DNA of 63,428 nt, filler included, from Anaerolineae bacterium (GTDB taxonomy: Bacteria; Chloroflexota; Anaerolineae; B4-G1; DUEL01), in assembly GCA_041082215.1 (NCBI GenBank). It is 7 parts of 7 records of this genome, joined end to end, with 100 filler letters (N's around TTAATTAATTAA, not from the genome) between each part and the next. Parts side by side here need not be neighbours in the genome. Positions count along the whole stretch, not along the records: positions 1 to 22,229 come from JBDOIF010000124.1; 6 more parts are not named here. One strand, given 5' to 3'. This document shows, piece by piece, positions 1-63,428 of this stretch (position 1 is its first letter; each line of letters opens with the position of its first letter). The position numbers and the translations under genes were made by a program. The notes beneath the pieces are model-generated. The model worked only from the letters and a program-made list of their open reading frames with translations. It searched no databases and was not told the DNA's origin.

Positions 1-417
1 GCGGTCTACCGGCCGGAGGTGCCCTCCATTCAGTGGCGGAAGGCCGGCCATTACATCACCTTCCAGCCCAATCAGATCGCCGTCAGCAACGTCGAGGACC
101 GGGAGGCGGCGATCCGGGAGGTGGAGGGGCTGGTCAAACTGGTCAACCGCACCTGGGAGCGGCGGGAGGAGATCGAGCCGAGCTACGAAACCCGCCGCCG
201 GCCAACGGCGCTGGAGCTTTACAAACTCCTTCCCCACACCAACTGCAAAGCCTGCGGCGAAGCGTCCTGCTTTGTCTTCGCCAACAAGCTGGCGGCAGGA
301 CAGGTGGAACTGGAACGGTGTACGCCGCTGGCAGAGCCCCAGTACGCTGAGCAGCAGGCACAACTGGCGGAGCTGCTGGCGGTGGACCTGCCGGCCATTG
401 GCCCACGTTCGAAGTGA
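1..417 (+). CDS. Fe-S cluster-binding protein (CdhE/RnfB-type 4Fe-4S domain at C-terminus), 5'-partial
   Basis: Frame open from base 1. C-terminal LYKLLPHTNCKACGEASCFVFA...C motif is typical of this 4Fe-4S domain. Confidence 0.8.
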   Translation, partial: AVYRPEVPSIQWRKAGHYITFQPNQIAVSNVEDREAAIREVEGLVKLVNRTWERREEIEPSYETRRRPTALELYKLLPHTNCKACGEASCFVFANKLAAGQVELERCTPLAEPQYAEQQAQLAELLAVDLPAIGPRSK

Positions 418-431
418 AATCAGGTGGCGCT

Positions 432-746
432 ATGGAAGCTGAACTGCCATCCGCCTGGGTCCGCGACTTTATCCGCAAGCACGGCGGCGTCCTCAACGTC
501 GCCTGGCGGATGGTCTGCCTGGGCTGATGAAACTTCTTCAAAGGCCCGTCCGGTCGGATGGGCAAGCCAGAAAATCCGGAGGACTTTGTCCGCTTCGATG
601 CCGACGGCATGATCGTTTACGTCTCCCGACAGTTGCTGCGGGAGAAGGTGAAGCCCGGCGCGGTCGAGATGCCGTTTTACATTGACGGCTACGGCCGGTT
701 CTGGCTGCGGTTCAGGGAACCGTGGCAGCCTGAACCTGAAACGTAA
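432..746 (+). CDS. Putative small selenoprotein with tandem Sec (CLGUU), HesB-like 'CC/Se motif' type, 104 aa
   Basis: AGGTGG RBS then ATG at 432. MEAELPSAWVRDFIRKHGGVLNVAWRMVCLG is followed by TGA TGA (525-530) and continues in the same frame into the listed 558..746 ORF. A SECIS-like hairpin follows, and the read-through ORF fills the operon gap. Confidence 0.75.
544..563 (+). promoter_or_regulatory. Putative bacterial SECIS element
   Basis: GCCCGUCC-GGUC-GGAUGGGC forms an 8-bp stem (one G-U pair) with a GGUC loop starting 21 nt after the second UGA. This resembles the E. coli fdhF SECIS apical loop. Confidence 0.7.
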
Positions 747-775
747 GACGTCAGGCGTCAGGCGTCAGAGGTGAT

Positions 776-1966
776 ATGCCAAGGATACGGGTTGATCCAG
801 AGGGCCAGATTCCACTCCCCGACAGCCTCCGCCACCGGTACGGCCTGAAAGCCGGGGAGGAGATGCTTCTGGAGGAGACGGAGACGGGGCTGGTGCTCCA
901 CCCCCTCCGGCCCGACGTGCAGAAGGTTTACCTGGAACTGACCACCCGCTGTAACCTTCAATGCCGCACCTGCGTGCGCAACGTTTGGGAAGACCCCCTG
1001 GCCCATATGACCGATGAGACCTTCCGGCGTGTGCTGGAGGGGCTGCGGGAGCTGCCCGAACTGCGGGAGGTCCTCTTCGGCGGCTACGGAGAGCCTTTTG
1101 CCCACCCCCGCTTCCTGGACCACCTGGCCTCGGTCAAAGAGCTGGGGGTCCGGGTGACCGTCAGCACCAACGGCACGCTGCTCGATGAGGAACGGGCGCG
1201 GGCGCTGGTGGAGGTCGGGCTGGATGTCCTGAGCGTTTCCGTGGACAGCGTCCGTCCGGAGACCTTCGCCGACGTCCGGCGGGGGGCGGACCTGCGCACG
1301 GTGCTGGAGAATGTGGAGACCCTGAACCGGATAAAGCGGGAGCGGGAGCGACCCAGGCCGCGGCTTCAGCTGGAGTTCGTCGCCCTGAGGCAAAACATCG
1401 CCGACCTGCCTGCCCTGTCCGACCTGGCGCGTCGGCTGGAGGCCAATCGGGTGCTGGTTACCCACGTCCTGCCCCATACCCCCGAGATGGCCGCCGACGC
1501 CCTCTACGGGCGGGATGAGACGGAGCCCCTTCCCCCCGCCCCGGGCTGGGCCCTGGAGAGCGACGGCTGGCTCCTCTGGGGCATCGTCGAACTTCCGCGG
1601 ATGAACTGGGGGGCGGAGCGGCGATGCCGGTTCGTCGCCGGAAAGGCGCTGGTGGTGGGTTGGGACGGCGGGGTCAGCCCCTGCTATGCGCTCTCCCATA
1701 CCTACCCTTATTACATCTTCGGCCGTCGCAAGAACGTGGCCCGTTACGTCCTGGGCAATGTCAACGAGACCTCCCTGGCCGAGGTCTGGACCTCCGATGA
1801 ATATGTCCGTTTCCGGGCCGAGGTGCGCCGCTTCCATTTCCCCTCGTGCGTGGATTGTGACCTGCGGGAGACGTGCGACATCACCGAGGCCAACGACGGC
1901 TGCTGGGGATGGTGCCCTTCCTGCGCCGACTGCCTCTGGGCGCAGGATATCGTGCGGTGTCCGTAG
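776..1966 (+). CDS. Radical SAM/SPASM protein (tungsten-cofactor oxidoreductase maturase type) with N-terminal AbrB/SpoVT domain
   Basis: N-terminal RVDPEGQIPLPDSLRHRYGL (AbrB-like), CNLQCRTC radical SAM motif, Cys-rich SPASM C-terminus ending CPSCADCLWAQDIVRCP. Confidence 0.8.
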   Translation: MPRIRVDPEGQIPLPDSLRHRYGLKAGEEMLLEETETGLVLHPLRPDVQKVYLELTTRCNLQCRTCVRNVWEDPLAHMTDETFRRVLEGLRELPELREVLFGGYGEPFAHPRFLDHLASVKELGVRVTVSTNGTLLDEERARALVEVGLDVLSVSVDSVRPETFADVRRGADLRTVLENVETLNRIKRERERPRPRLQLEFVALRQNIADLPALSDLARRLEANRVLVTHVLPHTPEMAADALYGRDETEPLPPAPGWALESDGWLLWGIVELPRMNWGAERRCRFVAGKALVVGWDGGVSPCYALSHTYPYYIFGRRKNVARYVLGNVNETSLAEVWTSDEYVRFRAEVRRFHFPSCVDCDLRETCDITEANDGCWGWCPSCADCLWAQDIVRCP

Positions 1967-1972
1967 GCTCTG

Positions 1973-3304
1973 CTACTCTCCAGGTCGGGAAGGAGAGGGG
2001 GAGGAGGTCTCTTTATTCTGCGACCAGCGCCGGATGATCACTTCCATCAGGTCCGATTCCGCAGGAGAGTGGTTATCCGGATCGGGACCGTGGCGGAAGT
2101 TGAAGGCGTCTATCTCCCTCTCCCAGGGCATCCACGCCGGGTCCCAGACCCACAGGGCATAGTTGAGGCCAAGCCGCTCGAAGAGGCCCATCTGGTCGTC
2201 CATAAAGGCGGCTGCGCCTGGCGCCCATCGGACCACACCGAACTCGTTTGCCGCTACAGGAACGGCACAGGTTGCCCTGAAGATGTCCACCGTAGAGAGC
2301 AGGCCCTCCAGCCAGGTCCGGTCGAAGGTCTCCGCATCCCCATCCCAGTCCACATCACACGTACCCGGATAGGCACAGCCGGAAGCGTCTGCCTGCTGGT
2401 GCGTGTACTGGTGAGGGGCGTACTGGTGGATCGTGTAGACCGTGCGCGGGTCGTCGGCTGGCTCCAGGTAGGGGAGCCATTCCACTGCGCTGTACCCCAT
2501 CCCTCCAACCAGGACAGGGGTTTGGGAGTCCTCTTCCCGGATTGCGGCGACGATACGCGGGTAGAGCTGATTCCAGTCGTGGATGGTGTCGCTGTAAAGG
2601 GCATAGAATACATCGGGATTCCAGATGTTCAGGGGATCGGTAGCAGGGTATGCGCCCACCTCGTTGCTGTTCGGTTCGCACATCAGATCGTAGCCGACCA
2701 CGGTAGGGTTATCCCTGTATCGCCGGGCGGTGTAGCGCCACATCTCCACCCAGCCGTCCTGAGCGGCCTGGTCGGCCCAGACCCGGTTGTTGTAGTAGCG
2801 AGGATCGAACCAGCCCTCGTCGGGGTTGCTGGCGGTGTCCTCCCCCCAGAAGGCCCAGAATTCGCTGCGGCCGGGGCCGGTGCGGAAAGTGATGACAGCA
2901 AAGAGGCCGGCCTTTCCGGCCATATCCAGCAGCCGGTCCAGGTTGTCCTGCACATCCGGGTCGAGCCGGTAAGGCGGCTCCTCGGTGAAAAGGCCGGGGT
3001 GAGAGATATTGACGTAGTTGGCTCCCAGGGCAGCCAGGTTGTCGAAGTCCTCCTGGGTGTAGGGGGGGCCGAGCGGGCCGGGGCCGAGGAAGTCGGTGCC
3101 GTCCAGCTCCGGATAGACGCGGCGCTGGTAGATGTTGGCGCCGCGCAGGTGGGGGCCGTCCACCCACAGGCTCCATTCATCCCTGGTGGCCGTGGCGGTG
3201 GGGGTTAACGTCTCTTTCCCGCCAGGCAGGCCGCCGGCGCAGGCCAGGAGAAGGCCGAAGAGGACAGACAGGACGCAGAGGGGAAAAATCCTGTCGGTTT
3301 TCAT
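1973..3304 (-). CDS. Glycoside hydrolase family 5 lipoprotein
   Basis: Likely start MKTDRIF at 3304 with lipobox LLAC and a Thr/Pro linker. YDLMCEP (acid/base Glu), HQY and ANEFG (nucleophile) motifs are present. Confidence 0.8.
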   Translation of the reverse strand: MKTDRIFPLCVLSVLFGLLLACAGGLPGGKETLTPTATATRDEWSLWVDGPHLRGANIYQRRVYPELDGTDFLGPGPLGPPYTQEDFDNLAALGANYVNISHPGLFTEEPPYRLDPDVQDNLDRLLDMAGKAGLFAVITFRTGPGRSEFWAFWGEDTASNPDEGWFDPRYYNNRVWADQAAQDGWVEMWRYTARRYRDNPTVVGYDLMCEPNSNEVGAYPATDPLNIWNPDVFYALYSDTIHDWNQLYPRIVAAIREEDSQTPVLVGGMGYSAVEWLPYLEPADDPRTVYTIHQYAPHQYTHQQADASGCAYPGTCDVDWDGDAETFDRTWLEGLLSTVDIFRATCAVPVAANEFGVVRWAPGAAAFMDDQMGLFERLGLNYALWVWDPAWMPWEREIDAFNFRHGPDPDNHSPAESDLMEVIIRRWSQNKETSSPSPSRPGE

Positions 3305-3318
3305 TGCAAAAATCCTGA

Positions 3319-5244
3319 CTATCGGAGGGGAAAAAGGGCGCAGCCGGCCTGGGGAAGCCTGCCCGAAAGACGGCTCCCCTCCAGGGGCCAGGTGGCATCG
3401 GTGAGGAGATCGGTCGCGGAGGAGAGGGGTGCTGGCAGAGGGAGGGAGAAGGGATGGGGGTGCTCCACGTCCAGGTTGAAGACGCACACCAGCCCCTTTC
3501 CCTCCCGGCGGCGGATCACCGCCCAGACGTGGGGGCTGTCCGTCTCCAGCAGCTCGAAGGTGTTGGGGTGAGGATCGGTGATGAGGTCGGCGTAGCGGGC
3601 ACGGATTGCCAGGGTATGTCGCACCCAGTCCACCAGGTTTGGCTCGTTTTCCCAGCCGTAGGCGGCCTCGCTGAAGAGGGGGAGGACCTCCGCCGGGTAG
3701 CGGGGAAGCTCCTCGGGGGAGAAATCGAGGCCGGTGTTGACCGGCGTCTTTTCCGCCAGCTCGAAGCCGGAGTGGCAGAAGGGGATGGCGGGCAGAAGAC
3801 AGCCCAGCGCCCAGGCCAGCCGGGCGGCAGGCAGGCCGCCGGGCCGGGCGGCAGCGCGAGGGGTGTTGTGGCTCTCCGGCGCGGCGAAAAAGGGCAGGGG
3901 AAGTCCCCGATCCGCCAGCGGACGGAGCAGCCCTTCCACCAGGTGCTCGGGCCGCCAGATCGCCCACCAGTAATTCCCGATGACGCCGTTATACCCCTCT
4001 GCGGACAGCCCGCCATCGTAAGAGAAGGTCTCATCCCAGAAAGCGAAATCGGGGGCGGCCTGCCGCGCCGCTTCGACGATCCGCCGCTTGAGCGCTCCCG
4101 GCAGGGCGTGGCCCATATCCAGCATCGCTCCGTCAATGCCGAACCGGTCCTGATAGAAGGGGAGAATGCCGACGATCCGCTCCCACAGCGGCTCGACCCG
4201 GTTCTCCGGACGGGCCAGCCGCTGGTCGTACATCCGTACCGTGTTGTAGGCGATGTAATTAAAGTCCGGATGGTCGTACAGCCGGAGATAGGTCACGTCG
4301 GTCCAGGGGGGCTGAGGGTCATCAGGAGGCCAGTCAGCGAACGCACCGGGAATCCGTACCCGGCTTCCGTCTGGCAGGACGCCGATCCAGCGGTTCCCCT
4401 CCCTGTGCACGGTTTCGCGCGGCGGGGGCGGGGTGAACATCTGCCGGTAGGCGGGGTGGGGAGGGATGAGGCCCTCCAGGTCTCCCCGTTCCACCTTTCC
4501 CTTGATCTGGCTCAGCTCCTCCGGGGTGAAGAAGGGCGCGCCGTAGGCGTCCTCTCGCACTTCGCCGGGGGCGCGGTCGGGGATGTCGGCCCGGATCCAG
4601 TAGAACCACTCCGGGTGCTCGGCGGCCCAGTCGGCATCGAGGGCAGCAGTGCGGAAGACAAACTCCACCACCACCCGCATCCCCAGGTGGTGGGCGGCCT
4701 GGACAAAGGCGGCGAACTCTACCTCCGGCCCCAACCCCAGGGCTGGCTCTGCCAGGCGGGGATCGAGCCGGTAGGGGTTCTGGATGGCGTAAATGGACCC
4801 CAGGGTCCCTTTGTGACCGTCCTGGCCGACGGCGGTGACCGGAAGTAAGTGGACGGTGTTGAAGCCCATCGCGCGCAGGGTTGGGAGGAGGGCAATGGAC
4901 TTGAGGAAGGTCCCCGTCTCCCGCCACCCGTCCCCGATGGGGGAAAGGGAAAGGCGACCGTCGCCGTCGTGGTCGAAGCCGGTGGTGGCGCGGACCAGCA
5001 GGTTGTACACCACCGCCTGGCGGGACCAGGTGCCGTTGGGGCCGGCAGGGAGCGGGGCAGGGGGACGGGCCAGGATGTGTTCGATCCGCTCCAGGTAGAA
5101 ACAGCAGGGGTTGACGACCCGGCGGCCGAGCGGGCCATCCAGGCCGAACCAGAGGCCAGGGACGGCGTAAGGGAATCCTTCCCCGCATCTCCTCTCCACA
5201 GCCTGCGCCAGGCGGCTGCGGACTTCGCCAAGAGGGTTGACCAC
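3319..5244 (-). CDS. GH13 alpha-amylase family protein, maltosyltransferase-like
   Basis: ETGTFLK, GFNTVHLLP, DGAMLDMGHAL and WDE motifs; 641 aa, similar in size to Thermotoga maltosyltransferase. Confidence 0.8.
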   Translation of the reverse strand: MVNPLGEVRSRLAQAVERRCGEGFPYAVPGLWFGLDGPLGRRVVNPCCFYLERIEHILARPPAPLPAGPNGTWSRQAVVYNLLVRATTGFDHDGDGRLSLSPIGDGWRETGTFLKSIALLPTLRAMGFNTVHLLPVTAVGQDGHKGTLGSIYAIQNPYRLDPRLAEPALGLGPEVEFAAFVQAAHHLGMRVVVEFVFRTAALDADWAAEHPEWFYWIRADIPDRAPGEVREDAYGAPFFTPEELSQIKGKVERGDLEGLIPPHPAYRQMFTPPPPRETVHREGNRWIGVLPDGSRVRIPGAFADWPPDDPQPPWTDVTYLRLYDHPDFNYIAYNTVRMYDQRLARPENRVEPLWERIVGILPFYQDRFGIDGAMLDMGHALPGALKRRIVEAARQAAPDFAFWDETFSYDGGLSAEGYNGVIGNYWWAIWRPEHLVEGLLRPLADRGLPLPFFAAPESHNTPRAAARPGGLPAARLAWALGCLLPAIPFCHSGFELAEKTPVNTGLDFSPEELPRYPAEVLPLFSEAAYGWENEPNLVDWVRHTLAIRARYADLITDPHPNTFELLETDSPHVWAVIRRREGKGLVCVFNLDVEHPHPFSLPLPAPLSSATDLLTDATWPLEGSRLSGRLPQAGCALFPLR

Positions 5245-5256
5245 CAGGCCTCCTTC

Positions 5257-5688
5257 CTATCCCTCCGACAGCTCCCACAACACCAGCCCGCTGGCGGGGT
5301 CCCGCCGCCGCTGTACCCGCCCCGGTTGCACATCCAGGACCACCTCCAGGGTGGGCTGGACGATGCCCTCCACCAGGTGGCCGCCCAGGGTGGAACCGTC
5401 GGCGCGGCCCAGGACGGCGTGGGCATGGACGACGGGGCTTCCGTCCTCCCCCCGGCTCACATTGCCGGTCAGGGTCACCACTTCGACGTATTCCTCCACC
5501 GGCAGATGGCGGTAGGTCTTCGTCCCGGCGTCGAAATAGGCGATGGTCGCCCGTTCGAAGGCGCCGATGGCCGAGAGGGCGGCAAAGCCGATCCCCCGGG
5601 CCTCCGCCCACCCCTTCAGGGAGGCCATGACCTCTTCGCCAGCCTCCAGTCGGATCAGGAACCGTTCTCCCAAGCTCTTGGTCTGCAT
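5257..5688 (-). CDS. PPC/DUF296 domain protein
   Basis: SAIGA, LTGNVS and HAHAVLG...GGHL motifs. Confidence 0.85.
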   Translation of the reverse strand: MQTKSLGERFLIRLEAGEEVMASLKGWAEARGIGFAALSAIGAFERATIAYFDAGTKTYRHLPVEEYVEVVTLTGNVSRGEDGSPVVHAHAVLGRADGSTLGGHLVEGIVQPTLEVVLDVQPGRVQRRRDPASGLVLWELSEG

Positions 5689-5737
5689 CTTTCCCTCCTT
5701 GCACGCCGTCTATTGCGAACCCGGCCATCCGGCTTGG

Positions 5738-5794
5738 CCCTCACCCCACCCCCGCCCGCCTGCAGCGGGGAGGGGGTAGGGGGAGAGGTGAGGG
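5738..5794. repeat. GC-rich CCCTCACC...GGGGAGGGG palindromic element (related sequence at about 52180-52232)
   Basis: Intergenic imperfect inverted repeat ccctcacc...ggtgaggg. Confidence 0.45.
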
Positions 5795-5841
5795 TTGTGC
5801 GGCTATTGGCATAATAATTTGTCAAGCTGCAAAAACTTGTC

Positions 5842-6657
5842 CTACCGCTCGGGGGTTGATCGGATTCTGTCGCGCAGCATCTCCAGCTCTATCTCCGTGC
5901 ATTCTCTCCACTCGCCTGGACCCAGGCCGGATAGCCGAAGCGGCCCGATGCCGATCCGCACCAGCCGGAGAGTGGGATGGCCTACAGCAGCGGTCATCCG
6001 CCGCACCTGCCGCTTGCGCCCCTCGTAGAGGCTCATCCGCAGCCAGGCGGTGGGCACGTGCTTGCGATACCGGATCGGTACGGGCCGGGGCGGCAGGTCT
6101 GGTTCGCGCTCCAGCAGTTCCACCTCCGCCGGAAGGGTACGCCGCCCTTCGATCATCACCCCCTCCCGCAGTGCGGTCAAAGCTTCGTCGGAGGGGACCC
6201 GCTCCACCTGCACCAGGTAGGTGCGGAGGTGGCCGAAGCGGGGATCGGTGAGGCGATGGATCAGCCAGCCATCATCAGTGAGCAGGAGCAGCCCCTCGCT
6301 GTCCCGGTCCAGCCGTCCGGCAGCGTAGACACCTGAGATGGGGATGTAATCGGCCAGGGTGGGACGGCCGAGCCGGTCGGTGAAGTGGCTCATCACCCCG
6401 TAGGGTTTGTGGAAGAGAAGGTAGCGGCAGAAGGGGAGGCGGATAGGGACCCCGTCCAGGGCGATCTTCTGCTGGAGGGGATTGACGCGGGCACGAGTGT
6501 TATGTATCTGACGCCCGTCCACCTGCACCCGCCCCTCCCGGAATGCCCGGGCCGTATCCTCCACGCCGGCGGCCTCCAGCAGCACGGTCAGGAGCTGCCT
6601 CCCGGCCACCCGGCTGATGCAGCTTGGTCGGCTCAGGTTTGGAGAACGGTCGCTCAT
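5842..6657 (-). CDS. rRNA pseudouridine synthase (RsuA/RluE family) with S4-like N-terminus
   Basis: [23 protein letters not shown] and [10 protein letters not shown] motifs; ATG at 6657 overlaps the upstream stop codon (ATGA). Confidence 0.9.
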
Positions 6658-8660
6658 CCTTCCTGGAGCCACTCCCTCAACTCGGTTGGATCGGTCGTGG
6701 GGGGCCGGCAGACCCCCTCCCGGCAGATGTAGGCTGTGGGCCGCCCCTCAACCTGCCCCCGGTCCCTCAGCAGGGGGACGGCAGGGGGTGGGGAGGGGGC
6801 GGCTGCTGCCACCACCTGATGGGGGTGATAGCCAGAGGTGCAGGCTTTGAGCAGCGCCCGGGTACCGGCTGCCTCCAGATCTCCCAGGATTCCGATCTCC
6901 CAGGGGCGGGCGAGGGCATAGTCCAGAGCGATCAGCCACTGACCGAAGCCCAGGGGATACCGCGCCAGCAGCGGCTGGATGGCGCCCAGGCTGCGACGGG
7001 CCATCTCTCCGTAGCGGGGCTTAACGGCCAGCCCTTCCAGCCGCAGGAGGACGGTGGCGGCCATCCCGTTGCCGGAGGGAAGGGCGTTGTCCTGTAACTC
7101 CCTGGGGCGGACAATCAGCGCTTCGTGGTCGTCGCTTGTGTCGAAGAATCCGACGGGAGCGGCGAACCGCTCGACCATCGTTTCGGCCAGCTCCTGTGCT
7201 GGTTCGTACCAGCGAGGGTCGAAGGTGGTCTGATACAGCTCCAGCAACCCTTCAATCAGATGGGCGTAGTCCTCCAGATGGCCATTGCCCCGGACCTTTC
7301 CATCCCTCCAGGAGCGGTACAGGCGGCCGTCGGCGGAGCGGAGCTCCCGGAGGAGGAAGCTGGCGTTTCTTTCGGCGACCTCCCGGTAGTCCTCCCGCCC
7401 CAACACCCGCGCCGCCTCAGCGAAGGCGGCCAGCATCAGCCCGTTCCACGAGGTGAGCACCTTCTCGTCCCGGGCGGGAGGGACCCGCCTCTGCCGCAGT
7501 TCAAACAGCTTCCGGCGGTCTTCTGTCAGCGCTTCCCGCTCTTCGGGCGTGCCGGAGAAGGTGAGGATGTTGCGGCCCTCAAAGTTGCCGTCGGCGGTTA
7601 CGCCGTAGAGCCTGACGAACCGGCCTGCTGCTTCACCCAACACGGTCCGAATCTCATCGAGCGACCAGAGGTAGAACTTGCCCTCTTCCCCTTCGCTGTC
7701 GGCATCCTGAGTGGAGAAGAAGCCGCCGTCCGGGTGGGTCATCTCCCGGGCCACATAGTCGAGGGTCTCCTCGGCAATGGTGCGGAAGAAAGGCTCATCG
7801 GTTACCTGCCAGACGTGCAGATAGACCCGGGCGAGCAGGGCGTTATCGTAGAGCATCTTCTCAAAGTGGGGCACCAGCCAGCGCCCGTCCACCGAGTAGC
7901 GGTGGAAGCCGCCGCCGAGCTGGTCGTAGATTCCCCCGCGGGCCATCCGCCCCAGGGTCTGAGTGACCATTTGCAGCGCCCGGGAGTCGCCCGTGGCGTG
8001 GTGGTGACGCAGGAGGAACTCCAGGACCATCGGCTGAGGGAATTTGGGCGCTTCTCCCCAGCCTCCGTAGATTGGGTCGAAGGCCTGCCAGAGGTTATGG
8101 AAGGCGGTGGCGAGCGTCTCTGGCCGGCAGGTCTCCCCGCCGGGGGCGGAAGCGACGGCCATCCGCTGCTGGATGACGGTGACGACCTCCTGTCCCCCCT
8201 CCTCCAGCTCCTGCCGGCGGTTCTCCCAGGCATCGGCTACCGCCAGGAGCACATCCCGGAAGGCGGGCATTCCGTAGCGGGGTGTGGAGGGGAAATACGT
8301 GCCGCCGAAGAAGGGGATCCCCTCCGGGGTGAGGAAGACACTGAGGGGCCATCCGGCGCTGCCGACCATCGCCTGGACCGCGTGGATATAGACCGCGTCC
8401 AGGTCGGGCCGCTCCTCCCGGTCCACCTTGATCGGGACGAAGTGCTCGTTGATCAGCGCTGCCGTCTCGGGGTCCTCGAACGACTCATGGGCCATCACGT
8501 GGCACCAGTGACAGGCGGCATAGCCAATGCTGAGGAAGATCGGTTTGTCCTCCCGCCGGGCCTTTTCCAGAGCCTCCTCACCCCAGGGGTACCAGTCCAC
8601 CGGGTTATCGGCATGTTGCAGAAGATAGGGGCTGGCCTCACCGGCCAGACGGTTGCTCAT
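6654..8660 (-). CDS. Thioredoxin-domain protein, YyaL/SSP411 family
   Basis: [30 protein letters not shown] and [10 protein letters not shown] motifs. Confidence 0.93.
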
Positions 8661-8710
8661 ATGCGCTCTCCCTGGTCAATGCTCAACCGCCCTTTGGGGC
8701 GTTGCCCTCC

Positions 8711-8739
8711 ATTGTACCACGTTGGGCCAATAAAGTCAA
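8711..8739 (-). promoter_or_regulatory. Sigma70-type promoter for the yyaL-like operon
   Basis: TTGACT-17 nt-TACAAT with extended TG on the minus strand. Confidence 0.65.
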
Positions 8740-8772
8740 CGTCAATTTTCCAAAAAGGGGGGGGCGAAGAGG

Positions 8773-8801
8773 TTGCCTTTTCCTCCCCTCCCTGTTACAA
8801 T
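8773..8801 (+). promoter_or_regulatory. Sigma70-type promoter for the acyl-CoA synthetase (divergent)
   Basis: TTGCCT-17 nt-TACAAT with extended TG. Confidence 0.65.
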
Positions 8802-8841
8802 TCGCCCTGTCTACGCCAACTCAAAACTCAGGAGCGACTAC

Positions 8842-10908
8842 ATGGAACGCATCTTCTACCCCCGCAGCATCGTCGTCATCGGCGTCTCGGAGAGACCGGA
8901 TAACCTGGCCCGCAACATCCTTGCCAACCTCCGTGCCTTTGGCTACCAGGGCGACCTCTACGCGGTGGGTCGCCAGCGGGGCGAGGTGGAAGGAGTCCCC
9001 ATCGCCTCCTCCCTGGATGAGATTCCGGACGGCCTGGACCTGGCGGTGATCCTCACCCCGGCTGCCATCGTGCCAGACCTGGTGGAGAGCTGCGGCCGGA
9101 AAGGCATCCGCCGGGCGGTGATCGAGTCGGGCGGCTTCAGCGAGTACTCCGAGGAGGGCCGCCGCCTGGAAGAGCGGCTGCTGGAGACGGCCCGCCGGTG
9201 GGGGGTCCGTTTTGTCGGCCCCAACTGCATCAGCGTCGTCAACCTGGAGACAGGGGTCTGCCTCCCCTTCGCCCCCATCTCCCCCCAGACCCTTCGTCTT
9301 GGCCCCGCCTCTGTGATCTCCCAGAGCGGTGGCGTCTCCATCACCTATATGGATCGCCTGTCCTCGGCCGGGGTGGGGGTCAACAAGGCGGTCAGCATCG
9401 GCAACAAAAGCGACCTGGACGAGAACGACTATCTGGCCTATATGCTGGACGATCCGGGGACGGAGATCGTCCTGCTTTATCTGGAGTCCATTGGCAACGG
9501 GCAGAGGCTGGTGGACCTGGCCCGCTCCTCCCCCAAACCCATCATCATGCACAAAGCCAATCGGGGGCAGGCCAGCCAGCGGATCGCCCTTTCCCACACG
9601 GCGGCTCTGGCCGACGACGACCGGATCGTGAGCGCAGCCCTGCGGCAGGCGGGGATCCTGCGGGCGGAGGGCTTCCGGGACGCGGTGGCGCTGGCTCAGG
9701 GGATGGTCCTCCCGCCGGTGCGGGGAAACGACCTGGTGGTGGTCTCCCGTTCCGGGGGGCATGCGGTGATCGCCGCCGATGCGGCGGAGCGGCACGGATT
9801 CCGGCTTCCCCCTATCCCGGAGGAATTCGCCCGGCGGGTTCGTTCCCTTTTCCGTGCCGACGTCATTGCCCTCACCAATCCTCTCGATCTGGGGGTGATC
9901 TTCGACTTCGACCTCTACGCCCGAATCGTGGAGGAATGTCTCCAGGCCCTTTCGCCGGACGCCATCCTCCTGATCAACACCTACAGCTCCAGTGAAGCCG
10001 AGGGGGGGCGAAGGCTGGCCCGGCGGGTGGAGGAGATCGTCCGGGAGACGGGACGGCCCATTGCCCTCTGCGTCTACGCCCAGGGGGACGAGGCCCTGCG
10101 GGTTCAGCAGGAGGTCGGCCTGCCGGTCTTCGCCGAGATCGAGGACGCGGTGCGCGGGCTGGCCGGATCGCGGGACCGGGCCCGGCGGCTGGCCCGCTGC
10201 GCCGAAAGCAGGCCCCATCCGGTGGGCACGCCGCCAGCGGAGGCGGGGGTGTTGCTCAGGACGGACGGAGTGCTCACCGCCGACCGTGCGCTGGCCCTCT
10301 GCCGGGCCTACGGAATCCAGGCTGCACCGTGGGAGCTTGTCGCTACCCCTGAGGAGGCGGTGCGGGCCGCTGACCGGATGGGCTATCCGGTTGTCCTCAA
10401 GGCGCTCGCCGCCGGGATTGTCCATAAGTCGGACGTGGGGGGCGTGGCCCTCGGGCTTTCCGACGCGGCGACGGTGCGCCGTGCGGCGGAAGGGATGATG
10501 GAACGGCTGTCAGCGCAGGGGCAACTGGAGCTGATGGTCCAGCGGATGGTTCCGCCAGGGGTGGAGGTCATCCTGGGGGGAAAGCGGGATCCCAACTTCG
10601 GCCCCGTGGTGATGTTCGGCCTGGGCGGCGTGTATGTGGAAATCTTCGACGATGTGGCCTTTCGCGTGGCCCCCCTTAGCCGGGCCGACGCGGAGGAGAT
10701 GGTGGCGGAAGTGCGGGGAAGCCGGCTGCTGGAAGGGATGCGCGGCCGACCTCCGCTGGACCAGGGGGCGGTGGTCGAGGCGCTCCTGGCCCTCTCCCGG
10801 CTGCTGATGGAGAACCCCCGCATCGTCGAGGTGGACATCAACCCGCTGGTGGTGCTGGAGAAGGGGGCCGTGGCAGTGGACGGGCGGATGGTGGTCGGGG
10901 TCGCTTAG
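8842..10908 (+). CDS. Acetate/acyl-CoA ligase (ADP-forming), fused alpha-beta
   Basis: AGGAG RBS then MERIFYPRSIVVIGVS; GPNC, SQSGG and SHTAALA (phospho-His) motifs; ATP-grasp C-terminus with HKSDVGGV and DINPL. Confidence 0.9.
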   Translation: MERIFYPRSIVVIGVSERPDNLARNILANLRAFGYQGDLYAVGRQRGEVEGVPIASSLDEIPDGLDLAVILTPAAIVPDLVESCGRKGIRRAVIESGGFSEYSEEGRRLEERLLETARRWGVRFVGPNCISVVNLETGVCLPFAPISPQTLRLGPASVISQSGGVSITYMDRLSSAGVGVNKAVSIGNKSDLDENDYLAYMLDDPGTEIVLLYLESIGNGQRLVDLARSSPKPIIMHKANRGQASQRIALSHTAALADDDRIVSAALRQAGILRAEGFRDAVALAQGMVLPPVRGNDLVVVSRSGGHAVIAADAAERHGFRLPPIPEEFARRVRSLFRADVIALTNPLDLGVIFDFDLYARIVEECLQALSPDAILLINTYSSSEAEGGRRLARRVEEIVRETGRPIALCVYAQGDEALRVQQEVGLPVFAEIEDAVRGLAGSRDRARRLARCAESRPHPVGTPPAEAGVLLRTDGVLTADRALALCRAYGIQAAPWELVATPEEAVRAADRMGYPVVLKALAAGIVHKSDVGGVALGLSDAATVRRAAEGMMERLSAQGQLELMVQRMVPPGVEVILGGKRDPNFGPVVMFGLGGVYVEIFDDVAFRVAPLSRADAEEMVAEVRGSRLLEGMRGRPPLDQGAVVEALLALSRLLMENPRIVEVDINPLVVLEKGAVAVDGRMVVGVA

Positions 10909-12659
10909 AGGTTTCTCCCCAGCCCCCAGGGCAGGAAATAAAGCGCCAGTTGCAGCAGCGTATGGATGCCGGAGAAGAGGAAGAAGGCCACAAAGAAGGA
11001 CTTGTCCTTCTGCCCGCGCAGGAACCGGATGGTGACCAGCCCTGCCACCGCCGCCGTCGCCGCCGGCCCGATCCAGCGCAGGAACGGCCAGGGGATGTCC
11101 AACCGGGGGGGCAACAGAAAAGTCAGGCCGACTTCCAGCCCGAGCGTCGCCCCCAGGACGATGCGGGAGCGGGCCGTCTCCAGCCACTCCTCCCCCGTCG
11201 CCAGGTGATAGGCAACCAGCACCGCCATGGGGAGGACGGCCCACTGGATGAGCATCGGGACCAGGGCCAGGAGCGTCAGAGAGAGCCGGAACACGCCCCG
11301 GAAGAAGGGGTCTACAATATCCCACAGCGTGAGCGCGTTGTAGGTCCGCTTGACCTCCGGTGCGGTGCTGGCATAGACCACCCGGTACTGGCCGAACCCG
11401 CCCGGTTCCAGCCAGGCCAGGTGGAGGTATCGGCTGTCGTCTGCGGTCAGAGCTGGCTTTACGGAGGGGAGGTTGGAAGCGGTGACGATGTGCTCCGCTG
11501 GCCATTCCTGGAGAGCCGGCGTCTGGGGGTTCGCGGCTTCCCGGGTGGAGCGGAGGAGCACCGGACGGCCACCCGGCGCGGTCCCGGCCAGCCCCCAGAT
11601 CTCGTAGGCCGGTATCTGGGGGCCTGCCACAGCGGCGACGGCGATCTGCACCTCCTCTCCCCAGGCCGTTCCCACCGTCTCGCTCAAAGCGATCAACAGG
11701 GGCCGCCACTGGCCATCCAGCACCGTGATCCCGCTGGGGTCCCGCCCCTCCACCAGCGGCAGGTCCAGGGTCCGCTTCTGCCGGGGCAGGTCAAGGGGGA
11801 AGAAGGCATACCGCCCCCGGGAGGAAACCTCCCGGATGTCCAGGGCGGACCAGAGGACATAGCCCATCTCCGGGTCCAATCCGATGGCGGGGCCTTCGAG
11901 GCGTGTGCCGCTGCGGAGGAAGGCGCGGGTGATCTCCTCCGGCTCGTTCAGCAGCCCGGTCTCCGGGTCGAGGACGGCGTAGTAGATCGGGCGTGTGCTG
12001 CGGTCCACCCATCGCTGCCAGGCCAGGTGCAGCCGTCCCGCCTGGTCCGCCTGCACGGCTGGTGAGCGGCCATCGGGGATGAGGAGGGTCGGCCCTCTCA
12101 AGAGCTCCCCTTCCTGGCTCAGCATTGCCCAGTAGATACCGGTCCGGTCGGTCCACAGAGCGTGGAGCCTTCCCTGCGGATCGAGGGCCAGTCTGGGGGC
12201 CTGCTCGGCCCACCGGCTGGGGTCGGAAAGGAGGAGCGTGCGCTCGACCGTTCTGCCGTCCGTCCCCAGCAGGGCATAGCGGATGACGGCGCTGGATTCC
12301 GTCTTCTCCCGCCACAGGAGGTGCAGCCGACCGTCGGCGGCCACGCGGAGCTGGGGGTCGCCGATCGCCTCCTCCCCCACCGGCAGGATGGTTCTTTCGA
12401 CCACCTCGCCGTCCTGGCCGATGTGGGCCATCTCCAGCCTTTCCTCCAGATTGGGCCAGATGAGGAGCATGCCCCCGTCGGGGGCAGGCTGGATGGCGAC
12501 GGGGCGGCTCACGGGCGTCCTGCCGATCACCCGTCCCCGACTCCATTCCCGCGACGCCCGTGGAGTCATAGGGGAAGTGTAGGAGTAAGCCCAGGCGAGA
12601 AGGAGGACGAAGGCGGCCAGGGATGCCCCTGCGAGGACCTTTCGCAGACGTTTTCTCAT
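10905..12659 (-). CDS. Hypothetical membrane protein (N-terminal anchor, repeat-containing extracytoplasmic domain, C-terminal TM helices)
   Basis: Start MRKRLRKVLAG; repeated GRLHL(L/A)W motifs; hydrophobic C-terminus. Confidence 0.7.
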   Translation of the reverse strand: MRKRLRKVLAGASLAAFVLLLAWAYSYTSPMTPRASREWSRGRVIGRTPVSRPVAIQPAPDGGMLLIWPNLEERLEMAHIGQDGEVVERTILPVGEEAIGDPQLRVAADGRLHLLWREKTESSAVIRYALLGTDGRTVERTLLLSDPSRWAEQAPRLALDPQGRLHALWTDRTGIYWAMLSQEGELLRGPTLLIPDGRSPAVQADQAGRLHLAWQRWVDRSTRPIYYAVLDPETGLLNEPEEITRAFLRSGTRLEGPAIGLDPEMGYVLWSALDIREVSSRGRYAFFPLDLPRQKRTLDLPLVEGRDPSGITVLDGQWRPLLIALSETVGTAWGEEVQIAVAAVAGPQIPAYEIWGLAGTAPGGRPVLLRSTREAANPQTPALQEWPAEHIVTASNLPSVKPALTADDSRYLHLAWLEPGGFGQYRVVYASTAPEVKRTYNALTLWDIVDPFFRGVFRLSLTLLALVPMLIQWAVLPMAVLVAYHLATGEEWLETARSRIVLGATLGLEVGLTFLLPPRLDIPWPFLRWIGPAATAAVAGLVTIRFLRGQKDKSFFVAFFLFSGIHTLLQLALYFLPWGLGRNL

Positions 12660-12691
12660 CGTTGCCCTGCCGATCGGGCCGGAAGGAGGCC

Positions 12692-13663
12692 TTATTTCTC
12701 CATAATGGCCGCCAGCCTGCACAGCTCCAGACTGATCTCTTTCTGGAAGGCCACCGCTTCCTCCAGGGGGGTCAGGGCTAGCTGGCTGCCCACCCATCCG
12801 ACCATAACCCCTCCCTTGCCCTCGACCAGGGTCTGGGCCGCCGCCGCACCGAGCCGTGTCGCCAGCACGCGGTCGAAGGCGGAGGGCCTGCCGCCCCGCT
12901 GGAGGTGTCCCAGGACGGTCAGCCGGATCTCGAAGCCCAGTTCCTCCTGTCGCTCTTTCAGGTAGTCCACCACTGCCTGGGTGCCGGGTTTCCACCCCTC
13001 GGCAACGACGATGATGCAGTGGGCCTTCCCGCGCACGTAGGCATCCTCGATGGTACGGGCCACCTGCTCGAGCGGGGTTTCCACCTCCGGGATCAGCACC
13101 AGCTCCGCCCCTCCGGCCAGGCCGCTCACCAGCGCCAGGTAGCCGGAGTTGCGGCCCATCGTCTCGATCAGAAACGCCCGCTGATGGGAGGAGGCGGTGT
13201 CCTTGATGCGGTCAATGGCGTCCAGGATCGTGTTCAGCGCGGTGTCCACGCCGATGGCGATGTCGGTGCCGTTGACGTCGTTGTCAATGGTGGCAGGCAC
13301 GCCGACCACCGGGAAGCCCATCCGGTGGAGATGGAGCGCGCCGGTGAGGGAGCCATTGCCGCCGATGACCACCAGCCCGTCAATCTCCAGCCGGTTGAGC
13401 GTGCGGAGGGCCTCCCGTCGCCCCTTGTCGGTGTGGAACTCCGGACAGCGGGTAGTCCCCAGGAAGGTCCCCCCTCGCCCCAGGATTCCCCCCACGTCCC
13501 GTCGGCTCAAGGGGATAGCCTCTCCGGCGATGAGGCCGTTGAAACCCCGCCGGATGCCGATGACCTCCATGCCCAGGTAGATCCCCATCCGGGTGACGGC
13601 GCGGATACAGGGATTCAGACCCGGCCCGTCCCCCCCGCTGGTCAGCACGGCGATCCGCTTCAT
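12692..13663 (-). CDS. pfkA: ATP-dependent 6-phosphofructokinase
   Basis: MKRIAVLTSGGD, GGNGS, PATIDND, ETMGR and GHLQRGG motifs. Confidence 0.92.
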   Translation of the reverse strand: MKRIAVLTSGGDGPGLNPCIRAVTRMGIYLGMEVIGIRRGFNGLIAGEAIPLSRRDVGGILGRGGTFLGTTRCPEFHTDKGRREALRTLNRLEIDGLVVIGGNGSLTGALHLHRMGFPVVGVPATIDNDVNGTDIAIGVDTALNTILDAIDRIKDTASSHQRAFLIETMGRNSGYLALVSGLAGGAELVLIPEVETPLEQVARTIEDAYVRGKAHCIIVVAEGWKPGTQAVVDYLKERQEELGFEIRLTVLGHLQRGGRPSAFDRVLATRLGAAAAQTLVEGKGGVMVGWVGSQLALTPLEEAVAFQKEISLELCRLAAIMEK

Positions 13664-13688
13664 GGCCCCCTCCCTGACATGTGAAAAG

Positions 13689-13771
13689 CCACAGAGGCAC
13701 GGAGGAGACAGAGAAACACCGAGGGGCCTCAGAATTTTCTGTAAAACTCCGTGTCCTCCGTGTCTCCGTGG
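13689..13771. repeat. REP-like CCACAGAG...CTCCGTGG inverted-repeat element
   Basis: 25-bp imperfect arms. Related copies at about 14966-15010, 29343-29424 and 34089-34113 (half copy). Confidence 0.7.
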
Positions 13772-13779
13772 TGAGAAAA

Positions 13780-14937
13780 TCAGTAGAGAAACATGGGCTT
13801 TCCGTGAGCGTGCATTACCTTGGGCCGGTACTCCTCCACATCGTACAGCGCCCGCACATCCACCTGTTTGACCCCCAGGGTGGGCGAGGCGGCGTCCACG
13901 TCGGTGTAGCGGCCCTCCCGCAGCGCCACCATCCGGCCGAACTTCCTCTCCTGAATCAGGTCCATCGCCACATGGGCGTAGTTCACCGCCACCATAATGT
14001 CCAGCGAATCCGGCTCGCCGGAGCGCATCAGATAGGCCAGCTCCTGGCACATCGTCCGCTCGCCGGTGATCTGTTCCAGCCGCTTGGCGGTGACGGCGCC
14101 GATGCCGCCCAGCTTTTTGTGGCCGTAGGGATCGGCCACACCGGCCTGGATGACCTCCTTGCCGATCTCGCGCGCCCCTTCGGAGATGGTCATCATCGCA
14201 TATCGGCTGGGGTTGTTCCGCTTGTCCTCCACCAGCAGCCGGGCCAGCCTCTCGATGTCGAAGGGGACCTCGGAGATGATCGCCCGGTCCACCCCGGCCA
14301 GATAGGCGGCGACCAGGGAGGTCTCTCCGGAGTGGCGGCCGAACAGCTCCACCACGCAGATCCGCTCGTGGGAGCCAGCGGAGGAGCGGAGCTGGTGGAT
14401 AAAGCGGACGCTGCGGGTGACGGCGGTGGAAAAGCCGATGCAGTAGTCGGTGCCAAAGACATCGTTGTCCATCGTTTTGGGGATGCTGACGATGGGGAAG
14501 CCCTCTTTATGGATGCGGGTCGCGTACCCGAGGGTATCCTCTCCCCCGATAGGGATGAGCACATCCAGCTTCAGGTGCTCCAGCACCCGCAGGACGTGGG
14601 CGGTGAAATCCAGAAAGCCGCGCTCGTCCACCGGGAAGGAGTCCGGGTCGAGGAAAGCTGGCGCTTTCTCCAGCTGAACCCGGCTGGGGTTGGTGCGGGA
14701 GGTGTGGAGAAAGGTGCCGCCGGTGCGGTCAATGGTACGGACCAGAGGTTTGGTCAGGGGGATAACGTACTCCTCCTGTTCCGCCGGGTCGTCAGGGTTG
14801 TAATACAGAAGCCCGGCCCAACCGCGCCGGATGCCGATGGGCTCATGCCCCTCGTCAATGGCGCGATAGACCAGGGCCTTGATGCAGGGATTGAGGCCGG
14901 GGACATCCCCCCCGCCGGTTAAGATGCCGATACGCAT
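13780..14937 (-). CDS. 6-phosphofructokinase, likely PPi-dependent
   Basis: [13 protein letters not shown] and PKTMDND (Asp/Lys signature of PPi-dependent enzymes). Confidence 0.85.
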
Positions 14938-14985
14938 GGGTTCTCCTCCTCAGTCGGATAGGTTCTCACCACGGAGCACAGAACT

Positions 14986-15831
14986 TCAGTCTTTGGGGTC
15001 TCCGCGGTGGCCTGCCGCGCTGTCCACAAGCAGGGATTCGCTTTCAGCATAAATACGCCTGGCGAAGGCGTTTTGTTCAATTTCCGCTGGCGTGTAAACC
15101 AGCAGGTCAAGGCCGATAGAAAGGGCGAAATAGGGATAGAAATGCTGGATGCGGGCGATCGGATCGGGCGGCACTTCCCCTTCAACAATGACCAGCACAT
15201 CCGCATCGCTCGTCCCTACATAGTCGCCGCGGGCAAGGGAGCCGAAGAGGCGGACATCCTGCACCTCCGGGCATGATACCCGCAGCCGATAGGCGGCTGC
15301 TCGCAGCCTCTCGACAACTTCATCCCGATCCAGAGAGAAGATTTTCACAGAATTGGATGACACGGACCCCAACCGGGCTATCCGTCCTCCCGTTGCCCGC
15401 AGCAGGTCCTGAGAGCTCAGGGCCACCATCACATCCGGCGCGCCACCGGAGCAGTAGAGGGTGGGGTGGTGGACCAGCGCGGCGTCAATCCAGGTAGGGA
15501 GGGGAGCAGGGTGGCCCACCGGCGGCACGGCTCCGGGCGGGAACCCCGTCTCCTCCTCCACCCGCTCGGGCGGGGCGATCATCACCCGGCGCGACCCCAG
15601 CAGTTCCCGCAGCCGCACGGGGTCGGCCCGTCGGTCCCCGCCCACCAGCACCAGCACCGGCTCTCCGTCGGCCAGGAAGAGCAGCGACTTGACCACCGCG
15701 CCGGGCTCCACCCCCAGCGATCGGGCGGCCTGATCGGCGCGGGCACCGCCAGCCTGGATCTGCCGGTAGGCCACGCCCAGGCGCTGCAGTGCTTCTTCCA
15801 CTTCTCGAACTCCCCGTGTTTTCCTTTCCAT
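14986..15831 (-). CDS. YbaK/aminoacyl-tRNA deacylase fused to a minimal nucleotidyltransferase domain
   Basis: VVKSLLF and TGFPPGAVPP (YbaK) followed by LFGSLARGD...SDADVL (MNT). The ATG overlaps the dnaE stop codon (TGATG). Confidence 0.8.
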   Translation of the reverse strand: MERKTRGVREVEEALQRLGVAYRQIQAGGARADQAARSLGVEPGAVVKSLLFLADGEPVLVLVGGDRRADPVRLRELLGSRRVMIAPPERVEEETGFPPGAVPPVGHPAPLPTWIDAALVHHPTLYCSGGAPDVMVALSSQDLLRATGGRIARLGSVSSNSVKIFSLDRDEVVERLRAAAYRLRVSCPEVQDVRLFGSLARGDYVGTSDADVLVIVEGEVPPDPIARIQHFYPYFALSIGLDLLVYTPAEIEQNAFARRIYAESESLLVDSAAGHRGDPKD

Positions 15832-18800
15832 CAGGCCAGGCGCTCCTCCCACACCCGCACCGCCTCCGGCCCCACCAGGTCAACCAGCTTCTCCCCCAGC
15901 TCCTGGCAGTAGCGGGTGGAGTGGTTGGGGAACTCCAGGAGCTGATCGCCGTTGGGACCGTTGGTCAGCAGGAAGGCGAAACGGTCCTCGCCCGGATAAG
16001 AGCTGAGGAGCTGGTGGACGGCGGACAGGAGCTGGAAGTCCCTCTCCATATCCCCGCTGCGCCGAATCGTGACCTGGACGACCCGCCGGATCGGGGAGGG
16101 GGAGGGAGGGGAAGGTGGGGAAGGTTGTGCCGCAGGCGGGCGGTTCCCTTCCCGTGGCCGCGTCACTTCCTGGGGGAGCTTGACCCATTCGCAGAGCAGG
16201 CTCGGCTGCTCTCCCCGAAAGTTCACCCGCCCGCAGACCACCACCACCCGATCCGGCAGCCATATCTCCTTGCTGCTCTCCCACACCCGGGGGAAGACCA
16301 CCACGTCGCAGGAGCCGTAGAGGTCCTCCAGGGTGACGAAGGCCATCTCTTTGCCGTCGCGGGTCGTGTGACGGCGTATGCGACGCACCTCCCCTACCAC
16401 CGTCACCGTCTGGTCGGGCTGCTCCTCCTGCAACTGACCGGCGTAGGCGGTGATGACGTCGCTCAGATCGCGGATGGCCCCCGCCAGGGGGTGGTCGGAG
16501 AGATAGGTGCCCGCCAGCTCCTTTTCCCACTCCAGGACCTCCCGGCGGGAGGCTTCTACTGCTGGAGGGAGGCCGACGAAGAGGCTCTCGTCGTCGTCCA
16601 GCCGGAAGCCGGTGGCCTCGCCGAAGAGGCTCATCTGCCCGATCTCCCGCGCCTGGTGGACGCGGGCGCTCAGGCCCATCATCCGGTCCAGTGCGGCCAG
16701 GAGTCGGGCACGGGGGCCGAACGGCCCCAGCGCCCCGACCTGGATCAGGCTCTCCAGCGCCCGCCGGTTGACCGTCCGGAGGTCCACCCGCCGGCAGAAG
16801 TCCTCCAGGTTGCGGAAGGGGCGGTCCCCCCTTGCCTCCAGGATCGCCTCCACCGGCCCATCCCCCACATTCTTCACCGCCCCCAGGCCGAAGCGGATAG
16901 CCGGTCCTTCGGGCCGATCCTCGATGGTGAAGGCCAGGTCGGAGCGGTTGACGTCGGGCGGGAGGACCTCGATCCCCATCCGGCGGCACTCGCTCACCAG
17001 CATTCCCACCTTCTCGGTGTTATTCCGCTCCACCGTCAGCAGGGCGGCCATATACTCCACCGGGTAGCGGGCCTTCAGGTAGGCGGTCTGGCAGGTGAGG
17101 ACGGCGTAGTCGGCGGCGTGGCTGTTGTGTACCAGAATGTCGTTGGCGACGAAGTTGTGGGTCCCCTCGATCTCCAGATCATAGGTCCGCTTCTCGCCGA
17201 CGTATTCGATCTGGACAACACGGTCCCAGTAGATGTCGCTCTCGGCGTAGCGACGAAGGGCCGGGTCATCGAAATAGGCTGCCAGGCGTGCGAGCGTCTG
17301 ACGGCAGAAGCCCTGTTTGCTGGCGTTCGACGAGGGGTGGAACTCACGGGGTGCAATCCCGCATGCCTCTCGAACCTTTTCCCAGGTGACTCCTGCTCGT
17401 TCCTTCGCCGCCCGTACTAACTCTTTGACCTCTAGGGGAACGACATCCTTCGTTTCATAGAAGACGGATTCTTCCAAGCACATTGCCTCGATGGCTGCCC
17501 GGTTCGTCTCTTTCACAAAGTGGATAGCAACAAGGCACGCAAAGGTAATAATGTTGTTGTTGCCGGTGATGAAGAGCTGGTAGCCGGTCCGATGATCACC
17601 TCTGTAGGGGAATTCTACCTCCCTCAGCCGGGCGATAATGCCCAGCCGTAGCAGGAGGTGCTGCATCTGACGGGCCATCCTCAGGGAAGAGGTGGCGTAG
17701 TATAGGCTGCGTCCCCTGGAGGAGATATGTCCGTCTCCTTCCCACATCCTGGCGATTAGCAGTGCAATCTGCCGGTTCGTCAATTCGAAGGCGGGAGGAG
17801 GGATCTCCTTCTCCGTGGCTCGCTTCCCCCAGATCCCCAGTCGCTTAGCCCATAGAACGATCCCCGGCGACTCCGTGCGGTCTACCCGCCGGGCATATAC
17901 AGAGTGGGTGCCTTTGTGGATGGACACAGTGCAGTGGGTGTTTGGGAACTGTTCGGCTGCGCGAACGTAATCCTCCGTCAGCTCCTCGTCCTTGCTATAG
18001 AAGTAGACCGAGTGGGGATGGCACAGGTTCCCCTCGGCCAGCAGGTGGGCTAGGGCGATCACCTCGTGGTCGGGCCACTCGACTCTCCCCTCTATCGGCA
18101 GCCGTCGGGGGACGGCGATCCGCTCTCCTTCCCGCAGTTCGGTCAGCGGTCGCCAGCCGTTGCAGGTGTAGAAGGGATGGTTAGCCGTCGCCTCGATGGT
18201 TCGCCCCAGCGCCGTCCTCAGCCGGTAGACTGGCTTGACGCCGTTATCCACCACCGCCTGGATCGAGCCATTGGCGAGCTGGAGTGTAGCGAGGTTACAG
18301 GTGAGGGTACGGGCCACAGCGGCGTCACCCCGGTAGAGGCTTTCCACGGTGACCAGACGACCAGTCGTTGCATCTACAATCTCCACATCGCCCGGCAAAC
18401 ACTTGTTGAACCCATAACGGGCGAAGTATTCGATGTCCCCAAAGATCGCCTCCGCTGTCTCGCGGGGGATGCCGTTTTCCATCGCTCCCTGGACGAACTT
18501 TTCCCGGTGGCGGAGGAGCTCCTTTTCTTTCTTTTTCGCCACCCCCCGCCGCAGGAGGTCCGCCTCGCTGGCCGTGTACCCCGCCAGGTCGGTGGCGATG
18601 CGGATGATCTGCTCCTGGAAGACGATGATGCCATAGGTCTCATCCAGGATGGGGGCCAGGGCGGGGTGACGGTGCTCCACCTTTTCCAGGCCGTGCATCC
18701 GGCGGATGTAGTCGGGGATATGTTCCATCGGGCCGGGCCGATAGAGAGCCAGGACGGCGACGATGTGCTCGTAGCGGGAGGGGCGCATTTCCTGCAACAC

Positions 18801-20696
18801 CCGGCGGAAGCCGGGGCCTTCCACCTGGAACACTCCCACCACCTCTCCGCTGGAAAGGAGCTGATAGATCTCAGGGGCGTCCAGGGGGATGGAGTCCAGG
18901 TCCAGCTCCACCCCGTGCCGTTCCCGGATCAGCTCGCAGGCCCGCTGCATCACCGTCAGCGTGCTCAGTCCCAGGAAGTCCACCTTGAGCAGGCCGATGG
19001 CCTCCAGGTGCTCCATCGGCCACTGGGTGACGGCCTTCAGGAGGGAGGGGCGACCGGCCTGTTCGCCCCTGCTTGGGGAGCCGTCCTCCTGGACGCCCTC
19101 CCCTCTGGTGGGCCGGTGGAGGGGGCAGTATTCCACCAGAGGGGCGTCGGCGATGACCACTCCGGCGGCGTGGGTGGAGGCGTGGCGGGCCACTCCCTCC
19201 AGTTGGGCGGCGGTATCCAGCAGGCTGCGGACGTAGGGGGTGGTCTCGTAGAGCTGTCGCAGCTCTGCCACCTGCTCCAGGGCATCGGATATGGAGATGG
19301 ACTTGCCGGGGAAGCTGGGGATCATCTTGGCGATGCGGTCCACCTCTGTCAGAGGGATATCCATCACCCGGCCCACATCCCGCACCGCCGCCCGCGCTCC
19401 CATCGTCCCAAAGGTGATGATCTGGGCCACGTTCTCCTGACCGTACTTGCGGACGGCGTACTCGATCATCTCCTCCCGCTGGTCGTCGGGGAAGTCCAGG
19501 TCAATATCCGGCATAGAGATGCGGCCGGGGTTGAGGAACCGCTCGAAGATGAGGCCGTTGGACAGGGGGTCCACCATCGTGATGCCCAGGCTGTAGGCGA
19601 CGATGGAGCCGGCGGCGGAGCCGCGGGCGTTGTACCAGATGCCCCGCTCCCGGGCTGCCCGGCAGAGGTCCCAGACGATGAGGAAGTAGGTATCGAACCC
19701 CATCTGTCGGATGATGGACAGCTCGTGTTCCAGCCGCTGATGGACCTCGGGACTGGAGGCCCGGTCGCCGTACCGGCGGCGGAGTCCCTCTTCGCAGAGG
19801 GCGCGGAGATAGGAGGCAGGCGTATGTCCGTCGGGCACCTGGAAGGGTGGCAGGTGATAGGTGGCGAAGTCCAGCTCCACCTGGCACATCTCGGCGATGC
19901 GCAGGGTGCTGGTCAGCGCCTCGGGCACCTCGGCGAAGAGGCGGGCCATCTCCTCCGGCGTGCGCATGTAGTAGGTATCCCCTTCATACCGCAGCCGGTC
20001 GGGGTCCTTGACGCTCTTGCCGGTGCCGATGCAGAGGAGGACATCGTGAATGGGGGCCTGTTCCCGATGGAGGTAATGGACGTCGTTGGTCGCCACCAGA
20101 GGGAGGTCGAATTCCCGGGCAAAGGCCAGCAGATGGCGGTTGACCTGGTCCAGTTCAGCTTTGTCGTGGTCCTGGAGTTCGAGGAAGAAGCGGCCGGGGA
20201 AGACCTGGCGGTACCAGGCGATGGTCTGGCGGGCTTCTTCCACCAGTCCCTTCTGGAGAAGGCGGGGGATCTCCGCAGAGCCGCAGCCGGAGGTGACGAT
20301 GAGCCCCTCGCTATGTTCAGCCAGCACTTCTTTATCTATGCGGGGCTTGTAGTAGAAGCCATCCAGCATCGCGATCGTCGCCAGGCGAAGCAGGTTCTTA
20401 TAGCCGGCCTGGTTCTGGGCCAGCAGCAGGAGGTGGTAGGGCTTACGGTCCTCCACGGCGTGGCGGTCCTGGATCCGCCGCCGGGTCAGGTAGGCCTCGA
20501 GGCCGATGATGGGCCTGATTCCGGCCTCCTGGGCGGCCTGGTAGAACTCGACGACGCCGTAGAGCGCGCCGTGGTCGGTGAGCGCCAGGGCCGGCATGCC
20601 CAGCTCGGCCGCCCGTCCCACCAGCGCCCTGGGGCTGTTGAGACCGTCGAGCAGGGAATAATAGCTGTGGACGTGGAGGTGCACGAACTCGGCCAT
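15831..20696 (-). CDS. dnaE: DNA polymerase III alpha subunit containing an intein
   Basis: FVHLHVHSYYSLLDG, ALTDHG (PHP), RGSAAGS, PDIDLDF and GFNK/SHA motifs, plus a C-terminal OB fold. Confidence 0.97.
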   Translation of the reverse strand: MAEFVHLHVHSYYSLLDGLNSPRALVGRAAELGMPALALTDHGALYGVVEFYQAAQEAGIRPIIGLEAYLTRRRIQDRHAVEDRKPYHLLLLAQNQAGYKNLLRLATIAMLDGFYYKPRIDKEVLAEHSEGLIVTSGCGSAEIPRLLQKGLVEEARQTIAWYRQVFPGRFFLELQDHDKAELDQVNRHLLAFAREFDLPLVATNDVHYLHREQAPIHDVLLCIGTGKSVKDPDRLRYEGDTYYMRTPEEMARLFAEVPEALTSTLRIAEMCQVELDFATYHLPPFQVPDGHTPASYLRALCEEGLRRRYGDRASSPEVHQRLEHELSIIRQMGFDTYFLIVWDLCRAARERGIWYNARGSAAGSIVAYSLGITMVDPLSNGLIFERFLNPGRISMPDIDLDFPDDQREEMIEYAVRKYGQENVAQIITFGTMGARAAVRDVGRVMDIPLTEVDRIAKMIPSFPGKSISISDALEQVAELRQLYETTPYVRSLLDTAAQLEGVARHASTHAAGVVIADAPLVEYCPLHRPTRGEGVQEDGSPSRGEQAGRPSLLKAVTQWPMEHLEAIGLLKVDFLGLSTLTVMQRACELIRERHGVELDLDSIPLDAPEIYQLLSSGEVVGVFQVEGPGFRRVLQEMRPSRYEHIVAVLALYRPGPMEHIPDYIRRMHGLEKVEHRHPALAPILDETYGIIVFQEQIIRIATDLAGYTASEADLLRRGVAKKKEKELLRHREKFVQGAMENGIPRETAEAIFGDIEYFARYGFNKCLPGDVEIVDATTGRLVTVESLYRGDAAVARTLTCNLATLQLANGSIQAVVDNGVKPVYRLRTALGRTIEATANHPFYTCNGWRPLTELREGERIAVPRRLPIEGRVEWPDHEVIALAHLLAEGNLCHPHSVYFYSKDEELTEDYVRAAEQFPNTHCTVSIHKGTHSVYARRVDRTESPGIVLWAKRLGIWGKRATEKEIPPPAFELTNRQIALLIARMWEGDGHISSRGRSLYYATSSLRMARQMQHLLLRLGIIARLREVEFPYRGDHRTGYQLFITGNNNIITFACLVAIHFVKETNRAAIEAMCLEESVFYETKDVVPLEVKELVRAAKERAGVTWEKVREACGIAPREFHPSSNASKQGFCRQTLARLAAYFDDPALRRYAESDIYWDRVVQIEYVGEKRTYDLEIEGTHNFVANDILVHNSHAADYAVLTCQTAYLKARYPVEYMAALLTVERNNTEKVGMLVSECRRMGIEVLPPDVNRSDLAFTIEDRPEGPAIRFGLGAVKNVGDGPVEAILEARGDRPFRNLEDFCRRVDLRTVNRRALESLIQVGALGPFGPRARLLAALDRMMGLSARVHQAREIGQMSLFGEATGFRLDDDESLFVGLPPAVEASRREVLEWEKELAGTYLSDHPLAGAIRDLSDVITAYAGQLQEEQPDQTVTVVGEVRRIRRHTTRDGKEMAFVTLEDLYGSCDVVVFPRVWESSKEIWLPDRVVVVCGRVNFRGEQPSLLCEWVKLPQEVTRPREGNRPPAAQPSPPSPPSPSPIRRVVQVTIRRSGDMERDFQLLSAVHQLLSSYPGEDRFAFLLTNGPNGDQLLEFPNHSTRYCQELGEKLVDLVGPEAVRVWEERLA
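17124..18401 (-). mobile_element. Intein (426 aa) with LAGLIDADG homing endonuclease
   Basis: Inserted between GFNK and SHA. Begins CLPGD and ends HNFVANDILVHN; contains TANHPF block B and the LAHLLAEG / IARMWEGDG motifs. Confidence 0.95.
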
Positions 20697-20703
20697 CGTT
20701 TGC

Positions 20704-20712
20704 ATTATACCA
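20704..20712 (-). promoter_or_regulatory. Extended -10 promoter of dnaE (probably a leaderless transcript)
   Basis: TGGTATAAT lies 7 nt upstream of ATG 20696 and there is no SD sequence. Confidence 0.55.
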
Positions 20713-20932
20713 CAACTGGAGGGGGGATACGAAAAAACACAGATCCTGATCGTGCGCCAACCGTTGTCCAGAGTCCAAGTCTTTGCTTCAGGCGTACCTG
20801 GCGGGACAGCGTTGGCTCTGACTTCTCAGGTGCGGATGGAGTTGCTGGCCTTCGCTCTCTTCCTGGAGCACCCGGTCCACTCGGGTAAAGGGGATTGAGC
20901 AGCCCGGCTGCGTTGTTGAGAGAGGATAAACA

Positions 20933-22022
20933 TTGAGGAGACCCGGCTGGTACGGGGCGCTGGGGGCGCTGGTTCTGGCCGTGGTGCTCTGGCTGGCGCC
21001 GCGCGGCCTGAGCCTCTACCACCAGGAGCGGGGCGCGCGGCTGCTGGTGCAGGCGCTGGCGGTCGAGGGGCGGACACAGGCAGAAGCAGACCCCTACCTG
21101 CTTTCGGAGCCTGTGATGGATGGGGAAGCGCGGCGGCTGGCCGAACGGGCGGCCGACCGCTTCCGGGCAGCGGTCGAGGCGGACCCGCGCAACGGGCAGG
21201 CCTACCGCTGGCTGGGCCGGGCCGCGCTGCTCCTGGATCGACCCGAAGAGGCGATCGTGGCCTTCTCCGCCGCTACACGGTTGCACCCCGCCAACCCTCT
21301 GGCCTGGTGGGAGCTGGGCCTGGCCTATGAACGGCTGGCTCAGGGACTGGAGGGGGCCGTCCATCTGGCGCTTGCCTCTGATTCTGATTGTACAGCCGGG
21401 CCGGTCCCGATCGCCGCCAGGGATGTGACGATCCTCACCCTCCAGGTGGCAGATATAGAGACGCCGCATGTCCCCATCAACACGCCATACTGTGAGCTGG
21501 GGGAGGAGCCAGAATCCTGTTTCGTGGCGCAGGCGGAGTGGGAGATGCCCGACGCACCGGACCGCCAGCCAGAGGGGTGGTGGGTGCCGGAGGAACCGGT
21601 GAGGCGGGCGGTTTTGTTTATGCACCCCCCCGCCCGGGCTACCTTCACCGTAACCCTGCCGGTGACGCCGACGGCGCTGACCTTCTGGATGGGGATCGAG
21701 CCGACGGTGTGGCCGTGGCTGGGAGACGGGGTGGTGTACCGGATAGAGGTGGACGGGGAGGAGGTGTTTGAGCAGGAGCTCACACCGGAGGCGGCGCGGG
21801 AGGGGTGGCGGCCGGGAGCAGTGGACCTGAGCGGTTGGGTGGGGCGGGAGGTGCGGCTGATGCTGGAGACGGACGCCGGTCCGGCGGGGGACGGGCAGGG
21901 GGACTGGGCCGGGTGGGGGGAGGTTCGGCTGGTAGAGGCGGACTCCGTTTCCTGTGTCCTGGCCTCCTGCCGGGAGCGGGCTGCCGTGGCGTGGCGGGAG
22001 GGAGGCTTCACCGCGGCCCACA
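20933..22022 (+). pseudogene. Membrane-anchored TPR plus beta-sandwich (NPCBM-like) protein, probably truncated by an IS insertion
   Basis: Signal anchor, TPR (AYRWLGRA...AWWELGLAY) and DGVVYRIEVDG domain. Base composition shifts abruptly at about 22020. Confidence 0.55.
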
Positions 22023-22229
22023 TCCACTATGGAAAAGTTCTTTACTTCTTTGATCCACCACTATCTTTGCACTTTACCAGCGATAGAATAGCGGGCAAGG
22101 CCCATCTGAGGGATAATGGGATGTGGCAACAAGCCATCGTCCCGGAGGTGAGCCATGCCCAAGCCCATTGTATGCCTTTCCGAGGGATTGCGCCAGTTCC
22201 TGGAACCCTTCCGTGGTTGCTTCAGCCAG
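22023..22229 (+). mobile_element. Left end of a probable IS701-like element (transposase start at 22155)
   Basis: GGAGGTG RBS then MPKPIVCLSEGLRQFLEPFRGCFSQ running into the contig end; AT-richer leader. The left boundary is approximate. Confidence 0.5.
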
Positions 22230-22329
22230 NNNNNNNNNNNNNNNNNNNNNNNNNNNNNNNNNNNNNNNNNNNNTTAATTAATTAANNNNNNNNNNNNNNN
22301 NNNNNNNNNNNNNNNNNNNNNNNNNNNNN
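22230..22329. other. Artificial contig linker
   Basis: N-run, TTAATTAATTAA (stops in all six frames), N-run. Confidence 0.99.
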
Positions 22330-22513
22330 CCAACACCGCCCCGTGCACCACCAGATAAAAGAACCGGGGCGGGTCCCCTTGCGTGTACAGGACATGACCA
22401 GCGGGAAAGGTCTGGAGCGCCCCAGAACTGGCCACCTGGATCAGCGCCGGCACCGAGAACCCCTGAAAGAGGCCAAATTGACCTAACCGTTCGTAGAGCG
22501 TTGGCTCGCTCAT
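22330..22513 (-). CDS. Cyclic-nucleotide-binding domain protein, 3'-partial
   Basis: FPAGHVLYTQGDPPRFFYLVVHGAV motif. Confidence 0.8.
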
Positions 22514-22549
22514 CACTTCACCCCAGACCAGCGTCCTTCGTTCAGATTC

Positions 22550-22578
22550 ATCTTACCATGTCCGTCATGCTTTGTCAA
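22550..22578 (-). promoter_or_regulatory. Sigma70-type promoter
   Basis: TTGACA-17 nt-TAAGAT with extended TG. Confidence 0.65.
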
Positions 22579-22593
22579 ACGGCCCACGGGCGC

Positions 22594-24040
22594 GGGTGTG
22601 TCTTAATTTAGGGGCAGGGCGGTAAAGGGGGAGTTATGGTAAGATAGGGGGAGGAGGGTATCACCATGAGACACACACGAGAGCAAAAGCGTGCGGAACT
22701 GTTAGCGCAGGTGCAGGCCTTGGTGGAAGAGTTTCTGGATTGGGAAGAGCAGGCGGAGCAGCCGACTCTGACGCAGATTGAGGAGGTTGCTTTGGAGTTA
22801 CGGGCGCGTTTTGGTCAGGCGTTAGCCGGGGTGGCGCTGGCGGGTCAGGAGGCGCGCCAGCCGGTGGCGACGCCGGCCTGTCCGCGTTGTGGGGCAGAGA
22901 TGCGCTACAAAGGGCAGAAAGGACGGGGGGTAGAAAGTCGGTTGGGGTTATTGCGTTTTGATCGGGGTTATTATCACTGCCCCCGCTGCGACAGCGGGTT
23001 TTTTCCCCCTCGACACCCAGCTTGAACTAGGGGCAGGCAGTTGGAGTGCTGAGGTAGTACGGCTGAGCGTGTGGTTGGGCGGGTTGGCGCCGTCCTATCG
23101 GGCGGCGGAGCTGATCTTACAGCAGGTGGGCGGGATCAACATTTCGCGAGGGAGTATCTGGCAACAGGCGCAGGCGTGGGGGGAGCGTTTTGGGGCGTTG
23201 GCTGAGCAGCAACGCCAGCAAGCGAATGCGTTACCTGAACGATGGGCGCCGCCCAGTCGGGCGGTCGTGCGGGACCAGCGCATGGGGGTGGCCCTCGATG
23301 GGGCCATGATCCATATCAAACAAGAGGGGTGGAAGGAACTAAAGATAGGGGCTGTTTTTGAGGTGGGAGTCGAACCCACCCTGGATGCCAAGACCGATGA
23401 AGTGATGCCGCTGGCCCATGCGCAGCACACCAGCTATGTGGCGCATTTGGGTGGGCCCGAGGTGTTGGGGGAGCAGGTGTGGGCCGAAGCGCGGCGGCGC
23501 GGGTGGGAACAGGCCCAAGACACGCTAGTCTTGGGCGATGGGGCACCCTGGATATGGAACCAAGCCGCCTTGCACTTCGGCAGCAGCCACCAATTGATCG
23601 ACTGGTACCATGCCAAAGAGCATCTGGTGGCGGCCAGCCAGGCCCTGAAAGGCGATAACGAAGCGGCGCGCCAGCGTTGGCTCAATAGTCGGGAAACGCA
23701 GCTCTACCAGGGGCAAGCGGCCGCCATTGCCGCCGAACTGCGGGCCGCAGCGGTTGTGCAGCCAGAGCGAGCTGCGGCATTAGAACAGGAGGCGGGCTAT
23801 TTTCATGATAACCAGCGCCGCATGAATTACCTGGAGATGCGGGAAGAAGAGTGGCCGATCGGCTCCGGCATGGTGGAAAGCGGCGCCAAGCAGTTCAAGG
23901 CGCGTTTCTGCGGCCCGGGTATGCGCTGGAGTCGACAGGGCGCCGAAAACTTGATACCGATACGTGCCGCTATTCTCAGCCACCGCTTCGATGAAGTCTG
24001 GAAGGACGTCGCTAACTCGCCCCCAAATTAAGACACACCC
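22594..24040 (+). mobile_element. ISKra4-family insertion sequence (copy A)
   Basis: Terminal inverted repeats GGGTGTGTCTTAATTT(A/G)GGGGC, 21/22 match; two-ORF transposase. Confidence 0.88.
22666..24031 (+). CDS. ISKra4 transposase, two ORFs joined by a +1 frameshift at about 23005
   Basis: ORF1 has a CPRC...CPRC zinc finger. ORF2 has FFPLD, LDG, GDGAPWIW, DWYHA and IGSGMVES. T6C5 motif at 22999-23009. Confidence 0.85.
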
Positions 24041-24049
24041 CCATGAATG

Positions 24050-25442
24050 GGGTGTGTCCCAAATTTGTCGGGTGTGGTAAAATAGGGGGAGAAATGGCCG
24101 GTGGGAGGGGAAAGAATGGCCGAGGAAACGGTAACCCGATTGTCTGAGATACTGAAAGCGGTGTTGGAGTGGTCCAAGTCTCATCCCGGCTCCACGTTGC
24201 GGGACCTGGAAGAGCAGGTGCAAAAAGCGATGGGCCAGGTGCAGAGCGAACTGATGGAAGCAGTGGTGGCCGAACAAGGGGCAGGGCATCTGCCGGAGGA
24301 AGGCTGTGCGTGCGGGGGGAGATGGGTCTTTCAGGGGTATCGGGAGCGTCAGGTGATGACCACCCAGGGGAACATCCGGGTTCGCAGAGCCTACTTCACC
24401 TGTGACCGTTGCGGCGCGGGGGTTTTCCCCCCTGGACCGGCAATTGAGGGCGGTGGAGGGGTGGAGCGAGGGAGCGATTGAGCAAGTGCTGTGGACCGCC
24501 CAGGCGGTCAGTTCGTACCGGGAGGCGGAGGAGGCGCTGTGGCGACTGGCCCATTGGGCAGTGCCCAAGACGACCATTCACCGGATGGTTGAGCGGTATG
24601 GGAGTGCGCTGGTCCAGAGGCGTCAAGCCGAAGCGAAGGCCTTGTGGGAGAGCGGGGTGAAGGGGGAGGAACCTCCCCCGCCCAGAGAGGGGCAGAAGGC
24701 GGAGCTAGGGGTGAGTCTGGATGGGGTGATGGTGCGGGTGGATGACGGCTGGCATGAGGTGAAGGTGGGGTGCTGCTTTGAGTTTGGGCCGGGGGAGCAG
24801 GGGGAGACCGAAGCCTGCCGGGTGGGGTACCTGGCGGGGTATGGGGAGGTAGAGGAATTTCGGCGGATGATGTGGGGGTATGCCTACCATCGGGGTCTTG
24901 GGTTAGAGGGGAAAGCGGTGGTGATTGGCGATGGGGCGGCCTGGATCGATGGCTTTGCGGAGATGTATTGTCCTGGGGGAGTGCGGGTGGTGGACTGGTA
25001 TCATGCGGTGGAGCATTTGTGGGCGTTGGGCCGGGAGGCCTATGGGGAGGAGGGAGTGGGCTGGGTGGAACGGCTGAAAGAGCATTTGGGGCGGGGAGAA
25101 GTGGGGGCAGTGGTGGAAGGGTGCGCCGCAGTGCTGGCAACGCGGGGGAGTTGGAGTGAAGGGGTGGCGCGGACCGCCGATTACTTTGGGGAGCGGGCGG
25201 AGCAGATGAGGTATCCTGACTTTCGGGCAGCAGGGTATCCGATTGGGAGTGGGACGGTGGAAAGTGGCTGCAAGGGGATTGCCTGGCGGTGTAAAGGCCG
25301 GGGGCAGCGCTGGAAAACGAACGGGTTGGTAGCCATGTTGGCGTTACGCAGTGCGGGGATGGGAGGGGCGGAAGAGTGGAAATGGGCCTGGGAGCAGATC
25401 CGCCATGTCACCTGACTCCCCCGACACTTTTGGGACACACCC
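24050..25442 (+). mobile_element. ISKra4-family insertion sequence (copy B, divergent from A)
   Basis: Terminal inverted repeats GGGTGTGTCCCAAA(TT/AG)TGTCGGG, 21/23 match. Confidence 0.88.
24116..25415 (+). CDS. ISKra4 transposase, two ORFs joined by a +1 frameshift at about 24428
   Basis: CACGG...CDRC zinc finger, then SPLD, SLDG, GDGAAWI, DWYHA and IGSGTVES. T4C6 motif at 24423-24432. Confidence 0.85.
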
Positions 25443-25458
25443 GAGGATTCCTAGGGGC

Positions 25459-25487
25459 TTGAAATTCGCGGTAGAACGTGCTACAAT
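25459..25487 (+). promoter_or_regulatory. Sigma70-type promoter, probably leaderless
   Basis: TTGAAA-17 nt-TACAAT with extended TG; GTG start 6 nt downstream. Confidence 0.6.
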
Positions 25488-25493
25488 AGAGTT

Positions 25494-25780
25494 GTGGAGG
25501 ACATCCTGCTGATCGCGGCCGATTGGAAGTTCCGGGCGTTGGTCCGCGCGCAACTCCTGGAAGAGGGCTATTCGGTCAAGGCGGTGCTATCGCCGCAGAT
25601 GGCCTTCGCTCATCTGGTTCGGAGCGGGGAGCGCCCCCGGCTGGTCATCCTGGACACGCACGATACGGCGATCGAGGCCCCACAGCTCAGGCAGCTCCGG
25701 CAACTGACCGACCCGGCCCCCCTCATCGTCTGCTGCGGCGCCCTGGACCGCGCCGCGCTCCAGCAGGCCGAAATGCCCCC
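25494..25780 (+). CDS. Atypical response-regulator receiver domain protein, 3'-partial
   Basis: DILLIAAD...LLEEGY...PRLVILD pattern. Confidence 0.65.
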
Positions 25781-25880
25781 NNNNNNNNNNNNNNNNNNNN
25801 NNNNNNNNNNNNNNNNNNNNNNNNTTAATTAATTAANNNNNNNNNNNNNNNNNNNNNNNNNNNNNNNNNNNNNNNNNNNN
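25781..25880. other. Artificial contig linker
   Basis: N-run with TTAATTAATTAA. Confidence 0.99.
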
Positions 25881-26590
25881 AGGAAGGTCGGCGTGGGCGT
25901 GAAGGTCGGGAACGGGGTGGGGGAAAGAGGGGGTGGATAAGCGGGCAGGTAGAGGGGTTGCCCCACCCACAGCGTGTATCCGTACAGACAGTTAGCCCAC
26001 CGGATGGCCTCGATGGATATACCGAGCCGGTAGGAGAGATTCCAGAGCGTATCCCCCGGCTGGACAATGTAGCGGACCCATCCGGGTGGCGGGCCGCAGG
26101 GGACAGAGGTAGGGGTAGCGAAGAATAGGGGTGGCAGATAGATGATGCGACCTATCGGAAGGGCCTCCCCTCCCAGGCAGTTCCCTTCCACCAGGGCATA
26201 AACCGAAATGCCGGCCCGCCAGGCCAGAGAGTAGAGCGTATCGCCGGGCTGGACCTGATAGGGGAGCCATCCGGCAGGGGGGATACAGGTGGGGTAGATG
26301 ACAGAGGGGGCAGTGGGTGTCGGGAGGGGGACGGTCGGGCTGGGGGAAGGGTAGGGAGAGGGGGAGGCTTCCCCGATGGCCGTCGCCGGAGCGGTCGGTG
26401 GGGGGAAGGTGGGGATCAGCGTGGCCTCCGCCACAGACGTGGCCGGTCGGGGGCCGGCCGCCCGGTCGGCGAGGGGAAGCCAGAGCGTCCCCATCACCAG
26501 CGCGCCTGCCAGCATGGCCAGCAGGCTGCCCAGGAAAAGCAGCCGCAACCCCAGCGACAGGCGGGGGAAAGTGGAAGGGGAATCGCTCAT
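25881..26590 (-). CDS. Membrane-anchored LysM-domain protein (2 LysM, Pro/Thr linkers), 3'-partial
   Basis: Two Y(Q/I)VQPGDTL motifs and an N-terminal TM helix. Confidence 0.9.
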
Positions 26591-29259
26591 TTTCTCTCCT
26601 TCCTGGCTGGCCCCGGCCCGGTGACGGGCAGGATGAAATTGAAGGTGCTGCCAGCTCCCATCTCGCTTTCGACCCAGATCCGTCCCCCGTGGGCCTCGAC
26701 CAGCGTTTTGGCGATAGACATCCCCACCCCGGTCTCCCCCAGGCCGGCGATGAGGGGGTTATCGGCCCGGTAGAGCCGCTGGAAGACGCGGGGCTGGTCC
26801 TCCGGCGCGATGCCGCCGCCCGTGTCGGTGACGGAGATACGGAGGTAAGGGGGCACGGCCGGGTCCTGCGGCTCTTCCAGATGGCCGGTGACGATCACCT
26901 CGGTGCCGGGGCGGGAGCACTGGCATGCGTTGGAGAGAAGATGGAGGATAATCTGATAGAGGCTGTCCCGGTCGGCCCGGATGGGCGGCAGCTCCAGCGC
27001 CATATCGAGACGAACGCTCAGGTCCCGCTCCCGAAACTGGGCAGAGAGGCCCATGATCGCTCCCTCGATCACCGTAACGATGTCCACCGGCTCCGGTGTC
27101 AGCTCGATCCGCCCGGCGTCTATAGCAGTGACCTCGATCAGGTCATTAATCAGGCCGCTCAGCCGTTCGACGTTAGCCTTGACCCGCTGGAGGAACTTGC
27201 GCTGTGTCTCCCCGAGGATGCCCACCGACTCGCCGAGCAAGAGGTCCGTGTAGCCGACAATGGAGGTCATCGGAGTACGGAGCTCGTTGGTCAGAGAGGC
27301 GACAATCTCGGCCCTGTCGTCTTGCCCCGTTTCCTCCCGCAGCACGGCGACGTAGCCGGAGGGAGCCTGCGCCCCGGCAGCCAGGCGGGCGAGCTTGGCG
27401 CGGATACGCTGTCCATCCTGTTGCAGCGTGACCGCCGCGGTGAGGCCATCGGGTGTCTGACCGGCCATCAGCTCGCTCACCGTCTGGGCCCAGCTCGGGT
27501 CGGAGAAGGCGGCGTGGAGGGGCAGGCCCAGCAGTTCCGCCTCCGTCCGGCCGACCAGCCGTCGGGCGATCCGGTCCGCCAGGACGATATGACCCCGCTC
27601 ATCGGCGACGATGGTCCCACTCGGCTCGACAGCCGCTCCAGGCACTGAAACAGCCTGCTCCCGGCTGGCCTGAAGCTCCTTCTGGAGTTGCGCTTCCCTT
27701 TTCTCCAGCTCCCGGACCTGTCGTTTCCACTCCTCCAGCTCCTTTTCCAGCGCCTCCCGCGTCCGGGCCAGTTCCTGAATCTCTTCCTCGTAAGCGGCTG
27801 CCTGAGCGGATGAGGTGGCCGCCTCCCGGACCTGCTCCTCCCGGATGCGGAGCAATTCGGCCAGTTCGTCGGCCCGCTTCCGCTGTCGGGTCGCCTCCTC
27901 TTCCATAGCGGTGAGCTGACGGGCGAACTCCTGGGCCTCCTGCTGGACCCGTTCCAGTTCCTCCTGGAGGGTGGTGAGCCGTTCGGCGCGCTCCGCCTCC
28001 TGCTCCCGCAGGGCGGCGGTGAGCCGCTCCGCCTTCCGCTCCACAGTACGGCGATAGCTGGCGCTGGCAAGGGCAGAGGCGATCAGGCTGGCCACGGTGT
28101 GGGCCTGTCTCATCTGGTCTTCGGTGAAAGGAGGCTTCCCACTTGGGTTGCCCAGAAGGAGGAGGGCCTGTACGTCTTCCCCGTTCATCAGCGGTTCGAC
28201 GAGCAGCGGGCCGGGCTGGTGGAAGCCCAGACGGCGCAACAGGGCCATCCCTTCTGGGACAGGATTGGCGGCGTCCATATATTGGGGGTGTCGGGTGTGG
28301 ACGGCGGCGGAAAGCAGCGGTTGACGCTCGAGGGGGAGGGTGGGCAGGGAGGTATGGGGGTCGGGATGCAAGGCGACGATGCGCACGGCGGGGGAAGCCC
28401 CCACAGCCGGCAGGCCGATGGCAACCATTTCCACGCCCATGTGGTGGGCGATCTCGGGGAGGGCGGCAGCCAGTGCGGCCTCGACATCGGAGGCCTGCTG
28501 GATCCGCTGCGCCAGCTCCAGCAGTCGGATAGCCCCATCGGGCCTGGGGGCGGGGGATGGGGCTGGGGTAGGGTGAAGGGCTTCCTGGAAGGCCAGCGCC
28601 GCCAGGAGCGGAAGGGCCGTCAGGTTGGAAAGGCGGGTGAGGGGAGCCAGATGGGGGGCCAGAGGCGGCAGCAGGAGCTGGGCCAGGTGGCCGACCAGCC
28701 AGGTCACCAGGGCGGCAGCCAGCAGGCCCAGGCCGGGGCGGGGCCAGATCAGGAGGGCCAGGAGGGCCAGGGCGGCCAGGAGCAGGCTCCCGCTCTCCCA
28801 AACCTGTGCCTGCCAGTAGGTGTTGTAGGCGATGCCGGCCGCCTCAGCAGGTGGCCATCCGACGGCGAAGTAAGCGTAGACCAGGGTGGCGGCCAGCAGG
28901 GTCCCGCCCAGGAAGCCCAGGCCGGCCCGGGGGTGCTGCCGGAGGATGGGCAGAAAGGCCCAGGCTGAGAGGGGAATGAGGCAGAGGTCCAGGAAGCGTT
29001 CAAGGGGGGGGAGGAGCTTCGCCGAAGCGACGACGCCGCTGCCAGCGGCAGCGCTGGCGAAGATCAGGATCACGCGGGTCAGCAGCAGACCCGTAGCGGC
29101 TGACAGCAGGCGGGTAGCCCCCCCCTCACGGCCGGTGCGCATCCGGTGGCCCCAGGCAACGGCCAGGAGGATCTGCAGTGTGAAGAGCAACGCAAGATGA
29201 TAGTAAAGGTCGCCCGGTGGCGTCAGCACCAGGTTGAGCAATTCCTGCAGGACCGACAT
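26587..29259 (-). CDS. Multi-TM sensor kinase-like protein (GAF, coiled coil, PAS, HisKA, HATPase) lacking the phospho-His
   Basis: TNELRTPMTSIVGY H-box; NACQ, DTGGGI and GVGMSI ATP-binding boxes. Start MSVLQELL. Confidence 0.85.
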   Translation of the reverse strand: MSVLQELLNLVLTPPGDLYYHLALLFTLQILLAVAWGHRMRTGREGGATRLLSAATGLLLTRVILIFASAAAGSGVVASAKLLPPLERFLDLCLIPLSAWAFLPILRQHPRAGLGFLGGTLLAATLVYAYFAVGWPPAEAAGIAYNTYWQAQVWESGSLLLAALALLALLIWPRPGLGLLAAALVTWLVGHLAQLLLPPLAPHLAPLTRLSNLTALPLLAALAFQEALHPTPAPSPAPRPDGAIRLLELAQRIQQASDVEAALAAALPEIAHHMGVEMVAIGLPAVGASPAVRIVALHPDPHTSLPTLPLERQPLLSAAVHTRHPQYMDAANPVPEGMALLRRLGFHQPGPLLVEPLMNGEDVQALLLLGNPSGKPPFTEDQMRQAHTVASLIASALASASYRRTVERKAERLTAALREQEAERAERLTTLQEELERVQQEAQEFARQLTAMEEEATRQRKRADELAELLRIREEQVREAATSSAQAAAYEEEIQELARTREALEKELEEWKRQVRELEKREAQLQKELQASREQAVSVPGAAVEPSGTIVADERGHIVLADRIARRLVGRTEAELLGLPLHAAFSDPSWAQTVSELMAGQTPDGLTAAVTLQQDGQRIRAKLARLAAGAQAPSGYVAVLREETGQDDRAEIVASLTNELRTPMTSIVGYTDLLLGESVGILGETQRKFLQRVKANVERLSGLINDLIEVTAIDAGRIELTPEPVDIVTVIEGAIMGLSAQFRERDLSVRLDMALELPPIRADRDSLYQIILHLLSNACQCSRPGTEVIVTGHLEEPQDPAVPPYLRISVTDTGGGIAPEDQPRVFQRLYRADNPLIAGLGETGVGMSIAKTLVEAHGGRIWVESEMGAGSTFNFILPVTGPGPARKERK

Positions 29260-29342
29260 TCCTTGCCTTCCCGTTACCCCCCCCTGTCCGTTGCAACGAG
29301 CAATGCTAAAAAGACGAAACTCAGTTGTTCCACCTGTGCTCA

Positions 29343-29424
29343 CCGCAGAGACACAGAGAACACAAAGCTTTGGCGGAGGTTTCGAGGGCTCCGGCGCTCC
29401 CCTTTGGTCCCTGCGTCTCCGTGG
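29343..29424. repeat. REP-like inverted-repeat element (CCGCAGAGACACAGAG family)
   Basis: Imperfect arms similar to 13689-13771. Confidence 0.65.
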
Positions 29425-29639
29425 TTTCCCATCCGCCACGAATACATGATCTCTCAAAGATTATACCATATTTTGTGAAGGGGGGAAATAATCAAGGGGT
29501 GAGGTATTGCGGCTCTAACATGCTTCTAATCCCCCTCTAACGCCTTTCTCATACGGAATGTGGTATGATTTCGTCTGCGCTAGAGATAGCGAGAAAAGGC
29601 TATGCAGGCCGTCGAGATCGAGCTGGGGAGGTGATGGGT

Positions 29640-30101
29640 ATGTTGATGCGATGGGACCCTTGGGCCGATCTTTCTGCCTGGCGACGGACGATGGACTGGT
29701 TGATGGGGCCCGGCTTTGCGAGCGCCGACCCGGCCCTCGACTGGAGGCGAACCCGGGACGGGCTGGTGGTCCGGCTGGCCCTCCCCGACGTCCGCCCTGG
29801 GGAGGTGGACGTTGAAGTGCGGGGGGACCGGCTGACCGTGCGCGCCCAGGCCCGTCGGGGCCGTTCCATCGCCCGGCACGGCTGGGCCATCCAGGAGCAG
29901 CGTATGGGAATATGGGAGCGTACCCTTCGCCTGCCCTTTCGGGTGGATGGCCGACGGGCGAAGGCCGAGCTGGCCGGCCGCCTGTTGACCGTCCGGCTGC
30001 CCCGGGCAGAGGGGTTCGCCTCCCGCCTGAGGCAGCGGCTGCGCCAGGCACTGCGCCCCCTCCGCCCCCCCCGTAAGACGGTGCGGGTGAGGGTGGCGTG
30101 A
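29640..30101 (+). CDS. Hsp20/alpha-crystallin family protein
   Basis: GGAGGTG RBS; RWDPW, LPDVRPGEVDV, ERTLRLP and LLTVRLPR motifs; lies upstream of dnaK. Confidence 0.85.
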   Translation: MLMRWDPWADLSAWRRTMDWLMGPGFASADPALDWRRTRDGLVVRLALPDVRPGEVDVEVRGDRLTVRAQARRGRSIARHGWAIQEQRMGIWERTLRLPFRVDGRRAKAELAGRLLTVRLPRAEGFASRLRQRLRQALRPLRPPRKTVRVRVA

Positions 30102-30150
30102 AATTTGCGATCTGCAATTCGCAATTTAAGAGACGGATGGAGGTTCTGGA

Positions 30151-30678
30151 ATGGGAAAAATCGTAGGCATTGACCTGGGTACAACCAACTCTGTGGTGGC
30201 CGTGATGGAAGGCGGGGAGGCGGTGGTCATCCCCACCGCTGAAGGGGGACGGCTGTGCCCCTCCGTGGTGGCGTTCACCAAGACCGGCGAACGGCTGGTG
30301 GGGCAGACCGCCCGCCGTCAGGCCATCATCAACCCGGATAACACCATCTTTTCCATTAAACGGCTGATGGGCCGCCGCTACGACGATCCGGAAGTGGAAA
30401 GGGCCCGCCAGATCCTGCCCTACAAGATCGTCCGCGGGCCGCAGGGGGACGCCCGTGTCTATATCCCCCAGACCGGCAAGGAGTATACGCCGCAGGAGAT
30501 CTCGGCGATGATCCTCGCCAAGCTCAAGCAGGACGCCGAAGCCTATCTGGGGGAGCCGGTGACCCAGGCGGTGATCACCGTCCCTGCCTACTTCAACGAC
30601 AGCCAGCGACAGGCCACCAAGGACGCCGGCAAGATCGCCGGCCTGGAGGTGCTGCGCATCATCAACGAGCCGACCGCC
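30151..30678 (+). CDS. dnaK: Chaperone DnaK, 3'-partial
   Basis: [17 protein letters not shown] and RIINEPTA motifs. Confidence 0.98.
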
Positions 30679-30778
30679 NNNNNNNNNNNNNNNNNNNNNN
30701 NNNNNNNNNNNNNNNNNNNNNNTTAATTAATTAANNNNNNNNNNNNNNNNNNNNNNNNNNNNNNNNNNNNNNNNNNNN
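30679..30778. other. Artificial contig linker
   Basis: N-run with TTAATTAATTAA. Confidence 0.99.
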
Positions 30779-31246
30779 CTAAACCTTTCTTCGGTGGAAA
30801 GCAGTTATGTCTTCAGGCCGGGCCAGGCGGCGCAGCCAGGGCACCCGGTCAAAATCGGGGTCAAAACTGGCAATGGCCGGAATACCGCGCTCCCGGCAGG
30901 CCAGCGCGATCAGCGCGTCGTTGAAATTCAGCGCGCCCGCCGAGGAGCGAATCAGCGCCAGTACGTCTCCATACAGGCGCGGCACATCGGACAGGATCCA
31001 GGTGATCATATCCGGAGGCACGCGGGTATTCAGTTGGTCCAGCAAAGCGTTCACCTCGGCACCAAGGTTCCTCTCGTGCAGGCGGCGCGCAGCGACGCTG
31101 ACGGATTCGGCTGCCACACAGTCAAAGTAAATGCCTGTGTGCCCGGATGCCTCAATCGTGCTCAGCAAGGCATCGGCCTGGAAGTGCCAGACGTCGTTAG
31201 GGACGAGCAGTGCGACCAGTACGGATAAGTCAATGGCGATTTCCAT
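30779..31246 (-). CDS. PIN-domain (VapC-like) toxin
   Basis: IDLSVLVA, E, FNDALI and SFDPDF acidic motifs. Confidence 0.85.
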   Translation of the reverse strand: MEIAIDLSVLVALLVPNDVWHFQADALLSTIEASGHTGIYFDCVAAESVSVAARRLHERNLGAEVNALLDQLNTRVPPDMITWILSDVPRLYGDVLALIRSSAGALNFNDALIALACRERGIPAIASFDPDFDRVPWLRRLARPEDITAFHRRKV

Positions 31247-31249
31247 AGG

Positions 31250-31528
31250 TCACACATCGTCATAGAGTGCTTCCGTGTCCGCCAGAGCATCACCGCCAAC
31301 CGGAGGCATAATGCCGGAAAGGCTACGGAGTGTAGAGGCCGGCACGGGCACCGTCGGATAGAGATACGGCGCGCCCGGCGGTTTGGCCACCGTCGCCACA
31401 ACCTGCCCTTTCTGCGCCAGTTCGTACACAAACCGGACGAACTGCTCCACGACGCTCAGGCTTTCCGGCGGCAGTTGTTCCAGCAGAGAAACGATGCGGC
31501 TCTGAACCTGTTTGGCAACCACGCTCAT
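31250..31528 (-). CDS. Putative antitoxin upstream of the PIN toxin
   Basis: Small ORF ending 3 nt before the PIN gene; LEQLPPESL...FVRF and acidic tail DALADTEALYDD. Confidence 0.65.
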   Translation of the reverse strand: MSVVAKQVQSRIVSLLEQLPPESLSVVEQFVRFVYELAQKGQVVATVAKPPGAPYLYPTVPVPASTLRSLSGIMPPVGGDALADTEALYDDV

Positions 31529-31587
31529 CGTGCCACCCCCTGGGATCAATTCTAACACGTTCTCCTGTTTTGACAATTCATGACTCT

Positions 31588-33016
31588 CTGGTGATTACCC
31601 ACATGTCCTGAAGGGGTTGAAACCTCCGCCCAACGTGGTATGCTTGAAATGCGAAACCCCAAACCACCACGGAGGGCGGAGGTATGAATACAATACTGCA
31701 GGTTAGCGCAATTGACAACTTGCCTGTGGTCGAGTTGACGGACGTGCTGGACACCTTTCTTACACCTGTCTTGAGGCACCTGCCGGAGAAGCGATTGCGG
31801 GAGGTGGGGAAGTTGGCCGTGCGGGGGATTCTCGCCGGGCAATCGCCGGTTGTGGCGCAGATAGCGCGCGGGGTTGCGCGAGAGGAAGAGACCATCCTTC
31901 CGACGGCCAAGCGGTTGTATCGGTTTGTGTGGAACCGGCGGTTCAGCCATCGGTGGCTGTTGAAGGGGCTGTATGGCCTTGCACAGTGCAGGGTTAATGA
32001 GTACGCGCCGACCCACCTGGTGGTGGCGTTGGACCCGGTCAACTTCGAGAAGCCGTATACGAAGAGGTTGGAAGATGTGTGCACGGTGATGAAGAGCACG
32101 CCACCTGGGGAACGGGGGCAGAAACGGCTGACGTCGGGCTATCCGGCGATGACGGCGACGGTGGTCAACCTGCCGGAGCCGGTGGTGACGTACGCCAGTT
32201 GGTTCTCCTACCTGAGCGAAGAGTTTGTGAGTGAGAATCGGGAGATTTACCGGGCGATCCGCATCACACGGGCGTTGTTTCCCCACCTCAAACTGCGCTT
32301 TGTAGGGGATGCGGGGCTGGATGACCAGAAGGTCTTCGGCTGGGTCGGTCTGGTAGATGGGGAGTTCATCATCCGCTCTCATCACGACCGCACCGTCGAG
32401 GTCTACAACGAACGGCTGGACCGTTGGGAAGCCGAATCGCTGGATGACCTGACCGCAACCGTTCCCTTTGCGCTGCAGCTTCGCGTGACCTTCACCCACG
32501 CGCGCAAAGTGCGCACGGCAGTCGTTTCCCTCGGATGGCTCCAGATCCGGCTCCCTGACACCCAGCAGATTCTTTGGGCTCTGGTCGCCAACGATCCCGA
32601 CTACGAGCGGGAGGTGGTGTTGTTGACCAATATCCCAATCCATACCCCTCAAGATGCTCGAACGGTCTTCACCGAATGGCGCCATCGCCCCCAGATTGAA
32701 CATACCTATCGCTTCGATCAGGAAGACGGGTTGAACATAGAAGATGTGCGGGTGCAAACCGTGGAACGAATGCGCCGCATCTTTGTCCTGGTTCTGATTG
32801 CAGCTCTGTTTGTCTACTACATCAACCACTCCTGGCCTCAAGCCGCCGTCCTGTGGCTCAGAAAACTGGGGGGCAAGCTCGGACTCCCCTCAGACCGCGA
32901 TGGCCCTTATGTCCTCCTGGCCGGCATTCGCGCTGTCCTCATCACCATCGCCACCCTCACATTCGCAGCACAACACCCCTTTCCAAGCACAGGAGCGACT
33001 TGTGGGTAATCACCAG
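31588..33016 (+). mobile_element. IS4-like insertion sequence with 8-bp target-site duplication
   Basis: Perfect 16-bp inverted repeats CTGGTGATTACCCACA; ATGACTCT duplicated at 31580-31587 and 33017-33024. Confidence 0.92.
31684..33009 (+). CDS. IS4-family DDE transposase
   Basis: LDPV, GDAG and WRHRPQIEHTYR (YREK-like) motifs. Confidence 0.88.
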   Translation: MNTILQVSAIDNLPVVELTDVLDTFLTPVLRHLPEKRLREVGKLAVRGILAGQSPVVAQIARGVAREEETILPTAKRLYRFVWNRRFSHRWLLKGLYGLAQCRVNEYAPTHLVVALDPVNFEKPYTKRLEDVCTVMKSTPPGERGQKRLTSGYPAMTATVVNLPEPVVTYASWFSYLSEEFVSENREIYRAIRITRALFPHLKLRFVGDAGLDDQKVFGWVGLVDGEFIIRSHHDRTVEVYNERLDRWEAESLDDLTATVPFALQLRVTFTHARKVRTAVVSLGWLQIRLPDTQQILWALVANDPDYEREVVLLTNIPIHTPQDARTVFTEWRHRPQIEHTYRFDQEDGLNIEDVRVQTVERMRRIFVLVLIAALFVYYINHSWPQAAVLWLRKLGGKLGLPSDRDGPYVLLAGIRAVLITIATLTFAAQHPFPSTGATCG

Positions 33017-34132
33017 ATGACTCTGTACCTGCACTTTCCCGATGACGGCTGGGAGCGCATTGCGCGCGATTGGTCGGCGTGGTGGGCCGGGGAACTGGAC
33101 CGCCCGCTGGTGGTGCTGGAATGCACAGAACCGGAAGACCGCCGCAAGCCGCACTTCGCCAGCACCTTCCTGGGCAACTTCCCGCCGGATATGCCCGCCG
33201 ACGACATCCTGGACCTCTTCATCCCGCGCCTGGAGGCCACCCATTACCTGGGCGACGCCTTCCCCCGCTTCTGGCCCAACTTCGGCCCGGGGGTCGTCGC
33301 CGCCTTCGCCGGAGCGCAGGTCCAGCCCCGGGCGGATACCACCTGGTTTCTCCCTACCCATACCGGTCCGATTGCCGAACTCCACGTTTCGGTGGATTGG
33401 CAAAACGTGTGGTGGCAGCGGGTTGGGGAGGTGACGCGGGCCGCCGTGGCCCGCTGGGGCGGGCAACTGACCGTCGGCTTCACCGACCTGGGCGGCAACC
33501 TGGACATCCTGGCCCACCTGCGCGGCCTGCAGCAACTGATGATAGACCTGGTCCGGGTGCCGGAGGAGGTGGACCGTCTGGTGCGGGAAACGACGGCCGC
33601 CTGGCTGGCCTGCTACGACCGTCTCTACGACCTTATCGCGCCCGCCGGACGGGGCACTACCGCCTGGGCGCCCTGCTGGTCGCCGGGCCGGAGTTACATG
33701 CTCCAGAGCGACGTCTCCTACAACATCTCCCCGCAGATGTTCGCCCGCTTCGTCCTGCCGGACCTGGATGCCTGCTGCGCGGCCATGGACCACGCCTTCT
33801 ACCACCTGGACGGGGTGGGGCAACTGCGCCACCTGGACCTGCTCCTCTCGCTCCCGCGACTGCGCGGCATCCAGTGGGTGCCCGGCTACGGCAAACCCGG
33901 GCCGGAGCACTGGCTCCCCGTCCTGCGCCGCATCCGGGAGAGCGGCAAACTCTGCCAGGTGACCGTCTCGCCGGAGGGTGCGCTGGCCATCATCCGCGCG
34001 CTGGGCGGCAGGGGCTTCTGCTTCATCATTGACGAGCCGCCGCTGACCCCCGCCGACGGCGCCGCCTTCCTGCGAACGCTGGAGATCAACCACAAAGACG
34101 CGAAGACACGAAGTTCATTGTTAAATTGTTAA
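33017..34132 (+). CDS. Uroporphyrinogen decarboxylase / MtaA-like methyltransferase family protein
   Basis: NFGPG, DLGGNLD, QSD, ISPQMF and FYHLDG...IQWVPG motifs. The ATG lies within the target-site duplication. Confidence 0.75.
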   Translation: MTLYLHFPDDGWERIARDWSAWWAGELDRPLVVLECTEPEDRRKPHFASTFLGNFPPDMPADDILDLFIPRLEATHYLGDAFPRFWPNFGPGVVAAFAGAQVQPRADTTWFLPTHTGPIAELHVSVDWQNVWWQRVGEVTRAAVARWGGQLTVGFTDLGGNLDILAHLRGLQQLMIDLVRVPEEVDRLVRETTAAWLACYDRLYDLIAPAGRGTTAWAPCWSPGRSYMLQSDVSYNISPQMFARFVLPDLDACCAAMDHAFYHLDGVGQLRHLDLLLSLPRLRGIQWVPGYGKPGPEHWLPVLRRIRESGKLCQVTVSPEGALAIIRALGGRGFCFIIDEPPLTPADGAAFLRTLEINHKDAKTRSSLLNC

Positions 34133-34134
34133 TT

Positions 34135-36744
34135 ATGAACATACCTGACCTGGCCCTGGCCCTGCTGACCTCTCCCCGCGTCCCGCCGTCACTCTTGCGG
34201 ACACTTGTCCGCCTGATTGTGGCGTTTCTGCGCCGGCGGCAGGAGCGGGAGGACCGCCGCCAGGCCGCCGAGCCGCCGACCGCGCCGGCCCCCGCCGGAC
34301 CGCTGTACATCGTGGACGGCTACCACGGCGGGGTGGTCTTCTGGGACTGGCTGGCCCTGCCCGACGGCGGCCTCTGGTACCTCTACAACTGGCCCCTCTG
34401 CCTGCAACCGGCTCTGGAGCGGGCCCTGCGGGACGACCGTTTCCGGATCACCCTGGACCTGGACGGCTGGACGTATGAGGATATGGCGGCCCGGGCGCCG
34501 GAGGCGGTCCGACAGATGCGGGAACTGCTCCGACTGGGCCATCTGGAGGTCGTGAACGGCACCTACGGCCAGCCGCTGGCCCAATCCGTCAGCGGAGAGT
34601 CGTTCATCCGTCAACTCTTCTACGGCCTGGAGGCCATCCGGCGGGCGCTGGGGGCCGGGGTGACCGTCTTCTACTCCCAGGAGCCCGCGTACTTCCCCCA
34701 GTTGCCCCAGATTCTGCGGGGGTTCGGCTTTCGTGGCGTTGTCTTCCGCACCCAGTGGGCGGCCTTCGGCACCGACCCGGCCTGCGACGCCGCCGTCGTC
34801 CGCTGGCGGGCCCCCGACGGGAGCATCATCCCAGCCGTCCCCCGCTATACCTTCCAGCGCTACGACCGCCTGCGGGCCGACCATCCCGGACTCCCGCATA
34901 TGGCCCTGGCCGCCGGAGAGCGGGCGGACTGGGAGCCGGAGAGCCTGGCTCCCTTTGAACAGGCCGCGCGGGAGCGGGGCATCATCCACCCCCTGGTTAC
35001 CGACCTGAAGGACGTGAACCTGCCCGACGCCCCTCTGCCCCACGCGCTGGCCCTGGCCGCGACCCCCAACGTTCGCTTCGTCACCCCGACGGAATACTTC
35101 ATCCTGACCGGAGAGGAGGGGCCGACAGTGGAGTACGCACCGGACGACATTCCCAGCACCCTGCCGTGGGGTTTGCAGGCGGAGAGGCTGATCCGGGCGC
35201 GGGTGGCGGCGGAGAGCGCGCTCCTGGTGGCGGAACGGCTGGACGCAGTGGCCTTCCTGCTGGGCCGTGAAAGCGGGGAGGAGCGGCTGGCGCAGGCCTG
35301 GCGGGACCTCTGCCGGGCCCAGCACCACGACCTGCACGTCTGCGGGCCGTGGCACTCCCGGCGGCATGGCTGCTCCATGGCCGAGGTCGGGGTGGCATAC
35401 GCCGAACAGGCCCGGCGGACCGCCGAGGAGGTAAGCCGGGCCGCGCTGGCCTGGCTGGCCGAAGGGGCCGGGGGCGAGGTTCTGGTTTTCAACCCCTCGC
35501 CCTGGCCCCGGCAGGAGTACGTGGAAGTGACGCTCCCGGGGACCGCTATGGATGCCCGTGAGGTCGTCTTCCACGACGGCGAGCGAGAGGTCCCGGCACA
35601 GGTCCTTGCCTCCCGTGGCGGCGCGCTGACGGTGGGACTGGTGGTGGACCTGCCCGCGCTGGGGTACCGCTGCCTGGAACGGGTGTACAGGCGGACACCA
35701 GCAGGAGACGCCGGTCCCCAGAGCCTGCCGTATACGGCAACGGTCCACCCCGACGGCAGCCTGAGCCTGGAGGCCGATGGTCGGGCACTGCTCACCGCCG
35801 GGGGATACCTGACTGTCTGGCGGGACGGGGCATGGCACGACTCCCGCGCATCGGTCCGGCGGGTGGAGCGGGTAGCGGACGGCCCGGTCTGCACCCGCTA
35901 TCGGATAGAGGGAGAGATTGCGGGCATCCCCTTCTGCCAGACCGTCACCCTCTACCGGGCCCTGCCCCGCATAGACGGGCGCGTGGTGCTGGATTTCGGG
36001 GAGGAGGGGGTGTACCTGGGTCCCCAGATAGAGGACGACCGGCCCGACCGGGCGATGTCGGTGCAGGACGAGAAGAAACTCTGCCTGGCGTTTGCGACGC
36101 CGCTGCGCCGGGCCTGGTGCGATTCGCCGTTTCTGCTGGCCCCGACGGGCCGGGAGAACATCGCTGGCGTGCACGGAGTGGGGCTGGAGGACGAGGACGG
36201 GGTAGGCGTGGTTTTCCTGCACCGGGGGACGCCCGGCTACCACCTGGACCGCCGGGAGGGAGTGCTGCGGAACGTGCTGGCCTGGGGGCCGAGGGAGTGG
36301 GTCTATGCCAGCGAGGACTCGGTAACCCGGGGACGCTCCCGCTACGCGGCGCTACGGGGGCGGCAGGCCTACGAATATGCCATTCTGCCCTGTACTTCCC
36401 GGCTCTGCAGGGCAAGATTCATCTTGCCCTATACTCTGCCCTGCCTGTGCCAGCCGTTGCGGGGTCCATCGGCCCTCCGGTCGGCTCCCCCGTCGTTCCT
36501 GAGTGTGGCGCCCGATCCCGTTCTGGCGACCGCCCTTTTTGTCCACCAGGGCCGGGTCTATCTCCGTCTCTGGAATGCATCCGGGCAGGAGACCGCTGCC
36601 TCGGTGAGCGGGGAATGGGTGGGAGAACTGGCGCCGGTGGACCTGAGGCTCCGGCAGATCGGGGGGGTGGTGCGGCCCGGCGACTGCATCTCCCTGCCCC
36701 CCTGGGGTATCCAGACGGTGCAGGTCGGTTGTCGCTGGGGCTGA
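34135..36744 (+). CDS. Glycoside hydrolase family 38-like protein (alpha-mannosidase fold)
   Basis: SGESFIRQL..G, QLPQILRGFG, WRAPDGS, QHHD and VFNP motifs. Confidence 0.75.
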   Translation: MNIPDLALALLTSPRVPPSLLRTLVRLIVAFLRRRQEREDRRQAAEPPTAPAPAGPLYIVDGYHGGVVFWDWLALPDGGLWYLYNWPLCLQPALERALRDDRFRITLDLDGWTYEDMAARAPEAVRQMRELLRLGHLEVVNGTYGQPLAQSVSGESFIRQLFYGLEAIRRALGAGVTVFYSQEPAYFPQLPQILRGFGFRGVVFRTQWAAFGTDPACDAAVVRWRAPDGSIIPAVPRYTFQRYDRLRADHPGLPHMALAAGERADWEPESLAPFEQAARERGIIHPLVTDLKDVNLPDAPLPHALALAATPNVRFVTPTEYFILTGEEGPTVEYAPDDIPSTLPWGLQAERLIRARVAAESALLVAERLDAVAFLLGRESGEERLAQAWRDLCRAQHHDLHVCGPWHSRRHGCSMAEVGVAYAEQARRTAEEVSRAALAWLAEGAGGEVLVFNPSPWPRQEYVEVTLPGTAMDAREVVFHDGEREVPAQVLASRGGALTVGLVVDLPALGYRCLERVYRRTPAGDAGPQSLPYTATVHPDGSLSLEADGRALLTAGGYLTVWRDGAWHDSRASVRRVERVADGPVCTRYRIEGEIAGIPFCQTVTLYRALPRIDGRVVLDFGEEGVYLGPQIEDDRPDRAMSVQDEKKLCLAFATPLRRAWCDSPFLLAPTGRENIAGVHGVGLEDEDGVGVVFLHRGTPGYHLDRREGVLRNVLAWGPREWVYASEDSVTRGRSRYAALRGRQAYEYAILPCTSRLCRARFILPYTLPCLCQPLRGPSALRSAPPSFLSVAPDPVLATALFVHQGRVYLRLWNASGQETAASVSGEWVGELAPVDLRLRQIGGVVRPGDCISLPPWGIQTVQVGCRWG

Positions 36745-36776
36745 GGGTGCGGTGCATTTGTAAGGAGCAGGCCAGC

Positions 36777-37121
36777 ATGGTGGAGATCATCCGGGAGTTT
36801 GTCGTTAAAGAAGAGGCGCGGGGGCCGTTCGAGCTGGCCTTCGGCCCCGGCGGGGCGTGGAGCCGGCTGTTTGCCCGGAGTCCGGGCTTTCAGGGTATTA
36901 CCCTGCTGCGGGATATCCGGAATCCCCGTCGGTATCTGATGGTGGAGTCCTGGGCAACGGAGGCCCAGCGGGAGCAGGCGCTGGCCGGGTGCGGGGAGGA
37001 GCACGCGCAACTGGACGCCACCCTGACCGGATGGGCCGAATCCCGGACTGAACTGGGGGTGTTCCGGATGCTCGCCGAGGCGGGAGTGCGCCCCCGGAGC
37101 GGAGCCGGAAGGACCAGATAG
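36777..37121 (+). CDS. Antibiotic biosynthesis monooxygenase (ABM) family protein
   Basis: AAGGAG RBS; SPGFQGITLLRD...YLMVESW motif. Confidence 0.75.
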   Translation: MVEIIREFVVKEEARGPFELAFGPGGAWSRLFARSPGFQGITLLRDIRNPRRYLMVESWATEAQREQALAGCGEEHAQLDATLTGWAESRTELGVFRMLAEAGVRPRSGAGRTR

Positions 37122-37126
37122 CATTG

Positions 37127-38659
37127 TCACCCGGGGTAGGGCCGTCCGGCCTGGTATGAACTCCGCACCAGCGGCCCCGCCACGACTTTCTGGAATCCCA
37201 GCGTTTCCGCTTTTTCCCGGTATGCCGTGAACTCCTCAGGGGGGACGTAGCGGACGACCGGATGCTGGTGCCCGGTGGGCTGCAGATACTGCCCCAGAGT
37301 CAGCTCATCACATCGGGCCTCCCGCAGGTCGGAGAGGAGTTGCAGGACCTCCGTCGTCCGTTCCCCCAGCCCCAGCATCAATCCAGACTTGGTGGCTGTT
37401 TGGGGGGCCCGGGCCTTGATCCAGGCCAGCACGCCCAGCGAACGCCGGTAGTCGGCCTGGGGGCGGATGAGGGGATACAGCCGGGGCACTGTCTCCACGT
37501 TGTGGTTCACCACGTCGGGGCCGGCATTCAGGACCGTCTCCAGCGCCGCCAGTGAGCCGCGAAAATCGGGGATCAGGACCTCCACCCCCGCCTCCGGCAG
37601 GCGGCTGCGGATGGCCCGCACCGTGGCGGCGAAATGGCCTGCTCCTCCGTCGGGCAGGTCATCCCGCGTGACCGAGGTGACCACCACATGGCGCAGATGC
37701 AGCCGGGCTGCCGCTTCCGCCACCCGCTCCGGCTCCTCCGGGTCCGGAGGGCGTGGCCGCCCTTTCCTCACCGCACAGAAACGGCAGTTCCGGGTGCAGA
37801 CATCCCCCAGGATCAGGAACGTCGCAGTGCCCTGCCCGAAGCACTCCGGCAGGTTGGGACAGAGGGCCTCCTGACAGACGGTGTGGAGCGCCAGGCCCTC
37901 CAGCAGCTCCTCCATCCGACGCACGGCTTCCTGGCGCTCCACCGAGATGTTTCGCCACAGCCAGGCCGGCTGCCCGGCCCATTCGCCCATGCGCCTGCGG
38001 AAAGCGACCGGGTCCTCCTCTTTCACCCGGTGGCCGAACACTTCGGCAAACGCCTGCACAAACCGATCGGCTACCCCCCTCCGATCCGGCGCATATCCCA
38101 GTTCCCGCTCCATAGAGGTCACCCCCCGGCCCCGCAGGCCGCAGGGGATAAAAAAGTCGAAGTGGGCCATATGGGGGGCGATGTTCAACGCCAGCCCGTG
38201 GCGAGTGACCCCTTCCCGAACGGAGATACCAATGGCCGCGATTTTCCGGCCGTTCACCCAGACGCCCGGATGCCCCTCCAGCCGTTCGGCAGCCAGGCCA
38301 TATGCCCGCAGCGTCCGGATCGCGGCCTCCTCCAGCCGCCAGACGTATCCGTAGAGGTCCCCATCGGGCAGATGGAGGATGGGGTAGGCGACCAGTTGCC
38401 CCGGCCCGTGGTAAGTCGCCCGTCCGCCCCGGTCGGTGGGGATCACGCGGATGCCCTGCTGAAGGAGGAATTCCAGGGAGGTCAGGAGGTCTTCCTCGCC
38501 TCCGCCCCGCCCGACGGTGATGACCGGCGGATGTTCCAGGAGAAGCAACGCATCGCCGGCGGCCCCTCGCGCCCGGGCTGCGGCCACTTCCTCCTGGAGG
38601 CGCAGAGCCTCCTCGTAGTCCACCACGCCGAGGCGGATAACGGAGATAATGTCCGTCAT
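37127..38659 (-). CDS. lipB-lipA: Fused octanoyltransferase LipB - lipoyl synthase LipA
   Basis: [23 protein letters not shown] and PCG (LipB), then [20 protein letters not shown] and RSSY (LipA). Confidence 0.93.
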
Positions 38660-38686
38660 CCCATAACCGTTATTCACATTTTGCGG

Positions 38687-38713
38687 GTAGCGCAGGACCG
38701 AATCCTGCGCTAC
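38687..38713. repeat. GTAG-type REP-like palindrome
   Basis: GTAGCGCAGGA-CCGAA-TCCTGCGCTAC, perfect 11-bp stem overlapping the lpdA stop codon. Confidence 0.6.
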
Positions 38714-40083
38714 ATTTTGGGCAGATGCAGCGACCGCTTTTCCACATCCATCGCTGCATCCACCAGTGCCTCCCCGATGGATGGGTGGGCGGGGATCAGG
38801 CGGATGAGTTCCTGGACCGTCGCTTCGGCCATCATCGCCACTGCAGCCGTGTTAATGAGGTCCGCTGCGCCGGGGGCCATGATGTGGACGCCCAGGACCT
38901 TTCCGTATCGGCCAGCGACGACTTTGACCATCCCCGACGGCTCTTCCAGGATCATCGCGTAGGGGTTAATGGCGATAGGGAACTTGCCGACCGTCACCTC
39001 CAGCCCCTGTGCCAGCGCCTCCTCTTCCGTCAGGCCCGCCCAGGCCACCTCCGGCCAGGTGTAGATGCATCGAGGGAGTGCGGTGTAGTCCATCCGGCTG
39101 GCCCGTCCCAGCGCATTCTCGGCGGCGACGATGCCCTCGGCGTTGGCCTTGTGGGACCACATCGGCCCGGCCGCCACATCGCCGACAGCGTAGATGTGCG
39201 GGACGCTGGTCTCCATCCGGTCGTTGACCACGATGGCGCCTCCCTCCGTCCGGACCCCCTGCTCCCGCAGGCCCAGGCCGATGGAGTTGGGCAAACGGCG
39301 GGCCGCCAGGACGCGCTCTGCCACCACTTCCTGTCCGCCGGCCAGAAGGACGGCCAGAGCACCGTCCTCCCGCTGGCGGACCGCCTCCACCGCGACGCCC
39401 CGCCGGATGGCGATGCCGGAGTCGTAGAGGTGCTTGCCCAGGCGCTGGGAGATCTCCCGGTCGGCTTCGGGCAGCAACTGGGGGCCAGGCTCGATCAGCG
39501 TGACCTGGCTGCCCATCGCCTGGAAGTACTGGGCCAGTTCCAGGTCCCAGGGCTGGCTTCCAATGATGGCCAGGCGGGCCGGGGCCTCCCCCAGCGTGAC
39601 TGCCTCCTCGGTCCCCATCACGCCGGGGAGGTCCGCCCCTTCGATGGGCGGTTGGGCCGCCACCGACCCGGTGGCGACGACGATGTTGCGGGCCGGGATC
39701 CGCTGCCCGTCCACCTCCACCGCGTCCCGTGCTGCCAGCCGGCCCCGTCCCCGCAGCAGCGTGACCCCGTACTCGGCCAGCAATTGCTCCGTGCCCAGGC
39801 GCAGCCCCTCGATCAGCAGCTCCTTGCGTTCATGGAGGGCCTGGAAGTCCGGCGTCGGCTCCCCGGCCCGGATGCCGAAGAGCGCGGCCTTCCGGAAAGA
39901 CTGCATCAGCCGTGCGGCGGCCATCAGAAACGTGGTGGGGATGCAGGCCCGGTTCATGCAATTCCCACCGTAGAGGTCCGCTTCCACCAGGGTCACCCGA
40001 CCGCCCAGTTGGGCGGCGCGCATGGCGGCGGCGAACCCGCCCGACCCCCCACCGATCACAACCAGGTCCTGGATTTCCGTCAT
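38710..40083 (-). CDS. lpdA: Dihydrolipoamide dehydrogenase (E3)
   Basis: GGGSGG FAD motif, CMNRAC disulfide and HPSIGE. The NAD-binding motif is atypical. Confidence 0.85.
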
Positions 40084-40093
40084 CGTCGGCTCC

Positions 40094-41401
40094 TCATGGG
40101 ATGAACAGCAGGGCCGGATGTTCCAGATAGCGGACAACCGTCTGGAGGAAGGCCGCTCCGGGGGCTCCGTCCACGATCCGGTGGTCAATGGTCAGGCTGA
40201 GGACCATGCGGGAGCGGGCGGCAATCTGCCCGTTCACCAGAGCCAGCTCCTCGAAGGCCCGTCCCACGCCCAGAATGGCGACCTCCGGCGGGTTGATAAC
40301 GGGCGTGAAGGCGTCGATCCCATACATTCCCAGGTTGGTGATGGTGAACGTGCTGCCGGTCACCTCGTCCACCAGGAGTTCCCCCTTTCGAGCCCGCTCG
40401 GCCAGGTCCCGCACCGCCTGGTGGATTTCCAGTATGGACTTCTGATCGGCGTGGCGGACCACCGGGACGATCAGCCCTTCCTCCAGCGCCACCGCGACGC
40501 CGATGTGGACGTCCCCGTGCAGGACGATTTCCTCCCCGACCAGGGCGCTGTTCAGGATGGGGTGTTCCTTGAGGGCCAGAGCCGTCGCCTTGATGATGAA
40601 GTCGGTATAGGAGAGGCGGGTGTCCCAGCGTTGAGAGAGGAGCTCCCGCAGGCCTGCCAGTTCGGTCACGTCGGCCCGGGCGGTGAGGGTCAGTTGGGCC
40701 ATGGAGTGGAGGCTCTCCATCATCCGTTCGGCGATGGCCTGGCGCATGCCGGTGAACGGGATGGCCTTCGGTGGAGCGGCTGGGGGCGCCTTCCGGCCCT
40801 CCAGCGCACGGAGGACGTCCTCTTCGGTGATCCGTCCTCCCGGCCCCGTGCCGGGGATCTGGCTCAGGTCCAGCCCCTCCTCCTCGGCGATGCGGCGGGC
40901 CAGTGGGGTGGCCTGGACCCGTTGGAGTTGCTCGTGGTAGGCCCGCACGTCGGCCTCGGTGATGCGACCCTCCGGCCCGCTGCCCCGGACGCGGGTCAGA
41001 TCCACCCCCAGCTCCCGGGCCAGGCGACGGGCAGCCGGGGAGGCACGGACCTCCCGGGGGGCCTCCGGTGCAGGGGGTGGGGGTGGCGGAGCAGCCTCCC
41101 GCACCTCTATCGGCGCGGCCTCTGGCACAGGGGGCGGGGCCATTTCCACCTCCGGCATCGGCTCGCCCGGGCTTAAGATGAAGCCGATCACCTGCCCGAC
41201 CGCGCGGGTCTCCTTAGGCCCGGCCAGGATGCGCAGGATGCCCGATGCGGGCGCCTCCACCGTGTAGGTGATCTTCTTGCTCATCACCACCACGACAGGC
41301 TCCCCTTTGGCGACCTCCTCGCCATCCTGTTTCAACCACTTGACGACGGTCCCTTCCGTCATCGCCATACCGAGTTTCGGCATAATGATCTGGGTTGCCA
41401 T
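40094..41401 (-). CDS. acoC: Dihydrolipoamide acetyltransferase (E2) with lipoyl and two E3-binding domains
   Basis: MPKLGMAMTEG, two A(S/T)P.ARR...G(S/T)GP.GRI repeats, and DHRIVDG. Confidence 0.9.
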   Translation of the reverse strand: MATQIIMPKLGMAMTEGTVVKWLKQDGEEVAKGEPVVVVMSKKITYTVEAPASGILRILAGPKETRAVGQVIGFILSPGEPMPEVEMAPPPVPEAAPIEVREAAPPPPPPAPEAPREVRASPAARRLARELGVDLTRVRGSGPEGRITEADVRAYHEQLQRVQATPLARRIAEEEGLDLSQIPGTGPGGRITEEDVLRALEGRKAPPAAPPKAIPFTGMRQAIAERMMESLHSMAQLTLTARADVTELAGLRELLSQRWDTRLSYTDFIIKATALALKEHPILNSALVGEEIVLHGDVHIGVAVALEEGLIVPVVRHADQKSILEIHQAVRDLAERARKGELLVDEVTGSTFTITNLGMYGIDAFTPVINPPEVAILGVGRAFEELALVNGQIAARSRMVLSLTIDHRIVDGAPGAAFLQTVVRYLEHPALLFIP

Positions 41402-41428
41402 TTTACCTCCGGAGTGGGGCCAGCTCCC

Positions 41429-42490
41429 TCAGCAGGGGCTTCGGCAGACGCCCAGGCTGGCCAGCCGGCACTGATTGCCAGCCAGATGTGGGGCGGCATA
41501 GAAGCACTGATGCTGGGCTGCCAGCGCCAGCGCCCGTCCCACGTCCACCACGCGTGGCCCCTGGTCGCTGAGGCGAATCACAACCTCCCGGTCCCTGTGG
41601 ATTCCCACCTCCCGCTCGCCGTCCAGGGCCAGAATGGAGGGCTGGAAATGGACCCTTTCCTCGTCGCCGACCGCCAGCAGGCGGAATGCGGAGATGTGGA
41701 CCGGCTTCACCAGCCCCGGCCCGACCGGGGCGGCCAGTTCCACACCATCGGCACTCTCCGGGTCGGCCAGGCGGATGTAGGCTCCGTGGTGGCTGTCCAT
41801 CCGGGCGCAGTGGAGGTTCCCGCCGATGGAGGAAAGGCCCACGTTGCTGGCCGCAGCCCGGGCGAGGAAAATCTCCCGCACCTTGCCGATGTCCCAGATG
41901 GCCCGGGTTGCCACGAACGGGTCGTCATAGACCGCCACATCCACCAGCGCCAGGTCCACCGGCTGGCCGTCTATCACCACATCCAGACGGTGCGTCGGGA
42001 GGGTGGCCTCTTCCAGCGGGACCAGTCCCTGGGCGACCACGCCGGCGGCCAGGCCGGCGATGGTCCCCTCCACCATCACGGGAAACACGTTGTTGGTCCC
42101 GGTGGAGATGGGCATGATGGGGATGTCCACAGTGCCTTTTGCCACCACCCGGTTGGTGCCATCTCCGCCCAGGGTGATGATGCAGGCGACCCCGGCCTCG
42201 GCCATCAGGCTGGCCGCCAGGGTGGAATCGTCCTGCGTCCCCCGGATGCGCATGGGGAGCGGACGGACATCTATGCGGATGTGGATGGCTTCCAGAGCCC
42301 TGGGGACGATGCCGAAGTAGTCGGGCATGAAGAGCACCTGTTCTACCCCGACGGCCTCCAGTCCCAGCAGCACCCGCCGGACGATATTGACCTTTTCGTT
42401 GTTATCGAAGACCGACCCGTGGGCCACCAGGCGGCGGATGTCCTTGCCGGAGGCCGGGTTGGCGATGATGCCGACAAAGGCTTTTTCCAT
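41429..42490 (-). CDS. acoX: Acetoin catabolism protein AcoX (NAD kinase-like)
   Basis: GIIANPASGKDIRRLVA, LGGDGTNR and STGTNNVFP motifs. Confidence 0.9.
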   Translation of the reverse strand: MEKAFVGIIANPASGKDIRRLVAHGSVFDNNEKVNIVRRVLLGLEAVGVEQVLFMPDYFGIVPRALEAIHIRIDVRPLPMRIRGTQDDSTLAASLMAEAGVACIITLGGDGTNRVVAKGTVDIPIMPISTGTNNVFPVMVEGTIAGLAAGVVAQGLVPLEEATLPTHRLDVVIDGQPVDLALVDVAVYDDPFVATRAIWDIGKVREIFLARAAASNVGLSSIGGNLHCARMDSHHGAYIRLADPESADGVELAAPVGPGLVKPVHISAFRLLAVGDEERVHFQPSILALDGEREVGIHRDREVVIRLSDQGPRVVDVGRALALAAQHQCFYAAPHLAGNQCRLASLGVCRSPC

Positions 42491-42675
42491 TGGTCACCCT
42501 TTCAGGAGTTATGCGCTTGTGTTCGCGAGGATGTTCCGGGCACAGGAGGGGTTTGGAGCAGCGATTTTGCCACTGCCCCAAACCCCGTTTCCGTCTTACG
42601 CGCCAAATTCATAACCGGTCCCCCGGCATGGCTTTGAGACAGCCTGAAGGTGGGCGGAGAACTCTCGCCGGTACG

Positions 42676-43473
42676 TCAAATACAGGCCTTTACCATTCCC
42701 CCGTCCACGTTGATTGCCTGACCGGTAATGAAGCTGGCCTTTTCGGATGCCAGAAATGCTACCGTGTAGGCGATCTCTTCGGGATAGCCATACCGTCCCA
42801 GGGGGATGTTCTGCTCGGCAAACCACTGGATGGCTTCCTGAGCGGATTTGCCAACCATTTTCCCCAACTGTTCTCCCAACTGACCAGGCCCTTCCCACAG
42901 GGGGGTCCGGATCGGGCCAGGGCAGACCGCGTTGACCAGGATGCCGTCTTTGGCCAGGTAGTTGGCAAAGTCTTTGGTGACCATAATGACGGCGGCCTTG
43001 ATGGCGTCGTAGTCCAGCAACCCGCCTGGCTGCTTGCCGAAGATGGAGGAAATGTTGATGATGCGGCCCCATTTCTGCTGGCGCATGTGCGGGACAACCG
43101 CCTTACTCAGGCGGATCAGGCCGTAGAGCATGAGTTCCATGTTATACCGGAACTCCTCCTCCGGCAAGGTCATCAGGTCGCTCAATCGGCCTGTGCCCGC
43201 GTTATTGACCAGGATGTCAATACGCCCGAACCGCTCGGCTGCCTGAGCTACGAAACGATCGGTTTCTTCCTCTTTGGTGACATCAGCCTGCACGCCCAGG
43301 ACCTCCACGCCCTTTGCCTGTGCCTCCTCCACAGTCTTCTGGAGGGCCCGAGGGTTGATATCACAGATGGCGATATGACATCCCTCATCGGCCAGGACCA
43401 GCGTGCAGGCCCTGCCGATCCCCGATCCGGCCCCGGTGATCAGGGCCACTCGTCCCTTCAACCCGAAATCCAT
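42676..43473 (-). CDS. SDR family oxidoreductase (possibly acetoin/butanediol-related)
   Basis: TGAGSGIG, NNAG and YDAIK motifs; sits inside the aco cluster. Confidence 0.88.
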   Translation of the reverse strand: MDFGLKGRVALITGAGSGIGRACTLVLADEGCHIAICDINPRALQKTVEEAQAKGVEVLGVQADVTKEEETDRFVAQAAERFGRIDILVNNAGTGRLSDLMTLPEEEFRYNMELMLYGLIRLSKAVVPHMRQQKWGRIINISSIFGKQPGGLLDYDAIKAAVIMVTKDFANYLAKDGILVNAVCPGPIRTPLWEGPGQLGEQLGKMVGKSAQEAIQWFAEQNIPLGRYGYPEEIAYTVAFLASEKASFITGQAINVDGGMVKACI

Positions 43474-43556
43474 TTTTGGTCCCTCCTTTCGCATCCTGGA
43501 CGAATGAACATAAGGCCAGGGGGCAGCAGGAAACCCTCCTGCTGCCCCCTGGACCT

Positions 43557-44531
43557 TTAGGCCACGACCTCCTTCACGGCGGCGACGATTTTCTCCACGC
43601 TGGGGATGAAGGCCTGTTCCAGCACAGGGCTGAAGGGGACCGGTGTGAAGGGAGCCGCCACCCGCTTCGGCGGGGCGTCCAGGTAGTCGAAGGCCTCCTC
43701 AGCCACCGAGGCGACGATCTCACCGCCGGCCCCGCCGTGCTTCACGGCTTCGTGGACGACCACCAGCCGCCGGGTCTTCTTCACCGAGTTGATGATGGTC
43801 TCCATATCCAGCGGGGTCAGGGTGCGGGGGTCCACCACTTCCACGGAGACGCCTTCTCTGGCCAGCTCCTCCGCCGCCGACAGGGCCTTGTGGACCATCG
43901 CCATGGTGGCCACCACGGTGACGTCGGTCCCCTCCCGCTTGATGTCTGCCTGGCCGAAGGGGATAGTGTACGGCTCTTCCGGGACTTCTCCCTCTGTGCC
44001 GTAGAGCATCTTATGCTCGATGAACACAACCGGGTTATCATCCCGGATGGCCGTGATGAGCAGCCCTTTGGCATCGTAGGGGGTGGAGGGGACCACCACT
44101 TTCAGGCCAGGGATGTGCATCATCCAGGCTTCCAGCGACTGGGAGTGCTGGGCGGCGGCGCACATACCGGCCCCGCAGGTTGTCCGCAGGACGATGGGCA
44201 GGCGGGCCTTCCCCCCGAACATGTACTTTATCTTGGCGGCCTGGTTGTACAGCTGGTCCAGGGCGACGCCGATGAAGTCTATAAACATCAGCTCCACCAC
44301 CGGGCGCAGGCCTGCAGCCGCCGCGCCGACTGCCGAGCCGATAATGGCGCTCTCCGTGATGGGCGTATCGCGCACCCGGTCTTCCCCGAACTCCCCCAGC
44401 AGGCCGGCCGTGACGCCGAAGATGCCGCCGTATACGCCCACATCCTCCCCAGCGACATAAATCGTGGGGTCCCGTCGCATCTCTTGCTTCAGCGCCTCAT
44501 TGAGTGCCTGAGCAAAGGTCAGGGTCCGCAT
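43557..44531 (-). CDS. acoB: Acetoin/pyruvate dehydrogenase E1 beta subunit
   Basis: GEDVG, DTPITES and QHSQS motifs; aco context. Confidence 0.88.
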   Translation of the reverse strand: MRTLTFAQALNEALKQEMRRDPTIYVAGEDVGVYGGIFGVTAGLLGEFGEDRVRDTPITESAIIGSAVGAAAAGLRPVVELMFIDFIGVALDQLYNQAAKIKYMFGGKARLPIVLRTTCGAGMCAAAQHSQSLEAWMMHIPGLKVVVPSTPYDAKGLLITAIRDDNPVVFIEHKMLYGTEGEVPEEPYTIPFGQADIKREGTDVTVVATMAMVHKALSAAEELAREGVSVEVVDPRTLTPLDMETIINSVKKTRRLVVVHEAVKHGGAGGEIVASVAEEAFDYLDAPPKRVAAPFTPVPFSPVLEQAFIPSVEKIVAAVKEVVA

Positions 44532-44581
44532 GGGTTCACCTCCGTTCCCAAGACAGGCTTGGACTTTCAAGGACGGCCCGC

Positions 44582-45550
44582 TCACGCGGCAACCGTGTAG
44601 ACATCCTGCAGGAGTTCCTCCGGGGCTGGCCACGGGCTTTCCTCTGCAAAGCGCACGGCCTCCTGCACCCTGGCGACGATGCTGTCGTTGATTTCTTTGG
44701 CTTTGGCTTCGGTCAGCACCCCCATTTCCATAAGTTTCGACTCGAAGCGGGCGATGGGGTCCTTGGCCTTCCACATCTCCTCTTCTTCCCGGGTGCGGTA
44801 GGCCATCGGGTCTCCCTCGAAGTGGCCCCGGTGTCGGTAGGTCTTGCACTCGATCAGGGCCGGGCCTTCGCCTTCCCGGGCCCGCCGGATCGCCTCGCCC
44901 GCCGCTTCGTAGACGGCGATCACGTCGTTCCCGTCCACCACGAACCCGGGGATGTCGTAGGCGGCCGCCCGGTCGGCGATGTCCTGGACGCGCATGGAGC
45001 GGGTCTGGGGTAGGGAGATGCCGTACATGTTGTTTTCCACCACGAAGATGGCCGGAAGCTTCCAGATGGAGGCCAGGTTCACCCCTTCGTGGAAAGTCCC
45101 CTGGTTGGATGCGCCATCACCGAGGAAGCAGACTGCGACCTGACCGGTGCCCTTGTATTTGGCTGCCAGCGCCGCGCCGGTGGCGATGGGCGGTCCCCCA
45201 CCGACGATGCCGTTCGCCCCCAGGATGCCCAGGTCCACGTCGGCGATGTGCATCGAGCCGCCCTTGCCCTTGCAGTACCCGGAGCGCTTACCGAAGAGTT
45301 CCGCCATCATCAGTTTGAGGTCGCCGCCTTTGGAGATCAGGTGCCCGTGGCCCCGGTGGGTGCTGGTGATGTAGTCGTCCTTCCGCAGGTGGGCGCAGAC
45401 CCCGGTGGCGACCGCCTCCTCGCCGATATAGAGGTGCACAAAACCCGGGATTTTGCCCACCGCAAAAAGCTCGGCCACCTTCTCCTCAAAGCGGCGGATG
45501 GTGAGCATATTCGTGTACATCCACAACAACTTTTCGGTATCAATGGACAT
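44582..45550 (-). CDS. acoA: Acetoin/pyruvate dehydrogenase E1 alpha subunit (TPP-dependent)
   Basis: PGFVHLYIGEEA, STHRGHGH, GDGASNQG...ENN and GHFEGD motifs. Confidence 0.9.
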   Translation of the reverse strand: MSIDTEKLLWMYTNMLTIRRFEEKVAELFAVGKIPGFVHLYIGEEAVATGVCAHLRKDDYITSTHRGHGHLISKGGDLKLMMAELFGKRSGYCKGKGGSMHIADVDLGILGANGIVGGGPPIATGAALAAKYKGTGQVAVCFLGDGASNQGTFHEGVNLASIWKLPAIFVVENNMYGISLPQTRSMRVQDIADRAAAYDIPGFVVDGNDVIAVYEAAGEAIRRAREGEGPALIECKTYRHRGHFEGDPMAYRTREEEEMWKAKDPIARFESKLMEMGVLTEAKAKEINDSIVARVQEAVRFAEESPWPAPEELLQDVYTVAA

Positions 45551-45718
45551 CTGGCACCTCCTGGCCTGGACAAGAAAACCCGATACTTGAGTGGGGCAGG
45601 CTGGAAAACCTGCCCTTTGTTTTCGGACAGGCTCTTACTCCGCTGATCGGAAACTCAAAAGCCTCCCCTGACGCACCTCCTTTCCGGTCACCCGACGGCA
45701 GGGGATTCGATTCGGGGT

Positions 45719-46102
45719 TTACCTGCCGGCCTGCAGCTTTTCCTGGTCCACCCAGACGGTGACCACCGCGTTGGCCACAATGATGTCGGGGGATTGGTCC
45801 CCCAGCTCGGGCTGGTACAGGCCGGGGGCTTTCATACCTCCCGGGATGGCCCGTAGGGTCTTCTGTCCGAAGGGGATAACGGAGAGGACTGGATCCGCCT
45901 GCACCTGCTCGGGCGAGGGCACTGCCACCAGGACGTCCACCCGCATCGCGTTCAGGTCCTGCAGATGCAGGATCTCCACCAATCCGCAGAGGCAGCTACG
46001 GGAAATGGCGTCCTGAACGGCTCGGCAAGCGGCTTTGGTGACATCCTGTCCGTGGAGGTCGGCTCCGGTGCCCCATTCCACAATGAAACGTTGCTCAGCC
46101 AT
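45719..46102 (-). CDS. Lin0512 family protein
   Basis: IVEWGTGADLHGQDVTKAACRAV motif. Confidence 0.85.
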   Translation of the reverse strand: MAEQRFIVEWGTGADLHGQDVTKAACRAVQDAISRSCLCGLVEILHLQDLNAMRVDVLVAVPSPEQVQADPVLSVIPFGQKTLRAIPGGMKAPGLYQPELGDQSPDIIVANAVVTVWVDQEKLQAGR

Positions 46103-46204
46103 CGCACCCTCCGGCGTAAGGGTCGGTAAGCCTGGTCGGTTGATGCAATTTACGGGGCTATACGGTTCGAGGAGGGCAGGATAGGGGTTGTCTACATTGG
46201 TTAG

Positions 46205-46233
46205 ATTATACCCTGAGTCCAGGTTATCGTCAA
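46205..46233 (-). promoter_or_regulatory. Near-consensus sigma70 promoter for the Lin0512-aco cluster
   Basis: TTGACG-17 nt-TATAAT. Confidence 0.75.
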
Positions 46234-46262
46234 GTTATCTTCCTGAAGGGTAGGAAAATATA

Positions 46263-46291
46263 TTGCCTGAAATCAGAAGATGTATTAAACT
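46263..46291 (+). promoter_or_regulatory. Divergent sigma70-type promoter
   Basis: TTGCCT-17 nt-TAAACT. Confidence 0.5.
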
Positions 46292-46343
46292 ATTAGTCAT
46301 CCGATCTGTTCACCGGTGCGGCTGGAGGAGGGCGGGCCGAAGG

Positions 46344-47483
46344 ATGCTTCGGGTGGCAGGATCGCCGACTCTGAGAGCTGCTTCCGCCAGGGTACGGGTG
46401 CTGCTGTTGCCACTGTTGTCTTTGCTGGTCCTGGCGTGCGGTGAGCTCCCTGTTGAGCCCAGCCCAGGGATTGACTTCAGAACGCTTCTCCCTGTTGGCA
46501 GTCAGTTCCATCAGGCTTACCCCTTCGACCTCGGTGAGGACTTCAACGATGACGGCAGACCGGACAGGATCTGGGTGGTCTTCTACCGGTTTGATCTACC
46601 CCAGCAGGAGGACAGCTCCGTGGCTCCGATCGGCGGCGCCATCTACTGGCTGGATTCCCAGCGACCGGCCGCGGTGGACAAGAAAGACCTTTTTCTGCCG
46701 GATGGGATGTATCTGTGCGAATGTGACTGCCAGGCTCACAGGGAGGACCTGGTCTCCCGAAGCGATGGAGAGGAGTTGCTGATCACCGACCACTGCGACG
46801 AGCGGATCACCCGACTGGTGGTCTACCGATGGGTTGGGAAGCCGCCGTACTATGAGTACGTGCACCATTTCTCTGGAGATCAGATCACCTGGACACAGAA
46901 CCGGATTACGGTGGAGAGCCGTTTGCCGTCCGTCCTTCCCCTCGCCCGCTCCCAACTGGTCGAGCGGAAGGTGTATGTGATAGAGGGGCAAGATGGAGGC
47001 GGATGGAGGTGGGTGGAAGGCCAGAAAGAGCTTTCCTGTCTTGCGGGTGTGCCTTATGAGCCCGACCGCTCGTTCTATCCGGAGAAGGTAGTGCTGGCGC
47101 TTTATGCCCATTACACGGATACGTTCAAGATCCGAAATTACTTCACCGAAGCAGGATGGGAGCGAGCGGGTGGTTGCTGGAACAGCCAATGCGGCTGCCC
47201 GATGCCGCGAGAACAGGTCCAGTATGTGAGGGTGGAGGAACTACAGCCGGCCCAGCCGTCCCAGCAGAGCGCATCGCCTGGGGAGACCCCTCCTCCTGTG
47301 GAAGGGGCGAGCTCTTCGCTTCCGGGCGGGGTGGCTGTTGTGATCGCTTCCATTGTCTGCGAGCCAGCCGGGCTGGAAGCGAAGCCAGTCCAGGTGATGT
47401 GGGTGCTGGTCCAGGAAGGGAACCACTGGCTGCTGAATGACGTTATCGTGATGCCCCCGCAGGGGCAACCGCCGCAACAATAG
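46344..47483 (+). CDS. Hypothetical Cys-rich lipoprotein
   Basis: Hydrophobic stretch with lipobox VLAC; CECDC and CWNSQCGC motifs. Start codon uncertain. Confidence 0.7.
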   Translation: MLRVAGSPTLRAASARVRVLLLPLLSLLVLACGELPVEPSPGIDFRTLLPVGSQFHQAYPFDLGEDFNDDGRPDRIWVVFYRFDLPQQEDSSVAPIGGAIYWLDSQRPAAVDKKDLFLPDGMYLCECDCQAHREDLVSRSDGEELLITDHCDERITRLVVYRWVGKPPYYEYVHHFSGDQITWTQNRITVESRLPSVLPLARSQLVERKVYVIEGQDGGGWRWVEGQKELSCLAGVPYEPDRSFYPEKVVLALYAHYTDTFKIRNYFTEAGWERAGGCWNSQCGCPMPREQVQYVRVEELQPAQPSQQSASPGETPPPVEGASSSLPGGVAVVIASIVCEPAGLEAKPVQVMWVLVQEGNHWLLNDVIVMPPQGQPPQQ

Positions 47484-47500
47484 GGTGTAGATCAAGAATA

Positions 47501-47603
47501 CCACGAATCAGCAAATGGCACGAATTGGGCGACACAGACTCAGATGAGGCAGGGATTGCCTGGAGACATTCGTGGGATTCGGTCTGTTCGCGTCATTCGC
47601 GAT
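47501..47603. repeat. CACGAAT...ATTCG(T/C)G-type intergenic inverted repeat between convergent genes
   Basis: ccacgaat/cacgaat left arm and attcgtgg/attcgcg right arm. Confidence 0.5.
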
Positions 47604-47610
47604 GGGGCTC

Positions 47611-48834
47611 TTAAGTGCCTGCGAGAGCGTCCGATAGCTGGCCTGTTAGTGATAGGATCTCCAGCCGCAGGAGGTTGAGGGTTGCCTCGACGGCCAGCTC
47701 CCGCACCCTTATCCGGTCGCCGCTGTAGCTGAACCGGTGCGTGGCGCCCCTCCCATCCCTGTCCATGGCCACGGTCAACACCCCGTAGGGGCGGTTCGGC
47801 GGTGCATCGGGGGGGAGGAGCAGGTCGCCGGTCGCCAGCCCGATGCTGGCCCCAGCCTCCTGGCGGATGCGGGAGGCCAGCGTGGTCACTCTCTCCTCCG
47901 ACCCGCCTGCTTCCACGACCCGGGCCTCACGGAGCCAGCGGCTGCTTCCTTCTGCTTCTGTGAGCCGGGCGACGACCAGCCCGCCGGTCCCTCCTGCCGT
48001 CTCCGCCACGGCGAGCGTCAGGCCGTGTTCAGCCAGCAGGTCCCCCACCACCTGAGGCAGGTCCCGTTCGTCGGTGCAGAGAACGGCCTGGCCGAACGCC
48101 TCCTGCAGCGCTGCTATATCCGCTGCCAGAAGCCGCTCCGCCGCCCCGGCAGTCGTCCCCCGCGCCACCACCTCGACGGTGATGGTCCCCCGATGGGGCA
48201 GGAGTCCCAGCAGGGGGTTGCGCTCCCGTCCCAGCATCGGCCGGATCCGTTCCGCCACCTCGGATTCGGTGGGGCCGAACAGCCTGACCACCCCCCGCAG
48301 GACCGCTTCGTTTCCCCCGACCAGTTCCCGCAGGCGGGGGAGGATAAAGCTTTCCAGCATGCCTTCCATCTCATAGGGGACGCCGGGCACGACGAAGAGG
48401 TGGAGGTTTTCTTCCTGAAGGTAGAAGCCGATGGCAGTGCCCCGTTCGTTGGGGATGGGGCGGCTGCCTGCCGGGAGCTGGGCCTGTACCCGGTTCCTTT
48501 CCGGCATCGGTCGGCCCCGGCGGGCGAACCGTTCGCGGATCTGCTCCAGTGCCTCGCGGTCCTCCACCAGTGGACGGTCGAAGAAGGTGGCCACTGCCTG
48601 GCGGGTCAGATCGTCCTCCGTGGGGCCCAGTCCTCCGCTGACGATGACGACCTCTGCTGCCGCCATCGCCGTCCGCAGCCCGGCCTGGATGGCCTCCAGA
48701 TCGTCCCCTACGGTCAGATGGAGGACGGTTTCGAGGGGCACAGTGGCGAGTCGGCGGGCGATCGTCTGGGAGTTGGTGTCCAGCCGATAGCCGGATGTCA
48801 GCTCATCGCCGGTGGTGAGGATCGCTGCGCGCAT
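47611..48834 (-). CDS. cinA: Competence/damage-inducible CinA family protein
   Basis: TGDEL, DTNS, VGDD and GGLGPTEDDLTR motifs; degenerate C-terminal domain. Confidence 0.88.
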   Translation of the reverse strand: MRAAILTTGDELTSGYRLDTNSQTIARRLATVPLETVLHLTVGDDLEAIQAGLRTAMAAAEVVIVSGGLGPTEDDLTRQAVATFFDRPLVEDREALEQIRERFARRGRPMPERNRVQAQLPAGSRPIPNERGTAIGFYLQEENLHLFVVPGVPYEMEGMLESFILPRLRELVGGNEAVLRGVVRLFGPTESEVAERIRPMLGRERNPLLGLLPHRGTITVEVVARGTTAGAAERLLAADIAALQEAFGQAVLCTDERDLPQVVGDLLAEHGLTLAVAETAGGTGGLVVARLTEAEGSSRWLREARVVEAGGSEERVTTLASRIRQEAGASIGLATGDLLLPPDAPPNRPYGVLTVAMDRDGRGATHRFSYSGDRIRVRELAVEATLNLLRLEILSLTGQLSDALAGT

Positions 48835-48842
48835 AGGGGGGA

Positions 48843-51110
48843 CTACCCGCCGCTCTGGCCAGCCGTCAACTGCTGCAGGAGCTGCCGGTATGCGTCGGCG
48901 TTGGGCGGGTTGAGGCGGATGATGGCCTTGATGGTGACAATGGCATCCTGAGTGCGGCCTGCCTGAAGCTGAAGGTCGCCCAGGATGTCCAGGTTTTGCA
49001 ACGCTTCCTGGAGATTCCCCTCGTTCAGGTAGGCCTGGGCCAGCCGGGCGCGGAGCGGGATGTCGTCCGGCCGCTGGTCAACCAGGTCTTTCAGGATGAC
49101 GATCCCTTTCTGCGACCTTCCGGAATCCCTGTAGAGTCGGAGCAGGCTGTCCAGCTCCTGGACCGCTTTCTGAGGCTGGTTGAAGCGGTAGTAGAGGTCA
49201 ACCAGGGTCAGGTGCGCTTTCTCGTCGTCGGGGGCCAGGTCGCGGATCTGTTCATACACCTTCACAGCTCTCCGCCAGTCCACCCGCTGCATATCTATAT
49301 CGGCGATGCGGTGGAGGAAGCGGACCGGCCAGCGGCGCTGGGGGTTCCCCCGGGCGGCCAGCTGGAGGGCTTCGTTGAACCTCTCCCTCGCCAGGTCGAG
49401 CTGGGCCATCTGGTAATAGGTGTCGCCGAGGGCCATATAATGCTCGAGGGCTTTGTCAATCTCCCCATGGCTGATGAGGAGGTCAATCACCCGCGTGCGT
49501 ACGGCGACGTTCATCGGCTCCAGTTGCAGCGCCCGCTCATACATGGCCATAGCGTGGGAGAAGTTCCCCCGCACCCGGTAGACGTCGGCGATGGTGAGGA
49601 ATTTGGCGACGGCCTGCTCGACCTTGCCCATACTGAGGAGGATCTCTCCCATCTGTTGATGGATGGGGAGGAAGGTGGGGGCCAGGCTGAGGGTGTACTG
49701 CAACTCCTCCAGCGCAGCATAGCCCAGCTTGCGCCGCTGGTATTCCTGGGCCAGGCTGATGGATTGGAGGATGCGTTCAGAGCCAGGGACGGCGAGGACC
49801 TCTGCCAGGCTCAGGATCGGCCCCTGACGGCTCAGCGCGTCCAGCCGCTGTCGGGCCTGAGCGACCTTGTCCTCCCAGCCCTTTTCGCTGAGGAAGGCGA
49901 TGAGGGTGTTGACGAACTCGATCGCCTGGTCCGGCTCTCCTTTGACGGCATAGGTGTGGGCCAGTTGATCGTACAGACGGATCAGGTCGTCGGCCTGCTC
50001 CCGCTGCACCGTCTCCAGGTCCACGATTTTAAGCACTTCGAGGAAGCATTGCAGCGCCTGTTCGATGTTCCCCAGCGCCCGGTAGCATTCTCCCAGCGCA
50101 AACAGGCTGCCCAGCCGGTAGGCAGGCTCCTCCACCGATTGTTCGAACTGGGCGATGGCGTCCTCGAAGCGGAGCTCCTGCTGGTAGAGGAGGCCCAGGT
50201 TGAAGTTGATCGCGGGCTGGATGACGCCTCCCTTCAGGACCTCTTCGTAGCAGGCGATGGCTTCCCCGATCTCGCCCCGGGTCTGGCATTCGATGGCCTT
50301 GCTGATCAGCCCATCTACCGGTTTCTTGGAGAGGGGGCGCAGGACCAGGGGGCCGGTCTGGGGGGGTTTTTCGTCGAAGAACGTCTCTGCCAGGTGGCTC
50401 AGGGCCTTCTGGCGGGCGCTTTCGAGCGGGCTTCCCCGTTGTTCCGGCCCTGCTTCCAGTTCCTCTTCGGCGAAAGCCACGTCCAGCGGGCCGGTGGCGG
50501 GCCGTGGTGGAGGGGTCTGATTCCCGTAGCGTATCCGGTCCATCAGCGCCAGGATCTCCGGATTATGGGGGTCGAGCTTGAGGGCGTGCTGACAGATCTC
50601 CATCGCCTGGGGGGTCTGGCCCTGTGTGTGGTAGATGGAGGCCAGGGCCAGGTACTCTGCCAGGGCCTCTCGGGTCTTGCGCTGGTTCAGGTAGGCCCGC
50701 AGCAGGTTGACGTGGGCGGGGATACACTGGGGGTCGGCACGGACGGCGTCCTTCCAGCGTTCTATGGCCAGGCTGGGGGCCTGGCGGTGGGTGTGTCGTT
50801 CTGCAGCGGCCAGGTAGGCACGGGAGGCCTCCTGCTGGCGGCCCAGTTTTTCCAGCACGCGGGCGACATGCTCCATCAGGGTGGGGTCGTCCTTCGCTTT
50901 CTCGGCGGCCTGCTGGAGGACCTGGAGCGCCTCTTCTAACCGTCCCGCCCCTGAGAGGGCCAGTCCCAGCCCGCAGAGAGCGTCGGGGTCGCCGGGGAAC
51001 TCCTGCAATGCCCGCTGGTAGGCGGCAATTGCTTCGTTCCAGCGCTGCTCCCATGCGCGGGCGGAGCCTTCTCGAAGGGCTTCTTCATACAGGGCACGGT
51101 TTCCGGCCAC
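48843..51110 (-). CDS. Tetratricopeptide repeat protein
   Basis: Many TPR-like helices along 755 aa. Confidence 0.88.
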   Translation of the reverse strand: MAGNRALYEEALREGSARAWEQRWNEAIAAYQRALQEFPGDPDALCGLGLALSGAGRLEEALQVLQQAAEKAKDDPTLMEHVARVLEKLGRQQEASRAYLAAAERHTHRQAPSLAIERWKDAVRADPQCIPAHVNLLRAYLNQRKTREALAEYLALASIYHTQGQTPQAMEICQHALKLDPHNPEILALMDRIRYGNQTPPPRPATGPLDVAFAEEELEAGPEQRGSPLESARQKALSHLAETFFDEKPPQTGPLVLRPLSKKPVDGLISKAIECQTRGEIGEAIACYEEVLKGGVIQPAINFNLGLLYQQELRFEDAIAQFEQSVEEPAYRLGSLFALGECYRALGNIEQALQCFLEVLKIVDLETVQREQADDLIRLYDQLAHTYAVKGEPDQAIEFVNTLIAFLSEKGWEDKVAQARQRLDALSRQGPILSLAEVLAVPGSERILQSISLAQEYQRRKLGYAALEELQYTLSLAPTFLPIHQQMGEILLSMGKVEQAVAKFLTIADVYRVRGNFSHAMAMYERALQLEPMNVAVRTRVIDLLISHGEIDKALEHYMALGDTYYQMAQLDLARERFNEALQLAARGNPQRRWPVRFLHRIADIDMQRVDWRRAVKVYEQIRDLAPDDEKAHLTLVDLYYRFNQPQKAVQELDSLLRLYRDSGRSQKGIVILKDLVDQRPDDIPLRARLAQAYLNEGNLQEALQNLDILGDLQLQAGRTQDAIVTIKAIIRLNPPNADAYRQLLQQLTAGQSGG

Positions 51111-51127
51111 GGATTCCTCGCTAGTTG

Positions 51128-51165
51128 ATTGGGTAATTGGGTAATTGGGTGATTGGGTGACTGGG
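51128..51165. repeat. Short tandem 8-mer repeat ATTGGGT(A/G), about 5 copies
   Basis: attgggta attgggta attgggtg attgggtg actggg between argF and the TPR gene. Confidence 0.8.
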
Positions 51166-52086
51166 TTATGTTAGCAGTTCCACCAGGATTGCCTTTTGAG
51201 CGTGCATTCGGTTCTCAGCCTGGTCCCAGAGGACGGAGTGGGGGCCGTCGGCCACTTCATCGGTGATCTCCTGCCCCCGGTGGGCGGGTAGGCAGTGCAT
51301 CACGATCACATCCGGCCGGGCCTGGGCGACCAGGGCTGCGTTCACCTGGTAAGGGCGGAAGATGCGGGCCCGCTCCTCGGCTTCCTCCTCCTGTCCCATC
51401 GAGGCCCAGACGTCGGTGTAGATCACGTCGGCGTTGGCGACGGCCTCGGCGGGGTCGTGGGTGGAGAGGAGACGGCTGCCGCTCTCGGCGGCGAACCGCT
51501 GTCCCTGGGCCCATACATCGGCGGGGAGTTCGTAGCCGGGCGGCCCGGCGATGGCGAAATCCATCCCCAGCTTTGTCGCTCCGAAGAGGAGGGAGGTGGC
51601 CACGTTGTTCCCATCGCCGATGAAGGCCAGCTTCCTGCCCCGAAGCTCCCGTCCCTTTTTCTCGACGACGGTGAGGAAATCCGCCAGCCCCTGGCATGGA
51701 TGGCTGTAGTCGGAGAGGCCGTTGATGACCGGGACGCGGGAGTATTCGGCCAGGGTGACGACGTCGGAGTGGGCGAAGACGCGGGCCATGATGGCGTCCA
51801 CATAGCGGGAGAGGACGCGGGCCACGTCGGGCACGCTTTCCCGCTTGCCGAGCTGGATCTCGAAGGGGGAAAGGTAAAGGGCCTGCCCGCCCAGATGGAT
51901 CATCGCCATGTCGAAAGAGACGCGGGTACGGAGGGAGGGCTTCTGGAAGATCATCCCCAGCGTTTTGCCAGCCAGGAGGGGGCGGTTTCCCCCCTGCTGC
52001 CATTCTTTCTTGAGCTCGATGGCCAGGTCCAGAAGGTGCCATAGTTCCTTGGAGGTGAGATCGGCCAGGCTGAGGAAATGTTTCAT
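51166..52086 (-). CDS. argF: Ornithine carbamoyltransferase
   Basis: SLRTR, HPCQ, DVWASMG, HCLP and AENR motifs. Confidence 0.92.
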
Positions 52087-52249
52087 CGTGACCTCCCAGG
52101 GAAGGGTTTTCTGCGTTTAAGTATACCACAACGATTCAGGAGGGGCAACGGGGGGGCTGACGGGGAGTTCGATGGACAGCCCTCACCTCTCCCCCTACCC
52201 CCTCCCCTCCCGCCGGGCGGGGGAAGGGGGGGCGCCCGCCGCAGGCGGG

Positions 52250-52349
52250 NNNNNNNNNNNNNNNNNNNNNNNNNNNNNNNNNNNNNNNNNNNNTTAATTA
52301 ATTAANNNNNNNNNNNNNNNNNNNNNNNNNNNNNNNNNNNNNNNNNNNN
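52250..52349. other. Artificial contig linker
   Basis: N-run with TTAATTAATTAA. Confidence 0.99.
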
Positions 52350-53792
52350 CCCGTTCACCACCCCCTTCACCCGCTCCCCGCCCGGACCGTAGACGAAGGT
52401 GGCCATCGTCGCTCCGTTCTTCGTCACCCCCACCAGCCGGTTCTCCGCATCATACGTCAGAACGTAAGTGTCGCTCCCGATCACCCGCTTCACCTGATTC
52501 CCGTTCCGGTCGTAGCAGAAACTCTTCGTCCCCGCCAACACCACCGCATGCGGCTTGCTAAGCGCTCCATCCGGACAACTTTCGCTCTGAACACCGTAGG
52601 TATAGGCCACCCCGCCTTTGCTCGTCAGGTTCCCGATCTTGCCGTTGTCCCCCTCGTACGCATACGACTCGCTGTACTTCCCGTACGTCCCCCCACTCAC
52701 CACCGCGCTTAAGAGCCGGTTCAGCTCATCATAGGTGAAACTCTGCGTCTGCGGGCTCCCCGCCTTCCAGTCCTGGATCTGCTTCACGTTCCCCACCAGA
52801 TCATAGTCGGTGTAGCGCAGGTCCATCAGCGAGCTCCCCTCGCTCGCCGTCCCCGCCGTCATCCGTGACAGCCGCCCCCGCCCTTCGCCACTCCCTCCGC
52901 TCCAGGGGTAGTAGGAGTAGTCCACCAGCACCACTTCCCCCAGATTCATCCCGTCCACCGCTCCCCAGGCGGTATACCCCATCCCGTCCAGGTAGATGTC
53001 CGCCCCGCTCATCCCCGTGAGCAACCCGCGCGCCCCATACCCGTACGTCACCACCTCCCCATCCGGATACCGCATCGTCTGCACCCGATCCATCGCGTCA
53101 TAGGTGTACGAGGTGGTGTACGAGGTCCCGTCTACCCATACCTTCTCCTCCACCGTCCGCCCCCGCTCGTCGTACCGGTAGTCGTGACCGTTCGTCTGGT
53201 AACTGCTCCCTACATAGGCCCGCCGCAACTTCCCCCACGAGTTGGCCGCATCCGCATCCCCCAGCGCGTTGTCGTACTGGTAGCTCACGTTCAGCGGCGC
53301 CCCCGGCCCGGGCACCGGGCAGGTGGCGTCCCCCCAGTAGATCTTCCCCACCAGCCGGTTCATCTCGTCGTAGTAGAAGCAGATGCGCTGCCCCCGCGCA
53401 TCCCGCTGCCACACCAGGTTCCCCGCCGCATCGTAGCCATACGTCCACACCCCCATATCCGGGTCGTTCATCTGCACCTTCCGCCCCAGCATATCGTAGA
53501 AGATTTGCGTCTCGTTCCCCGCCGCATCCACCACCCCGATCAGCTGGTCCCGCACATCGTAACCGTAGTCCGTCGTGGCATACGGCGCGGGCAGATTGCC
53601 CCAGTCCGGCTCGCTGAAGCTGCCCGTGTACTCCTTCACCCGGATCAGCCGCCCCAGCGCATCGCTCTCCCGGATCACCATATGCCCGTTTTCGTCAATC
53701 GTCGCCACCTGCCGGCCGCTGTAGCGCGTCTTCACCACCGTCCCGTCGGTGTTCGTTACCACCACCGTCCGCCCCAGGGCATCGTAACCCAT
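52350..53792 (-). CDS. RHS/YD-repeat core fragment (5'-truncated, runs off the contig)
   Basis: Numerous YD..GR repeats and DPDMG. RHS-like frame extends only to a stop at about 53841. Confidence 0.88.
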
Positions 53793-53922
53793 CTCCGTCC
53801 GGGGATTGCTGCCCGCATCCCGGTAGCCGCTCCTGGAAAACTACTGCTAGCACCAGCTCCCGCTAAGCGCTATGTTCACCCGGCACCGCCACCTCCCACT
53901 AGCTGCCCCCGGCAGGGCCAGC

Positions 53923-55011
53923 CTAGGGACGAACCCGAATCAGGTATACCTGGCTGCCAAATGCCACGCTTGGCGGGTGCGAGGTGTACTGACAAATGCC
54001 GGCAAGCCACTCGCTGCCAGGTGACCAGGTATAATGTTTGAAATTGCAGATCCGTGGGTCGACCAGCAGGCGGCGGCTGGTTCCATCGCTCCCAAGGACC
54101 CACAGTTGCCCCCTGACTATAAATGCAAACTTGCTCCCGTCCGGCGACCAGGCGGGGCAAAACTCGTAGACCCGCCGCGTTCGTGTCAGATTGACCGGAT
54201 CAGACCCGTCCGCATTCACCAGCCAGATATCCTCCTGCCCTGCGCGATCGGAGTTAAAGGCGATCTTTTTCCCGTCCGGAGACCACGAAGGCGAGTAGTC
54301 CCAGCTTGGAGATCGGCTCACGTTAGTCACCTGGAGATTATTGAGATCCACCACGTAGATTTCACGGTTCGACTGAAGCGACTCAGGATCCCCCTCCACT
54401 GTAACGAAGGCGATCTTCTGCCCATCCGGGGACCAGGAAAGGTTCTTCTTACAAGGCCCCACAAAGTCTTCGCACCTGTGGCCGGTGAGCAGTCTCTCCT
54501 CCCGCCCGTCCGAACGCACGACCCACACCCCATCCCACGAGCACAACGCAATCCATTCCCCGGTTGGGGACCAGATCGCCCCACCCTTTCGCTCAGAAAT
54601 CCGCGAGAGCCCATTCCCGTCGGGCCGGATCACGTAAACGCCGCCCGAGTTTTCCGGAGCGCGAGACCAGCGCACGAAGGCGATCCGATCCCCTTGCGGA
54701 GACCAGGTCAGCCAGACCGCCCGGGCATACTGCTCCAATCCCAGGATTTGCACCACGTTCCGTGATGGCCGGTCGAGCCGGAACACTCCCTCCTCGCAGG
54801 AAAAGGCAAGGGCCGAGCCGTCCGGAGACCAGCTCACATCGTAGCAGCCGTTCAGTCCCTTGATGGAAAAGGCAAGCAGGAGGTCAGGAGGACGGGAAAA
54901 GTCCTGCAGCGGGCCGATTGTCGGCCACCCGTAGTAGCAGGAGAATGAGCTTGCTGCTACAAGGAGGGCAAAGAGCAAGAGCCGGCCGCCATAGGAGCTC
55001 GTCCGTTTCAC
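53923..55011 (-). CDS. TolB-like (PD40) beta-propeller, probable lipoprotein; candidate immunity protein
   Basis: GGGAGG RBS with GTG start; signal peptide ending SFSC; repeated WSPDG motifs; directly downstream of an RHS C-terminus. Confidence 0.8.
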   Translation of the reverse strand: MKRTSSYGGRLLLFALLVAASSFSCYYGWPTIGPLQDFSRPPDLLLAFSIKGLNGCYDVSWSPDGSALAFSCEEGVFRLDRPSRNVVQILGLEQYARAVWLTWSPQGDRIAFVRWSRAPENSGGVYVIRPDGNGLSRISERKGGAIWSPTGEWIALCSWDGVWVVRSDGREERLLTGHRCEDFVGPCKKNLSWSPDGQKIAFVTVEGDPESLQSNREIYVVDLNNLQVTNVSRSPSWDYSPSWSPDGKKIAFNSDRAGQEDIWLVNADGSDPVNLTRTRRVYEFCPAWSPDGSKFAFIVRGQLWVLGSDGTSRRLLVDPRICNFKHYTWSPGSEWLAGICQYTSHPPSVAFGSQVYLIRVRP

Positions 55012-55025
55012 TTCTTGCCTCCCTT

Positions 55026-55895
55026 TCAGTGCTGATCCCAGGGCGGGTGGCCGAGGAGCAGCCGGGCCGCTCCTAAAGGCGCGAAAGGCAGAAACGGGGG
55101 ACCAAGGAAGTATGGAATCTGAGCTTGCCATTCGTAGTGAAATGGCCCTGGAGCGTCGTGCGTCTCAACCCATTCCCTCAAGTCCATAGTAAGCGCCTCA
55201 TACGTGCTTTGCGCTTTTTCTATGGCTTCGTCAGGACTTGTCCCAGCGGACCGCAAGACCTCTTCATACACCCGGCCGGCTCTTTGATCGCATCGGTACT
55301 CCTGTTCATCGGAATCGAAAAAGCCAAAGTTTGCCATGGCGTGGGCACTCTCGTGAGCAACGACACCCAGCGCCCAATCAGGGTTGCTCAGGATATTGGG
55401 ATTCAGACTGATATGGTACCCGCCAAACGTCGCGCTGGTGAAGCCACAATAACGAACCTCCCGCCAGTCCACACCGGGACGATGGTCGCGCCAGTAGTCC
55501 AGGATCTTCCACGATTCGGAGCCCTTGCCCCAATACATTGCCGAGGCATACAGTCGCAGCAGGATAGCGGTAACCTGTTCGTCGTATCCCCAGCTGTAGA
55601 TCGCTTCCGCCGTGATAGGGACATTGTCCGGGTCATAGAGGTAGGTCCACTCATCGTCTGGTGGGTCGTAGGGATCATCCGGGTTGGTTCCACCCTCATA
55701 GGCGTGCCCCATCGGGTCCGTGTACCGCAGCGGGTTGTTCCGCACGTAGGCAAAGCGGTTTAGCCCCTGCACATCACCCGGCTCCGGCACCACCGTGTCC
55801 GGCTGCACAAAGCGCCCCAGCGCCGGGCGCAGCGCCGCCGCGCCCATACAACCCCACGCCTTGTAGCGCATCTCCCCCACCTTCGCCCCATCCAT
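55026..55895 (-). CDS. Orphan RHS C-terminal module with HExxH toxin domain
   Basis: LGRFVQPD...NRFAYVRNNPLRYTDPMG followed by a variable tip containing HESAH. Confidence 0.82.
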   Translation of the reverse strand: MDGAKVGEMRYKAWGCMGAAALRPALGRFVQPDTVVPEPGDVQGLNRFAYVRNNPLRYTDPMGHAYEGGTNPDDPYDPPDDEWTYLYDPDNVPITAEAIYSWGYDEQVTAILLRLYASAMYWGKGSESWKILDYWRDHRPGVDWREVRYCGFTSATFGGYHISLNPNILSNPDWALGVVAHESAHAMANFGFFDSDEQEYRCDQRAGRVYEEVLRSAGTSPDEAIEKAQSTYEALTMDLREWVETHDAPGPFHYEWQAQIPYFLGPPFLPFAPLGAARLLLGHPPWDQH

Positions 55896-56441
55896 CCCGT
55901 TGGCGGTGATCGCCGTCGAGCCCGCAACCCCGTTGATCGTTGCGCGTTGATCGTTCCTCGTTAGAGGGCAGAAGGAGAGGGCGTCGGAGGCGAAACGACC
56001 TTTGAGAGCAGACGCCAGGAATAGGCCAAATGCGGTTGTTCAGGTGCGAGAAGAATGTATCTTTAGTATACCACGCGGCTGGCCTTTCCGCTTTCGGCCG
56101 CGGACAAGGCCACTTGGCTCCTGCCCCTTGCGTCCCCGTGGGGCATCCCGCTTTCGGCCGGCGGGCCGGGCCGTTCGCCGTAGGCCCTCCCCGCAAGTCC
56201 GCTCCCGCTTGCGGGGAGGGACAGGGAAGGGTCTTGCGGGCGGGCCGGGCTTGAGGACAACGAGGATTGTCCCGAAACGCCGGCCGGCCTTCCTTCGCAG
56301 AGGGTTCTGCCCTCGGCACCTCGGACATCCCAACGATGCTATTGGTAGGTGGGTGACGGCTCGAGACCATCTCCAGAGCCAATGCCGGTGTGGGCAGATT
56401 GGCTGGGATGAGAGGGAGACAAGGGTAGACATCCCCGGTTG

Positions 56442-57059
56442 CTACTCGGTGAAGCCATTCCACTCCAGAAGAGTGATATACGGATCTCCCCGATCAGCAC
56501 GAATGAGTTCTTCCACTGTGGTTGGGGTATAAAACACTCTGCGGGTTATCTCATCGGTAACACGGAAAGAACTGCAAGCCCGCCACTCCAGAGCACCAAG
56601 ACAAGGGGAAAGAAACATCATTCCCCTGCTGGGGTAGTAAAACTGCTTCGAGGGGTATACCGGCGGTCCTGGCAGGTTGTTTTGGGTGATAATCTCTACG
56701 ATTTCAGGAGGCCCCAGTGTTCCGACGATATCCCCAAGGGTGCAGTCGGAAATATCATACTGGATGACATAGTTCACAAGTTCGGCAGAAAAAAAGAGAC
56801 TTGTCGATAGGTGTGAATACCACCACTGTTCCCGTCCGAACTCCAGGCTTACCTCATCTGGCCTTCCCAACAAGGCCAATACCTCTTCTTTACCGGTTTT
56901 CCCCGGCACGATCCCCAAAGGCTCCAAACACTTGTTGCCGGGTCGAGGAGATGGGGCTAAGTTGAGACCGATATTTCTTTGCGGGGATGCCGCGCACCCC
57001 GCCAGGAGAAGAACCCATCCTGCTAGCCATACGAACCTTGGCCATAAAGTCCTCATCAT
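56442..57059 (-). CDS. Lipoprotein with SmpA/BamE-like domain; candidate immunity protein
   Basis: Lipobox LAGC; PGKTGKEEVLALLGRPD...QWWY; start overlaps the toxin stop codon (ATGA). Confidence 0.78.
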   Translation of the reverse strand: MMRTLWPRFVWLAGWVLLLAGCAASPQRNIGLNLAPSPRPGNKCLEPLGIVPGKTGKEEVLALLGRPDEVSLEFGREQWWYSHLSTSLFFSAELVNYVIQYDISDCTLGDIVGTLGPPEIVEIITQNNLPGPPVYPSKQFYYPSRGMMFLSPCLGALEWRACSSFRVTDEITRRVFYTPTTVEELIRADRGDPYITLLEWNGFTE

Positions 57060-58253
57060 CGACCCCCCATTTTCCGCCCGTAGAGCAGAGGCAACATAAA
57101 GTTCGCCCAGTAATGTCTTACTTCCTGTGGACGATCTACCCCCAGCGCGTAAAGGCCGATCTCCGTGCTAAGTGATTCAAAGGCAGCGAAACCAGGATGA
57201 GGAACGACACCTCCTACGGCCCTAGCATACTCATCGTCCACAAAGGAGTTGGCCCGTGGGTCTTCTGCTTTGAGGCCATCTAGAAAAACATGGCCGATTT
57301 CATGGCTTAACATCCACTCACTCGGCTCCACTGTGAAACCCCAGTCGTACTTCTCCATCACCTCTGGGTCGAAGAAGGAATCCCAGACCTTGATCCGACC
57401 TTCCCGGTCAGCCCACCCAGCCGGGTCATCCCCCTTCTCTCGGATACGTTCGAATACCAGGTTCTCCATCCTTCCGTTCGTCTGTGCCATCACACCGTGC
57501 CGAATGGCTGTGAGGAATCGATCTCGACCATAAGCAGCGGCATATGCATCAAGCATGGTCACAACCGAGTAGAGGGCATCGCTCTCCCATCTTCCGGCAA
57601 ATCCTATCCCTGCTTCAAGCCAGAAGAGTAGGCTGTTTAGCATGGCTAGAGACCAGAACTGAAGATATACGTAATCACTACCGAGGTAGCCTACCGCTTG
57701 GCGGTAGGCGCGCCAGCATTCGTCCTCTTCTGGATCGTGCTGTTGAGCCGTGCCTTTGCAATGGCCGCTGGGATCACTATACCGGCAGGGGTTGTTCGAG
57801 ACATAGGAGTAACGGTTCAGATTCTGGGGATTGCTTGGCCCGGACACAATGGTGTCCGGCTGCACAAAGCGCCCCAGCGCGGGCGCAGCGCGGCTGCGCC
57901 CGTACCAGCGCGCCTGGTAGAAGTACAGCCCCAGCGAGACCTCCCACCGCTGCCCCGTGTAGCGGTACGTCGTCGGCACCGTGCCCGAGGCGCAGGGGCG
58001 CAGCGCCGCTGCGCCCATACACCCCCAAGCCCTGTACCGCACCTCCCCTACCTTCGCCCCCGAGGCGTTCGCCACCACCGCCGTGCTCCCCAGGTGATCC
58101 GCAAGCAGCCAGTAGGGGTTTGGCGGCGCCAAACCCTTACTGCCTCGTAGTGGTTCCCCACATACACTGTCGTCACCCCGTTCACCACCCCCTTCACCCG
58201 CTCCCCGCCCGGACCGTAGAAGAAGGTGGCCATCGTCGCTCCGTTCTTCGTCA
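57056..58253 (-). pseudogene. RHS core plus HExxH C-terminal toxin, frameshifted at a palindrome at about 58110-58142
   Basis: YGPGGERVK...NHYE in one frame and YWLLADHLGST...NNPCRYSDPSG...HEIGH in another. Confidence 0.8.
57992..58020. repeat. REP-like palindrome G(C/T)AGGGGCGCAGCG...CGCTGCGCCC inside coding sequence
   Basis: Related copies at 57880-57905, 55825-55849 and 58930-58957 (the last a perfect 28-bp palindrome). Confidence 0.8.
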
Positions 58254-58353
58254 NNNNNNNNNNNNNNNNNNNNNNNNNNNNNNNNNNNNNNNNNNNNTTA
58301 ATTAATTAANNNNNNNNNNNNNNNNNNNNNNNNNNNNNNNNNNNNNNNNNNNN
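58254..58353. other. Artificial contig linker
   Basis: N-run with TTAATTAATTAA. Confidence 0.99.
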
Positions 58354-58365
58354 CACCCGCTACGA

Positions 58366-58392
58366 CCAGAGGGGGGCAAAGCCCCCCTCTGG
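58366..58392. other. Perfect 12-bp GC-rich hairpin downstream of the NACHT-FGE gene (DGR-type cruciform candidate)
   Basis: CCAGAGGGGGGC-AAA-GCCCCCCTCTGG with no U-tract; CCAGAG repeats at 58402-58438. Confidence 0.6.
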
Positions 58393-58438
58393 ACTCCCCC
58401 CCCAGAGCCCCAGAGACCAGAGGGACCAGAGACCAGAG

Positions 58439-61435
58439 CTATACCGGGGCCGCCACCGGACGAAACCCCCGACTCCAGCCGAAGTTGTCGGGGACGCCCC
58501 AGCCGCGGTAGGCGCAGCGCACGTAGCGGCGATTGCTGTAGAAGGCGCCGCCGCGCACCGCGCGGGGGGCCACCCCCTCCAGGCCGTTATCTTCCCTCTC
58601 CAGGTAACCCCCGTAATCCCCTACCCACCTGGTGGCGCACCACTCCCATATGTTGCCGCTCAGGTCCAGGCAGCCACAGGGAGACTCCCCGCCGGGGAAG
58701 ATCCCCGCAGCGCAGGTGTTGCCGATCCCGGCGTCGTCGTAGTTGGCCAGCGCCGGGTCGGGGCTGTTCCCCCAGGGGTAGCGGCGGGCAGGATAGGGAT
58801 TGGCCTGCAGGGGCACTTCAAGCTGTGCCCCCAAAGGCCCGACGATAGGCGAGGTCGGGATGTGGAGACCGCCGCGGGCCGCCTTCTCCCATTCCGCCTC
58901 GGTAGGCAACCGGATCTGCCATCCCTCGGGCAGGGGCGCAGCGCGCTGCGCCCCTGCAGCCCCCTGTCGCAGCCGCCAGGTGAGCCAGCGGCACCAGGCC
59001 ACCGCCTCATACCAGGTGATCGCCACTGCGGGATGGTTGGGCAGGCCGAAAACGCCGCCCACCATTATAGGGCTGGTCCGACCCCTGTGCCATTCCCACC
59101 CCGCCTCCGTCCACCACCGCTTATCCCGATACCCCTCCGGGTCCTCCACAAAGGCCCGGAACTGGGCGTTGGTGACGGGATACCGGGCGATGAAATAGGG
59201 ATATGCGATGTCGTACTCGTGCTGGGGCATCTCGTCTTCATAGGCATCCGGGTCATCCCCCTTCCGGCTGCCCATCAGGAAGGGGCCGGGAGGTACCAGG
59301 CACCAGAGAATGTCCGGAACGCCCGCCTCCACCCCCACGCCAGGGCGGGGATCACCCCCGGCCGCTGGACCTTTGGGGGGTGGCGGCAGAAGGGCCAGGG
59401 CGCTGCCAGCGGCAGCCCGCTCCGGCGGCGGCAGATGGCCGCCGGAGATCAGTTCCACCAGCCACCGCCGCAGCCGTTCCGCCAGATACCGCTGCCGATC
59501 TGTCACCCGCAGGTGCTGCTCGGTCTCGATCATGGCCTGGGCTGCTCGGAGCGCGGCGTACCAGTCCGCATCTGCAGGCGTCTCCAGCGGGGGCCAATCG
59601 TGAGGGCAGAGGACGGCCAGCAACGTCCAGATGGTTGAGGTGGAGCCGGTCGCTGCTTTGGCCGCCGCCAGCAACGTCGCCTCCCGCCAGCGGGCGTCGT
59701 CCTCCCGCAGCCGCTCGGCAAGTAGGTAGGGATAATCCTCGTCGGCCAGGTAGCAGGCGGCCAGGTACTCCTGGAAGGTGCGATGGGGGAAGGTGTAGAT
59801 CCGCCCCTGCTCCCGCTCGATGAGCAGCCCGGCCCGGTCGATCAGGTAGCGGATAATCCGCTCTTCTCCCTGGGCTTTCCCCTTGTCCGTGGACGCCTCG
59901 TAGAGGGCCCCAGCCAGGTCGCAGGCACGGATGTCGTGGGTACCGGTCAGCGCGGGCTGTTTCCAATGGGCCTCGTAGGCCACCCGGTTCAGCGCGGCGC
60001 GGAGATTGTCCTGCGGGATACCCAGTTCGGTGAAGACGTCGTACTCCTCCCCCACCAGGTTGCCTTCCGCGTCGAAGACCTGCTTGGGCCGCTGCCACAG
60101 GTCTAGGAGGAGCCGCACGCTCTGCTCATACAGTTCCTGCCTCCGCTCCGGCAGGCTGCCTCCCTCCCGCCAGCGGTGGAGGGAGGCCATCAGGGTGAGG
60201 AGCAGAGGGTTGGGGGCCAGTTCGGCTATGCGGGGGTTGGTCTGGACGGTATGCGTCAGTTGGTCCGCATAGCGGGCAGCGCTGGTGGGTCCCAGGGAGG
60301 GGTCCTTCACCCCCACGTGCTCGTACCAGCGGCGGATGAAGCGCTCCACCTGCTCTGGGGTGAAGGGGGCGAGGCGGCGCACCTCAAAGCGGGCCAGATG
60401 GGCCTTAGGGTCCTGGTAGGCGTAGGGCCGGCTGGTGACTAGGATCCGGCAATGGGGGAAATCGCTGGCAAACTGCTTCACCGCCTCCTTGAGTCGGAGC
60501 CGGTACCGGTGGGCCTCGGGCACCTCGTCCACCCCGTCCAGGAGCAGGATGGCGCCGTTTTTCTGTTCCAAATGCTCCTGAATGACAGGCAGACAGTCGG
60601 AGAGCGGTCCGTCCCTCGTCTCCACGCGGGCCAGTTCCTCGCCGATGAAGTCCCACAATCCTTTCCCATCAGGCAGGCCACGGGCGGCGTAATCCCGCAG
60701 GACGACACGGATGGGAAGAAGGCGGCCCAGTTGCCACTCATCCCCTAATCGGTGGAGGTTGGCGTCCGGGCTGCCCAGCCACTCCCCTGCCAGGCAGAGG
60801 GTGACAAAGTTGACCAGAGTGGACTTGCCCGAGCCGGGGTCCCCCAGGAGGACCAGGTGGGGATAGCGGGAGAGGGCGGCCAGGACCGGAAGGCGGCGGT
60901 CGGCCTGTGCCATCTCGGGGCCGGGTTCGCCGCGCTTGCGTTCTCTCACCTCCTCCCATCCCGCATCATGGATATCCAGATCGGTGAAGACGGCCGCCAG
61001 GTCCAGTTGGGCCGCTTCCTCGCGGGTTGCCGCCTTGATGTCAATGGTGGTCATGGGGACGTGGGCGCACCGGTCCAGTTGTTCCCGCAGATAGCGGGCG
61101 CGGAGGGCGTCGGGATCGGGCCGCCTACGGGGCGGCGCTGGGGGCGGCAGGACCTCCTTCTGCCCCGGCCGAGTCTTTCCGGCACCCTGGTCTGCGCGTT
61201 GCTGGAATCGTGCAATCAAGAAGTCCAGCCCGATCAACAAGATCCCCATCCCCAATAAGGCGTAGGGAAGGGGCTTATCGAGCGCCTTGGGGACCAGCGC
61301 CACGACCAGGACGGCGAGGAGCATAACGAGGAGGCCAAAAACGAGGATAGGATGGTCCTGAAGGTATTGCAGTCCTCTGACGAAGACACCTTCGTAGGGG
61401 GCCTTCGGACGATTGGGGGGCGATTGAGCCGTCAT
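58439..61435 (-). CDS. 2TM - NACHT NTPase - FGE-sulfatase (SUMF1/CLec) protein, bacterial NLR-like
   Basis: Two N-terminal hydrophobic helices; GDPGSGKS, LLLDGVDE, VTSR, NPLLL and FPHRTFQEY (NACHT); PVTNAQF, RLPTEAEWEKAAR, GNIWEW and RGG...GFR (FGE). Confidence 0.92.
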   Translation of the reverse strand: MTAQSPPNRPKAPYEGVFVRGLQYLQDHPILVFGLLVMLLAVLVVALVPKALDKPLPYALLGMGILLIGLDFLIARFQQRADQGAGKTRPGQKEVLPPPAPPRRRPDPDALRARYLREQLDRCAHVPMTTIDIKAATREEAAQLDLAAVFTDLDIHDAGWEEVRERKRGEPGPEMAQADRRLPVLAALSRYPHLVLLGDPGSGKSTLVNFVTLCLAGEWLGSPDANLHRLGDEWQLGRLLPIRVVLRDYAARGLPDGKGLWDFIGEELARVETRDGPLSDCLPVIQEHLEQKNGAILLLDGVDEVPEAHRYRLRLKEAVKQFASDFPHCRILVTSRPYAYQDPKAHLARFEVRRLAPFTPEQVERFIRRWYEHVGVKDPSLGPTSAARYADQLTHTVQTNPRIAELAPNPLLLTLMASLHRWREGGSLPERRQELYEQSVRLLLDLWQRPKQVFDAEGNLVGEEYDVFTELGIPQDNLRAALNRVAYEAHWKQPALTGTHDIRACDLAGALYEASTDKGKAQGEERIIRYLIDRAGLLIEREQGRIYTFPHRTFQEYLAACYLADEDYPYLLAERLREDDARWREATLLAAAKAATGSTSTIWTLLAVLCPHDWPPLETPADADWYAALRAAQAMIETEQHLRVTDRQRYLAERLRRWLVELISGGHLPPPERAAAGSALALLPPPPKGPAAGGDPRPGVGVEAGVPDILWCLVPPGPFLMGSRKGDDPDAYEDEMPQHEYDIAYPYFIARYPVTNAQFRAFVEDPEGYRDKRWWTEAGWEWHRGRTSPIMVGGVFGLPNHPAVAITWYEAVAWCRWLTWRLRQGAAGAQRAAPLPEGWQIRLPTEAEWEKAARGGLHIPTSPIVGPLGAQLEVPLQANPYPARRYPWGNSPDPALANYDDAGIGNTCAAGIFPGGESPCGCLDLSGNIWEWCATRWVGDYGGYLEREDNGLEGVAPRAVRGGAFYSNRRYVRCAYRGWGVPDNFGWSRGFRPVAAPV

Positions 61436-61532
61436 AGCAACCACCTCGTTTTCTCGGACAGTGGACGACCCTAGCGATTCCTTCGGGCAACGCGTCATCC
61501 TATAGCGCGGGTGAGGGCTCGCGCTACAACCC

Positions 61533-61561
61533 AGTATATGGCAAACTCAGGTGGAAGTCAA
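61533..61561 (-). promoter_or_regulatory. Sigma70-type promoter for the NACHT gene
   Basis: TTGACT-17 nt-TATACT. Confidence 0.65.
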
Positions 61562-61570
61562 CGATCAGCG

Positions 61571-61732
61571 CTAGAACTCACCCGCCTCCCCCACCCGGAA
61601 CCGCTCGATGAGGAGAAATCCGGCGGCGCAGACCAGCATCAGCAGGGTGGACATCGCCAGCGCCTGCCCGTAGTTGGTCACCCCCGGCTGGCCCAGCAGC
61701 CGGTAGATGGCGACGGGCATGGTGGGGAACTG
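61571..61732 (-). CDS. ABC transporter permease C-terminus (ThiP/FbpB-like), 5'-partial
   Basis: Own translation: [53 protein letters not shown]. Confidence 0.8.
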
Positions 61733-61832
61733 NNNNNNNNNNNNNNNNNNNNNNNNNNNNNNNNNNNNNNNNNNNNTTAATTAATTAANNNNNNNNNNNN
61801 NNNNNNNNNNNNNNNNNNNNNNNNNNNNNNNN
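61733..61832. other. Artificial contig linker
   Basis: N-run with TTAATTAATTAA. Confidence 0.99.
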
Positions 61833-62253
61833 CCCGCCGTCCCAACTGCCTGTTCCAGCGCTCAATGGATTTGAGAACCCGCTGGAGACAGGCGATCATC
61901 TCATCCAGCGTGATGGCGCCTTCGCCAACGTCCAGCGTGAATTCTTCCGGCCCCTGCTCCGTATCCCGCTCCAGTTCCAGCGGTTGTCGTCCCAGCCGCC
62001 ACTCGCACATCGTGCGGACGAACTCATACGCTTCCTGGGCCAGCGGGCCCAGGCGGAGCGGCGGGGCCAGACGCCCGTCCCGCTCCGCCTTGTAGGTCCG
62101 GATGAGCCCTTTGACGGCCTCCATCGCGTCCCAGTCCGTCATCTCCGGGTGCTCCCGGTATGTGGCGACCAGGGCGAACTCTATGTTTTGCAGGACATCC
62201 ATGTGCTCATCTTCAACCCGGCCCATGCTCTCATACTCCAAATCAGAAGTCAT
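61833..62253 (-). CDS. Hypothetical protein, 3'-partial
   Basis: Host-like codon usage; DVLQNIE...MCEWRLGR...SIERW. Start codon uncertain. Confidence 0.65.
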
Positions 62254-62288
62254 GTAGAGCGAGATTTATCTTGCCCTGCAAGTTTTGC

Positions 62289-63426
62289 GGTAGCCCTACA
62301 GAACAGCGTGGAGTGGCTCCGGGGGAGGCGGGCTGAAAAGCAATAATTCTCTGACCGACCAGACGTGGTCGGTCAGGTCTGCCGCCATAGCCGGTGTGCC
62401 CTCCAGGGTGGTATGAACGGTGCAGAAGTTGTATACCACCCCACACCAGAACATCTCCCACTCCAGCCGCTCCACCGTCCGGGCCAGGTTCCGGGTCCGT
62501 CGGGCCAGGGAGGGAAGAAGCGCCCGAAAGGTGGCGTTCAGCCGCTCAACATAAGCCGTGTTGATTCGCCCCAACCAGGTTTGGGTGAGGGCAATCAATT
62601 CGTCCACTCGCTTCGGGCAACCGTGGACCAGGCGGCGCTTCACCTCCCGGAGTTTCCGTCCGGAATACTCCTTGACCACCTGCACAATGTGTAAATCCGG
62701 CCACGGAAGGTGCCGAGGGCGACCCGGCTTCCCGGTATACAACCTGATATAGAAATACTTCAAAATCGCCCTGGGGTAGGCTGAAAAGCCGTCTACCGCA
62801 AAGAGAACAGATTGAACAATTCCCCCAGCAGCGGCCCATACCTGAGCCACAACCCGCTCTATCAAGCGGCGGTCTCGCTGGAGGGCAATTTCTCCCCATA
62901 GAAACAGCCGGGAAAAGACGCTCATCGCTGTGGCCATCCAGACCCGGCCGCCCTGCATCTTGACATAAAGTTCATCGGCCTGAACCTGGCCCAGGGTCAC
63001 CCGGCCGTGGCAGACAACCCGCTCCTGGATTTTCTTCCCGTGGAGGCCGGCTTTGCGCAGCCAATCGGTCACGGTTCGGGCATCCAGGTAGAAAGCGGCG
63101 GTGATGGCCTGGATGGGGCAGCCGTGGGCCAGTAGGGTGAGCACGACCACGACCAGCCACAGGGGATACTTGAGACCAAACAGGGGGGTCCCCTGGGTCT
63201 CGGCGAACGTGCGGTGGCAGGTGTGGCAGATATAGCGCCGCTCGGGTCGGCTGTGGATTCCGATGCGTCGTCCCCCACATTGGGGGCAGGTCATCCATTC
63301 GGGCTTGAGAGGGGGTTCTTCCAAGAACTTCAGCCTCATCGGACACCCTCGGTGGCTCAATCTGGATGACCTGTGATACCATCTTTGAGCAAATTGAGCA
63401 ACTCCACGCTGTTTTGCAGTGCTACC
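62289..63426 (-). mobile_element. IS1-like insertion sequence
   Basis: About 31-bp imperfect inverted repeats starting GGTAGC and containing AACAGCGTGGAGT (4 mismatches). Confidence 0.8.
62296..63339 (-). CDS. IS1-family-like DDE transposase (single ORF)
   Basis: CPQC...CHTC zinc finger, HTH, QADE, VDGFSAY, NTAYVERLNATFR and TPAMAA motifs. Start codon uncertain. Confidence 0.82.
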   Translation of the reverse strand: MRLKFLEEPPLKPEWMTCPQCGGRRIGIHSRPERRYICHTCHRTFAETQGTPLFGLKYPLWLVVVVLTLLAHGCPIQAITAAFYLDARTVTDWLRKAGLHGKKIQERVVCHGRVTLGQVQADELYVKMQGGRVWMATAMSVFSRLFLWGEIALQRDRRLIERVVAQVWAAAGGIVQSVLFAVDGFSAYPRAILKYFYIRLYTGKPGRPRHLPWPDLHIVQVVKEYSGRKLREVKRRLVHGCPKRVDELIALTQTWLGRINTAYVERLNATFRALLPSLARRTRNLARTVERLEWEMFWCGVVYNFCTVHTTLEGTPAMAADLTDHVWSVRELLLFSPPPPEPLHAVL

Positions 63427-63428
63427 GC

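Follow-up and report, generated by a model that had tools for sequence, protein, structure and literature searches.

The stem-loop (SECIS) that directs selenocysteine (Sec, U) insertion in Escherichia coli lies a fixed 11 nt from UGA. A consensus model for bacterial elements (bSECIS; PMC13188914, Fig. 2A) specifies a loop of 3–9 nt on an upper stem of 4–16 bp, a G at loop position 1 or 2 followed by G or U, an energy of −7.5 kcal/mol or lower and a spacing window of 16–37 nt. Table 1 of a 2026 review lists 119 families or subfamilies, none with an adjacent UU motif, and the review's entry for family NF041239 gives one Sec in the motif CxxU. Two consecutive predicted Sec residues are described for an algal PDI_e selenoprotein carrying GUGUU, which its authors claim as the first Sec-Sec motif (Jiang et al. 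2020, PMC7539508). Eukaryotic SECIS elements lie in the 3′ untranslated region, far downstream of UGA, and neighbouring UGAs are therefore under no positional constraint. For bacteria, the literature searched, supplements aside (these could hold alignments of the Moorella protein), contains no report of a Sec-Sec motif. Likewise, keyword look-ups in Zhang 2006, Zhang & Gladyshev 2007/2008, Peng 2016, deep-Sep, BSepDB and the Haft preprint (without supplements) returned no UU case.

Here we describe such a candidate in the window, a stretch of 63,428 nt (filler included) that joins seven parts of the genome of an Anaerolineae bacterium (Chloroflexota; GenBank assembly GCA_041082215.1). We propose, with a probability of roughly 0.8, that positions 432–746 constitute a single gene whose product is a cytoplasmic selenoprotein of 104 residues with Sec at both positions of a conserved CC dipeptide, encoded together with one in-frame SECIS. 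Translation gives a 104-codon frame in which 31 sense codons ending C29-L30-G31 are followed by two TGA codons, 71 sense codons and TAA. The start, tandem TGA, stop and putative ribosome-binding site lie where a sequence-only reading of this DNA had placed them, and that reading was also right that the ORF track misses the full frame, as the standard list holds only 414–527 (37 aa) and 558–746 (62 aa) at this locus. The PF04060 domain of the upstream gene scores 47.6 bits (Pfam cut-off 23), and the product of the downstream gene matches TIGR04317 with 413 bits (cut-off 380).

Features of the UU locus, in window coordinates
Feature	Positions	Strand	Description
Upstream gene, 3′ part (cut by the contig start)	1–417	+	C-terminal PF04060 'putative Fe-S cluster' domain; stop TGA 415–417
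Shine–Dalgarno-like AGGTGG	422–427	+	4 nt before ATG 432; direct sequence reading
Predicted selenoprotein CDS	432–746	+	ATG 432–434; 104 residues (M1...C29-L30-G31-U32-U33...T104) and TAA 744–746; translated with TGA = U
Cys29 codon TGC	516–518	+	would make C-x-x-U with U32; Cys in 30 of 32 sequences
UGA1, residue 32, predicted selenocysteine	525–527	+	24 nt between UGA1 and apical loop
UGA2, residue 33, predicted selenocysteine	528–530	+	21 nt between UGA2 and apical loop
Candidate SECIS hairpin	544–563	+	8-bp stem 544–551/556–563; core 6 bp 546–551/556–561; loop GGUC 552–555
Downstream radical SAM/SPASM gene	776–1966	+	TIGR04317 'tungsten cofactor oxidoreductase radical SAM maturase'

Contigs from hot-spring metagenomes (independent runs X2, X3 and X5) cover positions 300–898 with six differences, none of which falls within 525–563, and the tandem TGA is thus not an assembly slip. 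Counting both strands, the genome holds 2175 TGATGA hexamers, of which 127 lie between open frames of ≥31 and ≥71 codons, together with 162 GGTC-loop hairpins of at least 6 bp. Arithmetic from these counts predicts about 0.8 GGTC hairpins by chance 20–35 nt after any TGATGA and about 0.05 after a TGATGA with open frames, and exactly one site in the genome, the 525–563 locus, combines the open-framed hexamer with such a hairpin. This within-genome test is weak, and the case for the gene therefore rests on conservation rather than on the within-genome count.

A search of 61 related genomes yields 29 full-length matches in 28 of them, each spanning nearly the whole query at 42–78% identity (the copy in the genome itself reaches 98%) and each with exactly two in-frame TGA codons in the same place. 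TGATGA and the hairpin occur together in 62 of 64 clade loci, which reduce to 32 distinct Anaerolineae (Chloroflexota) sequences, and both codons are TGA in all 32. The flanking codons behave as coding sequence. Over 29 codons upstream of the UGAs, entropy is 1.20 at third positions versus 0.79 and 0.60 at the other two, and dN/dS is 0.34 upstream of the UGAs, 0.26 at codons 34–37 and 0.25 at codons 46–57.

The same alignment bears on the view that TGA-TGA is a true tandem stop separating a 31-residue peptide from a 62-residue protein that starts at ATG 558, the two perhaps being coupled. Standard ORF calling produces exactly these pieces, and the public protein sets contain the UU gene only as severed halves or as 'WW' mis-translations, with six entries for C-terminal halves and many fragments that begin at position 43 or 35 of the profile, or end at 31. 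A start at M43 also agrees with the ATG found there in 31 of the 32 sequences, but the remaining one (L027) has ACG at this position, and a restart at M43 would leave codons 34–42 untranslated although they look coding-like, with a dN/dS of 0.26. ATG 558 itself lies within the 3′ arm of the hairpin, and no Shine–Dalgarno sequence is seen before it. Neither codon has drifted to TAA or TAG, though TGA closes only 1009 of the 2056 long ORFs in the genome. Moreover, homologues are single chains with CC, and the modelled fold requires both halves. We regard a tandem stop as very unlikely.

In metagenomes, where related loci were searched for with the single 'WW' protein P0101 as query, a second lineage comprises 33 loci of 38–51% GC. 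Both codons are TGA in 30 of these 33 loci, and a hairpin is present at the same distance. This lineage is probably Thermodesulfobacteriota, judging from sequence: its neighbouring CcdA gene encodes a product 83–87% identical to proteins named from Thermodesulfobacteriota/Deltaproteobacteria. Its hairpin reads CCGAUC-GGUCG-GAUCGG, with a G-C pair replaced by A-U in L110–L112, and among 19 distinct sequences the loop is GGUC in 18 and AGUC in one. A 51-nt stretch of the second lineage shows no unusual stability (z −0.6). The proposal of the sequence-only reading that both UGAs are recoded through one SECIS gains support from the conservation of TGA-TGA and hairpin in the two lineages, insofar as comparative data can speak to decoding.

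Conservation on this scale also argues that the gene is neither a pseudogene in decay nor an open frame that arose by chance because the genome is GC-rich. The 127 of 2175 TGATGA sites that are doubly open by chance would favour such an origin, as would two related copies that look dead, namely L082, which has the loop GCTC and a frameshift, and L109, which has TAA-TGA instead of TGA-TGA. However, purifying selection is evident in 32 distinct sequences from one phylum and 19 from the second lineage, and 525–563 is unchanged in the independent metagenomes. An origin by decay or chance is therefore extremely improbable.

The candidate SECIS, GCCCGUCC-GGUC-GGAUGGGC, also codes for G38-P-S-G-R-M-G44. 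It has a folding energy of −14.4 kcal/mol (z −3.58; 0 of 200 shuffles as stable), and its 6-bp core alone has −7.7 kcal/mol. The sequence-only reading had noted a hairpin of 8 bp with the loop GGUC at SelB-type spacing, and this description holds, the spacing being within that of the bSECIS model. Indeed, for both UGAs the 4-nt loop on an 8-bp stem, the GGUC sequence, the spacings of 24 and 21 nt and the energy satisfy all four constraints of the model.

The hairpin is present in all 32 clade sequences that carry UGA-UGA, with an invariant GGUC loop and intact inner six pairs, the only pairs common to all relatives; together with the GGUC hairpin of the second lineage, this bears out the hairpin conservation on which the sequence-only reading depended. 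Covariation is limited, as both-sided changes affect three of the eight stem pairs in 4 of 256 cells, and the outer two pairs are open in 9–11 of the 32 sequences. Synonymous sites under the hairpin are frozen (GGT in 32/32, TCC in 31/32 and CGG in 31/32). The GGT codon is that of G41, whereas the invariant G19 is spelled by four codons. This nucleotide conservation partly reflects protein constraint, because the hairpin overlaps the conserved peptide GPSGRMG, of which PSGRM is retained by the CC homologues P0057 and P0073. In L038, the most divergent orthologue, the minimum-energy fold is another structure. A search for a second hairpin that might act on UGA1 turned up no more than a weak local stem at 525–540, present in some sequences and not conserved, and an Rfam scan of 400–800 (E ≤ 10) returned three chance-level matches (E 1.1–5.1) and no SECIS family.

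The Sec machinery that the proposed decoding would need is found in the genome, with selA (565 bits), selB (350 bits) and selD (330 bits) all above their cut-offs and a tRNA-SeC(tca) on contig C95; selD itself has one in-frame TGA. GGUC loops also occur in the genome's four HdrA genes and in selD, at spacings other than those of the UU gene. Counted from the U of UGA to the first loop G, the four HdrA genes have 30 nt and selD has 35 nt, compared with 27 and 24 nt in the UU gene. The sequence-only reading had called decoding from one SECIS at two spacings rare and mechanistically notable, but the two spacings are not exotic for this organism, since the HdrA and selD hairpins stand farther from their UGAs than either UGA of the UU gene does. 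Among the 28 genomes with the UU gene, selB was found in 25, and the remaining three, which are 72–93% complete, have selA. The UU gene was found only in families with selB; in family f3, selB and the UU gene are each found in 0 of 17 genomes. Reassignment of TGA (code 4 or 25) was considered separately and rejected, given that, of the 2056 long ORFs of the genome, TGA terminates 1009, and that it acts as an ordinary stop in the second lineage, where it terminates 12 of 31 ORFs with Pfam matches.

With U written as C, residues 11–72 of the protein align to positions 10–72 of the 91-position profile NF041239, 'CC/Se motif family (seleno)protein' (E 6.1e-10), and the score of 39.1 bits lies 0.9 bits under the curated cut-off of 40. 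This profile is matched by 16 of 19 aligned relatives (E ≤ 0.01, best 1e-20), and no other NCBIfam or Pfam match appears at E ≤ 1 save a chance-level DUF5435. Judged by these profile matches, the UU protein is homologous to the NF041239 family and can be placed, as a divergent representative, in the 'CC/Se motif' superfamily. The sequence-only reading had described HesB-like proteins as the carriers of the 'CC/Se motif', which treats two distinct families as one: NF041239 is the family that the protein matches, and its likeness to IscA/HesB is limited to a weak similarity in fold (Z 4.3).

The two alignment columns that hold UU are occupied by CC in eight homologues (P0048, P0057, P0073, P0075, P0082, P0093, P0095 and L045), by CU in L044 and L048, and by U-G in L042, with similarity on both sides, in line with the pattern that the sequence-only reading had proposed to look for. 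The GGUC hairpins of the single-Sec relatives code for VSVD, not PSGRM, and 23 or 26 nt separate their loop from the U in UGA. The other 'WW' proteins (P0011, P0028, P0062, P0072 and P0084) presumably derive from TGA-TGA as well.

These relatives raise the question of whether only one of the two UGAs specifies Sec, the other being read by a near-cognate tRNA (as Trp or Cys) or skipped, such that the product is a single-Sec CxxU protein. C29-x-x-U32 indeed fits the CxxU motif that the 2026 review gives for this one-Sec family, relatives exist whose lone U comes first (L042) or second (L044 and L048) in the pair, and one hairpin with one SelB delivery is the only mechanism established in E. coli. 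However, a codon that need not encode Sec would be expected to appear as TGG or TGC, or to be lost by a 3-nt deletion, and none of these is ever seen, with TGA at both codons in 32 of 32 Chloroflexota sequences and 30 of 33 second-lineage loci. The CC homologues indicate that both positions are Cys-type, and both spacings lie inside the range used elsewhere in the genome. Insertion of a single Sec is accordingly unlikely, and insertion of Sec at both codons is the reading that we prefer.

For double insertion, we envisage that the SelB/tRNA-Sec system recodes both UGAs under the guidance of the single hairpin, which would remain folded outside the ribosome while UGA1 and then UGA2 fills the A site. 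A first SelB-GTP-Sec-tRNA complex would bring Sec to UGA1, and once the ribosome had advanced by one codon, another such complex would bind the same hairpin and bring Sec to UGA2. The yield of such double insertion could be low.

An AlphaFold2 model covers the whole chain with a pLDDT of 95 and places residues 31–33 in a turn that joins strands 20–30 and 34–43. In a fold comparison (VIA-align), the top seven matches are all of IscA/SufA/HesB type, including DsrR type, with Z values of 3.3–4.3 over 72–83 residues, too low to exclude a chance arrangement. Foldseek against the PDB gave no match at E ≤ 0.001 (the best was IscA-like, E 3e-3 and TM ~0.42), and a profile search of solved-structure chains gave no meaningful match and no IscA or SufA. 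Gene neighbourhoods vary. Across 35 Chloroflexota loci, including that in the window, neighbours comprise PF04060 (13 loci), TIGR04317 (14), ArsR (13), CDF (11), thioredoxin_3 (7) and an ArsP_1-type permease (6), and across 31 second-lineage loci they comprise CcdA/DsbD_TM (21), thioredoxin (18) and thioredoxin_3 (12).

From these variable neighbourhoods and the weak IscA-like fold match, we tentatively suggest that a vicinal diselenol, together with Cys29, either serves as a binding site for a soft metal or metalloid or acts as a shuttle for equivalents of redox, sulfur or selenium. The two selenols would be placed in a β-hairpin turn of a small, weakly IscA/SufA-like fold, and the protein might work with neighbouring transporters and thioredoxin-like proteins or, at this locus, with the Fe-S-domain protein and the radical SAM/SPASM enzyme. 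A more speculative and rather unlikely variant has the Sec-Sec tip acting as a selenium-based carrier dedicated to operon partners, with the adjacent radical SAM/SPASM enzyme and Fe-S-domain protein of this lineage either altering the diselenol or taking over from it selenium, a metal or a cluster. The tandem UGA would also serve as a selenium-supply gate, because two successive SelB deliveries are needed from one SECIS and full-length protein would be made only if Sec-tRNA is plentiful.

If the assignment is correct, prokaryotes would have in this genetically encoded vicinal diselenol a natural redox or metal site of a new kind. A bacterial SECIS lies in the coding sequence beside its UGA, and in the textbook E. 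coli case the spacing is fixed; a natural gene with one hairpin for two UGAs therefore offers a direct test of SelB, namely of its positional freedom, its reloading on the same hairpin between translocations and the attendant cost in yield. The gene is invisible to standard annotation, and the 'WW' entries result from applying the wrong genetic code. Selenoproteome surveys will overlook this class if they admit a single UGA per gene or drop tandem stops.

Among known systems, the algal PDI_e protein shares the adjacent predicted Sec pair but is eukaryotic and belongs to an unrelated family (PDI, thioredoxin-like fold), whereas the UU gene has its candidate SECIS in the coding sequence right after the UGAs. 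That arrangement resembles the E. coli fdhF type, in which a stem-loop stands just 3′ of UGA and the loop presents G and then U (G23 and U24 in E. coli), except that in the UU gene one hairpin would serve two UGAs and the loop G-U is 3 and 6 nt farther from them. Like IscA/SufA/HesB proteins and the HesB-like selenoprotein, the UU protein is small and β-rich, with its reactive residue in the N-terminal third, but it has no sequence match to the HesB/IscA family models, including TIGR01911. IscA carries a C-terminal CxC, and no such CxC is present in the UU protein. The bacterial two-Sec families (NF041115 metal-binding, FmdB-family, ferredoxin-thioredoxin reductase and TsoB) likewise hold two close Sec residues in a predicted metal or redox motif; in their listed motifs (UxxU, CxU and UxxxxU) the Sec residues are 1–4 residues apart, whereas those of the UU protein would be adjacent. 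The closest likeness in sequence is to NF041239, whose members are small (~90–105 residues) and have a reactive dipeptide in the same place within the same C-x-x-U arrangement. The UU gene thus probably represents, on the comparative evidence, a known family previously listed with one Sec, in which the new element is that both residues of the dipeptide are Sec.

The sequence-only reading had proposed a hidden small selenoprotein gene at positions 432–746, and sequence reading together with translation confirmed its putative ribosome-binding site, ATG, frame, TGA-TGA and TAA end. Its claim that the ORF track misses the gene was also borne out, as standard ORF calling yields separate ORFs of 37 and 62 residues. 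We conclude that this UU gene is genuine and was overlooked by annotation; it encodes a putative 104-residue protein with selenocysteine (Sec, U) at positions 32 and 33. The radical SAM/SPASM protein encoded downstream weakly resembles the AbrB/MazE type over N-terminal residues 6–46 (PF04014, E = 0.027), and none of the ORFs beside it within the window's first 4 kb was seen to be a tungsten oxidoreductase gene. Positions 22,230–61,832 contain twelve 44-base runs of N and only positions 1–22,229 lie on contig C79, so the window strings several contigs together.

Features of the UU gene and its immediate surroundings
Feature	Position	Strand	Basis and remarks
PF04060 Fe-S-domain protein gene, cut by contig start	1–417	+	Pfam; ends 14 nt before the UU gene
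Shine–Dalgarno-like AGGTGG	422–427	+	Sequence reading
UU gene CDS: ATG at 432, 31 sense codons ending Cys29-Leu-Gly, TGA-TGA, 71 sense codons, TAA 744–746	432–746	+	Translation
Tandem UGA (UGA1, UGA2)	525–527, 528–530	+	Sequence reading
Hairpin GCCCGUCC-GGUC-GGAUGGGC	544–563	+	−14.4 kcal/mol, z −3.58
Radical SAM/SPASM gene, family TIGR04317	776–1966	+	413 bits, cut-off 380; begins 29 nt past the UU gene

Open frames across TGATGA are frequent in this 65% G+C genome, where 127 of 2,175 such hexamers have at least 31 and at least 71 open codons on either side. Hairpins of at least 6 bp with a GGTC loop number 162 in the 7.06 million strand-bases of the whole genome, and one such hairpin 3′ of some TGATGA is about what chance predicts. 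Only the combination of open frames and hairpin is unusual (roughly 0.05 expected, one found, the UU gene site); these within-genome counts are thus weak, and the case for the gene must rest on comparison.

A six-frame search gave 29 matches in 28 of 61 related genomes, at 42–78% identity over nearly the whole query length; this genome's own copy is 98% identical to the query. Every one of the 29 has exactly two in-frame TGA codons, which stand side by side at one shared position in the alignment. Scanning species-representative genomes by pattern yielded 35 loci, whose titles, where they name a group, give Chloroflexota, Anaerolineae, Anaerolineales or Thermoflexales. Across both searches, TGATGA plus hairpin is present at 62 of 64 loci, representing 32 distinct 57-nt sequences, and we consider it exceedingly improbable that the arrangement reflects a pseudogene or chance. 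Locus L083 is a C-terminal remnant only. The copy in L082 (6001–6290 of an Anaerolineales MAG contig) keeps TGATGA, has a loop of GCTC rather than GGTC and is frameshifted some 20 codons further on, which suggests a decaying copy in which SECIS and gene are being lost together.

An alignment of 27 of the 29 proteins (one duplicate and one partial copy left out) is invariant at G19, U32, U33, S40, G41, P46, F82, G86, Y87 and G88. Codon-position entropies are 0.79, 0.60 and 1.20 bits over the 29 codons 5′ of the UGAs and 0.37, 0.50 and 1.06 bits over the 24 codons 3′ of them, and Nei–Gojobori dN/dS, taken as mean dN over mean dS across pairs, comes to 0.34 upstream, with 0.26 for codons 34–37 and 0.25 for codons 46–57. 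These patterns indicate that the sequence on both sides of the UGAs is translated. If the UGAs acted instead as a tandem stop separating two products, a downstream product starting at Met43 would leave codons 34–42 untranslated; however, those codons evolve as coding, judging from the ratio at 34–37, and Met43 is replaced by ACG in the orthologue L027, which makes this explanation very unlikely. A roughly 99%-identical strain from other hot-spring samples has five differences in the gene (three synonymous, R15C and V23I), none of them within 525–563.

The 8-bp GGUC hairpin described in the sequence-only reading is present, and its conservation in UGA-containing homologues holds: all 32 distinct sequences have the GGTC loop and keep the inner six pairs. 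Three of the eight pairs undergo both-sided changes (A-U/G-U/G-C, C-G/A-U and C-G/G-C), and the outer two are unpaired in 9–11 of the 32. The C-G to A-U change in locus L038 entails an Arg-to-Leu replacement, and thus pairing is preserved at the peptide's expense. Synonymous sites are frozen within the hairpin (Gly41 GGT, 32 of 32; Ser40 TCC and Arg42 CGG, 31 of 32 each); invariant Gly19 uses four codons (GGC 17, GGT 7, GGG 6, GGA 2), as does Pro46. Moreover, the single-Sec relatives L042, L044 and L048 have 5–6-bp GGUC hairpins that encode VSVD and place the loop at a distance of 23 or 26 nt, counted from the U of the UGA, so that the RNA motif recurs while the encoded peptide differs, as a SECIS predicts. 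These features argue for RNA-level selection, although the hairpin overlaps a conserved peptide, of which PSGRM is also kept in two Cys homologues, and the minimum-energy fold of L038 is a different structure. The candidate SECIS, with its one GGUC loop, is positioned to serve both UGAs.

When C replaces U in the query, one NCBIfam model, NF041239 ('CC/Se motif family (seleno)protein'), matches the UU protein across the dipeptide (E = 6e-10, 39.1 bits versus a cut-off of 40); no other NCBIfam or Pfam family does. Searching 1.84 billion representative proteins with a profile returned 92 matches at E ≤ 0.001. Most are fragments ending at profile position 31 or starting at 35 or 43, which correspond to the two pieces into which gene callers split the gene. 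Among 15 longer matches examined, seven have CC at the site and six have 'WW'. A word-based search of 5.8 billion proteins returned six C-terminal fragments and nothing else, and neither set contained a full-length U-bearing record. One 60-residue C-terminal fragment from a Chloroflexi MAG (P0003) has the precomputed Pfam label PF28096.1; the Pfam copy used did not report this family for the UU protein, so the C-terminal half may already be covered by a newer Pfam family.

The sequence-only reading had asked whether homologues have CC, CU or UC aligned to the dipeptide; distant relatives of the same phylum carry CC (L043, L045–L047), CU (L044, L048) or U-G (L042). A joint alignment places these, UU and 'WW' in the same two columns, and 16 of its 19 proteins match NF041239.

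When the P0101 'WW' cluster was traced to DNA, 30 of 33 metagenome loci had TGA-TGA at the site, the others being L109 (TAA-TGA), L115 (a chimeric or truncated piece) and L116 (unrelated). L109 (752–1003) reads GGG TAA TGA on a 1-kb contig, its closest relatives L111 and L112 have TGA TGA, and it represents a dead allele or else an error of sequencing. These contigs are 38–51% G+C, and their protein is 35% identical to that of the window. TGA serves as a normal terminator on them (12 of the 31 ORFs with Pfam matches end in it), and the neighbouring CcdA shares 83–87% identity with proteins whose names refer to Thermodesulfobacteriota or Deltaproteobacteria. GPIGRIG follows UU here, as against GPSGRMG, yet the RNA still folds as CCGAUC-GGUCG-GAUCGG and its GGUC keeps the same distance. 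Among 19 distinct sequences, one pair alternates between G-C, G-U and A-U, and one loop is AGUC. Comparison of the loci thus indicates a UU form in at least two distant lineages. The AT-rich full-length homologues P0011, P0028, P0062, P0072 and P0084, which show 'WW' at the dipeptide and come from contigs no longer than 2.3 kb, probably also have TGA-TGA in their DNA, translated under code 4 by a gene caller as in the P0101 cluster; if so, the UU form would occur in further lineages.

The genome encodes selA (565 bits), selB (350 bits), selD (330 bits, one in-frame TGA) and tRNA-Sec(tca), supplying the selA, selB, selC and selD functions that the proposal presupposed. In four HdrA paralogues, a shared 7-bp GGUC hairpin has its loop 30 nt away, counted from the U of the UGA, which points to a lineage-typical SECIS. 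The four paralogues lie on contigs C7 (+, TGA at about 64824), C83 (−, two sites) and C141 (−), each with an in-frame TGA in the motif ...LDCSxU ILGPKMMD.... The corresponding distance is 35 nt for selD and 27 and 24 nt for the UU gene. All fall within the published bSECIS consensus, which comprises a loop of 3–9 nt, a G at loop position one or two, 16–37 nt between UGA and loop, and at most −7.5 kcal/mol (PMC13188914). The critical loop bases of the Escherichia coli SECIS are G23 and U24; relative to these, the corresponding G-U of the UU gene is 3 and 6 nt further away.

selB exceeds the cut-off in 41 of the 61 relatives. One family (f3) has neither selB (0 of 17 genomes) nor the UU gene (0 of 17), and selB occurs in 25 of the 28 UU genomes; the other three (72–93% complete) all have selA, and two have a TGA-containing selD. 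Because the relatives are not independent, this co-occurrence shows consistency and does not amount to a statistical test.

We estimate a probability of about 0.8 that UGA1 and UGA2 would both be read as Sec. With either codon in the A site, the hairpin would start 13–18 nt past the codon, further than in E. coli. The geometry of the ribosomal mRNA channel allows a hairpin that far downstream to stay folded, and it could therefore be folded for both decoding events. Loop-bound SelB-GTP-Sec-tRNA would supply the Sec for UGA1; once the ribosome had translocated, another SelB complex would have to bind that loop and deliver at UGA2 ahead of release factor 2. Yield would be the product of two efficiencies, making expression steeply dependent on selenium supply. 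Reading of one UGA alone as Sec, as in the single-Sec relatives, is unlikely; both UGAs of the UU gene have consensus spacing.

An AlphaFold2 model (27-row alignment, C for U; pLDDT 95, pTM 0.86) places residues 31–33 in a turn between strands 20–30 and 34–43. The sequence-only reading had drawn a comparison with HesB-like proteins: the best fold matches are all IscA/SufA/HesB-type carriers but weak (Foldseek E = 3e-3, TM about 0.42; VIA-align Z 3.3–4.3 over 72–83 residues for the top seven), and by sequence only NF041239 matches. Neighbours were assigned to families for selected ORFs (53 of 85, 48 of 64 and 20 hand-picked) using NCBIfam and Pfam, and then tallied by tblastn over loci of unequal length. 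The 35 Chloroflexota loci gave TIGR04317 (14), PF04060 protein (13), ArsR (13), CDF transporter (11), thioredoxin_3 (7) and ArsP_1/SO_0444-type permease (6); the 31 second-lineage loci gave CcdA/DsbD_TM (21), thioredoxin (18), thioredoxin_3 (12), DGC domain (8) and ArsP_1, rhodanese and MauE (4 each). In L058 (3575–3928; homologues in L056, L063 and L081), a YlbF/YmcA-like gene (PF06133, 66 bits) sits in the UU gene cluster between two PF04060 Fe-S-domain genes, and its product also matches NCBIfam 'halo-CC-star protein HcsL' (66 bits, cut-off 140). Two of these neighbour groups, SO_0444 transporters and thioredoxin-like proteins of PF13192, are themselves counted as selenoprotein families in a May 2026 review, which ties such systems to metal and metalloid resistance (PMC13188914). 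We tentatively suggest that the UU protein might use a diselenol to carry a soft metal or metalloid, or else redox or chalcogen equivalents.

Table 1 of that review gives 119 prokaryotic selenoprotein families or subfamilies; its multi-Sec entries have UxxU, CxU, UxxxxU or separate-site Sec, and a UU motif is absent from the table (PMC13188914). Its NF041239 entry has the motif CxxU with one Sec, whereas the window protein has UU and putatively two. In the literature searched, no bacterial Sec-Sec motif was found, and the only printed Sec-Sec was the GUGUU motif of algal PDI_e, the first such case according to its authors (PMC7539508). NCBI curators may already annotate some UU members in RefSeq. 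On this comparison, the predicted UU form is a new variant within a known selenoprotein family.
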